A stretch of DNA of 64,000 nucleotides from Alphaproteobacteria bacterium (lineage in GTDB: Bacteria; Pseudomonadota; Alphaproteobacteria; JAUXUR01). The position numbers and the translations under genes were made by a program. Each line of letters begins with the position of its first letter. Position 1 is the first letter of the stretch. The stretch covers positions 4,197 to 68,196 of the forward strand of contig JAUXUR010000077.1 of assembly GCA_030680745.1 (NCBI GenBank), in the 5' to 3' direction. Positions 1 through 64,000 of this stretch are shown piece by piece. Below the pieces are notes generated by a model that worked only from the letters and a program-made list of their open reading frames with translations, had not been told where the DNA came from and ran no database searches.

Positions 1-2
1 GT

Positions 3-614
3 GCAGCTTTCGGCGAAGCAAGCATTCAAGCGCTAAAAGCCGGTGCAAGCTATGGTATTGCCAATGATATCGATGAAAAACAAATAAAAATTTTAGAAAA
101 CCGCATTGATCCCGAACTCAGATCAAAAATGGCGTTTATGCCGGGTAGTTTTCCAGATAAAGTCACTTGGCCCAAAGATAGTGATCATTTAGATGGCATC
201 CTCATAGCACGTGTTCTTCATTTTTTTGATGGTCCTCAAATTGAGCGTGCGCTCAAAATTTCATTCGAAAAATTAAAACCTGGTGGCAAAATATTTATCC
301 TTGTGAGCGCGCCTTATGTTCGGCAATTAGAAGGCTTGCGTAAAGCAATGGAGGAAGGAAAACAAAAAGGCGAAAAATGGCCAGGTTACACTAAGAACGT
401 ATGGTCATTTTCGCCGTTCATGGCAGATATAATTCAACCTGAATTTCACATGCTTGATTTTGATGTTTTATCAAAGGCCATATGTGAAACTGGTTTCATT
501 CTGGAGTATTTTGAAGAAATCTCATTGTTAGAAAAAAGCCTTGAAAAAGTAAATTCAGCAAATGGCATTGAAGCATTAGCTTTTATTGGTCGCAAACCGC
601 TTAATGGGATGTAG
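3..614 (+). CDS. Class I SAM-dependent methyltransferase; 5' end truncated by the window edge
   Basis: The frame is open from base 3. A Gly-rich SAM-binding-like stretch (GEASIQALKAGASYGIANDID) precedes the annotated ATG at 129. The methyltransferase fold follows (DGILIARVLHFF, KPGGKIFIL). Confidence 0.55.
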   Translation, partial: AAFGEASIQALKAGASYGIANDIDEKQIKILENRIDPELRSKMAFMPGSFPDKVTWPKDSDHLDGILIARVLHFFDGPQIERALKISFEKLKPGGKIFILVSAPYVRQLEGLRKAMEEGKQKGEKWPGYTKNVWSFSPFMADIIQPEFHMLDFDVLSKAICETGFILEYFEEISLLEKSLEKVNSANGIEALAFIGRKPLNGM

Positions 615-643
615 TTATAGAATTATTCACGGCTGCATGGCCT

Positions 644-1336
644 TTAGCTATGTAGCCATTCTTTTAAATATTCCGTTACAAGATCAGGTGCTTCTAACGG
701 TGTTATGTGACCCGCATTTTCGATTAATCTTAAGCATGCTTTTGGAATCAACCGATGCATGTCTACTTGATGCTCAACAGAAATCAACTGATCATTCTGT
801 CCCCCAATAATCAATGTCGGCACATTAATCTGGTGTAATAAAGATGTGCTATCAATACGTGAAAGAATCGCTTTTTCTTGACGAATGAAACCTTCTTGGC
901 CCACACGTTTGGCCATACCGAAAACAGTATCACGTATAGATTGGTTATGAATATTGCTTTTATCTACAAGACTTTTCATTAATTGGGGTGTTACACCCTT
1001 AAATTTGCCTCGTGACGCAAGTTCAATAAAATCAAGACGTCTTTGGCGAATAGCAGGCTCGTCGATACGATGGGTCGTGTTGATAAAAGCTATTTTTTGA
1101 ACGCGATCTGGCGCTTGTCTTAAAATTTCAAATGCAACATAGCCGCCCATTGAAAAACCACAAAGTGCAAATTTTTCAGGTAAAACACTCAAAAGTGTTG
1201 AAACCATTTCAATAATATTTTCGTGTTGCGTTAAATCCGGAATAATAAAGTCGAATTCATTTTCAAGGGCTTGCTTTTGGTGAATCCATAATTCAGCATC
1301 ACATAACAAGCCAGAAAGTAAAACAACGGGATACAT
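644..1336 (-). CDS. alpha/beta-fold hydrolase
   Basis: Nucleophile-elbow motif GFSMGG. A His lies near the C-terminus (NAGHITP). Length 230 aa. Confidence 0.65.
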   Translation of the reverse strand: MYPVVLLSGLLCDAELWIHQKQALENEFDFIIPDLTQHENIIEMVSTLLSVLPEKFALCGFSMGGYVAFEILRQAPDRVQKIAFINTTHRIDEPAIRQRRLDFIELASRGKFKGVTPQLMKSLVDKSNIHNQSIRDTVFGMAKRVGQEGFIRQEKAILSRIDSTSLLHQINVPTLIIGGQNDQLISVEHQVDMHRLIPKACLRLIENAGHITPLEAPDLVTEYLKEWLHS

Positions 1337-1878
1337 TATTGATTTTTGATCATATGATTGATCTCGTTAAATGCATCTGTGCCTGATCTGTGAAGCCATT
1401 CATAGGTTACCATTTCTTTTGTAACGATCTGAACAGCACAATGCGTCATACGTTTTAAAGCAGCTTTTTTATCCGATAATTGACGCGATGAAATAGCGTC
1501 TTCAACAACGAAAACTTGAAACCCTTGCATCTGTAAGCCTATGGCCGTTTGTAATACACAAATATGAGCTTCCATGCCTACAATTACAATTTGTGATCTT
1601 TTTGTGCTTTTAAGATACTCAACAATAGGTTCATCTTCTGCGCAGGAAAAGCATGTTTTTTCAAACGATTTCAAATTATAAACATCAATTTCAGAAATTG
1701 TTTTACCAAGTCCTTTCGGATATTGTTCTGATAAAATAGATGGAACAGTTAAAATTTGTGCAACATCAAGAAGAAATTCTGTTCCCTTTAGAATAAGTTC
1801 TTTTTCAGCCTGTAGAGGAAACAACTTTTCTTGAATATCGATCACCAAAAGAAGCGATTTTGAAGCATTGAGAAGCAT
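1336..1878 (-). CDS. isochorismatase-family (cysteine) hydrolase
   Basis: N-terminal LLVIDIQ motif typical of the isochorismatase/YcaC family. The 1-nt overlap with the downstream hydrolase gene suggests an operon. Confidence 0.6.
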   Translation of the reverse strand: MLLNASKSLLLVIDIQEKLFPLQAEKELILKGTEFLLDVAQILTVPSILSEQYPKGLGKTISEIDVYNLKSFEKTCFSCAEDEPIVEYLKSTKRSQIVIVGMEAHICVLQTAIGLQMQGFQVFVVEDAISSRQLSDKKAALKRMTHCAVQIVTKEMVTYEWLHRSGTDAFNEINHMIKNQ

Positions 1879-1941
1879 GGTTTGATTTAAATCCTATTCA
1901 CATGTAAAATGTCATCTTGGCCCAATCATAAAGCCTAAAGA

Positions 1942-2865
1942 ATGAATGATACAAAATCAACCTTCTTAAATTTTTTTGAACAAAAGACGATTTCGATCCT
2001 CGTATTGATTCTGGCATCATTTTTTCTGTCCACAAGTGCCATTTTAGGACGATTTTCTGAAATTGATCCTACAATTCTTCTTTTTATGCGTTTGATTTTT
2101 GCATCAACTTTTTTAAGTATTTATTTCCCAAATTCTTTTATAACACCAACGAAAACAAGACCAAGATCCACTATTTTTTGGATATTGTTCACAGGGTTTA
2201 ATTTCACAGCAAGTCTTTTTTGTTGGTACACAGCTTTCAATTATACAAGCCACGCCAATGTTATCTTTTTAGGCAATTTATCGCCCATCATTGTTGTTTT
2301 TTTAGCCTATTTTTTCTTGAAAGAACATTTGGATATATCTGCTTGGTTTGGTCTTCTTTTTGCCACTTTTGGAATCTATCTATTGTTTTACGATAATTTT
2401 GATCTTTCAGCCGATTTATGGATAGGTGATCTTATTAGCTTAGGATGTTCCGTTTTTTATGCACTCTATTTTATAGGCATTCGTCAATTATCCAATAAAA
2501 TGAGCAGCAATCAGTCAATTCCCTTGATTACTTTTTCAGCGACTCTTTTTGCATTACCTCTTTTTATTATTTCTGATGTGTCGTTATGGACAATTTCTTT
2601 AAATAATTGGATAGGCGTCATCCTTACAGCTTTTTTGGTGCAACTTATGGGACAGGGTTTGAATTCTTTTTCTATGTCACGTTTGCCAGGATATTATTGC
2701 CTTATCCCTTGTCTTTTATCACCGTCTTTTGCGCTTTTATGGATCTATTTATTTTACGACGAACCTATCAATGCAGCTCAATTAGAAGGAGGGATTTTTA
2801 TTTTTATTTCATTGTCTCTGATTCTTATTAAATTGCCTGTTCGATTACGCCAAAAGAGCATTTGA
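1942..2865 (+). CDS. DMT/EamA-like 10-TM permease
   Basis: Two repeated hydrophobic 5-TM halves. No other motif. Confidence 0.5.
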   Translation: MNDTKSTFLNFFEQKTISILVLILASFFLSTSAILGRFSEIDPTILLFMRLIFASTFLSIYFPNSFITPTKTRPRSTIFWILFTGFNFTASLFCWYTAFNYTSHANVIFLGNLSPIIVVFLAYFFLKEHLDISAWFGLLFATFGIYLLFYDNFDLSADLWIGDLISLGCSVFYALYFIGIRQLSNKMSSNQSIPLITFSATLFALPLFIISDVSLWTISLNNWIGVILTAFLVQLMGQGLNSFSMSRLPGYYCLIPCLLSPSFALLWIYLFYDEPINAAQLEGGIFIFISLSLILIKLPVRLRQKSI

Positions 2866-2918
2866 CTTTTAAGCAACAATCACCAAATAGTAGGATATAG
2901 GCCTATGGAGTTTAAATT

Positions 2919-3248
2919 ATGTCCCATGTCACAGTTACTGAAAATGCAGCCAAACGTATCTTAACGCTTATTGCAAAGCGCAATAAGCCAAATTTGATGC
3001 TGCGCATTATCGTTTTAGGTGGCGGATGCTCGGGATTTCAATATAAGATTGAACTCGATGATCAGCTTAATGACGACGATAAAATCTTCGATCAAAATAA
3101 TATTAAACTTGTTGTTGATGAAACGTCTTTAGGTCTTCTTGAAGGGATGACCTTGGATTATGTGGAAGAACTTATTGGCGCATCCTTTCAAATTAAAAAC
3201 CCTAATGCTACCGCCTCTTGCGGATGTGGCAATTCATTTGCGATATAA
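2919..3248 (+). CDS. erpA: iron-sulfur cluster insertion protein (A-type carrier, HesB/IscA family)
   Basis: 109 aa. GGGCSGFQY motif and C-terminal CGCGNSF motif. Confidence 0.8.
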   Translation: MSHVTVTENAAKRILTLIAKRNKPNLMLRIIVLGGGCSGFQYKIELDDQLNDDDKIFDQNNIKLVVDETSLGLLEGMTLDYVEELIGASFQIKNPNATASCGCGNSFAI

Positions 3249-3254
3249 CTACCC

Positions 3255-3375
3255 ATCCTATGGGTAAATTCGTCGTCAAGTTTGCCCAAAATATATAAAC
3301 TGGCAGTGCTCATGTACTTTAGTACATGTAGCTATGGTTCTCACCTTTCCTAGATTTTTCCTCATAATCTGGGTA
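3255..3375. repeat. Intergenic repeat family B copy (core tatggNcaaattcgtcgtcaag...catgtac..gtacatg...ggttctc...ctag)
   Basis: Near-identical core also at 35518-35625, 51205-51305 and twice in tandem at 16990-17318. Confidence 0.7.
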
Positions 3376-3404
3376 GTTTAATTTAGATGCACTAGAGAGT
3401 TATT

Positions 3405-4175
3405 ATGACCCTTATTGTTTCCTGGAATGTTAATTCCATCCGTGTTCGTTTAGAGCATTTAGTACAGTTTTTAAAAAATCGTCAGCCAGATATTATGTTA
3501 TTGCAAGAGCTTAAAGCGCAAGATGACGTTTTTCCTTATGATGAAATCCAAAATCTAGGCTATAACGCCGCAATACATGGACAAAAAACTTATAACGGTG
3601 TCGCCATTCTTTCAAAATTACCCATTAGTAATGTTGTAAAAGGTTTGCCAGGTGATGATGAAGATCTAGAGGCGCGTTATATAGAAGCGCTTTGCGGACC
3701 GTATCATGTAGCATCCGTTTATGTGCCCAATGGTCAAGAAGTAGGCAGTGAAAAATACCAATATAAACTGAAATTCTATGAACGACTTTACACACATCTA
3801 CAACAACTTTTACGCAATAATGATCAAACGATCATTGGTGGCGATTATAACGTGGCGCCTTACGATATTGATGTTTATGATCCGGAAGCTTTGGGAAATC
3901 AAATTCTTTGCTCAACAGCTGAACGTAATGCCTTTCGAAAATTACTACATTTGGGTTATTATGACAGTTTCAGAGCAATCTACCCCAACGAACAATCCTT
4001 TTCGTGGTGGGATTATAGGGCTGGTGCTTGGCCTAAAAATGAAGGTTTACGGATAGATCATCTTTTACTCTCTCCAAAAGCCACCGATGGCCTTTTAGAC
4101 ACAGGTATTGACAAAGAAATGCGTGCTGCAACAAAAGCATCTGATCATGCGCCTGTTTGGTGTAAGTTAGTTTAA
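3405..4175 (+). CDS. xthA: exodeoxyribonuclease III
   Basis: N-terminal SWNVNSIRVR and C-terminal SDHAPV motifs of the Xth/APE1 family. 256 aa. Confidence 0.85.
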   Translation: MTLIVSWNVNSIRVRLEHLVQFLKNRQPDIMLLQELKAQDDVFPYDEIQNLGYNAAIHGQKTYNGVAILSKLPISNVVKGLPGDDEDLEARYIEALCGPYHVASVYVPNGQEVGSEKYQYKLKFYERLYTHLQQLLRNNDQTIIGGDYNVAPYDIDVYDPEALGNQILCSTAERNAFRKLLHLGYYDSFRAIYPNEQSFSWWDYRAGAWPKNEGLRIDHLLLSPKATDGLLDTGIDKEMRAATKASDHAPVWCKLV

Positions 4176-4193
4176 ATTACTAACGACGTGAAC

Positions 4194-4413
4194 TTGGAAA
4201 TTAAAAAACAGACGAACTAAAGCATAACCAATTGAATTAAAAAAAACCAAATGGCTTCGTCGTTGCGAACCCCCATAGGGGGTGCAGCAATCCAGTCCTA
4301 AAATCAACATGTTAGCCTTTGAAAGGCTATTTTCTGGATTGCTTCTTCGCCCCTTTTTATTTGGGGCTCATCGCAACGACGGAAACTATAGGTTTCCTAT
4401 AAAATTAATTTCC
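4194..4413. repeat. MITE-like element family A, copy 1. It has terminal inverted repeats ttggaaatt / aatttcc and internal nested palindromes (cgtcgttgcgaacc...ggattgc...catcgcaacgacgg).
   Basis: Homologous copies at 45636-45846 and a truncated one at 48744-48890. Internal arms are reverse-complementary. Confidence 0.7.
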
Positions 4414-4448
4414 GAGTTTGCATTAACTATATCTTAAGGGTTAACATC

Positions 4449-4928
4449 ATGATTAAAAACGTAATTTTCTGTCTTTCTCTTCTTATTGCTGCATCTCCAC
4501 TTTTTGCCGAAAATAAAGCTGAAGAACCAAATGTAAAATACTATATCGGAACCGTAACAATCACTAATCCCTGGGCAAAAAACACGGCTAAAGATCAAAA
4601 AAATGCTGCCATTTATATGGAATTAATTTCAGGAACTAACGATAAATTAATTAAGGCTGAAGCACTAGATCTTGCTGATCGTATTGAACTTCACGATCAT
4701 ATCGTGGACGCGCAGGGCGTTGCAAAAATGGTTGAAACAAAAGCAATTGAATTGAGAGCCAATGAAAAAGTAATGCTCAAGCCACGCGGACGTCACGTCA
4801 TGCTTTTTGGTCTTAAAAAACAATTTAATGTTGGCGACAGACTACATATGAAGCTTACTTTTGAAATAGCGGGCACGCATGAAGTTCAAGTTGAAGTCAA
4901 AGATCAAAGCCATAATTGTTGTGGCTAA
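4449..4928 (+). CDS. periplasmic copper chaperone PCu(A)C (DUF461 family)
   Basis: Signal peptide. H..D..M and RGRHVMLFGLK motif characteristic of PCuAC. C-terminal His/Cys-rich tail. Confidence 0.65.
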   Translation: MIKNVIFCLSLLIAASPLFAENKAEEPNVKYYIGTVTITNPWAKNTAKDQKNAAIYMELISGTNDKLIKAEALDLADRIELHDHIVDAQGVAKMVETKAIELRANEKVMLKPRGRHVMLFGLKKQFNVGDRLHMKLTFEIAGTHEVQVEVKDQSHNCCG

Positions 4929-5118
4929 AATCACTAAATAAATATCGTCATTTTATATAATTGAGCTGTTTTTTTATGGTGTTAAAACTTTAACAAGATG
5001 GCTCCATTCTTTTGGTAAGCATATCAAAAAACATTATAAAGTTAATACACACCAACACAAAAATGTTTAAAAAGGCTTGCATGGGCTATAAAAAGACTGT
5101 ATATTTTCTCTATTCTTT

Positions 5119-5193
<75 letters not shown>

Positions 5194-5195
5194 AT

Positions 5196-6518
5196 TCAGT
5201 TTATCGTATGCCTTTTTTTAAAATCTACCTGATAACGATTACTTTTAGATTTTGGTTTTGGCTTTTTAATTTTTTTCTGAATTTTTAATACGTTCGGCAA
5301 TTTCTTATCTTTTTTACTTGGTTCTATAATCACTGGTATTTGAAGTGCGTTATCCATAGAAAATATGATAAAAGGCATAAAATAAGGTATGTTTTGTTTT
5401 TCTTTTATATTTGCAATTGTAGAAGTTGACATATCTTTTAAAAAGAGCTCAATATATATTCTTATTGCAGCACGTTCAGTTTCAGGATAGGCTAAAAAAT
5501 AATTTTTAAAAAAACTTTGCATTGCAATACTAGCGTTTGTGCATATGTTCGAAATAGTTGTTGCGCATATTTCGGTTTCGTTCATAGCATCAAAAAAAGA
5601 AATAAAAATTGAAAACAAATCACCCTCAACTGGATTGCTATCAGTTGTTTTCGATACGTAGCTGTCATTATCAATAGTTTCAACTTGGTTTTTTGTAAAA
5701 TCAAAATAAATATTCCCGCCATGCGCATCCCCATGGGTAATTGTTTTATAATAATCGGTTAGTTTTTTTTCGTAGCGCGTAATTGGATTGTTTTCAAATG
5801 TATCATCTTGCAATAAATCTTTACTAAGCAATGTTGATTGATCCATAAATGTAACATGCATATTTCCAAAAGCTTGACCTAATTTTTCGTAAGCTTTGAT
5901 AATATTATTAATAGATTCATTCTCGATAATATCATGAAATGGTTTTCCTTGGGCTGCATTTAAGATAATAAAATATCTATTTTTATCATTACTATCCATA
6001 TAATCAAATGAAAAAGGTAGTGCAAATAATGGTTTTGGAAAATCAGTTGGATTGTCTAAAAGCCATTGAATTTTATGATTTGACTGAACAATTCTTAAAT
6101 TATTGACCTCAATATCATAATCCTCTAAATTTTTAATAACATAGGTTAATTTCCATTCATTTGATGCTATTGGGTTTAAGCATTGCTGATTAATACTAAT
6201 AAGTGTAATTTTTAAATCACGTTCTGAATCAGATGGATTTCTTAATTGAACACAATTTGGATTTATCAAACGATCGCCCCTTTCATTTGGATCTAAATAT
6301 AAACTATTGTCTAAAAAATCAAAATATTCTTCACCATTTTCATCTTGTTCAATATTTTTTTTACTAAGCCAATCCGCAATAGATTCAATCTTAAGACCAT
6401 TTTCAGATATCTCATCATTGGTGACAAATATTTCTTCAAAAGCATATAAAACATTTGATGTAAAAAAAACGCCTATAAAATAGAGAACGCCTATAAAATT
6501 ATTCATAACAACCTCCAC
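5196..6518 (-). CDS. Secreted or membrane-anchored phosphotransferase-fold protein (APH/choline-kinase-like); horizontally acquired islet gene
   Basis: N-terminal hydrophobic segment. Brenner-type motif ITHGDAHGGNIYFD followed by TIDND. Lys-rich tail (KKIKKPKPKSK). The gene is visibly AT-richer than its flanks and lies between two identical tRNA-Gln genes. Confidence 0.5.
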   Translation of the reverse strand: MEVVMNNFIGVLYFIGVFFTSNVLYAFEEIFVTNDEISENGLKIESIADWLSKKNIEQDENGEEYFDFLDNSLYLDPNERGDRLINPNCVQLRNPSDSERDLKITLISINQQCLNPIASNEWKLTYVIKNLEDYDIEVNNLRIVQSNHKIQWLLDNPTDFPKPLFALPFSFDYMDSNDKNRYFIILNAAQGKPFHDIIENESINNIIKAYEKLGQAFGNMHVTFMDQSTLLSKDLLQDDTFENNPITRYEKKLTDYYKTITHGDAHGGNIYFDFTKNQVETIDNDSYVSKTTDSNPVEGDLFSIFISFFDAMNETEICATTISNICTNASIAMQSFFKNYFLAYPETERAAIRIYIELFLKDMSTSTIANIKEKQNIPYFMPFIIFSMDNALQIPVIIEPSKKDKKLPNVLKIQKKIKKPKPKSKSNRYQVDFKKRHTIN

Positions 6519-6701
6519 CTGTACATGTTCTATTATTTGTAAAAAAGATTAAAATAAAGTTAAAAAATATTTTATATTTCTACTTTAGTAAATTTATTTT
6601 ACAATTTATTTTGATCTTTATAAAAACAATCAATTAATAGCAGAAGCCTACAAAAGGGGTTGTGTAAGATGTAAAAAGGCTGTATCTTGTCATTATTCTT
6701 T

Positions 6702-6776
<75 letters not shown>

Positions 6777-6861
6777 ATTTTATTCATTAGCTCATTTCAC
6801 TTTTTTTTCTTAATTATATTTTTAAAAAACGCTACAAAATAATTCAATTTACATGACAAAG

Positions 6862-7200
6862 AATGAAATTAAGCCCATTTTTAACTATCCAGCTCTCACA
6901 CTCCGCAACTTATTTCTAAGAAGTGAAAACAATTTTTTACCAAAAGCCCTCTAAAAGAAGAGTTTTTTACCTCTCCCCTTGTGGGAGAGGTCGCGACCAA
7001 AGGGAGCGGGTGAGGGGTATTTTACAATTTTGGAGAGATGCGTATTTGTTTGGCAATGCTTAGATTATGGCGTGATGGCGTTGCTCTTTGTAAACGCTTT
7101 ATACACCCCTCACCCGTCGCTGCGCGTCGACCTCTCCCACAAGGGGAGAGGTAAAACCGAAGCAATTTCATTTTTTGTTTTGTAGATTGATTTTAATTAT
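6862..7200. repeat. Composite intergenic repeat family C, copy 1. It comprises the module aagcccatttttaactatcc...ccaaaagc plus a ~220-bp palindrome built on cctctccccttgtgggagaggtcgcg / cgcgtcgacctctcccacaaggggagagg.
   Basis: A second copy at 23183-23560 is >90% identical by eye. The arms are exact reverse complements. Confidence 0.75.
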
Positions 7201-8236
7201 AAATAATTTTTTGATCATTCCTATGAATAAAGCGTTGATTAGCAGCATCAAGCGCATCAATCAGTTCGCGGCCAATATTGCCACCCATTCCATTGATTTT
7301 TAAACGTAGGATCGCTTTAAATGAATTTATATGATCTTTAATAAGTCCTAAACAATCATCTGATAAATCGTGAATCGATGTTAAATCGTAAAGAGATTGC
7401 GCAACAATAGCGACAAGCGGGTAATCAAAAATCCCTCCTAAGCCTCGCAATTCATGTGAGGTTGAATTCAATCTTTCAAAAAAGGGCTTACGTTTAGATT
7501 CTTCTAAGTTTTCAGAGGATTTGCAATCACTTTCTAAAAGATGGATATACTTTAATACGACATCAAGAAAACCTTGCGTTTGTTTAGTAAGCTCTTTTCG
7601 AATCTCACGCATAATCTGTGGATCAACAATAGGGTATTCATCAGATGATTCATTTGAAGTTTTTTGATTTTTTTTTGGCATCACACTTAAGATGCGATAT
7701 TTTTTTACCTGTTCGGGTTTATCGAGTGGGCCGCGTCGATCGATTGTATAAGCTTCACGGGCTTTTTTACGTCTGTCTGGACCAAAAAAATTATCCGTTT
7801 TAACAAAAGTATTTTCATTCGTTAAAAGACGTTGTAAATGTCCCGTTACGGCGTCAACAGAAAAAGGCTTTGACAAAAATCCATTGCCACCAAGATCGCG
7901 TGCCCTGGTTATTTTTTCAACATCACAAATACCACTAATCATAATAAAAGGAATAAAGGGATTGGGTGATGCCTGATGTTGACGAACCCATCTTAAAAGT
8001 GAGATACCATCAACGGGCGACATTAACCAATCTGATATGATTAAATCTATGCCGCAACTACCAGGTTTGCTATGATCTTGAGGGTATGTTTTTAACACCT
8101 CAATAGCCTCTCCACCATCGCGTGCCTTCAATACATCCCCAATACCTAAACAACGCAAAATCGATGTAATAAGCCCCCTAACTTGATCACTATCTTCAAC
8201 AAGAAGTATCCTGATATCTTGAAAGCTTTTAATCAT
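7193..8236 (-). CDS. response regulator with N-terminal receiver domain and C-terminal Hpt (histidine phosphotransfer) domain
   Basis: REC motifs (LLVEDSD, ISDWLMSPVDG, SKP). C-terminal HELRGLGGIFDYPLV matches the Hpt H-x-L-K/R-G signature. Confidence 0.6.
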   Translation of the reverse strand: MIKSFQDIRILLVEDSDQVRGLITSILRCLGIGDVLKARDGGEAIEVLKTYPQDHSKPGSCGIDLIISDWLMSPVDGISLLRWVRQHQASPNPFIPFIMISGICDVEKITRARDLGGNGFLSKPFSVDAVTGHLQRLLTNENTFVKTDNFFGPDRRKKAREAYTIDRRGPLDKPEQVKKYRILSVMPKKNQKTSNESSDEYPIVDPQIMREIRKELTKQTQGFLDVVLKYIHLLESDCKSSENLEESKRKPFFERLNSTSHELRGLGGIFDYPLVAIVAQSLYDLTSIHDLSDDCLGLIKDHINSFKAILRLKINGMGGNIGRELIDALDAANQRFIHRNDQKIIYN

Positions 8237-8242
8237 TTTATA

Positions 8243-8665
8243 TTACCTTGCAATTGCGTTCGTCAGTCCAATGGCATTGGCAATTTGCTTTGAAATTGCT
8301 TCAAATGTAAATGGTTTAGTAATGTAACCTTGGATTGTTAAATTACCCATTTTACTTTCAAGTTGAGATGCATTGAAATCACTCACCATAATGACAGGTA
8401 GGTTTTTATTGGGACTATCTGATGAAGTACGCACCCATTTTGTAAGTTCTCCACCATCAATAGGTGTCATATACCAATCTGTTATCATCAAATGGATCGG
8501 GGAGTTTTGACGATATCTTGATTTAATTATATCGATCGCTTCTTTGCCGTTTTTGGCAAAAATGATTTTAGCTGATTTCATGCGTGACAAAAGTGCATTC
8601 ATTAAAAATTGTGTTGAGATATTATCTTCAACCACAAGTAGCGTTAAATCGTCTATCATCATCAT
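8243..8665 (-). CDS. single-domain response regulator (CheY-like receiver)
   Basis: LLVVEDN, MITDWYMTPIDG, TKP motifs. 140 aa. Lies 6 bp upstream of the REC-Hpt gene on the same strand. Confidence 0.7.
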   Translation of the reverse strand: MMMIDDLTLLVVEDNISTQFLMNALLSRMKSAKIIFAKNGKEAIDIIKSRYRQNSPIHLMITDWYMTPIDGGELTKWVRTSSDSPNKNLPVIMVSDFNASQLESKMGNLTIQGYITKPFTFEAISKQIANAIGLTNAIAR

Positions 8666-8807
8666 GAAACTTCTTATTTTTCTTGTTTATCTACCTAATT
8701 GTTCACTGTAATGAAGGATGGGTCAAGCAAAAACAAAAAGATTGCATATTTTTTAAAACTTCTTAAATTAGGTAAGCACAGGTTAAATACATTAGGATTT
8801 TAATAAA

Positions 8808-11800
8808 TTGCATTTACAGTATGGTTTTCAATTTCAAGATCTTTACACATTAGAAGGTTTGAAACGTTTAGACACATTATTTCTTGAAAAACTCAATAGC
8901 AAAAACCCTGAGCATAAAAAATTACTTATCGCTATGCGCGAACATCCTAAAAACTTTACAACCAAAGAACAATCTTCGTTTTTTTTAGAACTTGTGCCTT
9001 TTGTTGAAGATTTTATTGGATCGTTTTTTGATGTGCATCAAAATAGTATTCAATTAAAAGAGCATTATTTAAGTTATTTACCACTTATACGTGCCAAAAA
9101 AATATTTATACAAAGGCGTATTGGCAAAAATTATAATAACGAAAAAATTCAATCCATTGATGCAACGTCCTTAGAAAAAGACGTCATCGATATATTAGGA
9201 CCTGATTGGTCTGACTTAAAATTTGCAGTAAGAATATTAGATTTTTTAGAAGATGAAGAAAAATATGCAAAAGAGATCAAGCTGCTAAGTGACTATGCTG
9301 GATGGGCTATATATTCATTAGAAGGCATTCAAAAGCATAAAGAATCTTCTTTTTTTAAACTACCCGAAAAACTGGATTTTGAGCATTTAATTCATCATCT
9401 GCAACAAAAAAACAATCAATTACAATATGATGATTCGGCGTTAAGACAACGGAATGGCTTTTCGCTTACAGATCAAGGATGCTCAAAAGAACAATCTTTT
9501 GATCAAGCACATTATTGTATTTTTTGTCATCATCAAGGCAAGGATTCATGTTCTAAAGGCCTAAAATCTAAAACAACACAAGAATTTCAAGCCAATTCAC
9601 TTAGCATTTCGCTGACTGGGTGCCCTTTAGAAGAAAAAATTTCAGAAATGAATCAATCCGTTTCTGAAGGTTTTATTTTGGGCGCATTAGCCATTGCCAT
9701 GATTGATAATCCGCTTTTACCATTAACTGGTCACCGCATTTGCAATGAATGTATGAAGGCTTGTATTTACCAGAAACAAGAACCCGTTAATATTCCAGCC
9801 ATTGAAACAAAGATATTGCGCGATATTTTGTCTCTGCCCTGGGGCGTTGAAATATATTCTTTGCTTACGCGTTGGAATCCACTGAATTTTGAAAGACCGC
9901 TCCCCAAAGATTTGACGAATCATAAAATATTGGTAGCAGGGACGGGGCCCGCTGGTATTAATTTAAGTCATCATTTGCTGAATGAGGGTTTTGCTGTTTT
10001 TGCAATTGATGGGTTAAAAATTGAACCTTTATCCAATGTATTGGTTGGTGCCGGTTTTAAACCCATTCGTTATTTTAAAGAGATTCAAGAAAATTTAGAC
10101 GAACGTGTCATTGGCGGTTTTGGTGGTGTTGCTGAATATGGGATCACCATCAGATGGGACAAGAATTTTCTAAAATTAGTGCGTATCATTTTGGAGAGAC
10201 GTGATCATTTTCATCTAAAAGGGGGTATCCGTTTAGGCAGTAACATCACTATTGAGCAGGCCTTTTTATATGGTTTTGATCATATAGCGCTTGCTTTAGG
10301 TGCTGGTAAACCAAATCTTGTGCCCATTAAAAACAATCTTGCCAAAGGTGTTCGTATGGCTTCAGATTTTTTGATGGCTTTGCAATTAACAGGGGCATTT
10401 CAAAAAAGTAATCTTGCCAATCTGGAATTACGTTTGCCAGTTATTGTTATTGGTGGTGGATTAACAGCTATTGATACGGCAACAGAAGCGCTTGCTTATT
10501 ATCCGCGCCAAGTCGAAAAATTTTTGCATATTTATGAAACATTAAAACAAAAAAATATTGATGTTGATCAAAATTGGTCTTTTCAAGAAAAAGAAGACGC
10601 GCAAATTTGGCTTGATCATGCACGCGCCATTAAACATGAAAATGAAACAGCGATTCTTGAAGACCGTCAACCCAATATTATTAAATTACTTAGATCTTGG
10701 GGTGGCGTAAGTATTGCCTATCGTAAAACCTTACAAGAGTCCCCTTCTTATACGTTAAACCATGAAGAAGTTTCAAAAGCATTCGAAGAAGGTATTTATT
10801 TCATCGAAAATATCACCCCCATTGAAATTGAGCTTGATCAATATCAAGCGACAAAAGGTCTTAAAGTAAAACATCATGATGTTGATTTAATTTTACCTGC
10901 TAAAACAATTTTAATTGCAGCTGGAACTCAACCTAATATTACGTTAAAAGACGAAACCTCTTTTTTAAAAACAGATGGTAAATATTTTGAAGCACAAAAC
11001 CTTGCAGGCATAACAATAAATCCAGAAAAATCAAGTAAACCTAGCGAAATAGGCATTTTTACATATACGCATCATGATAATAGAAAAATATCCTATTTTG
11101 GTGATTTGCATCCTAGTTTTGCAGGCAATGTTGTTAAAGCTATGGCAAGCGCTAAACAAGGCTATCCTTATATTTCAAAACATTTAGAGATGCTTAAACC
11201 AAAAGACATACCTTTTCAGGAACTTTTTAATGACATAAATGAAAAACTCACCGCAATTATTACTGAGGTGAATCGTCTAACACCAAATATTGTTGAAATT
11301 GTTTTAAAAGCGCCGTTGGCTTGCGAAAATTTTAAGCCAGGACAATTTTATAGACTTCAAAATTTCGAAATGAGTGCTCGTAAAAATAGTGAAGCAAATT
11401 TCTCCATGGAAGGTATTGCCTTAACAGGGTCTTGGGTTGATGCATCAAAAGGGTTGCTGGGCTTAATCATTCTTGAAATGGGTGGATCATCGTCATTATG
11501 CACCTATCTTCAACCCAATGAAGAAGTCTTGTTGATGGGTCCAACCGGTACACCGACAGAATTACCCTCAGGTAAAAATGTATTATTAGTTGGTGGTGGC
11601 TTAGGTAATGCCGTTCTTTTTTCTATTGGTAAAGAACTGAAGCAAAAAGGATCAAAAGTTTTATATGTTGCGGGTTATAAAAAAATTGAAGATCGTTATA
11701 AAGTTCAAGAAATAGAAGATGCAGCTGATCATATTTTATGGTGCTGTGACGCGCAACCTGGATTTGAAATTGATCGTCCGCAAGATTTTACTTTTGTTGG

Positions 11801-12203
11801 CAATATTGTAGAAGCCATGCTTTCTTACGCAAAAGGCGATTTAGGCGACCAACAGATAAAGTTAAATGACATTGATCATATCATTGTTATTGGATCTGAT
11901 CGTATGATGGCAGCCGTTCAAAAAGCCCGCTATACAATATTAAAACCCTATCTTAAAGAACACACAGCTATCGGCAGCATTAATTCACCGATGCAATGTA
12001 TGATGAAAGAAATTTGTGCCCAATGTTTACAACGTCAGATTGATCCCATCACAGGCAAAGAAAAATTCGTCTTTTCCTGCAACAATCAAGATCAAGCTTT
12101 AGATAATGTTGATTTTAATTTTTTAAATCAACGTCTAGTACAAAATGCAACGCAAGAAAAATTGACGTCATCATGGATTGAACATCTTAAAACAATTTCA
12201 TAA
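8808..12203 (+). CDS. Large fused flavoprotein oxidoreductase. It has an N-terminal Cys-cluster domain, a GltD/NfnB/SudA-like FAD/NAD(P) pyridine-nucleotide oxidoreductase domain, and a C-terminal PyrK/NfnA/SudB-like ferredoxin-reductase domain.
   Basis: Cys motifs CIFCHHQGKDSC and CNECMKAC. Rossmann motifs VAGTGPAG and VIGGGLTAIDTA. FNR-type motifs GQFYRLQNF and LLVGGGLGNAV. Terminal Cys cluster CMMKEICAQC. Confidence 0.55.
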   Translation: MHLQYGFQFQDLYTLEGLKRLDTLFLEKLNSKNPEHKKLLIAMREHPKNFTTKEQSSFFLELVPFVEDFIGSFFDVHQNSIQLKEHYLSYLPLIRAKKIFIQRRIGKNYNNEKIQSIDATSLEKDVIDILGPDWSDLKFAVRILDFLEDEEKYAKEIKLLSDYAGWAIYSLEGIQKHKESSFFKLPEKLDFEHLIHHLQQKNNQLQYDDSALRQRNGFSLTDQGCSKEQSFDQAHYCIFCHHQGKDSCSKGLKSKTTQEFQANSLSISLTGCPLEEKISEMNQSVSEGFILGALAIAMIDNPLLPLTGHRICNECMKACIYQKQEPVNIPAIETKILRDILSLPWGVEIYSLLTRWNPLNFERPLPKDLTNHKILVAGTGPAGINLSHHLLNEGFAVFAIDGLKIEPLSNVLVGAGFKPIRYFKEIQENLDERVIGGFGGVAEYGITIRWDKNFLKLVRIILERRDHFHLKGGIRLGSNITIEQAFLYGFDHIALALGAGKPNLVPIKNNLAKGVRMASDFLMALQLTGAFQKSNLANLELRLPVIVIGGGLTAIDTATEALAYYPRQVEKFLHIYETLKQKNIDVDQNWSFQEKEDAQIWLDHARAIKHENETAILEDRQPNIIKLLRSWGGVSIAYRKTLQESPSYTLNHEEVSKAFEEGIYFIENITPIEIELDQYQATKGLKVKHHDVDLILPAKTILIAAGTQPNITLKDETSFLKTDGKYFEAQNLAGITINPEKSSKPSEIGIFTYTHHDNRKISYFGDLHPSFAGNVVKAMASAKQGYPYISKHLEMLKPKDIPFQELFNDINEKLTAIITEVNRLTPNIVEIVLKAPLACENFKPGQFYRLQNFEMSARKNSEANFSMEGIALTGSWVDASKGLLGLIILEMGGSSSLCTYLQPNEEVLLMGPTGTPTELPSGKNVLLVGGGLGNAVLFSIGKELKQKGSKVLYVAGYKKIEDRYKVQEIEDAADHILWCCDAQPGFEIDRPQDFTFVGNIVEAMLSYAKGDLGDQQIKLNDIDHIIVIGSDRMMAAVQKARYTILKPYLKEHTAIGSINSPMQCMMKEICAQCLQRQIDPITGKEKFVFSCNNQDQALDNVDFNFLNQRLVQNATQEKLTSSWIEHLKTIS

Positions 12204-12497
12204 AATAAACGTAATTTCTATTATCAAAATCATCGTTAATATCAAAATTATTTGATAAAATTTTTTATTGCTAAAAACAAAGTGATAACAAATAAATGTA
12301 AATATATTTTACTGAATTAAAATAAAAAGAACTCAGTATAAGTACAGTACAAGTAAACCATAATTAATTTTTATATTGAAAAATTCATCAATTAATGATA
12401 TAAAATAAAAACGTTATTAAAAACATAAAATTATAACATTGAAAAAAGTTGGCATAGATTTTGCTTTATTATTAACATCTAAAAAACTGAGGTTTGA

Positions 12498-13187
12498 ATG
12501 AACTTACTTATAAACATCGTTTTGTCTTTAAGCTTGCAATTGTCAGCACCCTTGCAACAGAACAAATTCACTTTGGACGTTTCTGAAAAGAAAACAGATC
12601 ATTGCCATGTCCTTTTTGATAAAGCCGAAAAAGAACACGGCATATTGCCACAGCTTTTAAAAGCAGTTGCTCATGTTGAATCTGGTCGCTGGGATCCCAC
12701 ATCTAAATCGCAAGGCGCTTGGCCATGGACTGTTACAGTTAAAGGCAAAGGGCAATATTTCAACACAAAAGCTGAAGCAATCAAAGAAATCAAACGCTTG
12801 AAAAGTAATGGTATTCACGATTTCGACGTTGGGTTGATGCAAATCAATAATTATTGGCATAAAGATGCTTTTGCATCCGCTGAAGAAGCGCTTGATCCTG
12901 AAACGAATATTGCTTATGGCGCTAAATTTCTTAAAGATTTGTTTCATAAACATAAATCATGGACTAAGGCCATTGCATGTTACCACTCATACAATCCCAA
13001 ATATAATCAAGCTTATTGCAAACGCGTTTTAACAGCTTGGGGAAAAGTCAAAACCACAAATTATGAAAGACTTTATCCTAAAATGAAGCTTTACAAAAAA
13101 GCATCACTTGCTAAAAATTTTGCAGTCTCACCTAAAAGCAATTCTAAAAAAAGACAGATCGTGCGTATTTATAGACGTCACGCTTAG
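12498..13187 (+). CDS. secreted lytic transglycosylase (SLT domain)
   Basis: Signal peptide. AHVESGRWDP and GLMQIN catalytic motifs. Confidence 0.7.
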   Translation: MNLLINIVLSLSLQLSAPLQQNKFTLDVSEKKTDHCHVLFDKAEKEHGILPQLLKAVAHVESGRWDPTSKSQGAWPWTVTVKGKGQYFNTKAEAIKEIKRLKSNGIHDFDVGLMQINNYWHKDAFASAEEALDPETNIAYGAKFLKDLFHKHKSWTKAIACYHSYNPKYNQAYCKRVLTAWGKVKTTNYERLYPKMKLYKKASLAKNFAVSPKSNSKKRQIVRIYRRHA

Positions 13188-13268
13188 AAATAAAAATTCC
13201 TCATTTATCAAAATTTAATTAATTTTATGGTATGATAAGATCATAAAAAGATAAGTGAGGAATCTGCT

Positions 13269-14054
13269 ATGCAGGATTATCTTATTCAACAAGATTATAG
13301 TCTCTATACAAAAGATCAGCACAAAACTTGGTCATTTTTGTTTAAAAGACAAGAAAAAGTTCTTAAAGATCGTGCTTTTGATTTATTTCTGGATTGCCTA
13401 GAAGCCCTTGATATCAATGAAAAAGCAATGCCTGATTTTGATAAAATCAACACACTTCTTAAATCAAAAACAGGATGGGAAATATTACCCGTTAATGGTT
13501 TTATCCCTAGCGAAGATTTTTTTAGTTTTTTGGCCGATAAAAAATTTCCCTCAACAACCTTTATTAGAGACAAAGATCATCTTGATTATCTTCAAGAGCC
13601 CGATATTTTTCATGATATTTTTGGTCATATCCCACTTCTTGCAAATCCTGTTTTTGCAGGTTATATGCATGAATTTGGTAAAAAGGGAGTCGAAGGGTTA
13701 AGATTAGGCTATATCGATTATGTAACACGTCTTTATTGGTTTACGGTTGAATTTGGGCTTATCCAATCTCCAAAAGGTTTACGCATTTACGGATCTGGTA
13801 TTGTCTCGTCAAAAGGTGAGTCCATATATTGCCTTGAATCACCAGAACCGCATCGTTTAGCATTCGACATCGTTCGTGTTATGCGCACGGATTTTCGAAT
13901 CGATGAATATCAAAAAATTTATTACGTTATTCCCAATCTTCAAGAACTTTTCAATATTATTCAAAATGATTTAAAACCATTTTATGATAAAGCTCAATTT
14001 CTTGGAGATATTAAAGATTATATCTTGATTACTGAAGATAAATTAACTTATTGA
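13269..14054 (+). CDS. phhA: phenylalanine-4-hydroxylase (bacterial aromatic amino-acid hydroxylase)
   Basis: PDIFHDIFGHIPLL iron-binding motif and EFGL/YGSG motifs. 261 aa. Confidence 0.85.
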   Translation: MQDYLIQQDYSLYTKDQHKTWSFLFKRQEKVLKDRAFDLFLDCLEALDINEKAMPDFDKINTLLKSKTGWEILPVNGFIPSEDFFSFLADKKFPSTTFIRDKDHLDYLQEPDIFHDIFGHIPLLANPVFAGYMHEFGKKGVEGLRLGYIDYVTRLYWFTVEFGLIQSPKGLRIYGSGIVSSKGESIYCLESPEPHRLAFDIVRVMRTDFRIDEYQKIYYVIPNLQELFNIIQNDLKPFYDKAQFLGDIKDYILITEDKLTY

Positions 14055-14179
14055 TAATTAATAATTTGCAACTATTTGGTCACATGTGATTATTATTCAA
14101 TCAGCTATATTGACCTAATTTTATCCATTGTCTATAGTAATCAAATCTTAAACATCAACTTTACATAGGAATTTCTATC

Positions 14180-15055
14180 ATGAAAAAAAGACTATATTTT
14201 ATAGCCTTGTTAACCATACTTTCATTAAATTTCGCGACATCACCATTGTTTGCGGTAACAACTATCTCTGGCGATGAAACACCAACTTTTACCTCCGTTG
14301 AAAATAGTCAAGAAGAAGCAGTTCATGGACCACAGCCAAACCCAGAAATAAATAATAATAACAACAATCAAATCGATGATGAAAATCAAGTTGATTTAAA
14401 TGGCGAAGATCAATTTACAGAAGAAGAAAAAAAAGCTTTTGTTGAGTTTAACAGTAAAACAGACAGGGATTTCATTTATGATCTTTTAGTTAGAGTATGT
14501 GCAATGAAATCGGTAGAAGGTAAAATTTATAGATATAAAGCAAAAAAAGGACAAGAATCTATTTTAAAATCACTTGGGAATTTAATTGAAAATGATATTC
14601 AAGTTAAATTAATATTTTCAAGTTCAAATATACTCGATAATGGTGTAGTAGAAACTACTTACAACATAATGGTAGGTGAAAACTTATTTGAAGATGTTCT
14701 ATTAATCGATGTTATGTATCATTATCCAACTTTTTCAACTAAGAAATGTGTTTTTAACTCTAAGATTGACGATTTATTAACCGCTTATGATAAAATTTAT
14801 AATAAAAATGGTGCTAACCATGGTAATTACCTCTATTTTTTACAGAATGATAAAGATAGAGATATGATTACATTGCTTAATAAAAATAAGGCGGATTTTA
14901 GATTCAACATCTGGACAAAATGTCCTTATGGTGCATATGAACATCACACATATGATCACAACTATTGCAATCCAGTTAATTATGTGACAGGACAACTTTA
15001 TGTTGATGAACAAAAACTAAGCCGTTTTACAAACGTTGTTGCAATGAAAAAATAA
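14180..15055 (+). CDS. Secreted protein of unknown function, with a poly-Asn tract and acidic low-complexity region
   Basis: Signal peptide (LFAVTT). NNNNNNQIDDENQ tract. Several Cys in the C-terminal half. No recognisable motif. Confidence 0.4.
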   Translation: MKKRLYFIALLTILSLNFATSPLFAVTTISGDETPTFTSVENSQEEAVHGPQPNPEINNNNNNQIDDENQVDLNGEDQFTEEEKKAFVEFNSKTDRDFIYDLLVRVCAMKSVEGKIYRYKAKKGQESILKSLGNLIENDIQVKLIFSSSNILDNGVVETTYNIMVGENLFEDVLLIDVMYHYPTFSTKKCVFNSKIDDLLTAYDKIYNKNGANHGNYLYFLQNDKDRDMITLLNKNKADFRFNIWTKCPYGAYEHHTYDHNYCNPVNYVTGQLYVDEQKLSRFTNVVAMKK

Positions 15056-15291
15056 GCTTTTCAAATAAGATGGGTGGGTTTGCCTACTCATCTTTTTGTA
15101 TTTTCTCCACCTTCTCTAAAATCTTCATGACCTTAAAACAAATGCGTAGAAAGCATAAGAAAAGCTAGAAAAAAAATCAATTTTAAGGTAGGGTAGTAAA
15201 CATATATATCTTTCAAATTGCGTATTCTTAAATTTATGTTCTCCACAATTTGAAAAAAAATTGTAACATCAAATACCAGAGGTATCCTTCT

Positions 15292-16215
15292 ATGGAAGTC
15301 TATCTTCCTATTGCTGAAATGTCTGTTGATGTATCCGTTCTTTTTGGGTTGGGTGCTATTGTTGGATTTTTATCAGGTTTACTAGGGATAACAGGTGGGT
15401 TTTTAATGACCCCCATTTTAATTTTTATAGGTATTCCGGCACCTGTTGCTGTGGCAAGTCAATCTAACCAACTTATAGCGTCTTCCATTTCAGGTGTGAT
15501 TGCTTATGGCAGACTAGGACGCGTTGACTATCGTATTGGCGTTGGGCTACTAGCAGGCGGTTTATTAGGATCGCTTTTCGGCGTTTGGATCTTTAGTGTT
15601 TTAAAACGCATTGGTCAAATTGATATCTTTATTTCCTTTAGTTATGTTATTCTTTTGGGCATTATTGGTGCGTCGATGTTATTCGAAAGCATCAAGACAG
15701 TTTTAAAGGTAAACAATTTACTACCAGAAGCCATATTACAAAAAGAACAACATCCTTGGATTAAAAATCTTCCTTATCAAAAATATTTTCCACGTGCCCG
15801 CATGGAAATAAGTTTAATTGCCCTTCTTGTAACAGGTTTTGTCGTTAGTTTTTTCTTAGCGATGATAGGTGTTGGTAGCATCATTATGGTGCCCGCTTTA
15901 ATTTATATTTTACGCATTCCTATTCTTTTAGTACCGGGTACGTCCCTTTTTCAAGCTGTGTTCATTGCGTCTTCCGTTACATTGCTTCACGCAATCACGA
16001 ACCAAACGGTTGACGTTGTTTTAGCACTTTTTTTACTTTTAGGCGGTATCATTGGAACACCTTTGGGTAGTCAAATGAGCCATCGCTTTCGTTCAGAATA
16101 TTTAAGATTGTTTTTAGCACTGATATTGTTAGGGTTTTGCAGTAAGCTTGTTTATGATCTTGTCGCACAACCAAAATCGCTTTATACGGTCGTTACCTAT
16201 GGAGTTGATGACTAA
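15292..16215 (+). CDS. TSUP (TauE/SafE, DUF81) family membrane transporter
   Basis: Repeated GxxxG/GGF helices (GFLSGLLGITGGFLMTPIL). The start was moved to the ATG at 15292 preceded by agagg; the track's ORF begins at a TTG at 15250. Confidence 0.65.
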   Translation: MEVYLPIAEMSVDVSVLFGLGAIVGFLSGLLGITGGFLMTPILIFIGIPAPVAVASQSNQLIASSISGVIAYGRLGRVDYRIGVGLLAGGLLGSLFGVWIFSVLKRIGQIDIFISFSYVILLGIIGASMLFESIKTVLKVNNLLPEAILQKEQHPWIKNLPYQKYFPRARMEISLIALLVTGFVVSFFLAMIGVGSIIMVPALIYILRIPILLVPGTSLFQAVFIASSVTLLHAITNQTVDVVLALFLLLGGIIGTPLGSQMSHRFRSEYLRLFLALILLGFCSKLVYDLVAQPKSLYTVVTYGVDD

Positions 16216-16967
16216 TGAAGAGGATATTTATCTTTTTGTTTTTCATGCTTTCGATACCGTTTTCAGTTCATGCTGACCCAAACGCGCTTGTTGCTGATCT
16301 ATCCCATCATTTAATAGCCATTCATACCGATTTTAAAGGGACTGATGTCGTATTATTTGGTTCAGTAGACGAAGGCGGGCATATTGTTGTGACGGTAAAG
16401 GGGCCGCGCAAAAATTTTGTTGTTCAACGAAAAGAAAAAACAATGGGCGTTTGGTTGAATCGCACGGGGATTAAATATCACAACATGCCCTCTTTTTTTC
16501 GCATTGCAAGTGACGTCCCACTTGATGAAATTTTAACCCCTAATATGATTACACGATATGAATTTACGCCCGAAACATTAGATATTGAATCATCTAAAGA
16601 TTTTTTTTCAAATAAATATCGTTTTTACAAAGAAGAGTTAATTGAAAAATTACGCACCAACAATTTTTATGGACGCGATATAGAGCGTATTAAGTTTTTG
16701 GGACCGCATCTTTTTAGAACAATTCTGCATTTTCCCTCCAACGTTCCACCTGGTATTTATACAGTTCATGTCTATCTTATTAAAGATAATCAAGTGATTG
16801 CAGCCCAAAGCACCCCCTTAAGTGTTAATAAAGTAGGTCTTAGTGCAGATTTATTTGCATTTGCTCATAACAATTCATTTATATATGGCATTACGGCGAT
16901 TTTGTGTGCTTTGATGTTGGGTGCAGTGGGGGGCATTGTCCTTCGACGTGGTCGCCACGCTACCTAA
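16215..16967 (+). CDS. Conserved periplasmic protein with C-terminal TM anchor; partner of the TSUP permease
   Basis: Signal peptide and C-terminal TM (ITAILCALMLGAVGGIVL). ATGA start-stop overlap with the upstream permease. Confidence 0.45.
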   Translation: MKRIFIFLFFMLSIPFSVHADPNALVADLSHHLIAIHTDFKGTDVVLFGSVDEGGHIVVTVKGPRKNFVVQRKEKTMGVWLNRTGIKYHNMPSFFRIASDVPLDEILTPNMITRYEFTPETLDIESSKDFFSNKYRFYKEELIEKLRTNNFYGRDIERIKFLGPHLFRTILHFPSNVPPGIYTVHVYLIKDNQVIAAQSTPLSVNKVGLSADLFAFAHNNSFIYGITAILCALMLGAVGGIVLRRGRHAT

Positions 16968-16989
16968 TACTCTAACTCTTTCAAACTAT

Positions 16990-17318
16990 GGAGGGCGTCA
17001 GATTTCGGAATTCAGCATGCTCATGTATAAAGAGATACACTCCGCGTGCTTCACCACTCATCTTCCTACCCATATTTTGAAATAATCGAGTATGATGCTC
17101 AGATTATGGACAAATCCGTCTTCAGAACTGCACTTCCAGTACTCATGTATGAAGAATACACTCCGTTCCGGTTCTCGTTCTTCCTAGACTTTGCCTCATA
17201 CTCTGAACATTTACACATAGCTGAGTATGATGCTCAGATTATGGGTAAATTCGTCGCGTCGTCAGAACTGCACTTCAGGTACTCATGTATGAAGAATACA
17301 CGCTGTTCCGCTTAATTC
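16990..17318. repeat. Tandem array (about 2.5 units) of repeat family B-related units (gagtatgatgctcagattatggNNaaatNcgtc...actcatgtatgaagaatacac)
   Basis: Direct repetition is visible at 17090-17200 and 17225-17318. The track ORF 17046-17315 lies inside and is probably not coding. Confidence 0.65.
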
Positions 17319-17319
17319 T

Positions 17320-18729
17320 TTAAAAACTAAAACCTACAACGCGACTTTGAAAGGCATTATCAAGTTGATCTAAAGGTGTTTTACCTGAGCATATGATGTT
17401 AAGTTTGCTCCAATCCACTTTAAAACCTAAATATTTGCAATCAAATTTTTTTGTTGTATTATCAAAAAGCTTTAAAAGCCAAAGAATGTTAGTTATATCT
17501 TTTACCCAATGATCAATATTTTTAATAATTAATAGGGAGTTTAAATGTTTTTGGGTTCCAGCTTGTAATGCTTCTAAAAACAATCCCTTTTTAATTTTAT
17601 AAGAACCATATAAGAACACGTCATCAGGCACAGCATTTTGAGCATCCACAATGTAGTAGGGCACACCAAACGCGCGCGCAATTAAAATGGATGATTCCTG
17701 AAAATCAGCATTACCTATGGAATCTAAATGACAATATGCTAAATATCGTGTTGATTCTGTAATGTTTTCATCGAGTGTCTCTTGTGCGTAATTTGCAAAA
17801 GACGTTAAAATTTCTTCGCAATCACTTTGGATATTATCTGATATATTTTTTTGGGTGAGTTCTGTTTTTAAATTGGTAATTATTGCTTCAAGTATTTCAA
17901 AATACTCATTATTTGTTTCTTGGGACAAAGTTTTTGTTTCAGTTGGGTGTGAAATCATAGAGTCAAGAAACTCTTTATCATGAAAAACATCTTGATTATA
18001 ATAAGACATAAAAGTTGATTCAATTTTATCTTGCCAATTTGCTAAAATTTTCGATTTGTTACTAACATACAAACATTCTAAATCGAAAATTTTGCCGGAA
18101 CTTGTTTGACGTTTAAGGGAGTTAATAAGATTAGATTGAGTAGATAATTGATGTTCAACTTCGCGTACAGGCGCAATCTGTTCCAACATCATGATTGCCT
18201 TTCTTGAAGGAATCATCAATTCACGCATTAATTTTTTGATACGCTTTTTACAATATGCGACACAATCATTATAAAGATGTTCTGCAATTCCAGGCTGAGC
18301 TATGACACTACTCATATATCTAATGAATTCGATAATAGAAGTTTCATAATATTTTTGAGATGAACCATTGGCAGGCGCATATGAAAAAGGGGCTGATGAG
18401 AGAATGCTAACTGAAATGATATAGGGTAACGCTTCCAATAAATAAGAAGATGGAAGAACAAAATATGTTGCTATGTTTCTTTTTTCATTCATTTCATCTA
18501 ATAGTTTTTGCAATGTTTCAATTTCTATTGTTTTGAAATTGATTATTTTTTCATCTAATAGTTTTTGTTTTTTAGCTTTCAGTAATGCTATTTTTGCTGT
18601 GCTTGTTGCAGAAAAGGACAGCTCAGATTGATCGTAAATATCACGCGTAAATATATTTTCTAGTCCCTTCATTGCGTAAGATTTTGTGCAAAAAAATAAG
18701 GATAAAAACAGTACATTTAAAAATTTCAT
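17320..18729 (-). CDS. Secreted paralog of the adjacent AAA+ protein, with a degenerate P-loop (pseudo-ATPase)
   Basis: Signal peptide from the ATG at 18729. Conserved post-signal motif ENIFTRDIYD (the neighbour has ENLFTHDLYR). Its C-terminal half aligns with the neighbour (YYIVDAQN vs YYLDIANE; KNIDHW vs IDDVDR), but Walker A is replaced by SSILIARAFG. Confidence 0.45.
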   Translation of the reverse strand: MKFLNVLFLSLFFCTKSYAMKGLENIFTRDIYDQSELSFSATSTAKIALLKAKKQKLLDEKIINFKTIEIETLQKLLDEMNEKRNIATYFVLPSSYLLEALPYIISVSILSSAPFSYAPANGSSQKYYETSIIEFIRYMSSVIAQPGIAEHLYNDCVAYCKKRIKKLMRELMIPSRKAIMMLEQIAPVREVEHQLSTQSNLINSLKRQTSSGKIFDLECLYVSNKSKILANWQDKIESTFMSYYNQDVFHDKEFLDSMISHPTETKTLSQETNNEYFEILEAIITNLKTELTQKNISDNIQSDCEEILTSFANYAQETLDENITESTRYLAYCHLDSIGNADFQESSILIARAFGVPYYIVDAQNAVPDDVFLYGSYKIKKGLFLEALQAGTQKHLNSLLIIKNIDHWVKDITNILWLLKLFDNTTKKFDCKYLGFKVDWSKLNIICSGKTPLDQLDNAFQSRVVGFSF

Positions 18730-18795
18730 TTGTATGGCCTCAATATAAGTAAAAGACACTCTCAAGTGCCTTTTATAATCTTAATTTTTGTTTAA

Positions 18796-20562
18796 CTAAT
18801 CCGCTTGGATTTCAGCTTCAACAATTATATCGGTCTTTGCCCATTTTTTCTTTGTGGCTGTTTCTTTCCATTTATCTTGAGGTTGTTGCAATAAAGCGTC
18901 AATACGCTGTCCTACTGTACGATTATCGTCTACGTCATAATAATCGATGATAAAATCAGCCATTGTATTACGGATAATAAGCCATTCATTTTGTTTGTTG
19001 TAAAAGATTCTAGACATTTTAAGTTTTCTATCACTCAAATAATCACGTATGTGTTTTTTCTTAGATTCAATATCTGCTGGAAGAAATTTGATTAATTCAA
19101 ACCTACTATTCAAAGCTTCAAATTGTTCTTTATCGAGACCAACACTAAAATCTGTATTTGTCGTGCAAATAAGATGAACTTGACTCATATCAAACTTTTT
19201 AATGCCATAATACCCAGCGTCAAAATACAATGTTTCTTTATCCGAATTTTTAAGCAAACATTTCATTAACCCTTTCATATCAAGAACTTTCCCAGTTGCA
19301 GCATCTTTTGTAAAAGCGCGATCTACATCATCAATAATAATAATGATATTTTTTGATCTTTTGCCGTCAGCATTTTGAGCTAGAAAAGCCTTAGGGAAAT
19401 GCCCTTTATTACTTGATAGAATTGAGCTGCTTCCATAAAGAGAAGATGTTTTGAAATCATCTTCATTAGCAATATCCAAATAATAAGTCGGTAAATTAAG
19501 GGCTTGAGCAATTAATTTTGCTGCAACCGACTTACCAGCACCCGGTTTGCCAAAAAATAAATAAGCTTTACGTTTGTCGCCATTTTCTTCAGCAATAGCA
19601 TTTTGAGAGCAGTCACAAATATCACGAACCATTTGCTCTAAAGATTCTTTTACATCTTCCTTATAGAAACATAATTTTTGATCATTTCCATGAATGGTTT
19701 CTTCTGCAAATATTTCTTTTATAAAATCGTTAGTTTCCTCAACAAGTTCATCACCCTCTTTATAATTAGGCGGCAAAGAAATTGTTTCTGTTGGAAAATT
19801 AAGTAAGTCTTGTAAGGCTTCCAAAGGATCATTATTCCCTAAACCACCTGGCGCTTTGCGGCAAGCGATAAGTTTATTTTCTATGACTTCTTTCCAATCA
19901 TCATTATATATTGATTGGCTTTCTACATATAAAGCTTCAAGATCTTTAATGTTTTCATTTTCGATTTTATTCAGCAACGTCGCAATAAGTGCTTTTGCCT
20001 CGATCCTTTTTTGATGAGAACCATCTTCCGCAAAAACAGTAAGCCCCACTTCTAAAGCAACATGGGCAGCCATGACGCCACCCGCTACTTTGTAATTGAA
20101 TATTTTTTCACCGTCAGTATTTCGACCACCAGAACAATAAGCGCTTACAAAAGTTGTTCCGGTAGTACGTAGAGCTTTGATACCAAGATCTTTCCAACTT
20201 ATTGTTGATAATTCATTAACATATGTTAAAATCGGTATTATTTTAGCTTCAATTAATTTATTTATTTTACGTTGTTGAAGTTTTTGGAGTGTTGGGTCTG
20301 TTGTGGGTTGCACATTTACTTGTGCATTTATGCGCATTTGTGCAAAAGTTTCACCAAATAATTTTTCAAACAATGCCCGATTTTTTAGATCCAATGGATC
20401 CGTATCATAGTGATTAGCAACGTCTAACCGATAGAGGTCATGCGTGAACAAATTTTCAAATGGATATGCCGTATTAACATCGCTTATGGGGTCCGCATAT
20501 GAAGACGCAGGATAAAAAGATGTGGATATGAAAAAGCATATGAAAAATTTAAAAAATTTCAT
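18796..20562 (-). CDS. AAA+ ATPase with N-terminal signal peptide or anchor
   Basis: Walker A GKPGAGKS, Walker B IIIIIDDVD, sensor-1 ICTTN. N-terminus MKFFKFFICFFISTSFYPASSYA. Confidence 0.55.
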   Translation of the reverse strand: MKFFKFFICFFISTSFYPASSYADPISDVNTAYPFENLFTHDLYRLDVANHYDTDPLDLKNRALFEKLFGETFAQMRINAQVNVQPTTDPTLQKLQQRKINKLIEAKIIPILTYVNELSTISWKDLGIKALRTTGTTFVSAYCSGGRNTDGEKIFNYKVAGGVMAAHVALEVGLTVFAEDGSHQKRIEAKALIATLLNKIENENIKDLEALYVESQSIYNDDWKEVIENKLIACRKAPGGLGNNDPLEALQDLLNFPTETISLPPNYKEGDELVEETNDFIKEIFAEETIHGNDQKLCFYKEDVKESLEQMVRDICDCSQNAIAEENGDKRKAYLFFGKPGAGKSVAAKLIAQALNLPTYYLDIANEDDFKTSSLYGSSSILSSNKGHFPKAFLAQNADGKRSKNIIIIIDDVDRAFTKDAATGKVLDMKGLMKCLLKNSDKETLYFDAGYYGIKKFDMSQVHLICTTNTDFSVGLDKEQFEALNSRFELIKFLPADIESKKKHIRDYLSDRKLKMSRIFYNKQNEWLIIRNTMADFIIDYYDVDDNRTVGQRIDALLQQPQDKWKETATKKKWAKTDIIVEAEIQAD

Positions 20563-20592
20563 TGTGGTTTGTTCCTATTTTTTGGGTGTATA

Positions 20593-20886
20593 TTAGTTTA
20601 TAAATTCTTTCTCAACACAAAGTTTTAAGAATGGTCGTATAGCGTCTATTTCTTTTTCAGCTTGTTTTTCTTCGCTTGATGTCCATATTGAACTTTTTCG
20701 AAATTCTTCTATACGGAGAGTGTTTGAAACTAATAGATGTAATGCCAAATCACAATTATGTTGATTTACAGCCATACGACCATTAGTATCATATTCTGTT
20801 TTTGTTTTACCTGCATATATTGCAGATGAAAGACTAAACAATGCTATACTTAGAAAGATCGTTCTCTTCATTTTAATATTCCTCAA
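20593..20886 (-). CDS. small secreted protein, unknown function
   Basis: Signal peptide (LSSAIYA). 2 Cys. Confidence 0.35.
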   Translation of the reverse strand: MRNIKMKRTIFLSIALFSLSSAIYAGKTKTEYDTNGRMAVNQHNCDLALHLLVSNTLRIEEFRKSSIWTSSEEKQAEKEIDAIRPFLKLCVEKEFIN

Positions 20887-21116
20887 TAATTAGGTCAACA
20901 ATAGAAATGATTTTCTATCTGATTTAAATGACATGGTCAATGTTTTTTTGTAGATTTTAAAAAATATTATTGTATGTTTTTCAAACGGTTGTGTTTTTGC
21001 CTTGTTCAATTTTTTTTTTGTATTGTTGAATAACAAATATTAAAAAATTATTATTGACATATTTTTTTAAACCTTTATTAACATGCTCAACCATATGAAA
21101 TAAAAGGATTTACCAA

Positions 21117-21437
21117 ATGAAAAAAAGACTGTTGCTATTATCTTTGTTTACTTATGTAACAATGGCAGAGCTTTACGCATCTAATTTAACAATGAACGGA
21201 AGTATTGCCGTGGGGGGAAAGGCAAATTATGAAAAATGTAAAAAACACATTGGTAGAATTATAAAAACTGCTAATGCATACACAGCATATTTGGAAGCAG
21301 GAGCATTTGAAATAGCAGCAGAAGAAGTGCAAAAAAATAAAAAACATCAACAAAAATTACAAAAATGTGAAAAAAAAGAAAAAAATAAATGGTATAGAAT
21401 AGATGGTGGAACAATAGGCACGGACTTTATCTTTTAA
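21117..21437 (+). CDS. Small Lys-rich secreted protein, paralog 1
   Basis: Signal peptide. Shares the Cys spacing and KCEKK...N motif with the next ORF. Confidence 0.4.
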   Translation: MKKRLLLLSLFTYVTMAELYASNLTMNGSIAVGGKANYEKCKKHIGRIIKTANAYTAYLEAGAFEIAAEEVQKNKKHQQKLQKCEKKEKNKWYRIDGGTIGTDFIF

Positions 21438-21752
21438 ATGAAAGAAATCAATATGAAAAAAATATTTTTATCCATGATTATATGCTTAGGGATGTTCAAT
21501 CAAGCGCATGGTGGTACGACTATCAATATAGAGGTAGATAGTAAAAGAACAACAAAATACGAAGGATGTCAGTATTATGTTAATTCTATTGTAAAATTAT
21601 GTGATGCCTATGTTACGTGTTTGCTAAATAACTTTGACACGGAATTTATCGTAGAAAACATTAATCTTATGAAAGAAAGTTTAAAAAAATGTGAACAAAA
21701 TAATGGCAAAGGTACTAATGTTAAAGTAGGCGGCAGTCATACATTCGATTAA
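21438..21752 (+). CDS. Small secreted protein, paralog 2
   Basis: Signal peptide. LKKCEQNNGKG aligns with QKCEKKEKNK of the preceding ORF. Start abuts the previous stop. Confidence 0.4.
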   Translation: MKEINMKKIFLSMIICLGMFNQAHGGTTINIEVDSKRTTKYEGCQYYVNSIVKLCDAYVTCLLNNFDTEFIVENINLMKESLKKCEQNNGKGTNVKVGGSHTFD

Positions 21753-22184
21753 GACGTTTTAACAATTCATCATTATCATCTGCGTGCCGCGATTTGTTCG
21801 CGGCATTAAAAAATCCAGAAAAAAAAGACCTCCTCTGGGATTTGCAACAAAATATAATGTATAATAAGTTGGTCTGTTGCATGATTTATGGTACTTATTT
21901 AACCTGGGTTATGGATTGGGATAATTTAAAACCAACAGATTACGTCATTGCGAAAATGCCTAAGTGCTTTAGCACGAAGGTGTTTGTGGCAATCCACACT
22001 TGAATCCTTGGATAAATAGAAGTATGGATTGCCACGTACAGCCCGTGTTAACGCTCGGCTATCCTCGCAATGACGAAGCCATTAGTTTTCCCCTGTACCC
22101 TTTTAATGAACTTAATTTTATTTTTTGTCTCGTAGATTACTTTAATACATAAGTAAAGGCAGACGGCAAAGGTGGACTTTAAAT

Positions 22185-23021
22185 ATGTTAGACAATATTC
22201 CTTTTTATAAAATGCATGGACTTGGTAATGATTTTGTGATCATTGATGCACGTGAAAAATTAATGCCACTGCAATCAAATCAAATTCGCTTAATAGCACA
22301 TCGCAAAGAAGGTGTGGGCTGTGATCAAGTCATTATTTTAGAGCCATCAAAAGAAGCTGACCTTTTGATGCGTATCCACAATGCTAATGGCGAAGAAGTA
22401 GGCATGTGTGGGAATGCTCTGCGTTGTGTGGGCGCACTAATCATGAGCCATGATCAAAAAGAAGAATGTCAAATTGAACTTATTACGGGCATTCATCATG
22501 TCAGTTACAGCGACGACCAATTAATTAAAGTCAATATGGGGAAAGCCCGTTTTGGATGGCAAGATATTCCTTTGTCACATGAAATGAACACGATGCCGCT
22601 TGATTTACAAGTGGATCAATTTGAAAAACCTTATGCAATTTCAATGGGTAATCCACATCTTGTATTCTGGGTTGAAGACGCCAATCAAATAAATCTAACA
22701 GATTTGGGTGAAAAGCTTGAGCATCATGATTTTTTTCCAGAAGGTATTAATATAGAAATTGCTCAAATTTTAGACCAACACACTATTTTGATGCGTGTTT
22801 GGGAACGTGGCGTTGGTATAACGGATGCCTGTGGATCTGGGGCTTGTGCTGTCGCCATGGCGAGTTATAAAATGGGTAAAACCAAAAATGATGTTATTGT
22901 ATATATGCAAGGTGGTAACCTTAAGATTGAAATTGATGAAACAGACACTATCTTCATGTCAGGACCTGCAACATTAACTTTTTGTGGGACGATTATTCTG
23001 GATCCTCAAATAGAGCAATAA
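22185..23021 (+). CDS. dapF: diaminopimelate epimerase
   Basis: MHGLGNDFVIID, catalytic Cys motifs GNALRC and GSGACA. Confidence 0.85.
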   Translation: MLDNIPFYKMHGLGNDFVIIDAREKLMPLQSNQIRLIAHRKEGVGCDQVIILEPSKEADLLMRIHNANGEEVGMCGNALRCVGALIMSHDQKEECQIELITGIHHVSYSDDQLIKVNMGKARFGWQDIPLSHEMNTMPLDLQVDQFEKPYAISMGNPHLVFWVEDANQINLTDLGEKLEHHDFFPEGINIEIAQILDQHTILMRVWERGVGITDACGSGACAVAMASYKMGKTKNDVIVYMQGGNLKIEIDETDTIFMSGPATLTFCGTIILDPQIEQ

Positions 23022-23169
23022 GTTAACTACTTAGATCCTCATGTATGTAGAATCAATCTACCGGACAAAAATTTAATTTTGGATAGAAACCTACCAAATA
23101 TCAACAGGTTTCCTGAATCTGCATTCGTTGCTTCGCTTGAAGGCCTTCAGGAAAACAAAGGTGTGTCAG

Positions 23170-23568
23170 TCTACGGGGCAAAAAATGAAAATAAGCCCAT
23201 TTTTAACTATCCCGCTCTCACATTCCGCAACTTATTTCTAAGAAGCGAAAACAATTTTTTACCAAAAGCTCTTCAAAATAAGGGGTTTTTTTACCTCTCC
23301 CCTTGTGGGAGAGGTCGCGACCAAAGGGAGCGGGTGAGGGGTATTTTACAATTTTGGGGAGATGAGTATTTGTTTGGCAATGCTTAGATTATGGCGTGAT
23401 GGTGTTGCTCTTTGTAAACGCTTTAGACCCCTCACCCGTCGCTACGCGCCGACCTCTCCCACAAGTGGAGAGGTGAATCCGAAGCAATTTAGTTTTTTGT
23501 CCCGTAGATTGGTTGTTGGTAGATTTTGCTGCAAACTATATTTTCGTCCCGTAGATTGAGAAAAGACC
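23170..23568. repeat. Composite repeat family C copy 2. It is flanked by inverted 15-bp TIR-like motifs (gtctacggggcaaaaa ... ttttgtcccgtagattgg, with a second gtcccgtagattg at 23553) and also contains a cctgaatctgc...ggccttcagg module.
   Basis: Matches 6862-7200 along its length. Track ORFs 23079-23387 and 23362-23559 lie entirely inside it. Confidence 0.75.
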
Positions 23569-23571
23569 TAC

Positions 23572-24555
23572 TTAAGGTTCACGCCAAAAATGACACGCAA
23601 CAATATGTGTTGGGCTTATGTGCTCAAGCAAGGGTGTTACTTCAGCACAAACAGCCTGTGCTTTAGGACAACGTGTTCTAAAACGACAGCCTGATGGGGG
23701 ATTAAGTGGGGAGGGGAGATCACCTTTAATAATCATACGTTGCTTTTTTTGCTCAAGATCCGGATCTGGAATGGGCACCGCTGAAATCAAAGCTTGTGTA
23801 TAAGGATGTCTAGGGTTTTTGTATAGATCTTCATTTTCAGCAATTTCAGCAACACGGCCCAAATATAAAACAGCTATTTTATGGCTGATATGCCGCACAA
23901 CGCCTAAATCATGAGAGATGAAAATTAACGAAATATTGGTCTCTTTTTGAAGATCCATTAGTAAGTTTAAGATTTGTGCTTGAATAGAGACGTCTAAAGC
24001 ACTCACAGGTTCATCACAGACCAAAAGTTTAGGTTGTAAAATCATGGAACGCGCAATACCAATACGTTGGCATTGACCGCCTGAAAATTCATGAGGATAA
24101 CGATTGATTTGATGCGGGCTTAAACCCACTTTTAACATTATTTCTTCAACGCGTTCGCTACGTTCAGCTTTTGATAGATTTGGAAAAAATGTTTTTAAAG
24201 GTTCTGTAATAATTTGTCCGACAGTCATACGTGGATTGAGCGATGCCAAAGGATCTTGAAAAATAATCTGAAGATCTTTGCGCAAATTACGCATCTCATT
24301 TTTTTCAAGGTTGGCAAGGTTCTTGCCCATCCATAAAACTTGACCATCCGTAGGTTTAATAAGATTTAAGATGGCACGTCCTAAAGTTGATTTGCCACAA
24401 CCAGATTCACCTACAATACCAATCGTTTCGCCTTCATTAAGATCTAGACTTATACCATCAACAGCTTTAACTGTGTCAGCGTTATTTTTTGACCAAAAGA
24501 ATTTTTTTCGAACGTTAAAATAAACTTTGAGATCAGTAACTTTTAATATTGGCAT
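23572..24555 (-). CDS. oppF: oligopeptide ABC transporter ATP-binding protein
   Basis: Walker A GESGCGKST, LSGGQ-type FSGGQCQR, Walker B LLVCDEP. C-terminal oligopeptide-type extension. Confidence 0.85.
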   Translation of the reverse strand: MPILKVTDLKVYFNVRKKFFWSKNNADTVKAVDGISLDLNEGETIGIVGESGCGKSTLGRAILNLIKPTDGQVLWMGKNLANLEKNEMRNLRKDLQIIFQDPLASLNPRMTVGQIITEPLKTFFPNLSKAERSERVEEIMLKVGLSPHQINRYPHEFSGGQCQRIGIARSMILQPKLLVCDEPVSALDVSIQAQILNLLMDLQKETNISLIFISHDLGVVRHISHKIAVLYLGRVAEIAENEDLYKNPRHPYTQALISAVPIPDPDLEQKKQRMIIKGDLPSPLNPPSGCRFRTRCPKAQAVCAEVTPLLEHISPTHIVACHFWREP

Positions 24556-24559
24556 GGGT

Positions 24560-25603
24560 TTAAATCTCAGTTAAATGACACGCTTTAGCGCGTGTGTCAG
24601 AAATCGGTAATAATTCTGGTCGTATCTCTTTACAGATAGGCATCTTATAAGGACAACGTGGCTCAAAAGAACAACCATGTGGCAATTTCATCAGATTTGG
24701 CGGACGACCAGGGATTGTTTCCAGTTTATCTGTGCGACCTTCGTCAATACGTGGCATCGCTTTTAATAGGCATTTCGTATAAGGATGCTGCGGTGTATAA
24801 AAAATATCGCGAACAGGTCCCGATTCAACAATGCGACCAGCATACATGACAAGAACGCGATCACATAATCCTGCAACAACGCCTAAATCATGGGTGATCA
24901 TAATAATCGATGTATTAAGTTCAGTACGTAAGTTTTTAATAAGGTCGATAACTTGCGCTTGAACAGTTACATCTAAAGCAGTTGTGGGTTCGTCAGCAAT
25001 TAAAAGTTCTGGGGAACATAACAATGCCATGGCAATCATAACACGTTGACGCATACCACCAGAAAATTCATGTGGGTACATATGGAAACGACGTTCTGCT
25101 TCAGGAATGCGTACATGATCAAGCATTTCAAGCGCCGTATCAGTCGCTTCTTTATTGCTCATTGTTTTATGGGCGTGCAAGACTTCTGTTAATTGCTTCC
25201 CGATGGTCATATAAGGATTCAATGAAGTCATGGGATCCTGGAAGATCATCGAAATATGAGAGCCACGAATATCATTTAACTGATCGACAGGCATGCCCAA
25301 AATTTCTTTATCAAAGAATTTGACGCTTCCTTTGGCTTTACCATTATTGGCGAGTAGGCCCATAATGCTCATAAAAACTTGGCTTTTACCAGAACCTGAT
25401 TCGCCTACGATACCAATACATTCACCCTTTTGAATTTGAAAATTAATATCATTAGCGGCCTTAACAATGCCTTCACGTATTTTAAATTGTACGTTAAGTC
25501 CTTGCACTGTAAGAAGTGCATTGGCATCACGACTGGCTTTGCCAACTGTTGACGGTTTTTTTCTATCGATCTTTTGGGTCGAGCGCATCGCGGATACCAT
25601 CAC
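24560..25603 (-). CDS. oppD: oligopeptide ABC transporter ATP-binding protein
   Basis: GESGSGKS, FSGGMRQR, LLIADEPTTALD. Confidence 0.85.
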   Translation of the reverse strand: MMVSAMRSTQKIDRKKPSTVGKASRDANALLTVQGLNVQFKIREGIVKAANDINFQIQKGECIGIVGESGSGKSQVFMSIMGLLANNGKAKGSVKFFDKEILGMPVDQLNDIRGSHISMIFQDPMTSLNPYMTIGKQLTEVLHAHKTMSNKEATDTALEMLDHVRIPEAERRFHMYPHEFSGGMRQRVMIAMALLCSPELLIADEPTTALDVTVQAQVIDLIKNLRTELNTSIIMITHDLGVVAGLCDRVLVMYAGRIVESGPVRDIFYTPQHPYTKCLLKAMPRIDEGRTDKLETIPGRPPNLMKLPHGCSFEPRCPYKMPICKEIRPELLPISDTRAKACHLTEI

Positions 25604-26489
25604 CTATAAAATTTAATGAAAATAAAGAAAAGGCAAGAAAAATAGCTGGGAAGATCAAACGCCACCAAGCTGTTTCAATTTCGGGCGATCCCTCACTAAT
25701 AAGAACGCCCCAACTTGCCATGGGTTCTTGAACACCAAGACCTAAAAAGCTTAAAAAAGATTCAATCATAATAACACGCGGTATTGTAAGCGTTATGTAA
25801 ACAGCAACAGGGCCAAGTGTATTAGGAATGATGTGACGTTTTAAAATATTATAGGTTGAAACACCTTGAGCATGTGCTGCTTCCACGAATTCTTTCTTTT
25901 TGATACTGAGTGTTTGACCGCGAACAATACGAGCCATATCTAGCCATTCGACAGCACCAAGGGCTATAAAAATCAAAAAGATATTACGTCCAAAAAAGAC
26001 CATTAAGATAATAACGAAAAACATGAAGGGCAGTGAATACAAGACGTCGACAAAGCGCATCATGAAAGAATCAGTTTTTCCACCTAAAAATCCAGCCGTC
26101 GCCCCATAAGTGACACCAATGACAAGACTTACAAGTGTTGCCACAAATCCAACCATGATTGAAATACGGCCACCATAAAGGGTTCTGATGAATAGATCGC
26201 GTCCATTTCCATCTGTGCCAAAATAATGGTGATTTTCAAAACTTGGGTCAGTGCTGATATTATCCCAATCAACTTCATCAAAAGTAAAAGGGAAAAGATC
26301 AGGACTTATCATTTGTAAATAAGGTGCTATCACCGAAAGTAGAATGATAAAACCCAGGATGGACATGCCGACAACGGCCATCTTATTGCGCATAAGACGA
26401 TGTCCAGCATCAGCCCAAAGACTTCTACCTTTAATGATAACGTCGAAATCTCTTTTCGTATTTAATGTTTTACTATTTGGCATGATCAA
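25563..26489 (-). CDS. oppC: oligopeptide ABC transporter permease
   Basis: BPD-transport permease signature region. Position in the operon. Confidence 0.85.
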   Translation of the reverse strand: MIMPNSKTLNTKRDFDVIIKGRSLWADAGHRLMRNKMAVVGMSILGFIILLSVIAPYLQMISPDLFPFTFDEVDWDNISTDPSFENHHYFGTDGNGRDLFIRTLYGGRISIMVGFVATLVSLVIGVTYGATAGFLGGKTDSFMMRFVDVLYSLPFMFFVIILMVFFGRNIFLIFIALGAVEWLDMARIVRGQTLSIKKKEFVEAAHAQGVSTYNILKRHIIPNTLGPVAVYITLTIPRVIMIESFLSFLGLGVQEPMASWGVLISEGSPEIETAWWRLIFPAIFLAFSLFSLNFIGDGIRDALDPKDR

Positions 26490-27409
26490 TCATAACGTAC
26501 GCGTGGATCCAGAAGACCATAAAGAAGGTCAACGAATAGATTAAAAAGAATAATAATGATGCCAAAGAAGACAACAACACCCATAACAAGCGTGTAATCT
26601 CGATTAATGGCACCTGTCACAAAATGAGATCCAATACCAGGAATTTGGAAAATCTTTTCAATAACAACAGAGCCCGTAATAATGTTGGCCGTTGCTGGTC
26701 CCAGATATGAAATGACTGGCAATAAGGCTGCACGCAATGCATGACGCGTCACAATTAATCGTTCAGGTAGGCCTTTGGCGCGCGCTGTTCGAATAAAGTT
26801 ACTCCGCAAAACTTCAATCATACTGCCGCGTGTTAAACGTGCAATATAGGCGATTTGAGGAAGTGCTAGTGATATAATAGGTAATATAACATGGCTAAAG
26901 TCGCCATCACCCCAGCCCGAGACAGGCAGTAACTTAAAATAGACCCCCAAGACCAGACTTAAAAGGGGGGCGACGACAAAGTTGGGAATGGTGATCCCGA
27001 CCATCGCTGTGCCCATAACCGTGTAATCAATCCATGTATTTTGTTTTAAAGCGGCAAGCGATCCAAAGAAAATACCAAAAAGCATGGCAAGTCCAATAGC
27101 TGAAAGGCCTAGTTTAAGGGAAACAGGGAAACCCATCCAAATGAGATCATTGACGCTCCAATCCTTATATTTGAAGGAGGGGCCAAAATCACCTTGGAGG
27201 ACATTGAATAAATAACGCTTAAACTGCATATAGAGAGGCTCATCAAGATGATAAGCCTTCATAAGATTTTCGCGTATTTCAGGCTGAAGTGGTTGTTCCG
27301 TGTCAAAAGGTCCACCTGGTGTCAAGCGCATCATAAAAAATGCTATGACGATGATCGCAAGAAGCGTGGGGATTGACCCTAAAATTCGTTTTAAAGAATA
27401 AATTAACAT
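26486..27409 (-). CDS. oppB: oligopeptide ABC transporter permease
   Basis: EAA-like loop (ARAKGLPERLIVTRHALR). 4-bp overlap with oppC. Confidence 0.85.
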   Translation of the reverse strand: MLIYSLKRILGSIPTLLAIIVIAFFMMRLTPGGPFDTEQPLQPEIRENLMKAYHLDEPLYMQFKRYLFNVLQGDFGPSFKYKDWSVNDLIWMGFPVSLKLGLSAIGLAMLFGIFFGSLAALKQNTWIDYTVMGTAMVGITIPNFVVAPLLSLVLGVYFKLLPVSGWGDGDFSHVILPIISLALPQIAYIARLTRGSMIEVLRSNFIRTARAKGLPERLIVTRHALRAALLPVISYLGPATANIITGSVVIEKIFQIPGIGSHFVTGAINRDYTLVMGVVVFFGIIIILFNLFVDLLYGLLDPRVRYD

Positions 27410-27461
27410 TGGGTCACTTCACCCTATCTCCATAACTATAAATAAAAGACGAAATTAAAAC

Positions 27462-29099
27462 CTATCTTATGATTTCTAAGTCCTTTGAGTAAAAAATGTC
27501 AAGAACATTGTTCTCTGTTACTTTATATCCACCAACATTAGGTTTAACTAAACGCGACCTAACCGTGTGATATAACGGAATAAGTGCATGATGGTTTAAA
27601 AGATGGATTTCAGCTTCACCTAAAAGAGTTGCACGTTCATCCAAATTATTAGTCATCGATGCCTTTTTTACAAGATTATCATAATCAGGAGAACTATACC
27701 CTAAATCATTCATTGGTGCATTAGAAATCATCGTTTCTGAAAAAGAATATGGATCATTGTAATCGCCAACCCAACCAGATCTACAGATTTCAAAGTTTTT
27801 CTTCTCGTAGCGTTCTTGTAAATATATCTTCATTTCCATATTATGAAACGCTATCTGAATACCAGGTAAATGTTGTTTCCACATATCAACGACTGCAATG
27901 GCGATTTTTTTATGATTTTCATTTGTGTTATATGAAAATGTTAGTTTAAGAGGGTTTTTTTCTGAATATCCCGCTTCTTTGTATAAAGTTTTAGCACGTT
28001 CAATACGCTCATTCATTGGCATGTCTTTAAATGGAACGCATTGTGGTTTTGCATTTGCTGTATTTGGTGGTACTAATCCATAAGCGGGTATTTCGCCTGC
28101 TGCAATTATTTTTTCAGCCAATATTTCACGATCAATAACAAGAGAAAGAGCTTCGCGAACATCTTTGTTTTTGCCTAAAGGCTCTTTGGCTAGATTAATG
28201 CCATAGTAAAAAGTTGAAAGATATGGGTGCGTTCTTAAATCTTTGCTAAGAATTGGATCATCCTTAACTTGTTTGAAACGATCAGAGGGAACCGCAAACG
28301 TTAAATCTAATTCGCCTGCTCTATATTTTTTCAAGGATGCATTTGTATCTTCCATTGGAAAATATTGAACCTTATCAAGCTTTACATGTTCTTGATCCCA
28401 ATAATAAGGATTCTTCGACAGCATAATAAATTCATTGACGCGTCTTTCAGAAAGAACGAAAGCGCCGTTTGACACGAGATTGCCAGGTTTAACAAAGTCC
28501 TGGTCGCCTAATTTTTCATAGGATGCTTTATGAAAAGGGAAGAATGAATGGTGTAAAAGGCCATTTAAGAAATAAGGTGTTGTAGATTTTAGGTTCACTT
28601 CAAGTGTGTAATCATCAATTGCTTTAACGCCTAATTGTGAAAAATCTTTGATTTCGCCTTTGTTAATTTGTTCTGCATTTAAAATAGGGTAATGCGTAAA
28701 GGCATAATTAGAGGCGGTTTTTGGATCAAGAATATGCTGCCAAGCAAAAACAAAATCATGTGCCGTAACCGGATCGCCATTGGACCATTTAGCATTTTTA
28801 CGTAAATGGAAACGGTATAATTTTCCGTCGTTTTCAATATCCCATTTTTCGGCAGTCGCTGGGATGAGCTTGCCATCTTGATTGCAGATCACAAGACCTT
28901 CATAAATATCCCGTGTAATAAAATAAGAGGGGAAACCTATAGCTTTGGCAACGTGAAGAGAATCTGGTTCTGAATCCAAATCACGTTTTAAAATTTGTTC
29001 ATTTTTTTGTGGTGTCTTAACATCGGCGTTTACCTGAAAAACGCTTAAGGCTGTAAGAGCTGTTAAAATTGCAAATGATTTCTTCACATTTTTCTCCAA
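27462..29099 (-). CDS. oppA: oligopeptide-binding periplasmic protein (SBP family 5)
   Basis: Signal peptide. 545 aa. Family-5 SBP length and composition. First gene of the opp operon. Confidence 0.8.
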   Translation of the reverse strand: MEKNVKKSFAILTALTALSVFQVNADVKTPQKNEQILKRDLDSEPDSLHVAKAIGFPSYFITRDIYEGLVICNQDGKLIPATAEKWDIENDGKLYRFHLRKNAKWSNGDPVTAHDFVFAWQHILDPKTASNYAFTHYPILNAEQINKGEIKDFSQLGVKAIDDYTLEVNLKSTTPYFLNGLLHHSFFPFHKASYEKLGDQDFVKPGNLVSNGAFVLSERRVNEFIMLSKNPYYWDQEHVKLDKVQYFPMEDTNASLKKYRAGELDLTFAVPSDRFKQVKDDPILSKDLRTHPYLSTFYYGINLAKEPLGKNKDVREALSLVIDREILAEKIIAAGEIPAYGLVPPNTANAKPQCVPFKDMPMNERIERAKTLYKEAGYSEKNPLKLTFSYNTNENHKKIAIAVVDMWKQHLPGIQIAFHNMEMKIYLQERYEKKNFEICRSGWVGDYNDPYSFSETMISNAPMNDLGYSSPDYDNLVKKASMTNNLDERATLLGEAEIHLLNHHALIPLYHTVRSRLVKPNVGGYKVTENNVLDIFYSKDLEIIR

Positions 29100-29321
29100 A
29101 TAATTTCTTAGTGTTTCTTTAAGGGATTAGAAATACCTTATTTTTGCGACTATGTCATTAAGTTTGTATCATTTTTGTTTTGGAATTGCATAATATAGGG
29201 TTTTGCTTTTGAATGAAGAACAAGTGTAATCTGAGAGGCGTTTGACGGCGAAGCATATCCTTAATAAACGCGTGTGAAGCATAACGATATTTCTTTCTAA
29301 TGTCTATCGATTATCAATCTA

Positions 29322-29597
29322 CGGGACAATTTTTATTTTTAGGCTAGAAATTTTTCCACACACCTTTGTTTTCCTGAACGCCTTGAAGCGAAGCTTCGAA
29401 GGCAGATTCAGGATCCATAACGAAATACATGCTCAAAGAGCATGGCAAAATTATTTAAATAACGTCATGATCTACGATCATGATTGCTAATTGGACCCTG
29501 AATCCTACTCGAAGCTTTGCTTCTCACCTGTTCAGGGAAACGGCTGCTGTTTTGTGGCTTTCCATCTAAAACTAAATTTTTGTCCCGCAGATTGATC
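29322..29597. repeat. MITE-like element with inverted TIRs caatctacgggacaa ... ttgtcccgcagattg, enclosing two copies of the cctgaa...ttcagg hairpin module
   Basis: Same TIR motif as at 23170/23508/23553/22123. Internal module matches 23101-23160 and 32495-32560. Confidence 0.65.
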
Positions 29598-29667
29598 GAC
29601 TATAATTCGATTAAACAGAATTTTAAATAAAACGTTTTAATTTACTCTGAAACAATTTTAATTGATA

Positions 29668-30027
29668 TTAATATTTCCCTAAAAGTCGAAATGAGCCATT
29701 TTCACCTATGCTATAATCACAAATTCTTGATAAATTTTTAGGATTATCTTTTATGCCATAAGATTTTAATTCGCTTTCTGTTACGACGGGCAAGAAGGAT
29801 CCTACCGGATGTACGTTGGGACCTGTTATAAGTTGATCTTTGTTTTGTATTTTTACAACTTTACGACCAAGGATAATATCTCCAACAGAAATCGTTTTTA
29901 CTGACATTCTTTTCAATTTATCATGAACAACACTAGCACTAGGACATACAGCATTTGCCACAACAAATGTAAACATAGAAAAAACAATGCACAAAGGCAC
30001 AAATTTAAGTAATTTAAGTTTTATCAT
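29668..30027 (-). CDS. small secreted or anchored protein, unknown function
   Basis: N-terminal hydrophobic segment. Downstream of ftsY on the same strand. Confidence 0.35.
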   Translation of the reverse strand: MIKLKLLKFVPLCIVFSMFTFVVANAVCPSASVVHDKLKRMSVKTISVGDIILGRKVVKIQNKDQLITGPNVHPVGSFLPVVTESELKSYGIKDNPKNLSRICDYSIGENGSFRLLGKY

Positions 30028-30116
30028 ATTAAGCGCCTCTCATAAGTTATTCTTATAAAAGATAGCATTAAAGTAATTAAAAAATAGTAAAATTTATTTG
30101 GGAGGAGAGAGGCTTT

Positions 30117-31052
30117 TTAGTCCCCAATCCCCATCAAATGATTCGCGAAATCTTTTGCTTTGAAGGGTTTTAAATCCTCTGATGTTTCGCCAACACCAAT
30201 CGCATGAATGGGAAGGTTAAATTTTTCGGCAAGCCCCACGATGATGCCGCCTTTAGCTGTACCATCTAATTTGGTCATGATAAGGCCTGTAACACCCGTT
30301 AATTGCTGAAAAATCTCAACTTGATTATAGGCATTTTGACCAGTTGTCGCATCTAAAATAAGCAAAACACTATGAGGGGCAGAAGGATCAATTTTTTTAA
30401 GTGTTCTGATAATTTTTTCAAGCTCAGCCATTAAATGCGTTTTATTTTGAAGGCGTCCTGCTGTATCGATCATTAATATATCGATATTGTCTTTACGTGC
30501 TTTTTCATAGGCTTCGAATGCAACGGCTGCAGGATCAGCACCTGCTTGCTTTGTAATAACAGGTATTTTAAGACGATCACCCCAGATTTGTAATTGCTCA
30601 ATCGCTGCTGCCCTAAAGGTATCGGCAGCACCAAGCATAATGCTGTGGCCTGCTTCTTTGAATTCTTTAGTTAATTTGGCAATTGTTGTTGTTTTACCCG
30701 TGCCATTCACACCGACCACAAGAATGACATGCGGCTTTTGGGTATTATCGATCACCAGGGGTTTCGCAATGGGATCTAATATGATTGCAATTTCTTGAGC
30801 GAGTGCTACGCGCACCTCTTCTTCATCAACATCTTTGTCGAAACGTGATTTAGCAATCAAGGACACAATTTTATGAGATGTTTTAACACCTAAATCAGCC
30901 TGAATCAGCAAATCTTCTAATTCTTCAATGCTTGCCTGATCTAATTTTTTTTTGGTAAAAAGATCTTTAATTCCTTGCGTTAAAGGCCGTGAAGTTTTCG
31001 CAAGGCCTTCTTTCAGACGGGTAAACCACGATTTTTTAGGTGCATCAGACAT
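30117..31052 (-). CDS. ftsY: signal recognition particle receptor
   Basis: GVNGTGKTTTIAKL, DTAGR, TKLDG motifs. Short N-terminus typical of alphaproteobacterial FtsY. Confidence 0.9.
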   Translation of the reverse strand: MSDAPKKSWFTRLKEGLAKTSRPLTQGIKDLFTKKKLDQASIEELEDLLIQADLGVKTSHKIVSLIAKSRFDKDVDEEEVRVALAQEIAIILDPIAKPLVIDNTQKPHVILVVGVNGTGKTTTIAKLTKEFKEAGHSIMLGAADTFRAAAIEQLQIWGDRLKIPVITKQAGADPAAVAFEAYEKARKDNIDILMIDTAGRLQNKTHLMAELEKIIRTLKKIDPSAPHSVLLILDATTGQNAYNQVEIFQQLTGVTGLIMTKLDGTAKGGIIVGLAEKFNLPIHAIGVGETSEDLKPFKAKDFANHLMGIGD

Positions 31053-32307
31053 GGACGTTGATCACTTTTCCAATAAGTTTTTGATTTTCTTGTGCAATAA
31101 GGTCAATATGTACTTCCTGACCAAGATTGAAATTTAGCGAATTATCAAGCAATTGAACAGGGAGAAAATGCTCTTCTTTACCCTCATTACCTTTTTCTAA
31201 AATCATGATGGCTTTTTTACCAATATGAGCATTAAGCTCTTGATTTAATAATGTATCGCCTAAGTCGCGTAATTTCTGCGCTCGCTCTTTACGGAGTGAT
31301 GATACGACTTGCGGCATTTTTGCAGCGGGCGTGCCAGGTCTTGGAGAATAAGGGAAAATATGTAAAAGCGGGATATGAAGATCTTTGATTAAATTATAGG
31401 TATTTTCAAACATCTCGTCATTTTCTGTTGGAAAGCCTGCAATCACATCTGCGCCAAAAACAATATCAGGTCTCAATTGACGGGTTTTTTCGACAAAATT
31501 AATGACATCTTGACGCAAATGACGTCTTTTCATTCGTTTAAGAATAAGATCGTCGCCTGCTTGTAAACTTAAGTGCAAATGGGGTAATAATCTATCATTC
31601 GTTCCAATTAAATCAAATAAATCATCATCAACTTCAACAGGATCCAAAGACGATAAACGCAACCGTTTTAAATCTGGGACTAAATTAAGAACACGACGAA
31701 TCATTTGACCAAGATTTGGCGTTCCTGGCAAATCACTTCCATAAGACGTTATATCAACGCCTGTCAAAACGATTTCATTATAATTTTCGGATAATAGTTT
31801 TTGAATTTGGGTGACGATTGTGGGAATGGGCACCGAACGCGAATTGCCACGACCATAAGGAATCGAGCAAAAAGTGCATCGGTGATCGCAACCATTCTGC
31901 ACTTGAATAAAAGCACGTGCATGTCCTTCAAAACCCGAAATTAAATGCGTCGCCGTTTCTTTAACGGACATAATATCGTTCACAAGCACACGCTCTTGCA
32001 ATGGCATAAAACTTTCAATCGTCATTTTTTCGTGATTGCCAATGACACGGTCTACTTCTGGCATGGCAGCAAAAAATTCAGGCTTAATTTGGGCAGCACA
32101 TCCTGTTACAAAAATTTGAACATTGGGATTTTCTTTGCGTGCTTTACGAATCGCTTGACGCGCTTGACGTTCGGCTTCATTGGTGACAGAACAGGTGTTA
32201 AAAATAATAGCATTTTCAAGTCCTGCGTCTTGCGCCAAAGAACGCATCACTTCAGATTCATATGTATTGAGACGACATCCAAACGTCTGTATTTCAATAG
32301 ACTTCAT
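31045..32307 (-). CDS. mtaB: MiaB-like radical-SAM tRNA methylthiotransferase (MtaB-type)
   Basis: N-terminal MTTase Cys (FGCRLN...C...C). Radical SAM CDHRCTFCSIP. C-terminal TRAM-like region. 8-bp overlap with ftsY. Start set at the ATG at 32307 (MKSIEIQTFGC); the track ORF extends to 32469 with a non-conserved 54-aa leader. Confidence 0.75.
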   Translation of the reverse strand: MKSIEIQTFGCRLNTYESEVMRSLAQDAGLENAIIFNTCSVTNEAERQARQAIRKARKENPNVQIFVTGCAAQIKPEFFAAMPEVDRVIGNHEKMTIESFMPLQERVLVNDIMSVKETATHLISGFEGHARAFIQVQNGCDHRCTFCSIPYGRGNSRSVPIPTIVTQIQKLLSENYNEIVLTGVDITSYGSDLPGTPNLGQMIRRVLNLVPDLKRLRLSSLDPVEVDDDLFDLIGTNDRLLPHLHLSLQAGDDLILKRMKRRHLRQDVINFVEKTRQLRPDIVFGADVIAGFPTENDEMFENTYNLIKDLHIPLLHIFPYSPRPGTPAAKMPQVVSSLRKERAQKLRDLGDTLLNQELNAHIGKKAIMILEKGNEGKEEHFLPVQLLDNSLNFNLGQEVHIDLIAQENQKLIGKVINVHV

Positions 32308-32835
32308 CTCAAACTCTACTAACGTGGCTGATTGATGTGTCGTTTCAGTACTCAGATCCTCATGTGTATAAGGATACACTTCGTCCTTCTGTGCTGAATC
32401 TCCTGTCACGCGTCTCACATTAGCGTGTTTCGAATGAAGTCTAGTTTTCGTATTCATATTCATTTTCAATTTTATTTTTAAAACTTGCCGTTAACTTTTT
32501 GTTTTCCTGAACGCCTTGATGTGAATATTCATAAGCAGATTCAGGGTTGTATCTTAAATCTAACATGATTGAGTGAAATTGGTCATGATAATGGCAGAAG
32601 ACTTTGTGTTTCAGGGCAGACCTAAAAGGTCTGTTGGATCCCAAAGCTTCTGCCCACGATCTTAAACGTGAACGGTAGAACGGACCTGAGTTCGATTTAC
32701 AATCCTGCGTTATGGATCAACATAGATGGTGATAATATCATGAAACACGCTACTTTCAAACATTTTGTTGATATTGATGTGTCTAAAAATTGGATAGATG
32801 TGTATGTTTAACAAAAATCGTAAAATGGGCACATT

Positions 32836-33105
32836 TTATCGAATGCCATTAAATTTTTCCTCAAAGTTCACACATTGTTCAAGTGTAAAACGTTCGGTAT
32901 TTCTAGGCGTTCGAAACATAAAAGACTTAGACTCAAGCCTTGTAAAGCATCTTTGAAAATAAGGTGAGGCTTCTATATTTCTGACAGTGGGTCTATAGTC
33001 TTTTTTGTTTAATTCAATGGGATCAAGTTTTGCATATTCACGATGGGCCATTACTTGAAACCCAGCAAAAACAAAAAACAATAATATGACTATTTTCATC
33101 GCCAA
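32836..33105 (-). CDS. small secreted protein, unknown
   Basis: Signal peptide (GFQVMA). 89 aa. Confidence 0.3.
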   Translation of the reverse strand: MAMKIVILLFFVFAGFQVMAHREYAKLDPIELNKKDYRPTVRNIEASPYFQRCFTRLESKSFMFRTPRNTERFTLEQCVNFEEKFNGIR

Positions 33106-33394
33106 TCTCCATACGTAAATTTTAACTATACTTTAATTATAAAACAAATATTACAGAAATTAAACAATTATTAAGATTTCATTAAGATAATTAACTATTT
33201 TTAATATAGAATTACAATGTTATTAAAAATAGTTAATCTCTTCTTTACTTATTAGACTTTCTTCGAAACTCGTTAATGTGAGACGAGTGATAGGAGGTTC
33301 AGCACGGAAGACCACAGTGTATTCTTCATACATGAGGATCTGAGTACCGAAACGACGTATCAATCGATCACAGTAGTAGGGTTTCGAAAGAAGT

Positions 33395-34165
33395 CTACTC
33401 TTTTATTATGTCTAGTTCTTTCCTTTTATGCGTATGTTTTGCAGAATGCATTGCAAAAGGTATAGACCCTGCATATAAAACAACAATTGCAATCAGTGCA
33501 AACCAAGGAGAGGAAGAAATAAAAGCAACAAAAGCTCCAATACCAATCAAAATAGGTAAAACAAATTTAACGGGAATTCTTAAGCGTTTAAATGAATAAC
33601 ATGGAACGCGACTGACCATAAGAGCCGATGATATAAGCATAATGGGAATCACAAGCCAAGGTGTGCGTGTCCATTCTGTATTAAGTGCATAAGACAACAT
33701 GATTGGAAAAAGAACAAAACCTGCACCTGCGGGAATAGGCGTTCCTGAAAAATACGCACTAGGGCCCTGAGGTGTTTTAGAAGGTTGTGTATTAAAACGT
33801 GCAAGGCGAAGCGCACCACAAATGCAATAAATAAGAACGACTAGCCATCCAATGCTTGGTACCGTTTTAAGGGTCCATAAATAGAGAACTAAAGCTGGTG
33901 CTACACCAAAATTAACCAAATCACAGAGTGAATCAAGTTCTGCGCCAAAACCAGAATCATTCACACCTACCATACGTGCAACACGGCCGTCTAAATTGTC
34001 AAGAAAAGCTGCAAAAACAACTAAAATCACCGCCCAATGAAATTTATCATTAAGGGCAAAACGTAAGGCCGTTAATCCAGAGCAAAGAGCACCTAAACTT
34101 ATTATATTTGGAAGCATCTGATTGAAAGATAAAATTTTTGATCTTTCTTCGCGTAATTTCTTCAT
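33395..34165 (-). CDS. pssA: CDP-diacylglycerol--serine O-phosphatidyltransferase
   Basis: CDP-alcohol phosphatidyltransferase signature DNLDGRVARMVGVNDSGFGAELDSLCD. Multi-TM. Confidence 0.8.
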   Translation of the reverse strand: MKKLREERSKILSFNQMLPNIISLGALCSGLTALRFALNDKFHWAVILVVFAAFLDNLDGRVARMVGVNDSGFGAELDSLCDLVNFGVAPALVLYLWTLKTVPSIGWLVVLIYCICGALRLARFNTQPSKTPQGPSAYFSGTPIPAGAGFVLFPIMLSYALNTEWTRTPWLVIPIMLISSALMVSRVPCYSFKRLRIPVKFVLPILIGIGAFVAFISSSPWFALIAIVVLYAGSIPFAMHSAKHTHKRKELDIIKE

Positions 34166-34188
34166 TTTGTCAGCCTTACGTGTAAATA

Positions 34189-34848
34189 TTAGTTTGTTTC
34201 AGCGATAGCTAGCACAGTTTCGCCGGCAATCATTGTTTGACCTAGTATCACTTTTACAGGCCATTCTGCAGGAATATAGATGTCAACACGACTGCCAAAG
34301 CGAATGAGTCCGTAATTTTTTCCAACTTCAGCACGATCACCTTCTTCCACGTCCCAACAAATACGACGCGCGACCAGTCCTGCGATTTGAACGACACCTA
34401 TCATAGCACCAATATCTGTTTTAAGTGCAATAGCTAAACGTTCATTATCTTCACTTGCTTTATCTAAGCTTGCATTAATGAATTTACCTTTAATGTAATT
34501 CATTTTTTGAATAATACCTGACAAAGGCATTTTATTCACATGAACATCAAAAACATTCAAAAAAACGCTGATACGTCTATAAGGACGATCTTCAAGTTGA
34601 AGTTCTTTAGGCAATGAAACTTCATCAATATGAACCACTTTTCCATCAGCTGCACTGATCACAAAATTTTTATCTTGAGGTGTTACACGATTAGGATTTC
34701 TAAAAAAATAAACGCACCAAACTGTTAAGATAAGCCCTAAAAACCCTAAAGGTTGTGCAATAAACCACAAAACAAGCGTTATTGCTGCAAAAATTCCAAT
34801 AAATTTATAGCCATCTGGGTGAATGGGCACGAAAACATCTTTTAACAT
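34189..34848 (-). CDS. psd: phosphatidylserine decarboxylase proenzyme (short form)
   Basis: N-terminal TM and FGSRVD self-cleavage-type motif near the C-terminus. Syntenic with pssA. Confidence 0.75.
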   Translation of the reverse strand: MLKDVFVPIHPDGYKFIGIFAAITLVLWFIAQPLGFLGLILTVWCVYFFRNPNRVTPQDKNFVISAADGKVVHIDEVSLPKELQLEDRPYRRISVFLNVFDVHVNKMPLSGIIQKMNYIKGKFINASLDKASEDNERLAIALKTDIGAMIGVVQIAGLVARRICWDVEEGDRAEVGKNYGLIRFGSRVDIYIPAEWPVKVILGQTMIAGETVLAIAETN

Positions 34849-35519
34849 TCTATAAGTAACCTTGTACTTTCCTGGTTTGTTTCATTTGCAAGCATATTTT
34901 TCATGGGCGCAAAACTTAATCGATGATGTTTTGTAATCCCATAAGCATTAATTGCTTCTCGATGTTCCTTTGTGCCATATCCAGCATTTTTTTGCCAGGC
35001 ATAATGTGGATATCGGTGACTTAAACGCATCATTAATTCATCACGTTTCACTTTTGCAAGTATAGACGCCGCTGCAATGCTAAGGCTTTTAGAATCTCCC
35101 TGTATAATAGGCAAAGTTGGATAAGGGAAAAGGGGGTTCATTTTACCATCGACCAATATTTGTGTTGGAATTATCCTTAACCCCATTAGTGCGCGTCGCA
35201 TCGCCAAAAAACTTGCTTGCAATATGTTTATATCGTCAATTTCTTTAACGCTCGCCGATCCTATTGCATAATATCCGTACATTTTAAGTGCTTCAATAAG
35301 ATTTTGACGTTTTAGGGGAGTCAATTTTTTTGAATCATCAATTTTTTCGAAAAGATCTTTCGGAATATCATATGTTTTAAATACATAGGCGGCTGCCATC
35401 ACAGGACCTGCTAATGGTCCTCTGCCGACTTCATCTATCCCCACAACGATGCCTGGAAATTTAGCTTCATAAGAAAAGTCTGGTATGGTACTCTGCCCCT
35501 TAGAAATAATGCTACTCAC
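34842..35519 (-). CDS. rnhB: ribonuclease HII
   Basis: GIDEVGRGPLAGPV and DDSKKL motifs. Confidence 0.85.
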   Translation of the reverse strand: MSSIISKGQSTIPDFSYEAKFPGIVVGIDEVGRGPLAGPVMAAAYVFKTYDIPKDLFEKIDDSKKLTPLKRQNLIEALKMYGYYAIGSASVKEIDDINILQASFLAMRRALMGLRIIPTQILVDGKMNPLFPYPTLPIIQGDSKSLSIAAASILAKVKRDELMMRLSHRYPHYAWQKNAGYGTKEHREAINAYGITKHHRLSFAPMKNMLANETNQESTRLLIEC

Positions 35520-35625
35520 CCTATGGGCAAATTCGTCGTCAAGGCTGCGCTTCCAATACTCATGTACCTTAAGTACATGCAGTTTCGGTTCTCGCCTTTT
35601 CTAGACTTTGCCTCATAATCTGAGC
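35518..35625. repeat. Repeat family B copy
   Basis: ctatgggcaaattcgtcgtcaagg...catgtaccttaagtacatg...ggttctcg...ctagactttgcctcataatctga. Confidence 0.7.
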
Positions 35626-35671
35626 AGCAGTCAAGCCCACGGATCATGAAAAATGCTGATGGAAAAATATC

Positions 35672-36373
35672 ATGAAGAATCTACCCAAAATAGGCATTAC
35701 GTTGGATCGAAACGAGCCAGGTCATTATTCGCAAAGACCCTATTATGCGTTACGTGAAAATTATTGCACGCCCATTTCAGATTTAGGTGGCGTGCCAATG
35801 CCTATACCACCAATTATGGATATGATGGCTCATTATCTTTCATTAATTGATGGACTTATTATAACGGGTGGCGATTTTGATATTGACCCTACATTATTTG
35901 GCGCAACAGAAATTCATCCAGAAGTTAAAACAAAACCCATCCGCACAGAATTTGAAATGCTTCTTTGTACGATGGCTTTAGCTAAAAACATGCCTATATT
36001 GGGCATTTGCGGCGGTGCACAGATTATTAATGTTTGTTTAGGTGGGACACTTATTCAGCATATTCCTGATGAAATTCCAAATGCCTTGAATCATCAAACG
36101 GGCGCTCTTTCATCGCACCCTATTAAAATTGAAAAAGAATCTATGCTTTCAGAAATTTTTAGCAAAAATACGCTGATGGTGAATAGTTCTCATCATCAAG
36201 CCATCAATTTGTCAGGCAAAGATCTGATCGTTTCAGCAATTGCTGAAGACAATGTCGTTGAAGCCATTGAGCTTAAAAATTACCCTTTTTGCATCGGTGT
36301 TCAATGGCATCCAGAATTCCTTTTAACGCCAGAGGACAATCTATTATTTAAGGCCTTTATGAATGCAATCTAA
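35672..36373 (+). CDS. Class I glutamine amidotransferase-like hydrolase (peptidase C26 / gamma-glutamyl-GABA hydrolase family)
   Basis: GICGGAQ nucleophile elbow and HHQAI / QWHPE motifs. Confidence 0.7.
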   Translation: MKNLPKIGITLDRNEPGHYSQRPYYALRENYCTPISDLGGVPMPIPPIMDMMAHYLSLIDGLIITGGDFDIDPTLFGATEIHPEVKTKPIRTEFEMLLCTMALAKNMPILGICGGAQIINVCLGGTLIQHIPDEIPNALNHQTGALSSHPIKIEKESMLSEIFSKNTLMVNSSHHQAINLSGKDLIVSAIAEDNVVEAIELKNYPFCIGVQWHPEFLLTPEDNLLFKAFMNAI

Positions 36374-37109
36374 TATAAAAATGCCCATTAATACAACAGA
36401 ACGGCTTGCTAAATGGATCGCCCATGCTGGATATTGTTCTAGACGTCACGCTGAACGCCTTATCCAGGATGGTCTTGTGAGTGTTGATGGTGAAGTTGTT
36501 TTGATCCCACAAACACCCGTTTCAGACGATAACGTTATTATCGTTGAAGGCAATGTATTGCGCAAAAATAAGGTGCAATTATGGCTTTATCATAAACCAT
36601 CTGGACTTGTGACAACGCATGCTGATCCAGAGGGACGACCTACTGTGTTTGAAAGTTTGCCTGCGCATTTACCACATGTGATTTCAGTAGGACGTCTTGA
36701 TCTTCACACAGAAGGCTTGCTTCTTTTAACAAATTTTGGCCCTTTGGCACGCAAATTTGAACACCCTTCCTCAAATTTAACCCGAACGTATCATGTGCGT
36801 GTTTATGGCGCTTTGACTGATATTATGTGCGATATGCTTGCAAAAGGGTTAGAAGTTGATGGTGTTTCTTATGCGCCCATTGAAGTGACTCAAGTGAAAG
36901 GCGAAGGTAGTAATCAGTGGATTGAAATGATTTTAACTGAAGGGAAAAATCGTGAAATTCGAAACGTTTTAGGCTATTTTCATCTTCGCATTAACAAATT
37001 AATCCGCACAGCCTATGGACCTTTTGAATTAGATGATCTTAAACCTGGAGAGGTTAAAGAAGTAAATCCAAAAACTGTAGCGGATCTTATGAAGCATTTT
37101 GACCTTTAG
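36363..37109 (+). CDS. rRNA pseudouridine synthase (RsuA/RluB family) with N-terminal S4 domain
   Basis: S4 motif LAKWIAHAGYCSRRHAERLI. Catalytic GRLDLHTEGLLLLTN. Confidence 0.7.
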   Translation: MQSNIKMPINTTERLAKWIAHAGYCSRRHAERLIQDGLVSVDGEVVLIPQTPVSDDNVIIVEGNVLRKNKVQLWLYHKPSGLVTTHADPEGRPTVFESLPAHLPHVISVGRLDLHTEGLLLLTNFGPLARKFEHPSSNLTRTYHVRVYGALTDIMCDMLAKGLEVDGVSYAPIEVTQVKGEGSNQWIEMILTEGKNREIRNVLGYFHLRINKLIRTAYGPFELDDLKPGEVKEVNPKTVADLMKHFDL

Positions 37110-37456
37110 CAACCGCCAGCAGTTGCTGTAACATTGCCAACGTTGGAAATTGTTGCTTGTACAGTAACAGGTGAATTTGGTGCTGGATTAATAACAAGAA
37201 CGGCACCACCGATATTACATTGCTTTGTTGGTGTTGTAGTCCCAGGCGCAGCGCCAGGAACACTCGTCGTACTTGTGCCGCTCGTTGCACTCGTTGTAGC
37301 TGTGCCATAAGGATTTAATAACAGATCAGGCATAGAGGCTGTTGGAGAAAATGAAGCACCTGAACCCATATTAGCACCCAATCCAACAAAATCTGCGGCT
37401 TGCAGTTGAGAAACAAATCCTAAACCAAAAACCAAAGCTAAAGTTACTTTAAACAT
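37106..37456 (-). CDS. secreted Thr/Ser/Gly-rich low-complexity protein
   Basis: Signal peptide (QLQA). TSATSGTSTTSVPGAAPGTTTP tract. C-terminal NVGNVTATAGGC. Confidence 0.4.
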   Translation of the reverse strand: MFKVTLALVFGLGFVSQLQAADFVGLGANMGSGASFSPTASMPDLLLNPYGTATTSATSGTSTTSVPGAAPGTTTPTKQCNIGGAVLVINPAPNSPVTVQATISNVGNVTATAGGC

Positions 37457-37473
37457 TTTTATCCCCTTGTCTT

Positions 37474-37809
37474 CTAGTTAACAACTATAACTGTACCGCC
37501 GACATTACGCTGAACAACTTCACCTACAACATTACTCACCGAAAGATCAGAGAAAACATTTCCAATATTTTCTTGCTTAAAGGTGCCCCCTTTAATATTC
37601 GCGTTAGGATTAGCACTAAAACTATTACCCGCTACATTGTTTTGGATGGTAGAATTTATCACATTATTCGCTTCAAGCTTCGCTTCAACATTACCAACAT
37701 TGTTTTGTTGTATTTCTGTATTTTGCACTGTAAGTGCATTAACACCTACATTCGCTAGAAGGGCTAAAAAAAACAATGTGTATCTAAACATATCCAAAAT
37801 TCCTTCCAT
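37474..37809 (-). CDS. Secreted Asn/Gln-rich repeat protein (curlin-like repeat pattern)
   Basis: Signal peptide. Reiterated Q-x-N-V-G-N / IQNNVAGNS / VQRNVGGTV units. Confidence 0.4.
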   Translation of the reverse strand: MEGILDMFRYTLFFLALLANVGVNALTVQNTEIQQNNVGNVEAKLEANNVINSTIQNNVAGNSFSANPNANIKGGTFKQENIGNVFSDLSVSNVVGEVVQRNVGGTVIVVN

Positions 37810-38085
37810 CTTTGTTCATAATTCAAGTATAGAAGATAAGTTATTAATTTTTGGTTAAGATTTTTTCTTTTTTTTCAAAAAAAAGCTAGAACACATTTTT
37901 TTATTAATAATGGCTCTAGCTTTAAGTTTTATTAGAATTTAAGGAAGAAACATAGACAAAACATGTTCCTTAATTATAGTCTAGTTTAATAAAGGTTAAG
38001 AAAAGGTTAATTTTTATTTTTAGATAAAAAAAAGCGCGGATTTTGGCCGCGCAGTTTCTTAGGATGAGACGAGAAGTTTAGGTTT

Positions 38086-38448
38086 TTACTGACCGGAGAA
38101 AGTAATAGCATTTCCTGCTGCATTGTTAGCGACAGAAGATGATATTATGTTAACGCCGATTTGGTTTGCAGTTGTTGTACCAATCTCTTGTTGAAGTACA
38201 TTATTACCAACAAAGGTCGCAAAACCATCGCCACTTTTTGCTTCAGCAACTGTAAAAGTGTTACCAGCAGATCCGTTGGCAACTGTAGAGCTTACAATTG
38301 TGTTTAGATTTTGATTGGACAAACTTGTACCAATTCTATTTTGTGTAAAGTTATTTCCAGTAACTGATAAAGGATCAGCTGATGCCATTCCTGCTGCACC
38401 AACACTTAAGAATGCTGTAAGGGAAACTAATTTAAAGAACTTTGTCAT
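38086..38448 (-). CDS. Secreted Asn/Gln/Gly-rich repeat protein (curlin-like), two ~40-aa repeats
   Basis: Start at the ATG at 38448, behind an aggagga RBS. Repeats GNNFTQNRIGTSLSNQ...ANGSAGNTFT and GNNVLQQEIGTTTANQ...ANNAAGNAITF. Confidence 0.45.
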   Translation of the reverse strand: MTKFFKLVSLTAFLSVGAAGMASADPLSVTGNNFTQNRIGTSLSNQNLNTIVSSTVANGSAGNTFTVAEAKSGDGFATFVGNNVLQQEIGTTTANQIGVNIISSSVANNAAGNAITFSGQ

Positions 38449-39027
38449 GATTTCCTCCTTGTTTGATTCTAGTTTTAGTCCATAACTAAAGTATAAGTAC
38501 TTATTGGTTAAAAAATTATTAAACTGCAAGTAAAGAAAAGTAATTATCATAATAAAAAATAAATATTACATAGTTTTTATTTTATTGTTTATGCTAATGA
38601 AAATGATTTTTATAGTTAAAAATGTTAATGCTGAAGAAAATATTTTTACAAATAATTATGTTTTTTTTATTTATATAATACTTATAATGAATTGAATTTT
38701 TAAAAATAAAAGCAATTAAAAATACATTTATTCAAAAAAAATACTTTACCAAGAAACATCTTTTGATTTAATGTGATCTGTATTAAGCCTCACATAGTGA
38801 CGATCTATTCTTAAATCATCCGAAAGTGGCTTAAAAACGCTACCAACGCATTTTGACTCAAGCTTAAAACCACATTTTTCTGTTTTTAACGCCATTTTGA
38901 GATGAGTTTTTTCTATATCAATACTAAAAACATAGTCATTCATTACGACTATTTGCAATCATTTTTATTTTATGTCACAATTTTTTAGCCTAGAAAAAAT
39001 AAATAAATAAGATAATTGGAGGAAAAA

Positions 39028-49055: not shown

Positions 49056-49613
49056 TTACTTAAGTATCTCTACAAGCTGAGCATATCTTTGAATTAGTTC
49101 ATCATAATATTCAATCATGTCAGGCTCGCAAGTTTGCTTATGTTTTGTATAGTCGTTTAAGTAATAATCAGCAACTTTCACAGGTGTGTATCCCCTCCAA
49201 TCTTGAATATTTCTTTCAGTCGGCGCTAAAGTTTTGTCAGCACCATTTTCAAGTAAAAATTGAGCAATCTTAGGATATCCGCCATAAGCAGCGTATAAAA
49301 GAGGAGTCCAAGTAAAAGTATCTCTATAATTAACGTCTGCACCATTATCTAACGCCTTTTGTATCTTAACGAGATCACGGTCTTTTTCGTCATTGGGAGC
49401 GCACGCAATCATGGCGCCTACGATCGGATTTATCATCCCAACCAATACAGCTGCGCCTGTTTTCTTATACCCTTTGACGGCTAAGATAAGCTCTTCATCT
49501 GGGGTCTGTATATTTCTTTCCATTGAGATTGCTTGATTTTGAAAATTTGTGGCCATAAAAGTAACCGACAAAATTGTCGACAAAACAATTGTTCTAAAAC
49601 TTTTAATTGTCAT
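49056..49613 (-). CDS. secreted ankyrin-repeat protein
   Basis: Signal peptide. ANK consensus GADVNYRDTFTWTPLLYAAYGGYPKIAQFLLENGADK, plus a second repeat. Confidence 0.7.
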   Translation of the reverse strand: MTIKSFRTIVLSTILSVTFMATNFQNQAISMERNIQTPDEELILAVKGYKKTGAAVLVGMINPIVGAMIACAPNDEKDRDLVKIQKALDNGADVNYRDTFTWTPLLYAAYGGYPKIAQFLLENGADKTLAPTERNIQDWRGYTPVKVADYYLNDYTKHKQTCEPDMIEYYDELIQRYAQLVEILK

Positions 49614-49864
49614 AAGTATTTTCCTTTATAATTTTACACTCGGGAAACATCAAGATGAACCCATTGCATTTTAACACGCTGATTAATGCTTAATCAGCAT
49701 GATTGGCATTTTATCAAATTAATTCAAATTAAAATATACGTATAAAATACTTAGATTTTGATTTTTTTTGAGGGATGATTTTAAGTATTTGTTTATTTTT
49801 CAATAGGTTAATAATTTTGTACGTTCTGCAATAAAAAATAAAATGAGATATATTGAGTGTAAGA

Positions 49865-50665
49865 TTACGCACCAAGCTCTTTGGAACGTTTACTCGCTGC
49901 TTTCAATGTTTCTTTCAGTAAAACGTTAAGCGCATCATCATGCTGTAGCACTTTAAGGCCTGCTTCAGTCATGCCATTAGGGCTTGTGACATTGCGTCTT
50001 AATGTTTCAAGGGGGGTGTCATCTTGCTCCATTAAATGTGCTGCACCAATCATTGTTTTGCGTGCAAGAATTTTAGCAATCTCGGGTGGTAATCCATTTT
50101 GAATTCCTGCTTTTTCAAGCATTTCTGTAAAATAAAAAAGATATGCGGGGCCAGATCCTGAAACGGCAGAGATCGCATCCATAAGGGATTCATCTTCAAT
50201 CCATAAAACATCGCCCGTGGATTGCAATAAAATGCTTGCTTCATCTATTATAGTTGGGGAAACAAATTTGTTGGCGATGCATGCGATGATACCTTTGCCG
50301 ATGGAAGCAGGTGTATTGGGCATTGTGCGGATAATAGGCGTATGGGAACCTAAATATTGTTCAAAATAATGAAGTGTTTTGCCAGCGGCAATAGATAAAA
50401 AAGTTTTTGAGTTTTTAACGATTTTGGGTAAGTTTTCAAGAAGTTCAGTCATATGTTGTGGCTTAACAGCAAGAATCGTTAAATCTGGTTTACTTTTAAC
50501 CTGCTCAATTGATGTATAGAAATGTAAGTTTTTATTTTCAGAAAATAGACTAGCATTTGCGTGATGATCTATAATATCTATATGAAAATCCGCATGTTGC
50601 TCTACAACACCTTTAAGAATAGCACCGCCCATTTTGCCACAACCAATGAGCAAAAGGCGTTGCAT
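49865..50665 (-). CDS. proC: pyrroline-5-carboxylate reductase
   Basis: N-terminal Rossmann LIGCGKMGGAI. C-terminal P5CR dimerisation motifs (SPNGMTEAGL). Confidence 0.85.
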   Translation of the reverse strand: MQRLLLIGCGKMGGAILKGVVEQHADFHIDIIDHHANASLFSENKNLHFYTSIEQVKSKPDLTILAVKPQHMTELLENLPKIVKNSKTFLSIAAGKTLHYFEQYLGSHTPIIRTMPNTPASIGKGIIACIANKFVSPTIIDEASILLQSTGDVLWIEDESLMDAISAVSGSGPAYLFYFTEMLEKAGIQNGLPPEIAKILARKTMIGAAHLMEQDDTPLETLRRNVTSPNGMTEAGLKVLQHDDALNVLLKETLKAASKRSKELGA

Positions 50666-51168
50666 TAGGCTTCTCCAAGCGTTTCAAATAAGGCAACTTC
50701 AAAGGCTTCTTTCGTGGTTTTATTATCTAAGATAACCATTTGGAAGGCTGGATAAAAACGTTCGCATTCATCAAGCGCTATTTCAACGAGATCTTCAATT
50801 TGTTCATTGCTCATTTTAAGCATGCCCCGGAAAGGTAAAGCATGGCGGTAACAAGGAATGCCTTGTTCTTGAATATACGCAAAATGCCCAAACCAAAGTT
50901 TTTCATTGGCTTTTGCCATTAATTCATAAAGGGGGGCTCGTTTGGGTTTAGGGACTTTAATGTCAAAAAGGACTGTAAAATGCAGAACGCTTAATTCATC
51001 GCGCCATAAAAAATGAAGCCTGTAATCGCACCAACGTCCTGTAACATCTACATGAAGTTCATCTTCTGAAATACGCTCAAAGCTCCATTCGCGAGAAGCT
51101 AAAATTTCTTCAATGCAATCCAAAGGATTGTTAAGTTCAGAGAGTGATTCTGCAAGAGATAAAGACAT
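50665..51168 (-). CDS. YbjN-domain protein (conserved alphaproteobacterial partner of proC)
   Basis: 167 aa acidic protein. 1-nt overlap with proC. Conserved position upstream of proC. Confidence 0.5.
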   Translation of the reverse strand: MSLSLAESLSELNNPLDCIEEILASREWSFERISEDELHVDVTGRWCDYRLHFLWRDELSVLHFTVLFDIKVPKPKRAPLYELMAKANEKLWFGHFAYIQEQGIPCYRHALPFRGMLKMSNEQIEDLVEIALDECERFYPAFQMVILDNKTTKEAFEVALFETLGEA

Positions 51169-51204
51169 GTAGCACCAAATTTATTATTTCCAAGTAACAG
51201 CCAA

Positions 51205-51305
51205 CCCTATGGACAAATTCGTCGTCAAGTCTGCGCTTCCGGTACTCATGTACTTAAGTACATTCCGTGTCGGTTCTCGTCTTTTCTAGACTTTGCCACA
51301 TATGC
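51205..51305. repeat. Repeat family B copy
   Basis: ccctatggacaaattcgtcgtcaagtctgcgcttccggtactcatgtacttaagtacat...ggttctcg...ctagactttgcc. Confidence 0.7.
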
Positions 51306-51492
51306 TTGGTTGTTAGTCTAGAGGGGGGGTGGGTAGTTACGTTTCCCAAGAAGGTCCCATATATGCTAGGTAAAATCAAGAAAAAAATGGGCCCACCTAC
51401 TTATAATTTTTAAAAATTTAGTATACAATTAGAAAACTTTGTATAAAAAAATTGCTTTGGTGTTATAGGCCAGCGAATAGAGAGCTGTAAAG

Positions 51493-52605
51493 ATGTTAAA
51501 ATTGATCCCCAATCCAGGTATTTTAGATATTGCACCTTATAAAGCAGGTGGTTTTTTACCTGAGGATTCTAAAATTTGGGGTCTGGCGAGCAATGAAAAT
51601 TTATTGGGACCATCACAACACACTTTAAGCGCCTATCAAAAAGCGTATACGCGTCTTAATCGTTATCCGGATCAAGGTGCTGTAGCACTTAAAAAAGCAA
51701 TTGCCGATCTTCATCATTTATCGTCTGAAAACATTCTTTTGGGGAATGGTTCAGATGAAATTTTGTCTTTATTGTTTAGAGCCTATGTTGGGATTGATGA
51801 GGAAGTCATTCTTTCTGAAAATGGCTTTTTTTTGTTTCCCATTTTAACAAAAGCACAAGGGGCAAAAGCTGTCCTTGCCAAAGAAAATAATCTGACAACA
51901 CAGATTGATGCAATTTTAGAAAATATTTCACCTAAAACGCGTATTATTTGTATTGCCAATCCTAACAATCCTACAGGTACTTTTGTGCCTTTAGTTGAAT
52001 TGAAGCGTTTATGTGAATCTGTTCCTTCTAACGTTTTGATTATTATTGATTCGGCCTATGCTGAATATATGGTTGAGGGTGAGTATGGGACGGGTTCTTC
52101 TTTGGTGGATCAATATCCTAACGTTGTGATGACGCGTACATTATCAAAAATTTACGGACTTGCAGCACTTCGTGTTGGTTGGGCTTATGTCTCAACTGAT
52201 ATAATTTCCGTGATCAATCGTATCAGGCTTGCTTTTCATGTAAATTCTGTTGCGCAAGAAGTATCAATTGCAGCACTTGCTGATCAGATGTTTGTGCAAA
52301 AATGCGTTGCGCATAATTTATATTGGCGTAATTGGTTTGAAAAAGAATTGGATCAACTTGGGCTAGAATATCAAAAAACTTATACGAATTTTAGTTTGTT
52401 GCTTTTTAAAGAAAATTCGGGTGTTACGGCACAAGATTTACAAGAATATTTGCTTGATCGTCATATATTAACGCGCGCATTAAATCTTCCGGGATTATCA
52501 GGGTCATGTTTACGTATTACGATTGGGCCGCAAGAGGCTATGGAAGAGCTCGTTCTAAGGTTGAAAGATTTTTTTCATGAGGGTAAAAAAGCACTCTCAA
52601 ATTAA
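51493..52605 (+). CDS. hisC: histidinol-phosphate aminotransferase
   Basis: Class II aminotransferase PLP-Lys motif TLSKIYGLAALRVGW. NPNNPTG motif. 370 aa. Confidence 0.85.
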   Translation: MLKLIPNPGILDIAPYKAGGFLPEDSKIWGLASNENLLGPSQHTLSAYQKAYTRLNRYPDQGAVALKKAIADLHHLSSENILLGNGSDEILSLLFRAYVGIDEEVILSENGFFLFPILTKAQGAKAVLAKENNLTTQIDAILENISPKTRIICIANPNNPTGTFVPLVELKRLCESVPSNVLIIIDSAYAEYMVEGEYGTGSSLVDQYPNVVMTRTLSKIYGLAALRVGWAYVSTDIISVINRIRLAFHVNSVAQEVSIAALADQMFVQKCVAHNLYWRNWFEKELDQLGLEYQKTYTNFSLLLFKENSGVTAQDLQEYLLDRHILTRALNLPGLSGSCLRITIGPQEAMEELVLRLKDFFHEGKKALSN

Positions 52606-52769
52606 TTCTATAGCTTAGCAAGTGATCCTGTGTCTTTAGAGTTGTGACGTTGTGTGCTTTAAGATACATGAATACATGAATATGCACATCTAACGATGAA
52701 TTTAAGCGTAGGATAATTCATTTTAAATATAATAAATAATACGCAAGTAAAAAAGTGGAGGGAGATAAG

Positions 52770-54017
52770 GTGAAAAAAATAAATATTGCTTATATATTAA
52801 AAGGATATCCACGTCTTTCCGAAACTTTTATCGCACAAGAAATTTATGCGCTCGAACAAAAAGGGTATCAGATTCATCTTTTTGCATTAAAGCAGCCCAA
52901 GGATCGTAAAAAACATCATTTTCATAGCTGGGTTGAAGCGCCTATCACGTATCTTCTTGAGCATCCAGTTTTAGAACCGATTAGACTTATACAAGCAATT
53001 CGTTTTTATCAAAAAAAATTAAATTATCCAAATTTATTGCCATTAATTTGGCAGGATATGAAACGTCAGAAATCGATGAAGCCGTTGAAAAGATTTTTTC
53101 AAGCGCTTGTTTTTTTGAATGAATGTCCTAAAGACGTTGATCATATTCATGGCCATTTTATTCATGCGCCCACAAGTGTTGCCTATTATGCACATTTGCT
53201 GTCTGGCAAAACGCTTACAATTTCAGCGCATGCAAAAGATATTTGGGAATCAGAAACTTGGGATTTGGAACGTAAAATAAAAGCGGCGACCTGGGTTGCA
53301 TCTTGTCATCATGAAGCCGCAGAATATTTGCGTAATCTAACGGATAATCCAGAAAAAATTCAACTTGTGCATCATGGGTTGGATTTTAAAAGATTTCCTA
53401 TAAAGCCGCCTGTGCTCAATGGTCATGATGGATCGAGTGCTGATCAAAAAATTCGATTGATTACATTGGGCAGGCTGGTTCCTAAAAAGGGTTTTGATGT
53501 GTTATTGAAAGCATTGTCGATGCTTCCTAAACGTATCCATTGGCACTTATCTTTAGGCGGCGGTGGTGAAGAAAAACGCCGATTAAAGTCTTTAGCACAA
53601 GAATTGGGTATTGCTGAGCATGTTGATTTTTTAGGACCTCTTTCTGCATATGAAGTCAAAAATCTATATGATAATGGCGATATTTTTATATTGCCGGCAA
53701 AAGTGACTGAATCAGGGGATCGTGATGGGATTCCTAACGTGTTGATGGAGGCCATGAGCCATGGCGTTTCAGTTATCAGCACATTCGTTGGTGGTATTGC
53801 GGAACTTATCACGCATGAAAAAAATGGGTTAATGGTGCCGTCTGACGATCCGCAAGCATTGATGTTTTCGATTGAACATTTGGTGATGAATCCTGCATTA
53901 AGACATGAGCTTGCAACAAAAGCGCAAAAAAAATTAAAAACAGAATTTGACTTGAAAAAAGGGGTTGAAAAACTTGACGCATTGTTCAAGCACAATTCTT
54001 TTTTACGCGCCGCTTAG
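52770..54017 (+). CDS. glycosyltransferase family 4 (GT-B fold)
   Basis: C-terminal E-x7-E region (NGLMVPSDD...). GRLVPKKG motif. Start set at the GTG at 52770 after ggaggga. Confidence 0.65.
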   Translation: MKKINIAYILKGYPRLSETFIAQEIYALEQKGYQIHLFALKQPKDRKKHHFHSWVEAPITYLLEHPVLEPIRLIQAIRFYQKKLNYPNLLPLIWQDMKRQKSMKPLKRFFQALVFLNECPKDVDHIHGHFIHAPTSVAYYAHLLSGKTLTISAHAKDIWESETWDLERKIKAATWVASCHHEAAEYLRNLTDNPEKIQLVHHGLDFKRFPIKPPVLNGHDGSSADQKIRLITLGRLVPKKGFDVLLKALSMLPKRIHWHLSLGGGGEEKRRLKSLAQELGIAEHVDFLGPLSAYEVKNLYDNGDIFILPAKVTESGDRDGIPNVLMEAMSHGVSVISTFVGGIAELITHEKNGLMVPSDDPQALMFSIEHLVMNPALRHELATKAQKKLKTEFDLKKGVEKLDALFKHNSFLRAA

Positions 54018-55101
54018 CAATAAACATAATGATCATGTTTCTGGCGATAAAATTATTGCAGCATCTTTTGTTAAGCTTTTTGAAGGATTAGGCTATAAGG
54101 TTTTAACGCCAAGTACATTTTCGTCTCGTGAGTCAAAAGGCCTTGCAAGTGTTCAGTCGATTATTATAGATGCTGCTTGCCATGAGATTGAGCGTATTGA
54201 GGGTTTGTTGAAATTTGAAAAGCCAATATTGTGGGTGACATATCATCATTATCACAAAGCACCTGATCTTTTAGGATCTGTAATAGCCGAAAAATTTAAT
54301 ATTCCTTATATGTTGATCGAAGCATCTTTAAATCCTGCTGAGCGTTGCGGGGATTGGAGAATTTTTTATCCTTTTGTTGAAAAAGCGCTTCAAAAAGCTG
54401 ATGTGATTTTAAGTTTAAATCCTAAAGATAAGGAAATAATCGATCAGAAAGGATATGGAGAGAAAAATATTCTTTTTCCTTTAATGATGCAGTCCCAATT
54501 TTTTCAACAAATCGATAAGCGGGTTAGCCGACAATTTATAGCTGACAAGCACTCGTTGGACGTAAACAAGTCTTGGATTTTAGTGGTCGCGCAAATGCGT
54601 GAACATAAAAAATATGATTCATATATTTATTTAAAAGAATCTTTAGATTTATTAAACAATCAGAATTATGAATTACTTATTATCGGTGCTGGCGAAAAAG
54701 AATCAGTTATAAGATATTGTTTTAGTGCTATGAAGCAAGCCTATTTTTTTGGCGTAATTGAACCGAAAGATATGCCGATTTATTATGCAGCTTCTGATAT
54801 TTTTGCATGGCCAGGCTTAAGGGAAGCGATGGGCATGGTGTATTTAGAGGCTCAATCCATGGGATTGCCAGTCGTGATGGATCAACGAAGTGGTGGGCGT
54901 TATTTTATGCAGCCAAACGAAACAGGTTTTGTAGTGCATGACAACCAAGAATATGCGGTTCATTTGGATATGTTGTTAAATGATGGAATGTTAAGGCAAA
55001 AAATGGGTCGTAATGCGCAAGATTTTGTTCGTGAAAAATATCGTTTTGAGATTGCTGAAGAAAAAATGAAGGAATGTTTGGTGGGTAAATTTTTTAGATA
55101 A
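53965..55101 (+). CDS. glycosyltransferase (GT4-like); overlaps the upstream glycosyltransferase by 53 nt
   Basis: GT-B C-terminal domain motifs (PGLREAMGMVYLEAQSMGLPVV, ETGFVV). Confidence 0.55.
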   Translation: MKNLTHCSSTILFYAPLSNKHNDHVSGDKIIAASFVKLFEGLGYKVLTPSTFSSRESKGLASVQSIIIDAACHEIERIEGLLKFEKPILWVTYHHYHKAPDLLGSVIAEKFNIPYMLIEASLNPAERCGDWRIFYPFVEKALQKADVILSLNPKDKEIIDQKGYGEKNILFPLMMQSQFFQQIDKRVSRQFIADKHSLDVNKSWILVVAQMREHKKYDSYIYLKESLDLLNNQNYELLIIGAGEKESVIRYCFSAMKQAYFFGVIEPKDMPIYYAASDIFAWPGLREAMGMVYLEAQSMGLPVVMDQRSGGRYFMQPNETGFVVHDNQEYAVHLDMLLNDGMLRQKMGRNAQDFVREKYRFEIAEEKMKECLVGKFFR

Positions 55102-55283
55102 AAAATGTATATTTTTATTTATAAAATTCTATAGCGTAATCCCTGTGAAAATACATCATTTCAACTCTTGTTTTGTGCTTATTAAGGTCCGTCAAACCCA
55201 CCTATTCAATTGATTTCAAATTTCCTATTTTGCGCTTTGAGTCTCACAGGGCATTGCAATCTTATCTGGCTCGTCTATAAGTA

Positions 55284-55631
55284 TCATTCAATGTCACAGG
55301 TTAGTGTTTTGCCTGAAAGCGATAATTTAGAGCTTCTCACCCTTAGGACTATATCGTCCTTATCTTTGCTCATGGAGCATTCTTTTCCTTTAAAGGTTTC
55401 GTCAGCCGGTTTGATGGTAAATGCAAACCCTTTAATATAACCAAAGGGCGTAGTTGCTGTTTTGTGTCCACCAGCCGGAATTTTCACTATACATGGATCT
55501 GCATTACCGCAAAAGGTCATATGTATTTGCACGTCAGTATCTGCGTTGTTGATCATTGTGTAGCTTCCTGCAAAAACTGTTGGAATCAAAAACATCGACA
55601 TTGTAAATAACAATCCAACTTTTTTTCTCAT
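55284..55631 (-). CDS. small secreted protein, unknown
   Basis: Signal peptide (VFAGS). 4 Cys. Confidence 0.35.
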   Translation of the reverse strand: MRKKVGLLFTMSMFLIPTVFAGSYTMINNADTDVQIHMTFCGNADPCIVKIPAGGHKTATTPFGYIKGFAFTIKPADETFKGKECSMSKDKDDIVLRVRSSKLSLSGKTLTCDIE

Positions 55632-55867
55632 TTTCTTGCTCCTGATTAAAAAATCATACTTATAGTTTAATCAACAAAAGTTAAAAAATGTTTAAGATAA
55701 TGGCATGGGAAAAAATAAAAAATACATTAATTGTTATGCTTTTCTATTTTAAGTCTAGAACAACATAAATATTTAGATATTGCTGTATAAAAAATGTCTA
55801 TTTTTATTTACTTTTTTTAGTATTTATAGTAAATTATATTTATTATTAATCCATATTAGGGTATTCA

Positions 55868-56677
55868 ATGATTAAAAATAATATGCAAAAAAAGAAATTG
55901 TTAGAATTTGATCAACAAAAGAATGCCTGGCTTAATGCTATTTGTGCGCCTTTATTTAAAAATACGCCTATTACTTCTTTTGCATATATGGAGTTTTACA
56001 ACGAAAAAGAATTTTTTCATATGTGCACTGATGTTGCGTGGTCAGAAGTGTTTTTAGGATTTGAATCCAATGGCGCGGCATTTGAGAAAGAAGTTTCTAT
56101 CGCATTTAACACACCTAAGTTTCATTCATATTATTGGCCTCTTGAAGGTGATGATCATGTTATGTCGTGTTTGAAGAAGCACAATATTTGGCATGGGTTA
56201 AGCATTTATAAAAAAGACAATGGATTTTTGCGTGTATTTTGTTTTTCTGGAGATTTAAACTCATCTTTAATTTATAATTTTTATTTAAACAAAATGAATA
56301 TATTGGAAGAATTTATTTGGCATTTTGAATCTCAAAGTCGCATTATTCTTAGTGATGAGAATACACGCGACAATAGATCTTCATTTTCAATTCCTATGAA
56401 TTTGTCTTACAATGATATGTTCTCAAATAAAGATGATCCAAAATTTAATGCTCAAAAAATTCCATTTTATATTGATGGAACGCGTCAATTTATTACACCA
56501 CGCGAAAAAGATTGTCTTGCTTTGTTTTCAGAAGGCTATTCAGCAAAATCAATTGCACAAAATTTAGGCGTTTCACATCGTACAATTGAAAAAACAATTG
56601 AGTATCTCAAATTAAAGACAAAGCAAACAAATAAATCAAATCTTATAAATCTTTGGAAATTAAATAAAATTTTCTAA
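55868..56677 (+). CDS. LuxR-family transcriptional regulator (solo; no cognate synthase in window)
   Basis: C-terminal HTH TPREKDCLALFSEGYSAKSIAQNLGVSHRTIEKTIEYL. Confidence 0.6.
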   Translation: MIKNNMQKKKLLEFDQQKNAWLNAICAPLFKNTPITSFAYMEFYNEKEFFHMCTDVAWSEVFLGFESNGAAFEKEVSIAFNTPKFHSYYWPLEGDDHVMSCLKKHNIWHGLSIYKKDNGFLRVFCFSGDLNSSLIYNFYLNKMNILEEFIWHFESQSRIILSDENTRDNRSSFSIPMNLSYNDMFSNKDDPKFNAQKIPFYIDGTRQFITPREKDCLALFSEGYSAKSIAQNLGVSHRTIEKTIEYLKLKTKQTNKSNLINLWKLNKIF

Positions 56678-56796
56678 TTGACCTATTGCTTTTTCAAATT
56701 TTGTAACATGATCTTTTGTTTAAAAGACAATTTTATTGACGTAATTGACAAAATTATTTATACTATATTATTATAAATTTATTAATTAGGTGAATT

Positions 56797-57687
56797 ATGT
56801 TTAAGTTAAAAACGATTCTTATGCTTTTTGTAGTGTTGACTGGTTCAATCGTCCATGCAGATTACAGTAATTTTTGTGTCAATATGCCTTTATCTGCAAA
56901 TGATGCTACAAATGTTTCTAAAGGCGTTCCTACAAAACAACCCGCAGCAAAAGCCTTTCCTGTGCCAGATTCTGCTGATAAAACAAGTTCATTTTATTTT
57001 GTAGAGCGTATAAGTCCAGCAAATTATCACATTACTTTGGAGCATTTTAAGGGCAAACAAAAAGCTGACATGTTTAATGACGATGATTTTATGAAGATAA
57101 AAGGATTTGCAGAAGGTTTTAAATCAAAAAAAATAAATATGTCACCCTTAGGATATCAAGGGAAGGCAGCTGAACTTTTACTTTTTGTTTATTATAAAGG
57201 TGATGATGGTCGTAAGACATGTTTAACGCTTAAAGAAGATAATCTTGGTCAAATTGATAATTTGTCTGAAATTTATTATGCGAATTTAGTGGTGCGCACA
57301 AATCATGATGCTAATTTGGGTTTAGATTGGGGTAGTTATGCTTTGAACTCAAAACAAGATCCATATTTTGGAAAATATGCATTAAGACGATATCCCTTCG
57401 TGCCACATATAACAATTGCTAATGTTTTTAAATATTCAAATAGAGCATATCACATTATTCAAGAGGGTCATAATTTGGTAATTAAGAACAAAAAACATCC
57501 TGGTGCGTGTGCAAAAACAACAGCTTTTACGCCTGCTGAATTTGGGTATCTTAAAACTTTTTTTAATGATGTGAATGCTCGTTTTAAACGTAAAGTTAAA
57601 TCTGATATTACGTTAAGTCATTTAAAAGTGACAACCAAAATTAATAAAAATGTTAGAATTTTAAGAAATATCGATTTACTCAATTAA
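56797..57687 (+). CDS. Secreted protein with two H-x-T-x motifs (possible 2H phosphoesterase/LigT-like fold)
   Basis: Signal peptide. ANYHITLEHF and FVPHITIANV are spaced about 120 aa apart. Confidence 0.35.
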   Translation: MFKLKTILMLFVVLTGSIVHADYSNFCVNMPLSANDATNVSKGVPTKQPAAKAFPVPDSADKTSSFYFVERISPANYHITLEHFKGKQKADMFNDDDFMKIKGFAEGFKSKKINMSPLGYQGKAAELLLFVYYKGDDGRKTCLTLKEDNLGQIDNLSEIYYANLVVRTNHDANLGLDWGSYALNSKQDPYFGKYALRRYPFVPHITIANVFKYSNRAYHIIQEGHNLVIKNKKHPGACAKTTAFTPAEFGYLKTFFNDVNARFKRKVKSDITLSHLKVTTKINKNVRILRNIDLLN

Positions 57688-57714
57688 GTTGGTTTTGAAT
57701 TAAAAATTTCTTTC

Positions 57715-57860
57715 CCCTGCTCCCCCCTCCTGCTACGCCCCGCGACTTGATCGCGGGGTCCATGATAAAACAGTAAAATGACAAATATATGTCGTTATTT
57801 TTCAACAAGTTTTATGGATCCCGCGATCAAGTCGCGGGACGTAGGGGGTGGGATGTTCAA
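57715..57860. repeat. GC-rich ~145-bp perfect palindrome (two inverted copies of the hairpin ccccgcgacttgatcgcgggg) between convergent genes; probable bidirectional terminator or structured element
   Basis: The arms ctgctacgccccgcgacttgatcgcggggtcc and ggatcccgcgatcaagtcgcgggacgtagg are exact reverse complements. The local GC is far above the genome background. Confidence 0.7.
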
Positions 57861-57984
57861 AATTTGAATCCTTCCCCCTGGGGAGGTAGAAATTTTTTTC
57901 TTTCCCTGGATCATTGCTCGGGCCTATTGGGTTTGTAACGCGTCCAGGGAAAGAAATGTTTGTGTCTAAGCTTAATAGTGCCCT

Positions 57985-64000: not shown

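Follow-up and report, generated by a model that had tools for sequence, protein, structure and literature searches.

A predicted REC-Hpt protein with a Cle-type ARR linker, encoded beside an RP005-family flavoprotein in an alphaproteobacterial genome

The unorthodox hybrid kinases (ArcB, BarA/LetS, TorS, RcsC/RcsD) and the free Hpt proteins (HptB, Ypd1, AHPs) follow an Asp-to-His relay logic, and their Hpt domain is a helical bundle with an HxxK/RG motif. Cle proteins act via c-di-GMP, and their activity does not depend on the phospho-acceptor; CleD of Caulobacter has Glu at the acceptor position. The ARR peptide of CleD binds c-di-GMP and is unstructured without the ligand, and its structure is available as PDB 6SFT (PMC5677366, PMC7382256). 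Deletions of single residues in the loop of this peptide lowered the affinity 2-10-fold. The extra domains listed in a 2017 census of Cle proteins did not include Hpt (PMC5677366).

Among flavoproteins, the PRK06567/RP005 enzyme has been reported from almost all Rickettsiales genomes, and Ehrlichia has an enzyme of this type and lacks GOGAT. NfnAB/NfnI is an electron-bifurcating, NADH-dependent ferredoxin:NADP+ oxidoreductase (PDB 4YLF, 5JCA).

We analysed a 64,000-nucleotide stretch of alphaproteobacterial DNA, called the window below, in which genes for a stand-alone receiver (REC140) and a 347-aa receiver protein lie back to back with a gene for a 1131-aa flavoprotein (Table 1). The 347-aa protein shares the predicted relay logic and the helical-bundle Hpt of the hybrid kinases and free Hpts, and a receiver followed by an ARR motif with the Cle proteins. 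What is new here is this predicted Cle-type motif, which lies in the invariant linker between receiver and Hpt domain.

Organization of the locus

An earlier note on this DNA described a two-gene REC and REC-Hpt operon, a divergent promoter region of about 140 bp and no histidine kinase in the window. We found the three ORFs exactly as described, the two operon genes lying 6 bp apart, with a divergent spacer of the expected size. No histidine kinase was detected in the window, either by Pfam (20 ORFs of at least 300 aa and 10 further ORFs) or by a six-frame H-box scan. Neither diguanylate cyclase nor phosphodiesterase was detected there by Pfam on the ORFs or by a six-frame scan for GGDEF and EAL motifs. 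About 15 window ORFs of 150-300 aa were covered by the six-frame motif scan only.

Table 1. Coordinates of the features in the window.
Feature	Position	Strand	Remarks
REC-ARR-Hpt gene	7193-8236	-	347 aa; second gene of operon
Predicted Hpt domain	7202-7621	-	residues 206-345; helical bundle
Predicted phospho-His H261 codon	7454-7456	-	within HELRGLGGIFDY, CheA-P1-like motif
Arg-rich linker NENTFVKTDNFFGPDRRKKAREAYTIDRRGPLDKPEQ	7709-7819	-	residues 140-176 of 347-aa protein
Receiver domain of 347-aa protein	7820-8212	-	residues 9-139; Pfam E=8.2e-17; AF2 model
Phospho-acceptor D69 codon	8030-8032	-	347-aa protein
REC140 gene	8243-8665	-	140 aa; stand-alone receiver; first gene of operon
Divergent control region	8666-8807	.	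142 bp; back-to-back promoter-like elements
Promoter-like element toward REC operon	TTGACC 8726-8721, 17 nt, AACAAT 8703-8698		promoter scan
Block TTAAATTAGGTAAG	~8766-8779		flavoprotein side of divergent spacer
Flavoprotein gene	8808-12203	+	1131 aa; RP005/PRK06567-family Fe-S flavoprotein
RP005_N domain	8808-9503	+	residues 1-232 of 1131-aa protein
Cys region	9516-9815	+	C237-x2-C240-x7-C248...C272...C312-x2-C315-x3-C319 of 1131-aa protein
GltD/NfnB-like FAD/NAD(P)H part	9903-11207	+	GxGxxG at 378 and 549
PyrK/NfnA-like module	11250-12107	+	residues 815-1100; C1064-x5-C1070-x2-C1073...C1091

We aligned the spacers of seven related loci that form the clade of the window. They measured 118-145 bp and contained conserved blocks. 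CTTGAC was invariant and the -10-like element was kept, while CTTACCTA(A/T)TT(T/A)AA was present in six of the seven. The promoter and terminator scans yielded hits at background frequency, and the promoter elements derive their weight only from conservation across loci, which suggests that they may act as promoters.

The REC-Hpt protein and its linker

Both the 347-aa protein and REC140 matched Pfam Response_reg well above the gathering score of 30.2 (61.8 and 59.4 bits, respectively; E=4.7e-16 for REC140). In the 347-aa protein D15, D69, S101 and K123 are intact, and we observed that these residues were invariant or nearly so in an alignment of 25 diverse family members (A1). R113, which lies within helix 106-114 of the AF2 model, was kept in at least 90% of this alignment. 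It is the alpha4 Arg of Cle proteins, common to the 347-aa protein and CleD, and CleD R113 contributes to c-di-GMP binding (PMC5677366). REC140 possesses the set D14, D63, S95 and K117 and has neither an ARR tail nor the alpha4 Arg. It is 29% identical to the receiver of the 347-aa protein (BLASTP, E=3e-24) and is a paralog of it.

For the C-terminal domain, Pfam Hpt (PF01627) gave no match at E<=1 in the window protein itself. The same model matched 10 of 13 C-terminal domains of the family (best E=1.7e-7), and many REC-Hpt homologs have a precomputed PF01627 match. Further, the family profile matched CheA P1 chains, and in these matches H261 falls on the CheA P1 phospho-His. The residues H261, E262, R264 and G265 of HELRGLGG (residues 261-268) were invariant in A1, and HxxRG was intact in the window protein and in 115 of 120 close family members; in some members of the wider family (P0244, P0288) Asp replaces the phospho-His. 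In the AF2 model (pLDDT 88.5 for this domain) H261 sits on helix 250-269. Approximately 16 of the top 50 Foldseek matches were Hpt proteins (HptB, CheA P1, YojN, ArcB, Ypd1, AHP1), with weak E-values of 0.2-2, and CheA P1 reached TM 0.63/0.70. We conclude that the C-terminus is a predicted Hpt domain and that the 347-aa protein is, on these profile and model matches, a genuine REC-Hpt protein with predicted phosphotransfer. This is in agreement with the earlier note, and the alignment check that it proposed for the receiver Asp and the Hpt His found both D69 and H261 intact.

The 347-aa protein differs from the hybrid kinases in that no kinase core is present on the same polypeptide. Unlike hybrid kinases and free Hpts, it has an Arg-rich linker of about 65 residues, and its motif HELRGxGGxFG is closest to that of CheA P1 (HSIKGGAGTFG). 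The earlier note regarded a REC-Hpt protein as an unusual architecture. We found that this alphaproteobacterial family alone, with 33-50% identity overall, numbers over 500 protein clusters. It is encoded at 488 genome loci, in at least 488 species-level genomes; therefore the architecture is uncommon, though not rare. No neighbour cluster occurred in more than 14 of 80 genome loci, and therefore the REC-ARR-Hpt gene is usually an orphan.

The linker contains the motif FFGPDRR…RR, in which FFGPDRR occupies residues 150-156. F151, G152, P153, R155 and R168 were invariant in A1, and the core ARR motif was present in 114 of 120 REC-Hpt family proteins. We compared the linker profile with all 177,635 PDB sequences and obtained a sole match, CleD in 6SFT (E=3.6e-5). 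The alignment spans 33 positions and takes in the second Arg pair. In the AF2 model the linker forms a beta-hairpin (142-153) followed by a disordered loop (157-174), which fits the published CleD peptide. An exhaustive search for REC+ARR relatives gave 148 nearest representatives, of which 136 had the motif (94 with ARR only and 42 with ARR and Hpt) and 12 had neither ARR nor Hpt. They were mostly single-domain Cle-type proteins of 150-260 aa at 35-45% identity. Both REC-ARR-Hpt and Cle-type proteins are restricted to Alphaproteobacteria, and in both a CheY-like receiver is directly followed by R-x-[FYW]-V-x4-[YF]-x-G-P-D-R-R-[RK]...[RK]R. These matches indicate that the linker is homologous to the ARR peptide with which Caulobacter CleD binds c-di-GMP.

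The motif of the window protein also deviates from that of CleD. Most family members have a flanking Arg on the N-terminal side, a position occupied by Asn in the window protein. Its second half-motif is degenerate (IDRRGP compared with YxGPxRR) and lacks the Y-x-G-P of Cle proteins. The spacing is DRR-x10-RR-x3-D, whereas CleD has DRR-x11-(R/K)RxxD; the distance from DRR to RR is one residue shorter, and the overall span, D154 to D172, is the same. The invariant R168 aligns to K168 of CleD. The same kind of degeneracy (second half G-E/D-D/E-R-R) is often seen in single-domain REC-ARR proteins. In single-domain Cle CheY proteins the ARR is C-terminal, whereas in the 347-aa protein it is an internal linker followed by Hpt. 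The 347-aa protein strictly conserves its phospho-acceptor Asp along with the other catalytic residues, in contrast to the phosphorylation-independent activation of Cle proteins. Therefore this part is likely to be a Cle-like module, and the protein is not a Cle protein. Cle proteins bind FliM. The earlier note did not mention a Cle-type motif in the linker.

The RP005-family flavoprotein

The 1131-aa protein matched NCBIfam PRK06567 with E=1e-242. The match was collinear (residues 1-963 against profile positions 1-932 of 1031), and the family shares its four-part architecture. At 808 bits the score is lower than the NCBI equivalog cut-off of 1072, therefore this is a diverged PRK06567 member. 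Other NCBIfam matches were PRK06222 and PRK00054, Pfam detected Fer4_20 and Pyr_redox_2, and PF27156 RP005_N is recorded on homologs with 95% and 82% identity. PDB matches were the small and large subunits of NfnI, T. maritima NfnAB and PyrK; for the N-terminal domain (232 residues) a profile search found no PDB relative. In an alignment of 16 flavoproteins (A3, mean column identity 67%) the cysteines 237, 240, 248, 272, 312, 315 and 319 as well as 1064/1070/1073/1091 were invariant, and from these sets we infer particular Fe-S clusters.

On these matches the protein is a predicted fusion of an NfnB-like module with an NfnA/PyrK-like module, belonging to the RP005/PRK06567 family. The fusion with its Cys clusters had been recognized in the earlier note, and the NCBIfam, Pfam and PDB matches bear it out. 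That note also stressed that such domains are as a rule found on two subunits, which would make the fusion novel; it is in fact a named family with thousands of full-length members of about 1150 aa at 53-55% identity. Nor is the enzyme out of place in a reduced, host-associated genome, as had been thought: since nearly every Rickettsiales genome is reported to contain it, it is to be expected in a reduced genome, and it is kept in reduced intracellular Alphaproteobacteria. An ordinary GltD, which works with a GltB large subunit, was rejected: the protein has a PyrK-like module, and the scanned window ORFs included none resembling GltB.

NfnAB/NfnI gave the best PDB sequence matches (small subunit to residues 820-977, large subunit to residues 439-563). 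Both proteins combine a Cys-rich Fe-S region with two flavin/nucleotide modules, and both have a [2Fe-2S]-type Cys set at the C-terminus. However, NfnAB consists of two subunits, NfnA (FAD and [2Fe-2S]) and NfnB (FAD and two [4Fe-4S]), whereas the 1131-aa protein is a single chain in which the order is reversed, the NfnB-like part being first, and which has an extra N-terminal domain of 232 residues. The similarity is local and of low identity, and bifurcation is putative. A further difference from NfnAB/NfnI lies in the hosts, which for the RP005 flavoprotein are largely aerobic Alpha- and Betaproteobacteria.

We regard the 1131-aa protein as most likely a housekeeping Fe-S flavoprotein that depends on NAD(P)H and is predicted to pass electrons to ferredoxin-type acceptors. 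The value of this result is corrective, as the enzyme is known, highly conserved, uncharacterised and kept even by Rickettsiales. Its neighbours across approximately 61-85 loci were heterogeneous: SDR (10), CtaA (7-8), FdxA-like ferredoxin (7) and a sulfite reductase cluster (4). The recurring ones (heme A synthase, ferredoxin, sulfite reductase) are testable leads to its role. The FdxA-like gene adjoins 7 of about 61 flavoprotein loci, which is only a hint regarding ferredoxin.

Divergent pairing and interpretation of the locus

We observed the flavoprotein and REC-Hpt genes as a divergent pair in all seven clade loci (L001, L081, L083, L082, L084, L087, L088), in which flanking genes differ and REC-Hpt identity falls to 49%. 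Outside the clade, no flavoprotein gene was found within 10 kb of 79 wider REC-Hpt loci and no REC-Hpt gene within 6 kb of 85 wider flavoprotein loci. Pairing through the back-to-back promoter region is thus a trait of the window's clade only, and sets the 1131-aa gene apart from other RP005 members. REC140 was found only in the closest relatives (L001, L081, L083); the other four clade loci lack it, and it is therefore not an obligatory partner. Hence, when the co-occurrence of the trio was checked as the earlier note had proposed, the pair held within the clade; REC140 (3/7) and the pair at wider loci (0/79 and 0/85) did not. The pairing may reflect co-regulation of the flavoprotein and REC-Hpt genes, but does not speak for redox sensing by the relay.

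The best explanation of the whole, to which we give a probability of roughly 0.6, is that REC140 and the REC-ARR-Hpt protein form a relay and that a housekeeping RP005 flavoprotein is encoded beside them. A kinase encoded outside the window would phosphorylate D69. The phosphoryl group would then pass to H261 of the tethered Hpt bundle, as the intact and invariant residues suggest, and further to a downstream receiver. In the sub-clade, the translationally coupled REC140 would be the obvious candidate acceptor or phosphate sink. The homology of the motif suggests that binding of c-di-GMP to the REC-Hpt linker might gate this relay, a step which we put forward tentatively, at somewhat below even odds.

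It is possible, though we consider it doubtful, that the proteins form a plain REC-to-Hpt relay with no second messenger, in which FFGPDRR, inherited from a Cle-like ancestor, serves only as a structural tether and has lost c-di-GMP binding. The degenerate second half-motif and the shorter spacing fit such a loss, as does the absence of c-di-GMP enzymes from the window in the six-frame motif scan. A few family members have DRH in place of DRR, and in CleD R156A abolished binding (PMC5677366). However, the five linker residues are invariant at an overall family identity of 33-50%, which argues for function over a passive tether, and many single-domain REC-ARR proteins share this degenerate second half.

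According to the earlier note, the two signalling proteins are a redox-responsive phosphorelay coupled to the flavoprotein, either sensing its redox output or controlling its expression or activity. We regard this as unlikely. The 7/7 linkage in spite of differing flanks and diverged REC-Hpt proteins, and the clade spacer of constant size with conserved blocks, speak for it. So do the genes for a FIST sensor and a histidine kinase just past the flavoprotein gene in L081, and a PAS-HisKA kinase gene directly 3' of a distant flavoprotein homolog in L091; no homologs of the L081 FIST and kinase genes were found in the window. However, both families are widespread and yet unlinked outside the clade, L085 has the flavoprotein (63% identity) without the pair, and Pfam detected no DNA-binding or redox-sensing domain in either signalling protein. 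Rickettsiales keep the flavoprotein, and we know of no report of a REC-Hpt partner for it there. A redox link of the relay is speculative.

A Cle-like c-di-GMP effector, with phosphorylation dispensable and the Hpt bundle as a protein-binding output, would suit the phospho-acceptor-independent action of Cle proteins and the Asp in P0244 and P0288, but is quite improbable given the intact HxxRG in nearly all close family members and the conserved D69, D15, S101 and K123, where CleD has Glu as acceptor. We give still less credence to the broader picture of REC-ARR-Hpt proteins as c-di-GMP-gated phosphotransfer hubs, whose Asp69-to-His261 relay would be turned on or off by the linker-bound messenger, and which in a host-associated-looking clade would be co-regulated with the RP005 flavoprotein via the conserved back-to-back promoter, tying both c-di-GMP and phosphorelay signals to redox supply.

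If the linker of the proposed relay binds c-di-GMP, the family would be a compact merger of the two main bacterial signalling currencies. The second messenger would act directly on a phosphorelay intermediate, whereas CckA and ShkA are examples of kinases as its target, and the Cle ARR module would extend beyond control of the flagellar motor. The 36-residue linker peptide is cheap to test.

The surroundings of the pair vary within the clade. In L083 a gene for a PleD-like REC-REC-GGDEF protein adjoins the REC operon, which speaks for the proposed relay with c-di-GMP input. Genes of about 138 aa convergent after REC-Hpt in L082, L084, L087 and L088 were considered as hidden partners and rejected; three of them encode related secreted proteins, and that of L084 encodes an unrelated membrane protein.

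The linker between receiver and Hpt domain

The 347-aa protein carries a feature that the earlier note overlooked: an arginine-rich region (ARR, residues 140-176) of the Cle type, named after the Caulobacter c-di-GMP effectors, between its receiver and its C-terminal domain. In CleD the c-di-GMP-binding ARR is PREWVEAVAYVGPDRRRFNSADYKGPRKRKAD, with a tandem [Y/F]xGP[D/E][R/K]R core motif, in short DRR-x11-(R/K)RxxD, and R113 of receiver helix alpha4 contributes to binding (PMC5677366, PMC7382256). The corresponding linker of our protein is NTFVKTDNFFGPDRRKKAREAYTIDRRGPLD, and R113 is conserved. F151-G152-P153-(D154)-R155 and R168 were invariant in the family alignment, and 114 of 120 family proteins carried the core motif.

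We searched a linker profile of 46 positions against all 177,635 distinct PDB sequences. The sole match was 6SFT, the CleD ARR peptide (E=3.6e-5); the alignment spans 33 positions and places invariant R168 on CleD K168. We also ran an exhaustive HMMER search with residues 1-176 against 1.84 billion representatives. This returned mostly proteins of 150-260 aa, matched through the ARR. The core motif was found in 136 of the best 148 matches; 94 of these lack Hpt and are Cle-like, and the other 42 have an Hpt bundle. Across single-domain REC-ARR proteins the second half-motif forms a continuum between Y-x-G-P-[DE]-R-R and G-[ED]-[DE]-R-R, so the window version lies inside the natural range. In the full-length AlphaFold2 model the linker is predicted as a beta-hairpin (142-153) and a disordered loop (157-174), which fits the published CleD peptide, with its N-terminal hairpin and largely unstructured state without ligand (PMC5677366, PMC7382256).

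The Hpt domain was assessed separately. The Pfam Hpt model did not match the window protein itself even at E<=1. Its family numbers over 500 clusters, for many of which PF01627 matches were already on record, and isolated C-terminal domains of the family matched the model in 10 of 13 cases (best E=1.7e-7). Among 25 diverse members H261, E262, R264 and G265 were invariant, as were receiver D69 and K123, with D15 and S101 nearly so; both the Hpt His and the receiver Asp are intact. A profile of the C-terminal domain retrieved CheA P1 domains from the PDB, and the phospho-His columns coincided (aHElRGqGgiFG in the family, aHsiKGgaGtFG in CheA P1). AlphaFold2 gave a confident helical bundle (pLDDT 88.5). 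Approximately 16 of the top 50 Foldseek matches of this bundle were Hpt proteins: HptB, which ranked first, CheA P1 (TM 0.63/0.70), YojN, ArcB and Ypd1, besides HPts from plants and fungi. Alignment, profile, model and Foldseek therefore speak against the absence of an Hpt fold, and the protein is REC-Hpt, as had been proposed.

The 347-aa protein would join a c-di-GMP module of the Cle type to a phosphotransfer domain, a well-defined hypothesis that is cheap to test. We remain cautious about the putative c-di-GMP binding, because the spacing is shortened and DRH variants occasionally occur. Hpt was not among the accompanying domains in the 2017 census of ARR proteins (PMC5677366), and no description of a REC-ARR-Hpt protein was found in the literature searched. 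In one sub-branch of the REC-ARR-Hpt family (representatives P0244, P0288) Asp replaces the phospho-His (…GIRGQ… / …SDLKS…) and the receiver Asp is kept; these may be pseudo-Hpt variants.

The neighbouring genes

The three genes were called exactly where the earlier note had placed them.

Features of the window
Feature	Position	Strand	Remark
REC140 gene, 140 aa	8243-8665	minus	
REC-Hpt gene, 347 aa	7193-8236	minus	6 bp downstream of REC140 gene
Flavoprotein gene, 1131 aa	8808-12203	plus	across 142-bp spacer from REC140 gene
tRNA-Gln(ttg)	5119-5193		in repeat copy 5069-5196
tRNA-Gln(ttg)	6702-6776		in repeat copy 6652-6779
440-aa gene	5196-6518	minus	between the repeats; no Pfam match
MFS transporter gene, 402 aa	41212-42420		tandem, near-identical Pfam matches
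MFS transporter gene, 402 aa	42704-43912		tandem, near-identical Pfam matches
ORF, 481 aa	17320-18765	minus	no Pfam family
ORF, 869 aa	45926-48535	minus	no Pfam family
ORF, 1296 aa	57985-61875	minus	no Pfam family

Pfam detected a receiver, well over threshold, in both minus-strand proteins. The stand-alone receiver, REC140, is a paralog from the same subfamily as the receiver of the 347-aa protein (29% identity, E=3e-24). Its catalytic residues are intact; it has no ARR, and a Gly replaces R113. The gene is confined to the closest relatives (L001, L081, L083) and missing from the four more distant loci of the clade; REC140 is therefore an accessory, non-obligatory partner, plausibly an acceptor or sink for Hpt~P. 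No histidine kinase was found in the window: Pfam gave none in all 20 ORFs of at least 300 aa and 10 further ORFs, and a six-frame motif scan found no H-box, GGDEF or EAL ORF. The ORFs scanned with Pfam encode transporters and housekeeping enzymes, and for several products there was no match.

The proposed modules of the 1131-aa protein were confirmed. The best PDB sequence matches comprised the small subunit of NfnI together with T. maritima NfnA (residues ~820-980), the large subunit of NfnI (439-563), PyrK and GltD, and NCBIfam gave the PyrK-type PRK06222 and PRK00054. No PDB relative was found for the N-terminal 232 residues. The view that this fusion is notable and unexpected in a reduced genome did not hold. 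The enzyme is a member of a known family, RP005, and RP005_N is the Pfam domain found on its close homologs. Alpha- and Betaproteobacteria hold thousands of ~1150-aa members at 53-55% identity, and in the family alignment the Cys sets are invariant and mean column identity is 67%. Such a fusion is therefore commonplace, and typical of reduced intracellular Alphaproteobacteria.

Neighbours of the flavoprotein elsewhere are heterogeneous; they include heme A synthase, at 7 loci an FdxA-type ferredoxin of the 2x[4Fe-4S] type, and at 4 loci CysI-CysH-CysNC clusters, and point weakly to a possible general role as NAD(P)H-to-ferredoxin electron donor. In the distant genomes L086 (1-9450), L091 (1145-10498) and L118 it ends a CysI-sirohaem synthase-CysH-CysNC cluster, and the listed flanks contain no CysJ-type reductase gene; there it may donate electrons to sulfite reductase. 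Heme A synthase (COX15-CtaA) adjoins it, mostly divergently, at 8 of 85 loci (L089 5205-10498, L090 5828-10504 and six more).

Linkage across genomes

Among 80 loci with REC-ARR-Hpt relatives (33-42% identity), only L001, in effect the same organism, had a small REC or the flavoprotein among the neighbouring genes, and no other neighbour was conserved. From the flavoprotein side, REC-Hpt was absent from 85 of 85 loci. Within the window's clade (REC-Hpt identity 49-77%) the divergent pair was present in every informative locus (L081, L083, L082, L084, L087, L088 and L001), with varying flanks and spacers of 118-145 bp. These spacers contain an invariant CTTGAC, followed after ~17 nt by a -10-like element in the direction of the REC gene, and on the opposite side the block CTTACCTA(A/T)TT(T/A)AA. 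In L085 the flavoprotein (63% identity) occurs outside such a pair. Co-regulation specific to the clade would fit this distribution, as would ancestral synteny that decays slowly. The distribution does not demonstrate redox sensing, and the suggested redox-responsive phosphorelay was not borne out; the note's observation stands, its interpretation in part.

Signalling genes were seen at several loci. In L083 (77% identical) a convergent PleD-like REC-REC-GGDEF gene (6125-7812) with an apparently degenerate GGDEF motif (RYDANTF) directly follows REC-Hpt, and another small REC gene comes next. Past the flavoprotein gene, L081 has a FIST-domain protein and a 473-aa HATPase_c kinase (2354-5019), and L087 a protoglobin-MCP aerotaxis-type receptor (132-1484). 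In L091 a PAS-HisKA kinase (10507-11910) starts 9 bp after the distant flavoprotein homolog.

Other features of the window

The two tRNA-Gln genes lie in a 128-nt direct repeat (90% identical). The gene they bracket resembles a tRNA-site insertion; its product has a kinase-like motif (HGDAHGGN...IDND), is hydrophobic at the N-terminus, carries a Lys-rich tail and is possibly an effector-type kinase. The MFS pair sits in a 40-44 kb region of strongly positive GC skew. The large ORFs without Pfam family, together with LRR proteins near by in relatives (L085), are consistent with, but no proof of, a host-associated lifestyle.

Follow-up and report, generated by a model that had tools for sequence, protein, structure and literature searches.

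Organization of the locus

Within the window (the whole stretch of DNA that was analysed, 64 kb), two adjacent genes on the minus strand, designated A and B, code for paralogous proteins (Table 1). By BLASTP the two proteins match with an E-value of 4e-13, being 27% identical across some 300 aa (A183-470, B205-463), and when their orthologs are aligned the homology is seen to span from the N-terminal motif through the arginine finger. The initial annotation described a same-strand pair of full-length paralogs; strand, position and paralogy were borne out, but B is not full-length, as it terminates right after the arginine finger and is missing the C-terminal lid (~100 aa) of A. The start codon of B is the ATG at 18729 and not the TTG at 18765, since all orthologs open with MKF(I/L)NV and a GAGG ribosome-binding site lies before that ATG. 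Residue numbers for B follow this corrected start, which is M13 of the listed ORF.

Table 1. Features of the A-B locus, with coordinates counted from the first nucleotide of the window.
Feature	Coordinates	Strand	Residues	Remarks
Gene B	17320-18729	-	469 aa	Pseudo-ATPase paralog of A, lid absent
B arginine finger	17341..17343	-	R463	In AFQSRV, retained
B signal peptide		-	1-19	Predicted, heuristic
B N-terminal motif		-	24-34	ENIFTRDIYDQ
B uncharged block		-	86-120
Intercistronic hairpin	18750..18775	-		Between A and B, 11-bp stem
Gene A	18796-20562	-	588 aa	Lon-type AAA+ ATPase without protease domain, signal-peptide-like N-terminus
A sensor-2	18919..18921	-	R548	Inside C-terminal lid (aa 494-588)
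A arginine finger	19102..19104	-	R487	Corresponds by alignment to the Arg in Lon LxDRME
A sensor-1	19156..19164	-	467-469	TTN (N469)
A Walker B	19327..19347	-	406-412	IIIIIDD, with DD where Lon has DE
A pore-loop-1 region	19402..19434	-	377-387	GSSSILSSNKG, aligned to Lon GHRRTYVGAMPG
A Walker A	19528..19551	-	338-345	GKPGAGKS
A low-confidence helical hairpin	20029..20196	-	123-178	Contains the weakly hydrophobic, Gly/Ala-rich block VAGGVMAAHVALEVGLTVFA (159-178)
A N-terminal motif	20404..20457	-	36-53	ENLFTHDLYRLDVANHYD, family consensus FxxxIYDQ
A signal peptide	20494..20562	-	1-23	MKFFKFFICFFISTSFYPASSYA, predicted Sec, mature start DP; heuristic n/h/c analysis
Small exported protein (predicted)	20593..20871	-	92 aa	ATG at 20871; first gene of the module
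Promoter-like site	20870..20898	-		TTGACC, 17 nt spacer, TAAAAT; precedes the small ORF, 10/12 consensus match
Small 2-Cys protein, predicted exported	21117..21437	+	106 aa	Paralogous to the first operon gene, divergently transcribed
Small 2-Cys protein, predicted exported	21438..21752	+	104 aa	Likely start M6; also paralogous to the first operon gene

The locus is an operon that runs from a small signal-peptide protein to A and then B. The small ORF lies 30 nt upstream of A, and its 92-aa product has a signal peptide (MKRTIFLSIALFSLSSAIYA), a helical mature part and two conserved cysteines. Orthologs of this protein (45-50% identity) are found directly upstream of A in two other loci (L001 and L002), and its dN/dS is 0.28-0.50. 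With this gene preceding A, and with its paralogs flanking the pair, the original description of a two-gene module was too narrow. The promoter-like site at 20870..20898 is the only good one before the operon and is likely, from its sequence, to be the operon start; the total number of such sites in the region is not above that of shuffled controls. The hairpin between A and B has just three G-C pairs and a poor T-tail, so that its function can only be inferred, and it may be a partial terminator or a processing site that tunes the A:B ratio. An Rfam search of the repeat region downstream of B gave no match. Biosynthetic and regulatory genes of an ordinary kind are present in the genome, and no sign of an intracellular lifestyle was seen within the 64-kb window.

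The order A then B, with a second B in some cases, occurs in eight independent loci (the window, L001, L002, L004, L007, L009, L010 and L014), and P0009 and P0018, whose contigs are of equal length, suggest a further pair. All B-type genes with a readable context lie immediately downstream of an A-type gene. The arrangement recurs together with its accessory small proteins in diverged alphaproteobacterial MAGs and, both here and elsewhere, small proteins that have a signal peptide and paired cysteines flank the pairs. Solitary family members also exist (L006, L008 and L011).

The Walker A, Walker B and sensor-1 motifs (GKPGAGKS, IIIIIDD and TTN) previously assigned to A are all present and, as had been claimed, a motif following the signal peptide is shared by the two proteins (ENLFTHDLYR at aa 36-45 of A, ENIFTRDIYD at aa 24-33 of B). 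In B, the P-loop position is occupied by HLDSIGNADFQE, followed by SSILIARAFG. The reported loss of the P-loop therefore stands, but more has gone than that: Walker B (LLIIKN) and sensor-1 (CSGK) are also degenerate, the pore loop is about 4 residues shorter with its tip gone, and the lid is lost. The dN/dS of B (0.21-0.32) is similar to that of A (0.20-0.33), so B is under purifying selection and is not a pseudogene. Its ORF is intact in 4 genomes, and conservation of the B type extends to proteins only about 20% identical. The recurrence of the gene pair in eight loci upholds the proposal that an active ATPase and a pseudo-ATPase form a conserved module.

Relationship to Lon and extent of the family

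Protein A is a complete Lon-type AAA+ motor, consisting of a 3-helix bundle, an alpha/beta core with a Lon-specific insertion, and a lid. It matches PF00004 with an E-value of 3.9e-10 (40.7 bits, cut-off 21.2), and its AF2 model has a pLDDT of 90.6 and a pTM of 0.83; neither Pfam nor NCBIfam has a match to the first 330 aa, and Pfam has none to B. When an A-type profile was compared with PDB, the match to LONP1 (E 4.5e-31) was far ahead of those to ClpA (3e-11) and p97 (~1e-9), while Lon was the sole match of the B-type profile (E 4e-5). Foldseek also retrieved LONP1 (E 3e-11), as well as 4ypn, which comprises a 3-helix bundle and AAA module (TMt 0.69). The ATPase module is clearly of Lon type, contrary to the earlier statement that no characterised family could be recognised, but the proteins are not Lon proteases. 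Elements shared with LonA (HCLR clade; human LONP1, B. subtilis and Meiothermus Lon) are the 3-helix bundle before the AAA+ core, the Lon-specific segment LLxxLDPxxNxxFxDxYxxxxxDLSxVxFIxTxN, the G-x10-G spacing of the pore loop, the sensor-1 Asn, the arginine finger in LxxR and the sensor-2 Arg in the lid. Unlike LonA, A and B have no protease domain (PF05362, with the Ser-Lys dyad; no Lon_C match), A has no match to the N-terminal, PUA-like substrate-binding domain (PF02190), and the NCBIfam lon model (TIGR00763) scores 15.7 bits against a cut-off of 608. The predicted signal peptide, FxxxIYDQ motif and hydrophobic hairpin, and the occurrence as an active/inactive paralog pair, are further differences from LonA.

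Two other assignments were considered and rejected. An IstB-like transposon helper finds no support in A, which has no IstB match, and the combination raised in the initial annotation as its refuting case, an IstB-like cytoplasmic family with B as a pseudogene, is at odds with both the Lon matches and the dN/dS of B. Beyond Lon, only weak partial matches of A to IetA/IteA and DnaX were seen. For an anti-phage defence ATPase, PADLOC returned only partial IetA (E 7e-8, aa 289-378) and DolB matches for A and no match for B or the third paralog, C, and no defence-system partner genes were found nearby.

A profile search of 1.84 billion representatives retrieved at least 338 relatives (clusters at 50% identity). 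The A and B types belong to an undescribed family of at least 338 sequence clusters; no Pfam or NCBIfam model describes this family or covers its N-terminal 330 residues, no solved structure was found, and a literature search gave no description of the A/B family or of an exported bacterial AAA+ protein. Other searches were less productive: word-index protein searches returned 4 close orthologs each for A and B, or the close clade and Lon proteases when a 150-sequence profile was used; a profile search of genome contigs found one MAG; metagenome contigs searched with the A-type alignment gave one Lon gene and one generic AAA gene; and plasmid tblastn gave nothing beyond a Lon gene. Most relatives have a signal-peptide-like N-terminus, the conserved FxxxIYDQ motif and a variable hydrophobic hairpin. 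Y44 (A numbering) is near-invariant, Walker B is DD or ND rather than DE in most members, and the arginine finger is present in 131/135 representatives. Of the members without a Walker A motif, 20/22 keep the finger but have lost Walker B, sensor-1 and sensor-2. C-terminal Ank, Sel1, BNR or LRR domains are found in some signal-peptide members, and these fusions point to host interaction.

Predicted export signals and the internal hydrophobic block

Export was judged by heuristics only, hydrophobicity scales among them. The N-termini of A and B show a basic n-region, an h-region of 10-15 residues and SYA right before the predicted cleavage point. A type I signal peptide calls for a basic n-region, an h-region of about 7-15 residues and small residues at -3 and -1, with no stop-transfer segment further down; its n, h and c features are present in both proteins, as they are in the small proteins. 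The A ortholog in L003 has a different sequence of the same character (MNVWKVISFIGILLISLSLSA, then DP). Depending on the heuristic used, 97-109 of 135 representatives have such N-termini, with short h-regions, which agrees with the signal peptides initially proposed for the pair and extends them to the family. No difference in cysteine depletion was found between members with and without signal peptides. Mature A has 7 cysteines, an odd number of a kind seldom seen in proteins residing in the periplasm.

Export of the AAA+ domain itself hinges on a weakly hydrophobic internal segment. In A this block is borderline, with a KD19 of 1.68 (classical threshold, 1.6) and values of 1.58-1.82 in four orthologs, a Hessa-type dG of about +4.9 and a Wimley-White value of about +1.0. 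In B the Hessa-type dG is about +6.4, and the Wimley-White value (-6.2) is favourable, as it is for 75/97 signal-peptide members; the KD values of B orthologs are 1.04-1.28, and that of P0017 is 0.77. By these dG estimates (+4.9 and +6.4) the block would be a poor stop-transfer segment in both proteins. Strong single hydrophobic helices do occur in relatives (KD 2.39 in P0015, 2.11 in P0107 and 2.04 in P0019). Most signal-peptide members score one segment and not two, several distant members have two hydrophobic helices, and 16-36 of the 97, by threshold, have none, so the number varies from 0 to 1 to 2. No Pfam Gly-zipper family matched the hydrophobic region. For an anchor oriented N-out/C-in, the charges flanking the block are opposite to what the positive-inside rule predicts (Wilcoxon p 0.02, 0.005). 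Signal peptide and hydrophobic insertion co-occur: in the 15 members that have no signal peptide, the insertion is missing too and the linkers are shorter. In the AF2 model of A, residues 123-178 have a pLDDT of 61-75 with confident helices on either side, and residues 36-53 reach 94-98 though mostly coil; this pLDDT, taken by itself, implies that the coil just after the signal peptide is docked on the modelled protein body. Taken together, these predictions lean against a stop-transfer anchor.

Models for the A-B pair

AAA+ proteins are almost always cytoplasmic, and bacterial AAA+ motors are regarded as such because the bacterial periplasm is normally without ATP. The reading we favour, with a probability of roughly 0.45, is nevertheless that A and B constitute a heteromeric Lon-like machine exported by Sec, with B contributing an arginine finger in the way that LAP1 does for Torsin. 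It is preferred because B-types keep this finger in 20/22 cases while the other nucleotide-site motifs are lost, a selective retention that looks like the signature of a trans-acting partner subunit; the likeness to heteromeric machines that was pointed out at the outset is thus also our best reading. Arginine donation has precedents in LAP1/LULL1 for Torsin and in the alpha subunit for beta in F1-ATPase. A and B would cross the inner membrane via Sec and form a mixed ring or an alternating dimer-of-subunits, with ATP bound and hydrolysed by A only, the B arginine finger completing and stimulating the ATP site of A, and substrate engaged via the A pore loop. The N-terminal FxxxIYDQ segment would pack back on the protein body, and the Gly/Ala-rich helical hairpin would tether the complex to a membrane from the extracytoplasmic side. 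ATP would come from outside, either via porins into the periplasm of a bacterium living inside a eukaryotic cell or through release of the proteins to the host, and the co-encoded small disulfide-type proteins would be the likeliest clients or adaptors. Several observations count against this reading: A retains its own arginine finger, so that a homo-oligomer without B is possible, and export must be set against the normally ATP-less periplasm, the lack of any sign of an intracellular lifestyle in the 64-kb window and the odd cysteine count. In its fullest form, a Lon-derived, protease-less, Sec-exported and hairpin-tethered unfoldase ring of active and Arg-donating dead subunits that runs, at the periplasm or cell surface of intracellular bacteria, on ATP from the host, the proposal is tentative and would rank as rather unlikely.

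The main competitor is an FtsH-like or type-I inner-membrane topology that leaves both AAA+ domains, that of A and that of B, on the cytoplasmic side, which is possible but doubtful. The N-terminal hydrophobic stretch would be cleaved or serve as TM1, about 100 aa with FxxxIYDQ would be periplasmic, and the internal block would span the membrane once; the periplasmic segments would bind the co-encoded small proteins, coupling envelope events to a cytoplasmic A-B unfoldase. What makes it possible is the KD19 of A just above threshold (1.58-1.82 in the four orthologs), the favourable Wimley-White values of B and most signal-peptide members, and strong single hydrophobic helices such as the unmistakable TM helix of P0015 and those of P0107 and P0019. 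ATP supply is then trivially solved, the single segment scored in most signal-peptide members is accommodated, the co-occurrence of signal peptide and block fits a two-element topology signal equally well, and FtsH itself is a precedent for the layout, being an AAA+ ring tethered to the membrane whose short extracytoplasmic segment lies between two hydrophobic elements (it differs in belonging to the classic AAA clade and in its M41 protease domain). However, many signal-peptide members have a weak block or none, and these would then be flipped outside, and if the 0, 1 or 2 segments were true spans the catalytic domain would flip from one relative to the next. The flank charges are the reverse of expectation, the AF2 model has the block within a hairpin that confident helices enclose and a very confident post-signal coil, members without a signal peptide have the N-terminal motif in the compartment of the ATPase, and a bacterial cytoplasm would be an odd place for C-terminal Ank, Sel1 and BNR fusions.

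That A and B are separate effectors secreted into a eukaryotic host, and not a complex, appears improbable. A would then be a homo-hexameric unfoldase in the host, for which its own arginine finger allows homomeric active sites, while B, needing no nucleotide, would be a decoy or scaffold, or would poison host Lon/Clp-type machines as a subunit. Many members are indeed solitary, eukaryote-type domains (Ank, Sel1, LRR, BNR, zf-MYND, Copine and patatin) occur as fusions to members or in their vicinity, and exported HSP101 and Torsin are among the structural neighbours; but separate effectors would explain neither the position of all B-type genes with a readable context right behind A-type genes nor the retention of the B finger when all else is lost, and host association of the source organism is not in evidence. 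Still harder to sustain, and very improbable in our view, is that nothing is exported, the N-termini being non-functional signals, A an ordinary cytoplasmic AAA+ protein and B a decaying duplicate. The usual location of AAA+ proteins, the heuristic nature of the signal-peptide calls and the many cysteines of mature A speak for it, but not the selection on B, with its intact ORFs and deep conservation, the persistence of signal-peptide character across the family despite sequence turnover, or the signal peptides and Cys pairs of the neighbouring small proteins.

For the exported heteromer, a functional parallel is the Torsin/LAP1/LULL1 system of the eukaryotic ER and nuclear envelope. The Torsin partner has an AAA+-like fold without nucleotide-binding motifs and donates a conserved arginine to the ATPase site (PMC4358337). 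On the side of A, the parallel lies in an ATPase with a predicted signal sequence and a hydrophobic membrane-association segment that, like Torsin, may work outside the cytosol. B matches the partner in keeping the arginine with the nucleotide motifs lost, but Torsin has no arginine finger of its own while A keeps R487, so the resemblance is functional and does not indicate membership. LAP1 and LULL1 are type-II membrane proteins, whereas B shares the N-terminal architecture of A, its close paralog; Lon is clearly a better match to A and B than Torsin; and the Torsin system is eukaryotic, while the A-B complex is bacterial and putative. Plasmodium PTEX HSP101 differs in being a two-ring ClpB-type protein of a eukaryotic parasite, in docking on the EXP2 pore and in having no paralog of the pseudo-ATPase kind. 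Dead subunits also occur in the heteromeric AAA+ assemblies of the chloroplast Ycf2-FtsHi motor, clamp-loader delta' and Pex1/Pex6 D1, but these belong to other AAA+ clades, are cytoplasmic or stromal and lack signal peptides.

If the exported heteromer is correct in its fullest form, it would be an unrecognised class of bacterial ATP-driven machine outside the cytoplasmic membrane and a bacterial counterpart of Torsin/LAP1 and PTEX HSP101, and members in other lineages that lack a signal peptide, or that have Ank, Sel1 or LRR fusions, would be delivered to the host through different secretion routes. A large, conserved Lon-type family nearly always bearing predicted export signals challenges the cytoplasm-only rule; should the rule stand, the family would be a new, FtsH-like class of membrane-tethered Lon relatives. 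A and B also offer a clean natural case, in a genetically tractable two-gene form, of an ATPase and a dead paralog with only the arginine finger. Human Torsin is regulated by the same design, and its disruption leads to dystonia. Defining the family would improve the annotation of many symbiont and pathogen MAGs. For certain FtsH paralogs of phytoplasmas, the catalytic part is predicted to face the host, and these paralogs share operons with oligopeptide-binding proteins (PMC6981957). These outward FtsH/AAA+ topologies are themselves predictions, and the oligopeptide-binding partners find a parallel in the SBP_bac_5 genes on the flanks of the A-B pair in L009.

A Lon-type ATPase and its degenerate paralog

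The interval 17320-20562 is filled by two minus-strand ORFs, A and B, which are the only ORFs of the window to match the family model (hmmsearch). The paralog pair described in the initial annotation was confirmed by BLASTP (E 4e-13, 27% identity over ~300 residues), and all of the motifs quoted there are present. In a multiple alignment with orthologs, the homology reaches from the post-signal motif to the arginine finger; the product of B ends six residues past this finger and is not full-length as first described, being shorter than A and without its ~100-aa lid. The listed coordinates of gene B, 17320-18765, begin at a TTG and give 481 aa, but because the N-terminus MKF(I/L)NV is common to all B orthologs, with a matching ATG at 18729, and GAGG lies 5' of that codon, the gene encodes 469 aa.

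By itself, A matches the Pfam AAA model (E 3.9e-10) and no specific family, and a phmmer search of the PDB returned only RFC1 and Lon (E ~3e-3). At E <= 1e-3, a profile of A and B orthologs retrieved 338 proteins from 1.84 billion representatives, 126 of them with E <= 1e-10, and the relatives of the pair are a discrete family, not the AAA+ superfamily at large. The profile of 57 Walker-A-positive members matched LONP1 (E 4.5e-31) and Bacillus subtilis Lon (2e-28) in the PDB, compared with 3e-11 for ClpA and ~1e-9 for p97, and the A-type alignment takes in the Lon-specific segment LLxxLDPxxNxxFxDxYxxxxxDLSxVxFIxTxN and the lid. For 19 Walker-A-less members there were 28 PDB matches, Lon in all (top E 4e-5), and the B-type profile matches Lon from Walker B to the arginine finger. 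An AF2 model of A (89-sequence alignment; pLDDT 90.6, pTM 0.83) matched LONP1 in a Foldseek search of the PDB (E 3e-11), as well as 4ypn, the three-helix-bundle and AAA fragment of LonA (TMt 0.69). Since profile and fold matches both favour Lon, the module is assigned to the Lon type of the HCLR clade; the pair, the pseudo-ATPase and the predicted signal peptides of the earlier interpretation stand, while its view that no family is recognisable does not. Motif positions in A (see table) were named by alignment to Lon, after the Lon assignments in the literature.

The Lon protease domain and Lon N-domain are absent from A and B, the NCBIfam lon score of 15.7 bits is below the cut-off of 608, and neither protein is a Lon protease; the module is a Lon-type motor without the protease. 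No Pfam or NCBIfam model matches the N-terminal 330 residues, and none matches B at all. PDB profile searches gave no entry for the family, tblastn did not find it on plasmids, and a literature search found no paper on an exported bacterial AAA+ protein or on this family, whose members come from MAGs and are annotated at NCBI as "AAA family ATPase" or "hypothetical protein". The pair is a new architectural variant in the Lon/HCLR branch of AAA+, and a natural pairing of active and dead subunits.

The Walker A lysine is present in 113 of the 135 aligned representatives and absent from 22 (hmmalign). In these 22, Walker B is lost as well (mostly K/N instead), together with sensor-1 and the entire lid including sensor-2, and the median pore loop is 8 residues instead of 12, yet 20 of them keep the arginine finger. 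B is a selected dead paralog that retains this residue, and because its dN/dS is 0.21-0.32 (NG86; 0.20-0.33 for A), it is a maintained, specialised subunit. It bears the signature of a partner that gives an arginine in trans to the ATP site of its neighbour. Walker B of the Walker-A-positive members is mostly [D/N]D, and the rarity of DE (24/113) hints at slow or regulated hydrolysis.

Location of the ATPase domains

Of the 135 members, 97-109 begin with a signal-peptide-like sequence whose h-region is short, and this character persists despite sequence replacement. Export of the ATPase domains is the favoured reading, to which we give a probability of roughly 55-60%, and an extracytoplasmic location is probable. 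The alternative is an FtsH-like topology with cytoplasmic ATPase domains, which we consider rather unlikely, and much turns on an internal hydrophobic stretch, the block. That of A, VAGGVMAAHVALEVGLTVFA, is Gly/Ala-rich with both His and Glu, and its value of ~+4.9 kcal/mol by a Hessa-type scale (~+6.4 for B) speaks for export. So do the many members with a signal peptide in which no candidate segment is seen at all, and the several distant members with a pair of hydrophobic helices. Against export, the Kyte-Doolittle values of the block of A (1.58-1.82) are slightly above threshold, and insertion is favoured by the Wimley-White scale for B and many other members. Single TM helices are clear in some relatives, and one segment is the score of most members. 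A further point against export is that the periplasm would contain ATP only if the cell were surrounded by it.

Among members with a signal peptide, the 47 whose blocks are strongest have a K+R of 3.1 in the N-flank and 2.4 in the C-flank (p 0.02), and by net charge the N-flank is again the more basic (p 0.005); such charges are opposite to those of an N-out/C-in anchor. In the 15 members without a signal peptide the block is also absent and linkers are ~35 residues shorter, so that signal peptide and block travel together while the N-terminal motif FxxxIYDQ stays on the ATPase. Ank, Sel1, BNR or LRR domains are found at the C-terminus of some members with a signal peptide, also in keeping with export. 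In the AF2 model of A, the block lies within the low-confidence residues 121-180 (pLDDT 61-75), between confident helices at 90-120 and 181-201, and residues 31-58, which are mostly coil and follow immediately on the signal peptide, reach a pLDDT of 94-98. The model suggests that the block protrudes as a hairpin whose two ends are on the same side.

Gene neighbourhood, conservation and solitary relatives

Features of the window and of related loci (L001-L014, other loci with family members)
Feature	Location	Strand	Remarks
tRNA-Gln(TTG) x2	5119-5193, 6702-6776	+	identical Rfam scores
Orphan ORF, 440 aa	5196-6518	-	signal-peptide-like N-terminus, no Pfam hit
Orphan ORF, 291 aa	14180-15055	+	as above; poly-Asn tract
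Spurious ORF, 89 aa	17046-17315		internal EYDAQIM repeat
Tandem duplicate	17074-17173, 17209-17313 (17074-17313)	+	~100-nt unit, 81-89% identity
Gene B	17320-18729	-	469 aa, ATG at 18729
Hairpin, 11 bp	18775-18750	-	in the 66-nt A-B spacer, which also holds the GAGG site for B
Gene A	18796-20562	-	588 aa
A Walker A	aa 338-345		alignment to Lon
A pore loop	aa 377-387		alignment to Lon
A Walker B	D411-D412		alignment to Lon
A sensor-1	N469		alignment to Lon
A Arg finger	R487		alignment to Lon
A sensor-2	R548		alignment to Lon
Small protein ORF, 92 aa	20593-20871	-	30 nt upstream of A; GAGG ribosome-binding site
Promoter-like site TTGACC-17-TAAAAT	20898-20870	-	best such site of the region; 5' of 92-aa ORF
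Small protein ORFs	21117-21437, 21438-21752	+	divergent; paralogs of 92-aa protein
Oligopeptide-type ABC transporter genes	23572-29099	-	SBP_bac_5, permeases, ATPases
MFS transporters, 402 aa each	41212-42420, 42704-43912	+	tandem paralogs
Orphan ORF, 869 aa	45926-48535	-	signal-peptide-like N-terminus, no Pfam hit
Orphan ORF, 1296 aa	57985-61875	-	signal-peptide-like N-terminus, no Pfam hit
Predicted lipoprotein	63316-63813	+	LSAC lipobox
Small-protein family copies	L001 5822-7971; L010 3811-4788, 9356-9607; L014 12397-12977		six copies in L001
SBP_bac_5 genes	L009 75-1715, 6324-9826		flank the A-B pair
GerE proteins, ~1100 aa	L006 6324-9869; L011 4543-7857		GerE (LuxR HTH), NB-ARC or DUF7779, TPR
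321-aa ORF	L008 8006-8971		signal peptide, then FDSEVYNQ

In each of the three small paralogs of the window, a signal peptide precedes a helical mature part, and two cysteines ~45-50 residues apart are conserved. They belong to an expanding family (~80-120 aa, conserved Cys pairs) that always adjoins an A-B pair and has no Pfam or NCBIfam match. The order in the window is small ORF, A, B, and the co-transcription-like adjacency of the pair with small exported Cys-pair proteins is conserved. A and B are found in L002, with a third dead paralog (C) and the six small paralogs nearby in L001, and in L004, where a third gene of the family begins as well. L007 has a 96-aa signal-peptide ORF, A (629 aa) and B (402 aa); L009 has A (657 aa) and B (447 aa); L014 has A (540 aa), B (407 aa), B' (371 aa) and two small Cys-rich signal-peptide ORFs. 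L010, taken to be alphaproteobacterial because MipZ is encoded nearby, carries three small 2-Cys ORFs, A (615 aa), B (405 aa), B' (434 aa) and another small ORF. At these loci, identity to the window proteins is only 30-40% for A and ~20-27% for B.

Outside the module, the window has the content of an ordinary chromosome: dapF, an Opp/Dpp-type ABC operon, FtsY, MiaB, TauE, Alph_Pro_TM, response regulators and glycosyltransferases, as well as several large orphan signal-peptide ORFs. Its G+C is ~32-39%. Oligopeptide-type ABC transporter genes are near the module here and in L001, and the SBP_bac_5 neighbours echo the operons of FtsH and oligopeptide-binding proteins reported in phytoplasmas (PMC6981957).

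A and B would form a mixed ring in which R463 of B completes the nucleotide site of A, likened to LAP1 and LULL1, whose arginine completes that of Torsin (PMC4358337). The pore loop of A would engage the client, the hairpins may tether the assembly to a membrane, and the small Cys-pair proteins could be clients or adaptors. The 64-kb window gave no support for an intracellular lifestyle, and the eukaryote-like domains of relatives or neighbours (Ank, Sel1, LRR, zf-MYND, Copine, patatin) are only suggestive of one.

Solitary members occur in L006 (no signal peptide; adjoining a patatin gene and a GerE-TPR gene), L008 and L011 (with Ank and BNR; adjoining a GerE-NB-ARC-TPR gene). The family members of L006 and L011 are unrelated to each other, and their GerE/TPR neighbours, as STAND-type regulators, suggest a recurrent regulatory pairing. 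In L008, an A-type gene is frameshifted, and the 321-aa ORF directly upstream of it neither encodes an AAA+ domain nor matches the family HMM; since this ORF carries the N-terminal motif, this motif may be a portable module. A sub-clade without signal peptide or hydrophobic hairpin (representatives P0060, P0062, P0067, P0073, P0093, P0096, P0098, P0112, P0117 and P0128, and L006 10001-12544) keeps the Lon-like RTY pore loop, and the neighbours of one member are a patatin-domain gene (928 aa) and a GerE-TPR regulator. Its Ser/Thr-rich N-termini, e.g., MSSQVSATAAVSYKGVFDQSIYDQ, look like candidate type III secretion signals.

Other features of the window

The tandem duplicate is intergenic, between gene B and the Alph_Pro_TM gene, and creates the spurious 89-aa ORF; the unit has no Rfam match and no further copy within the window. 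The two tRNA-Gln genes lie on either side of the 440-aa orphan ORF, a possible trace of duplication or insertion at a tRNA. Strong positive GC skew is seen at the MFS transporter genes. The predicted lipoprotein has a glycine-zipper stretch, GIGGIAGGIGGGVLG, and resembles outer-membrane lipoproteins of the 17-kDa-antigen or SlyB type.
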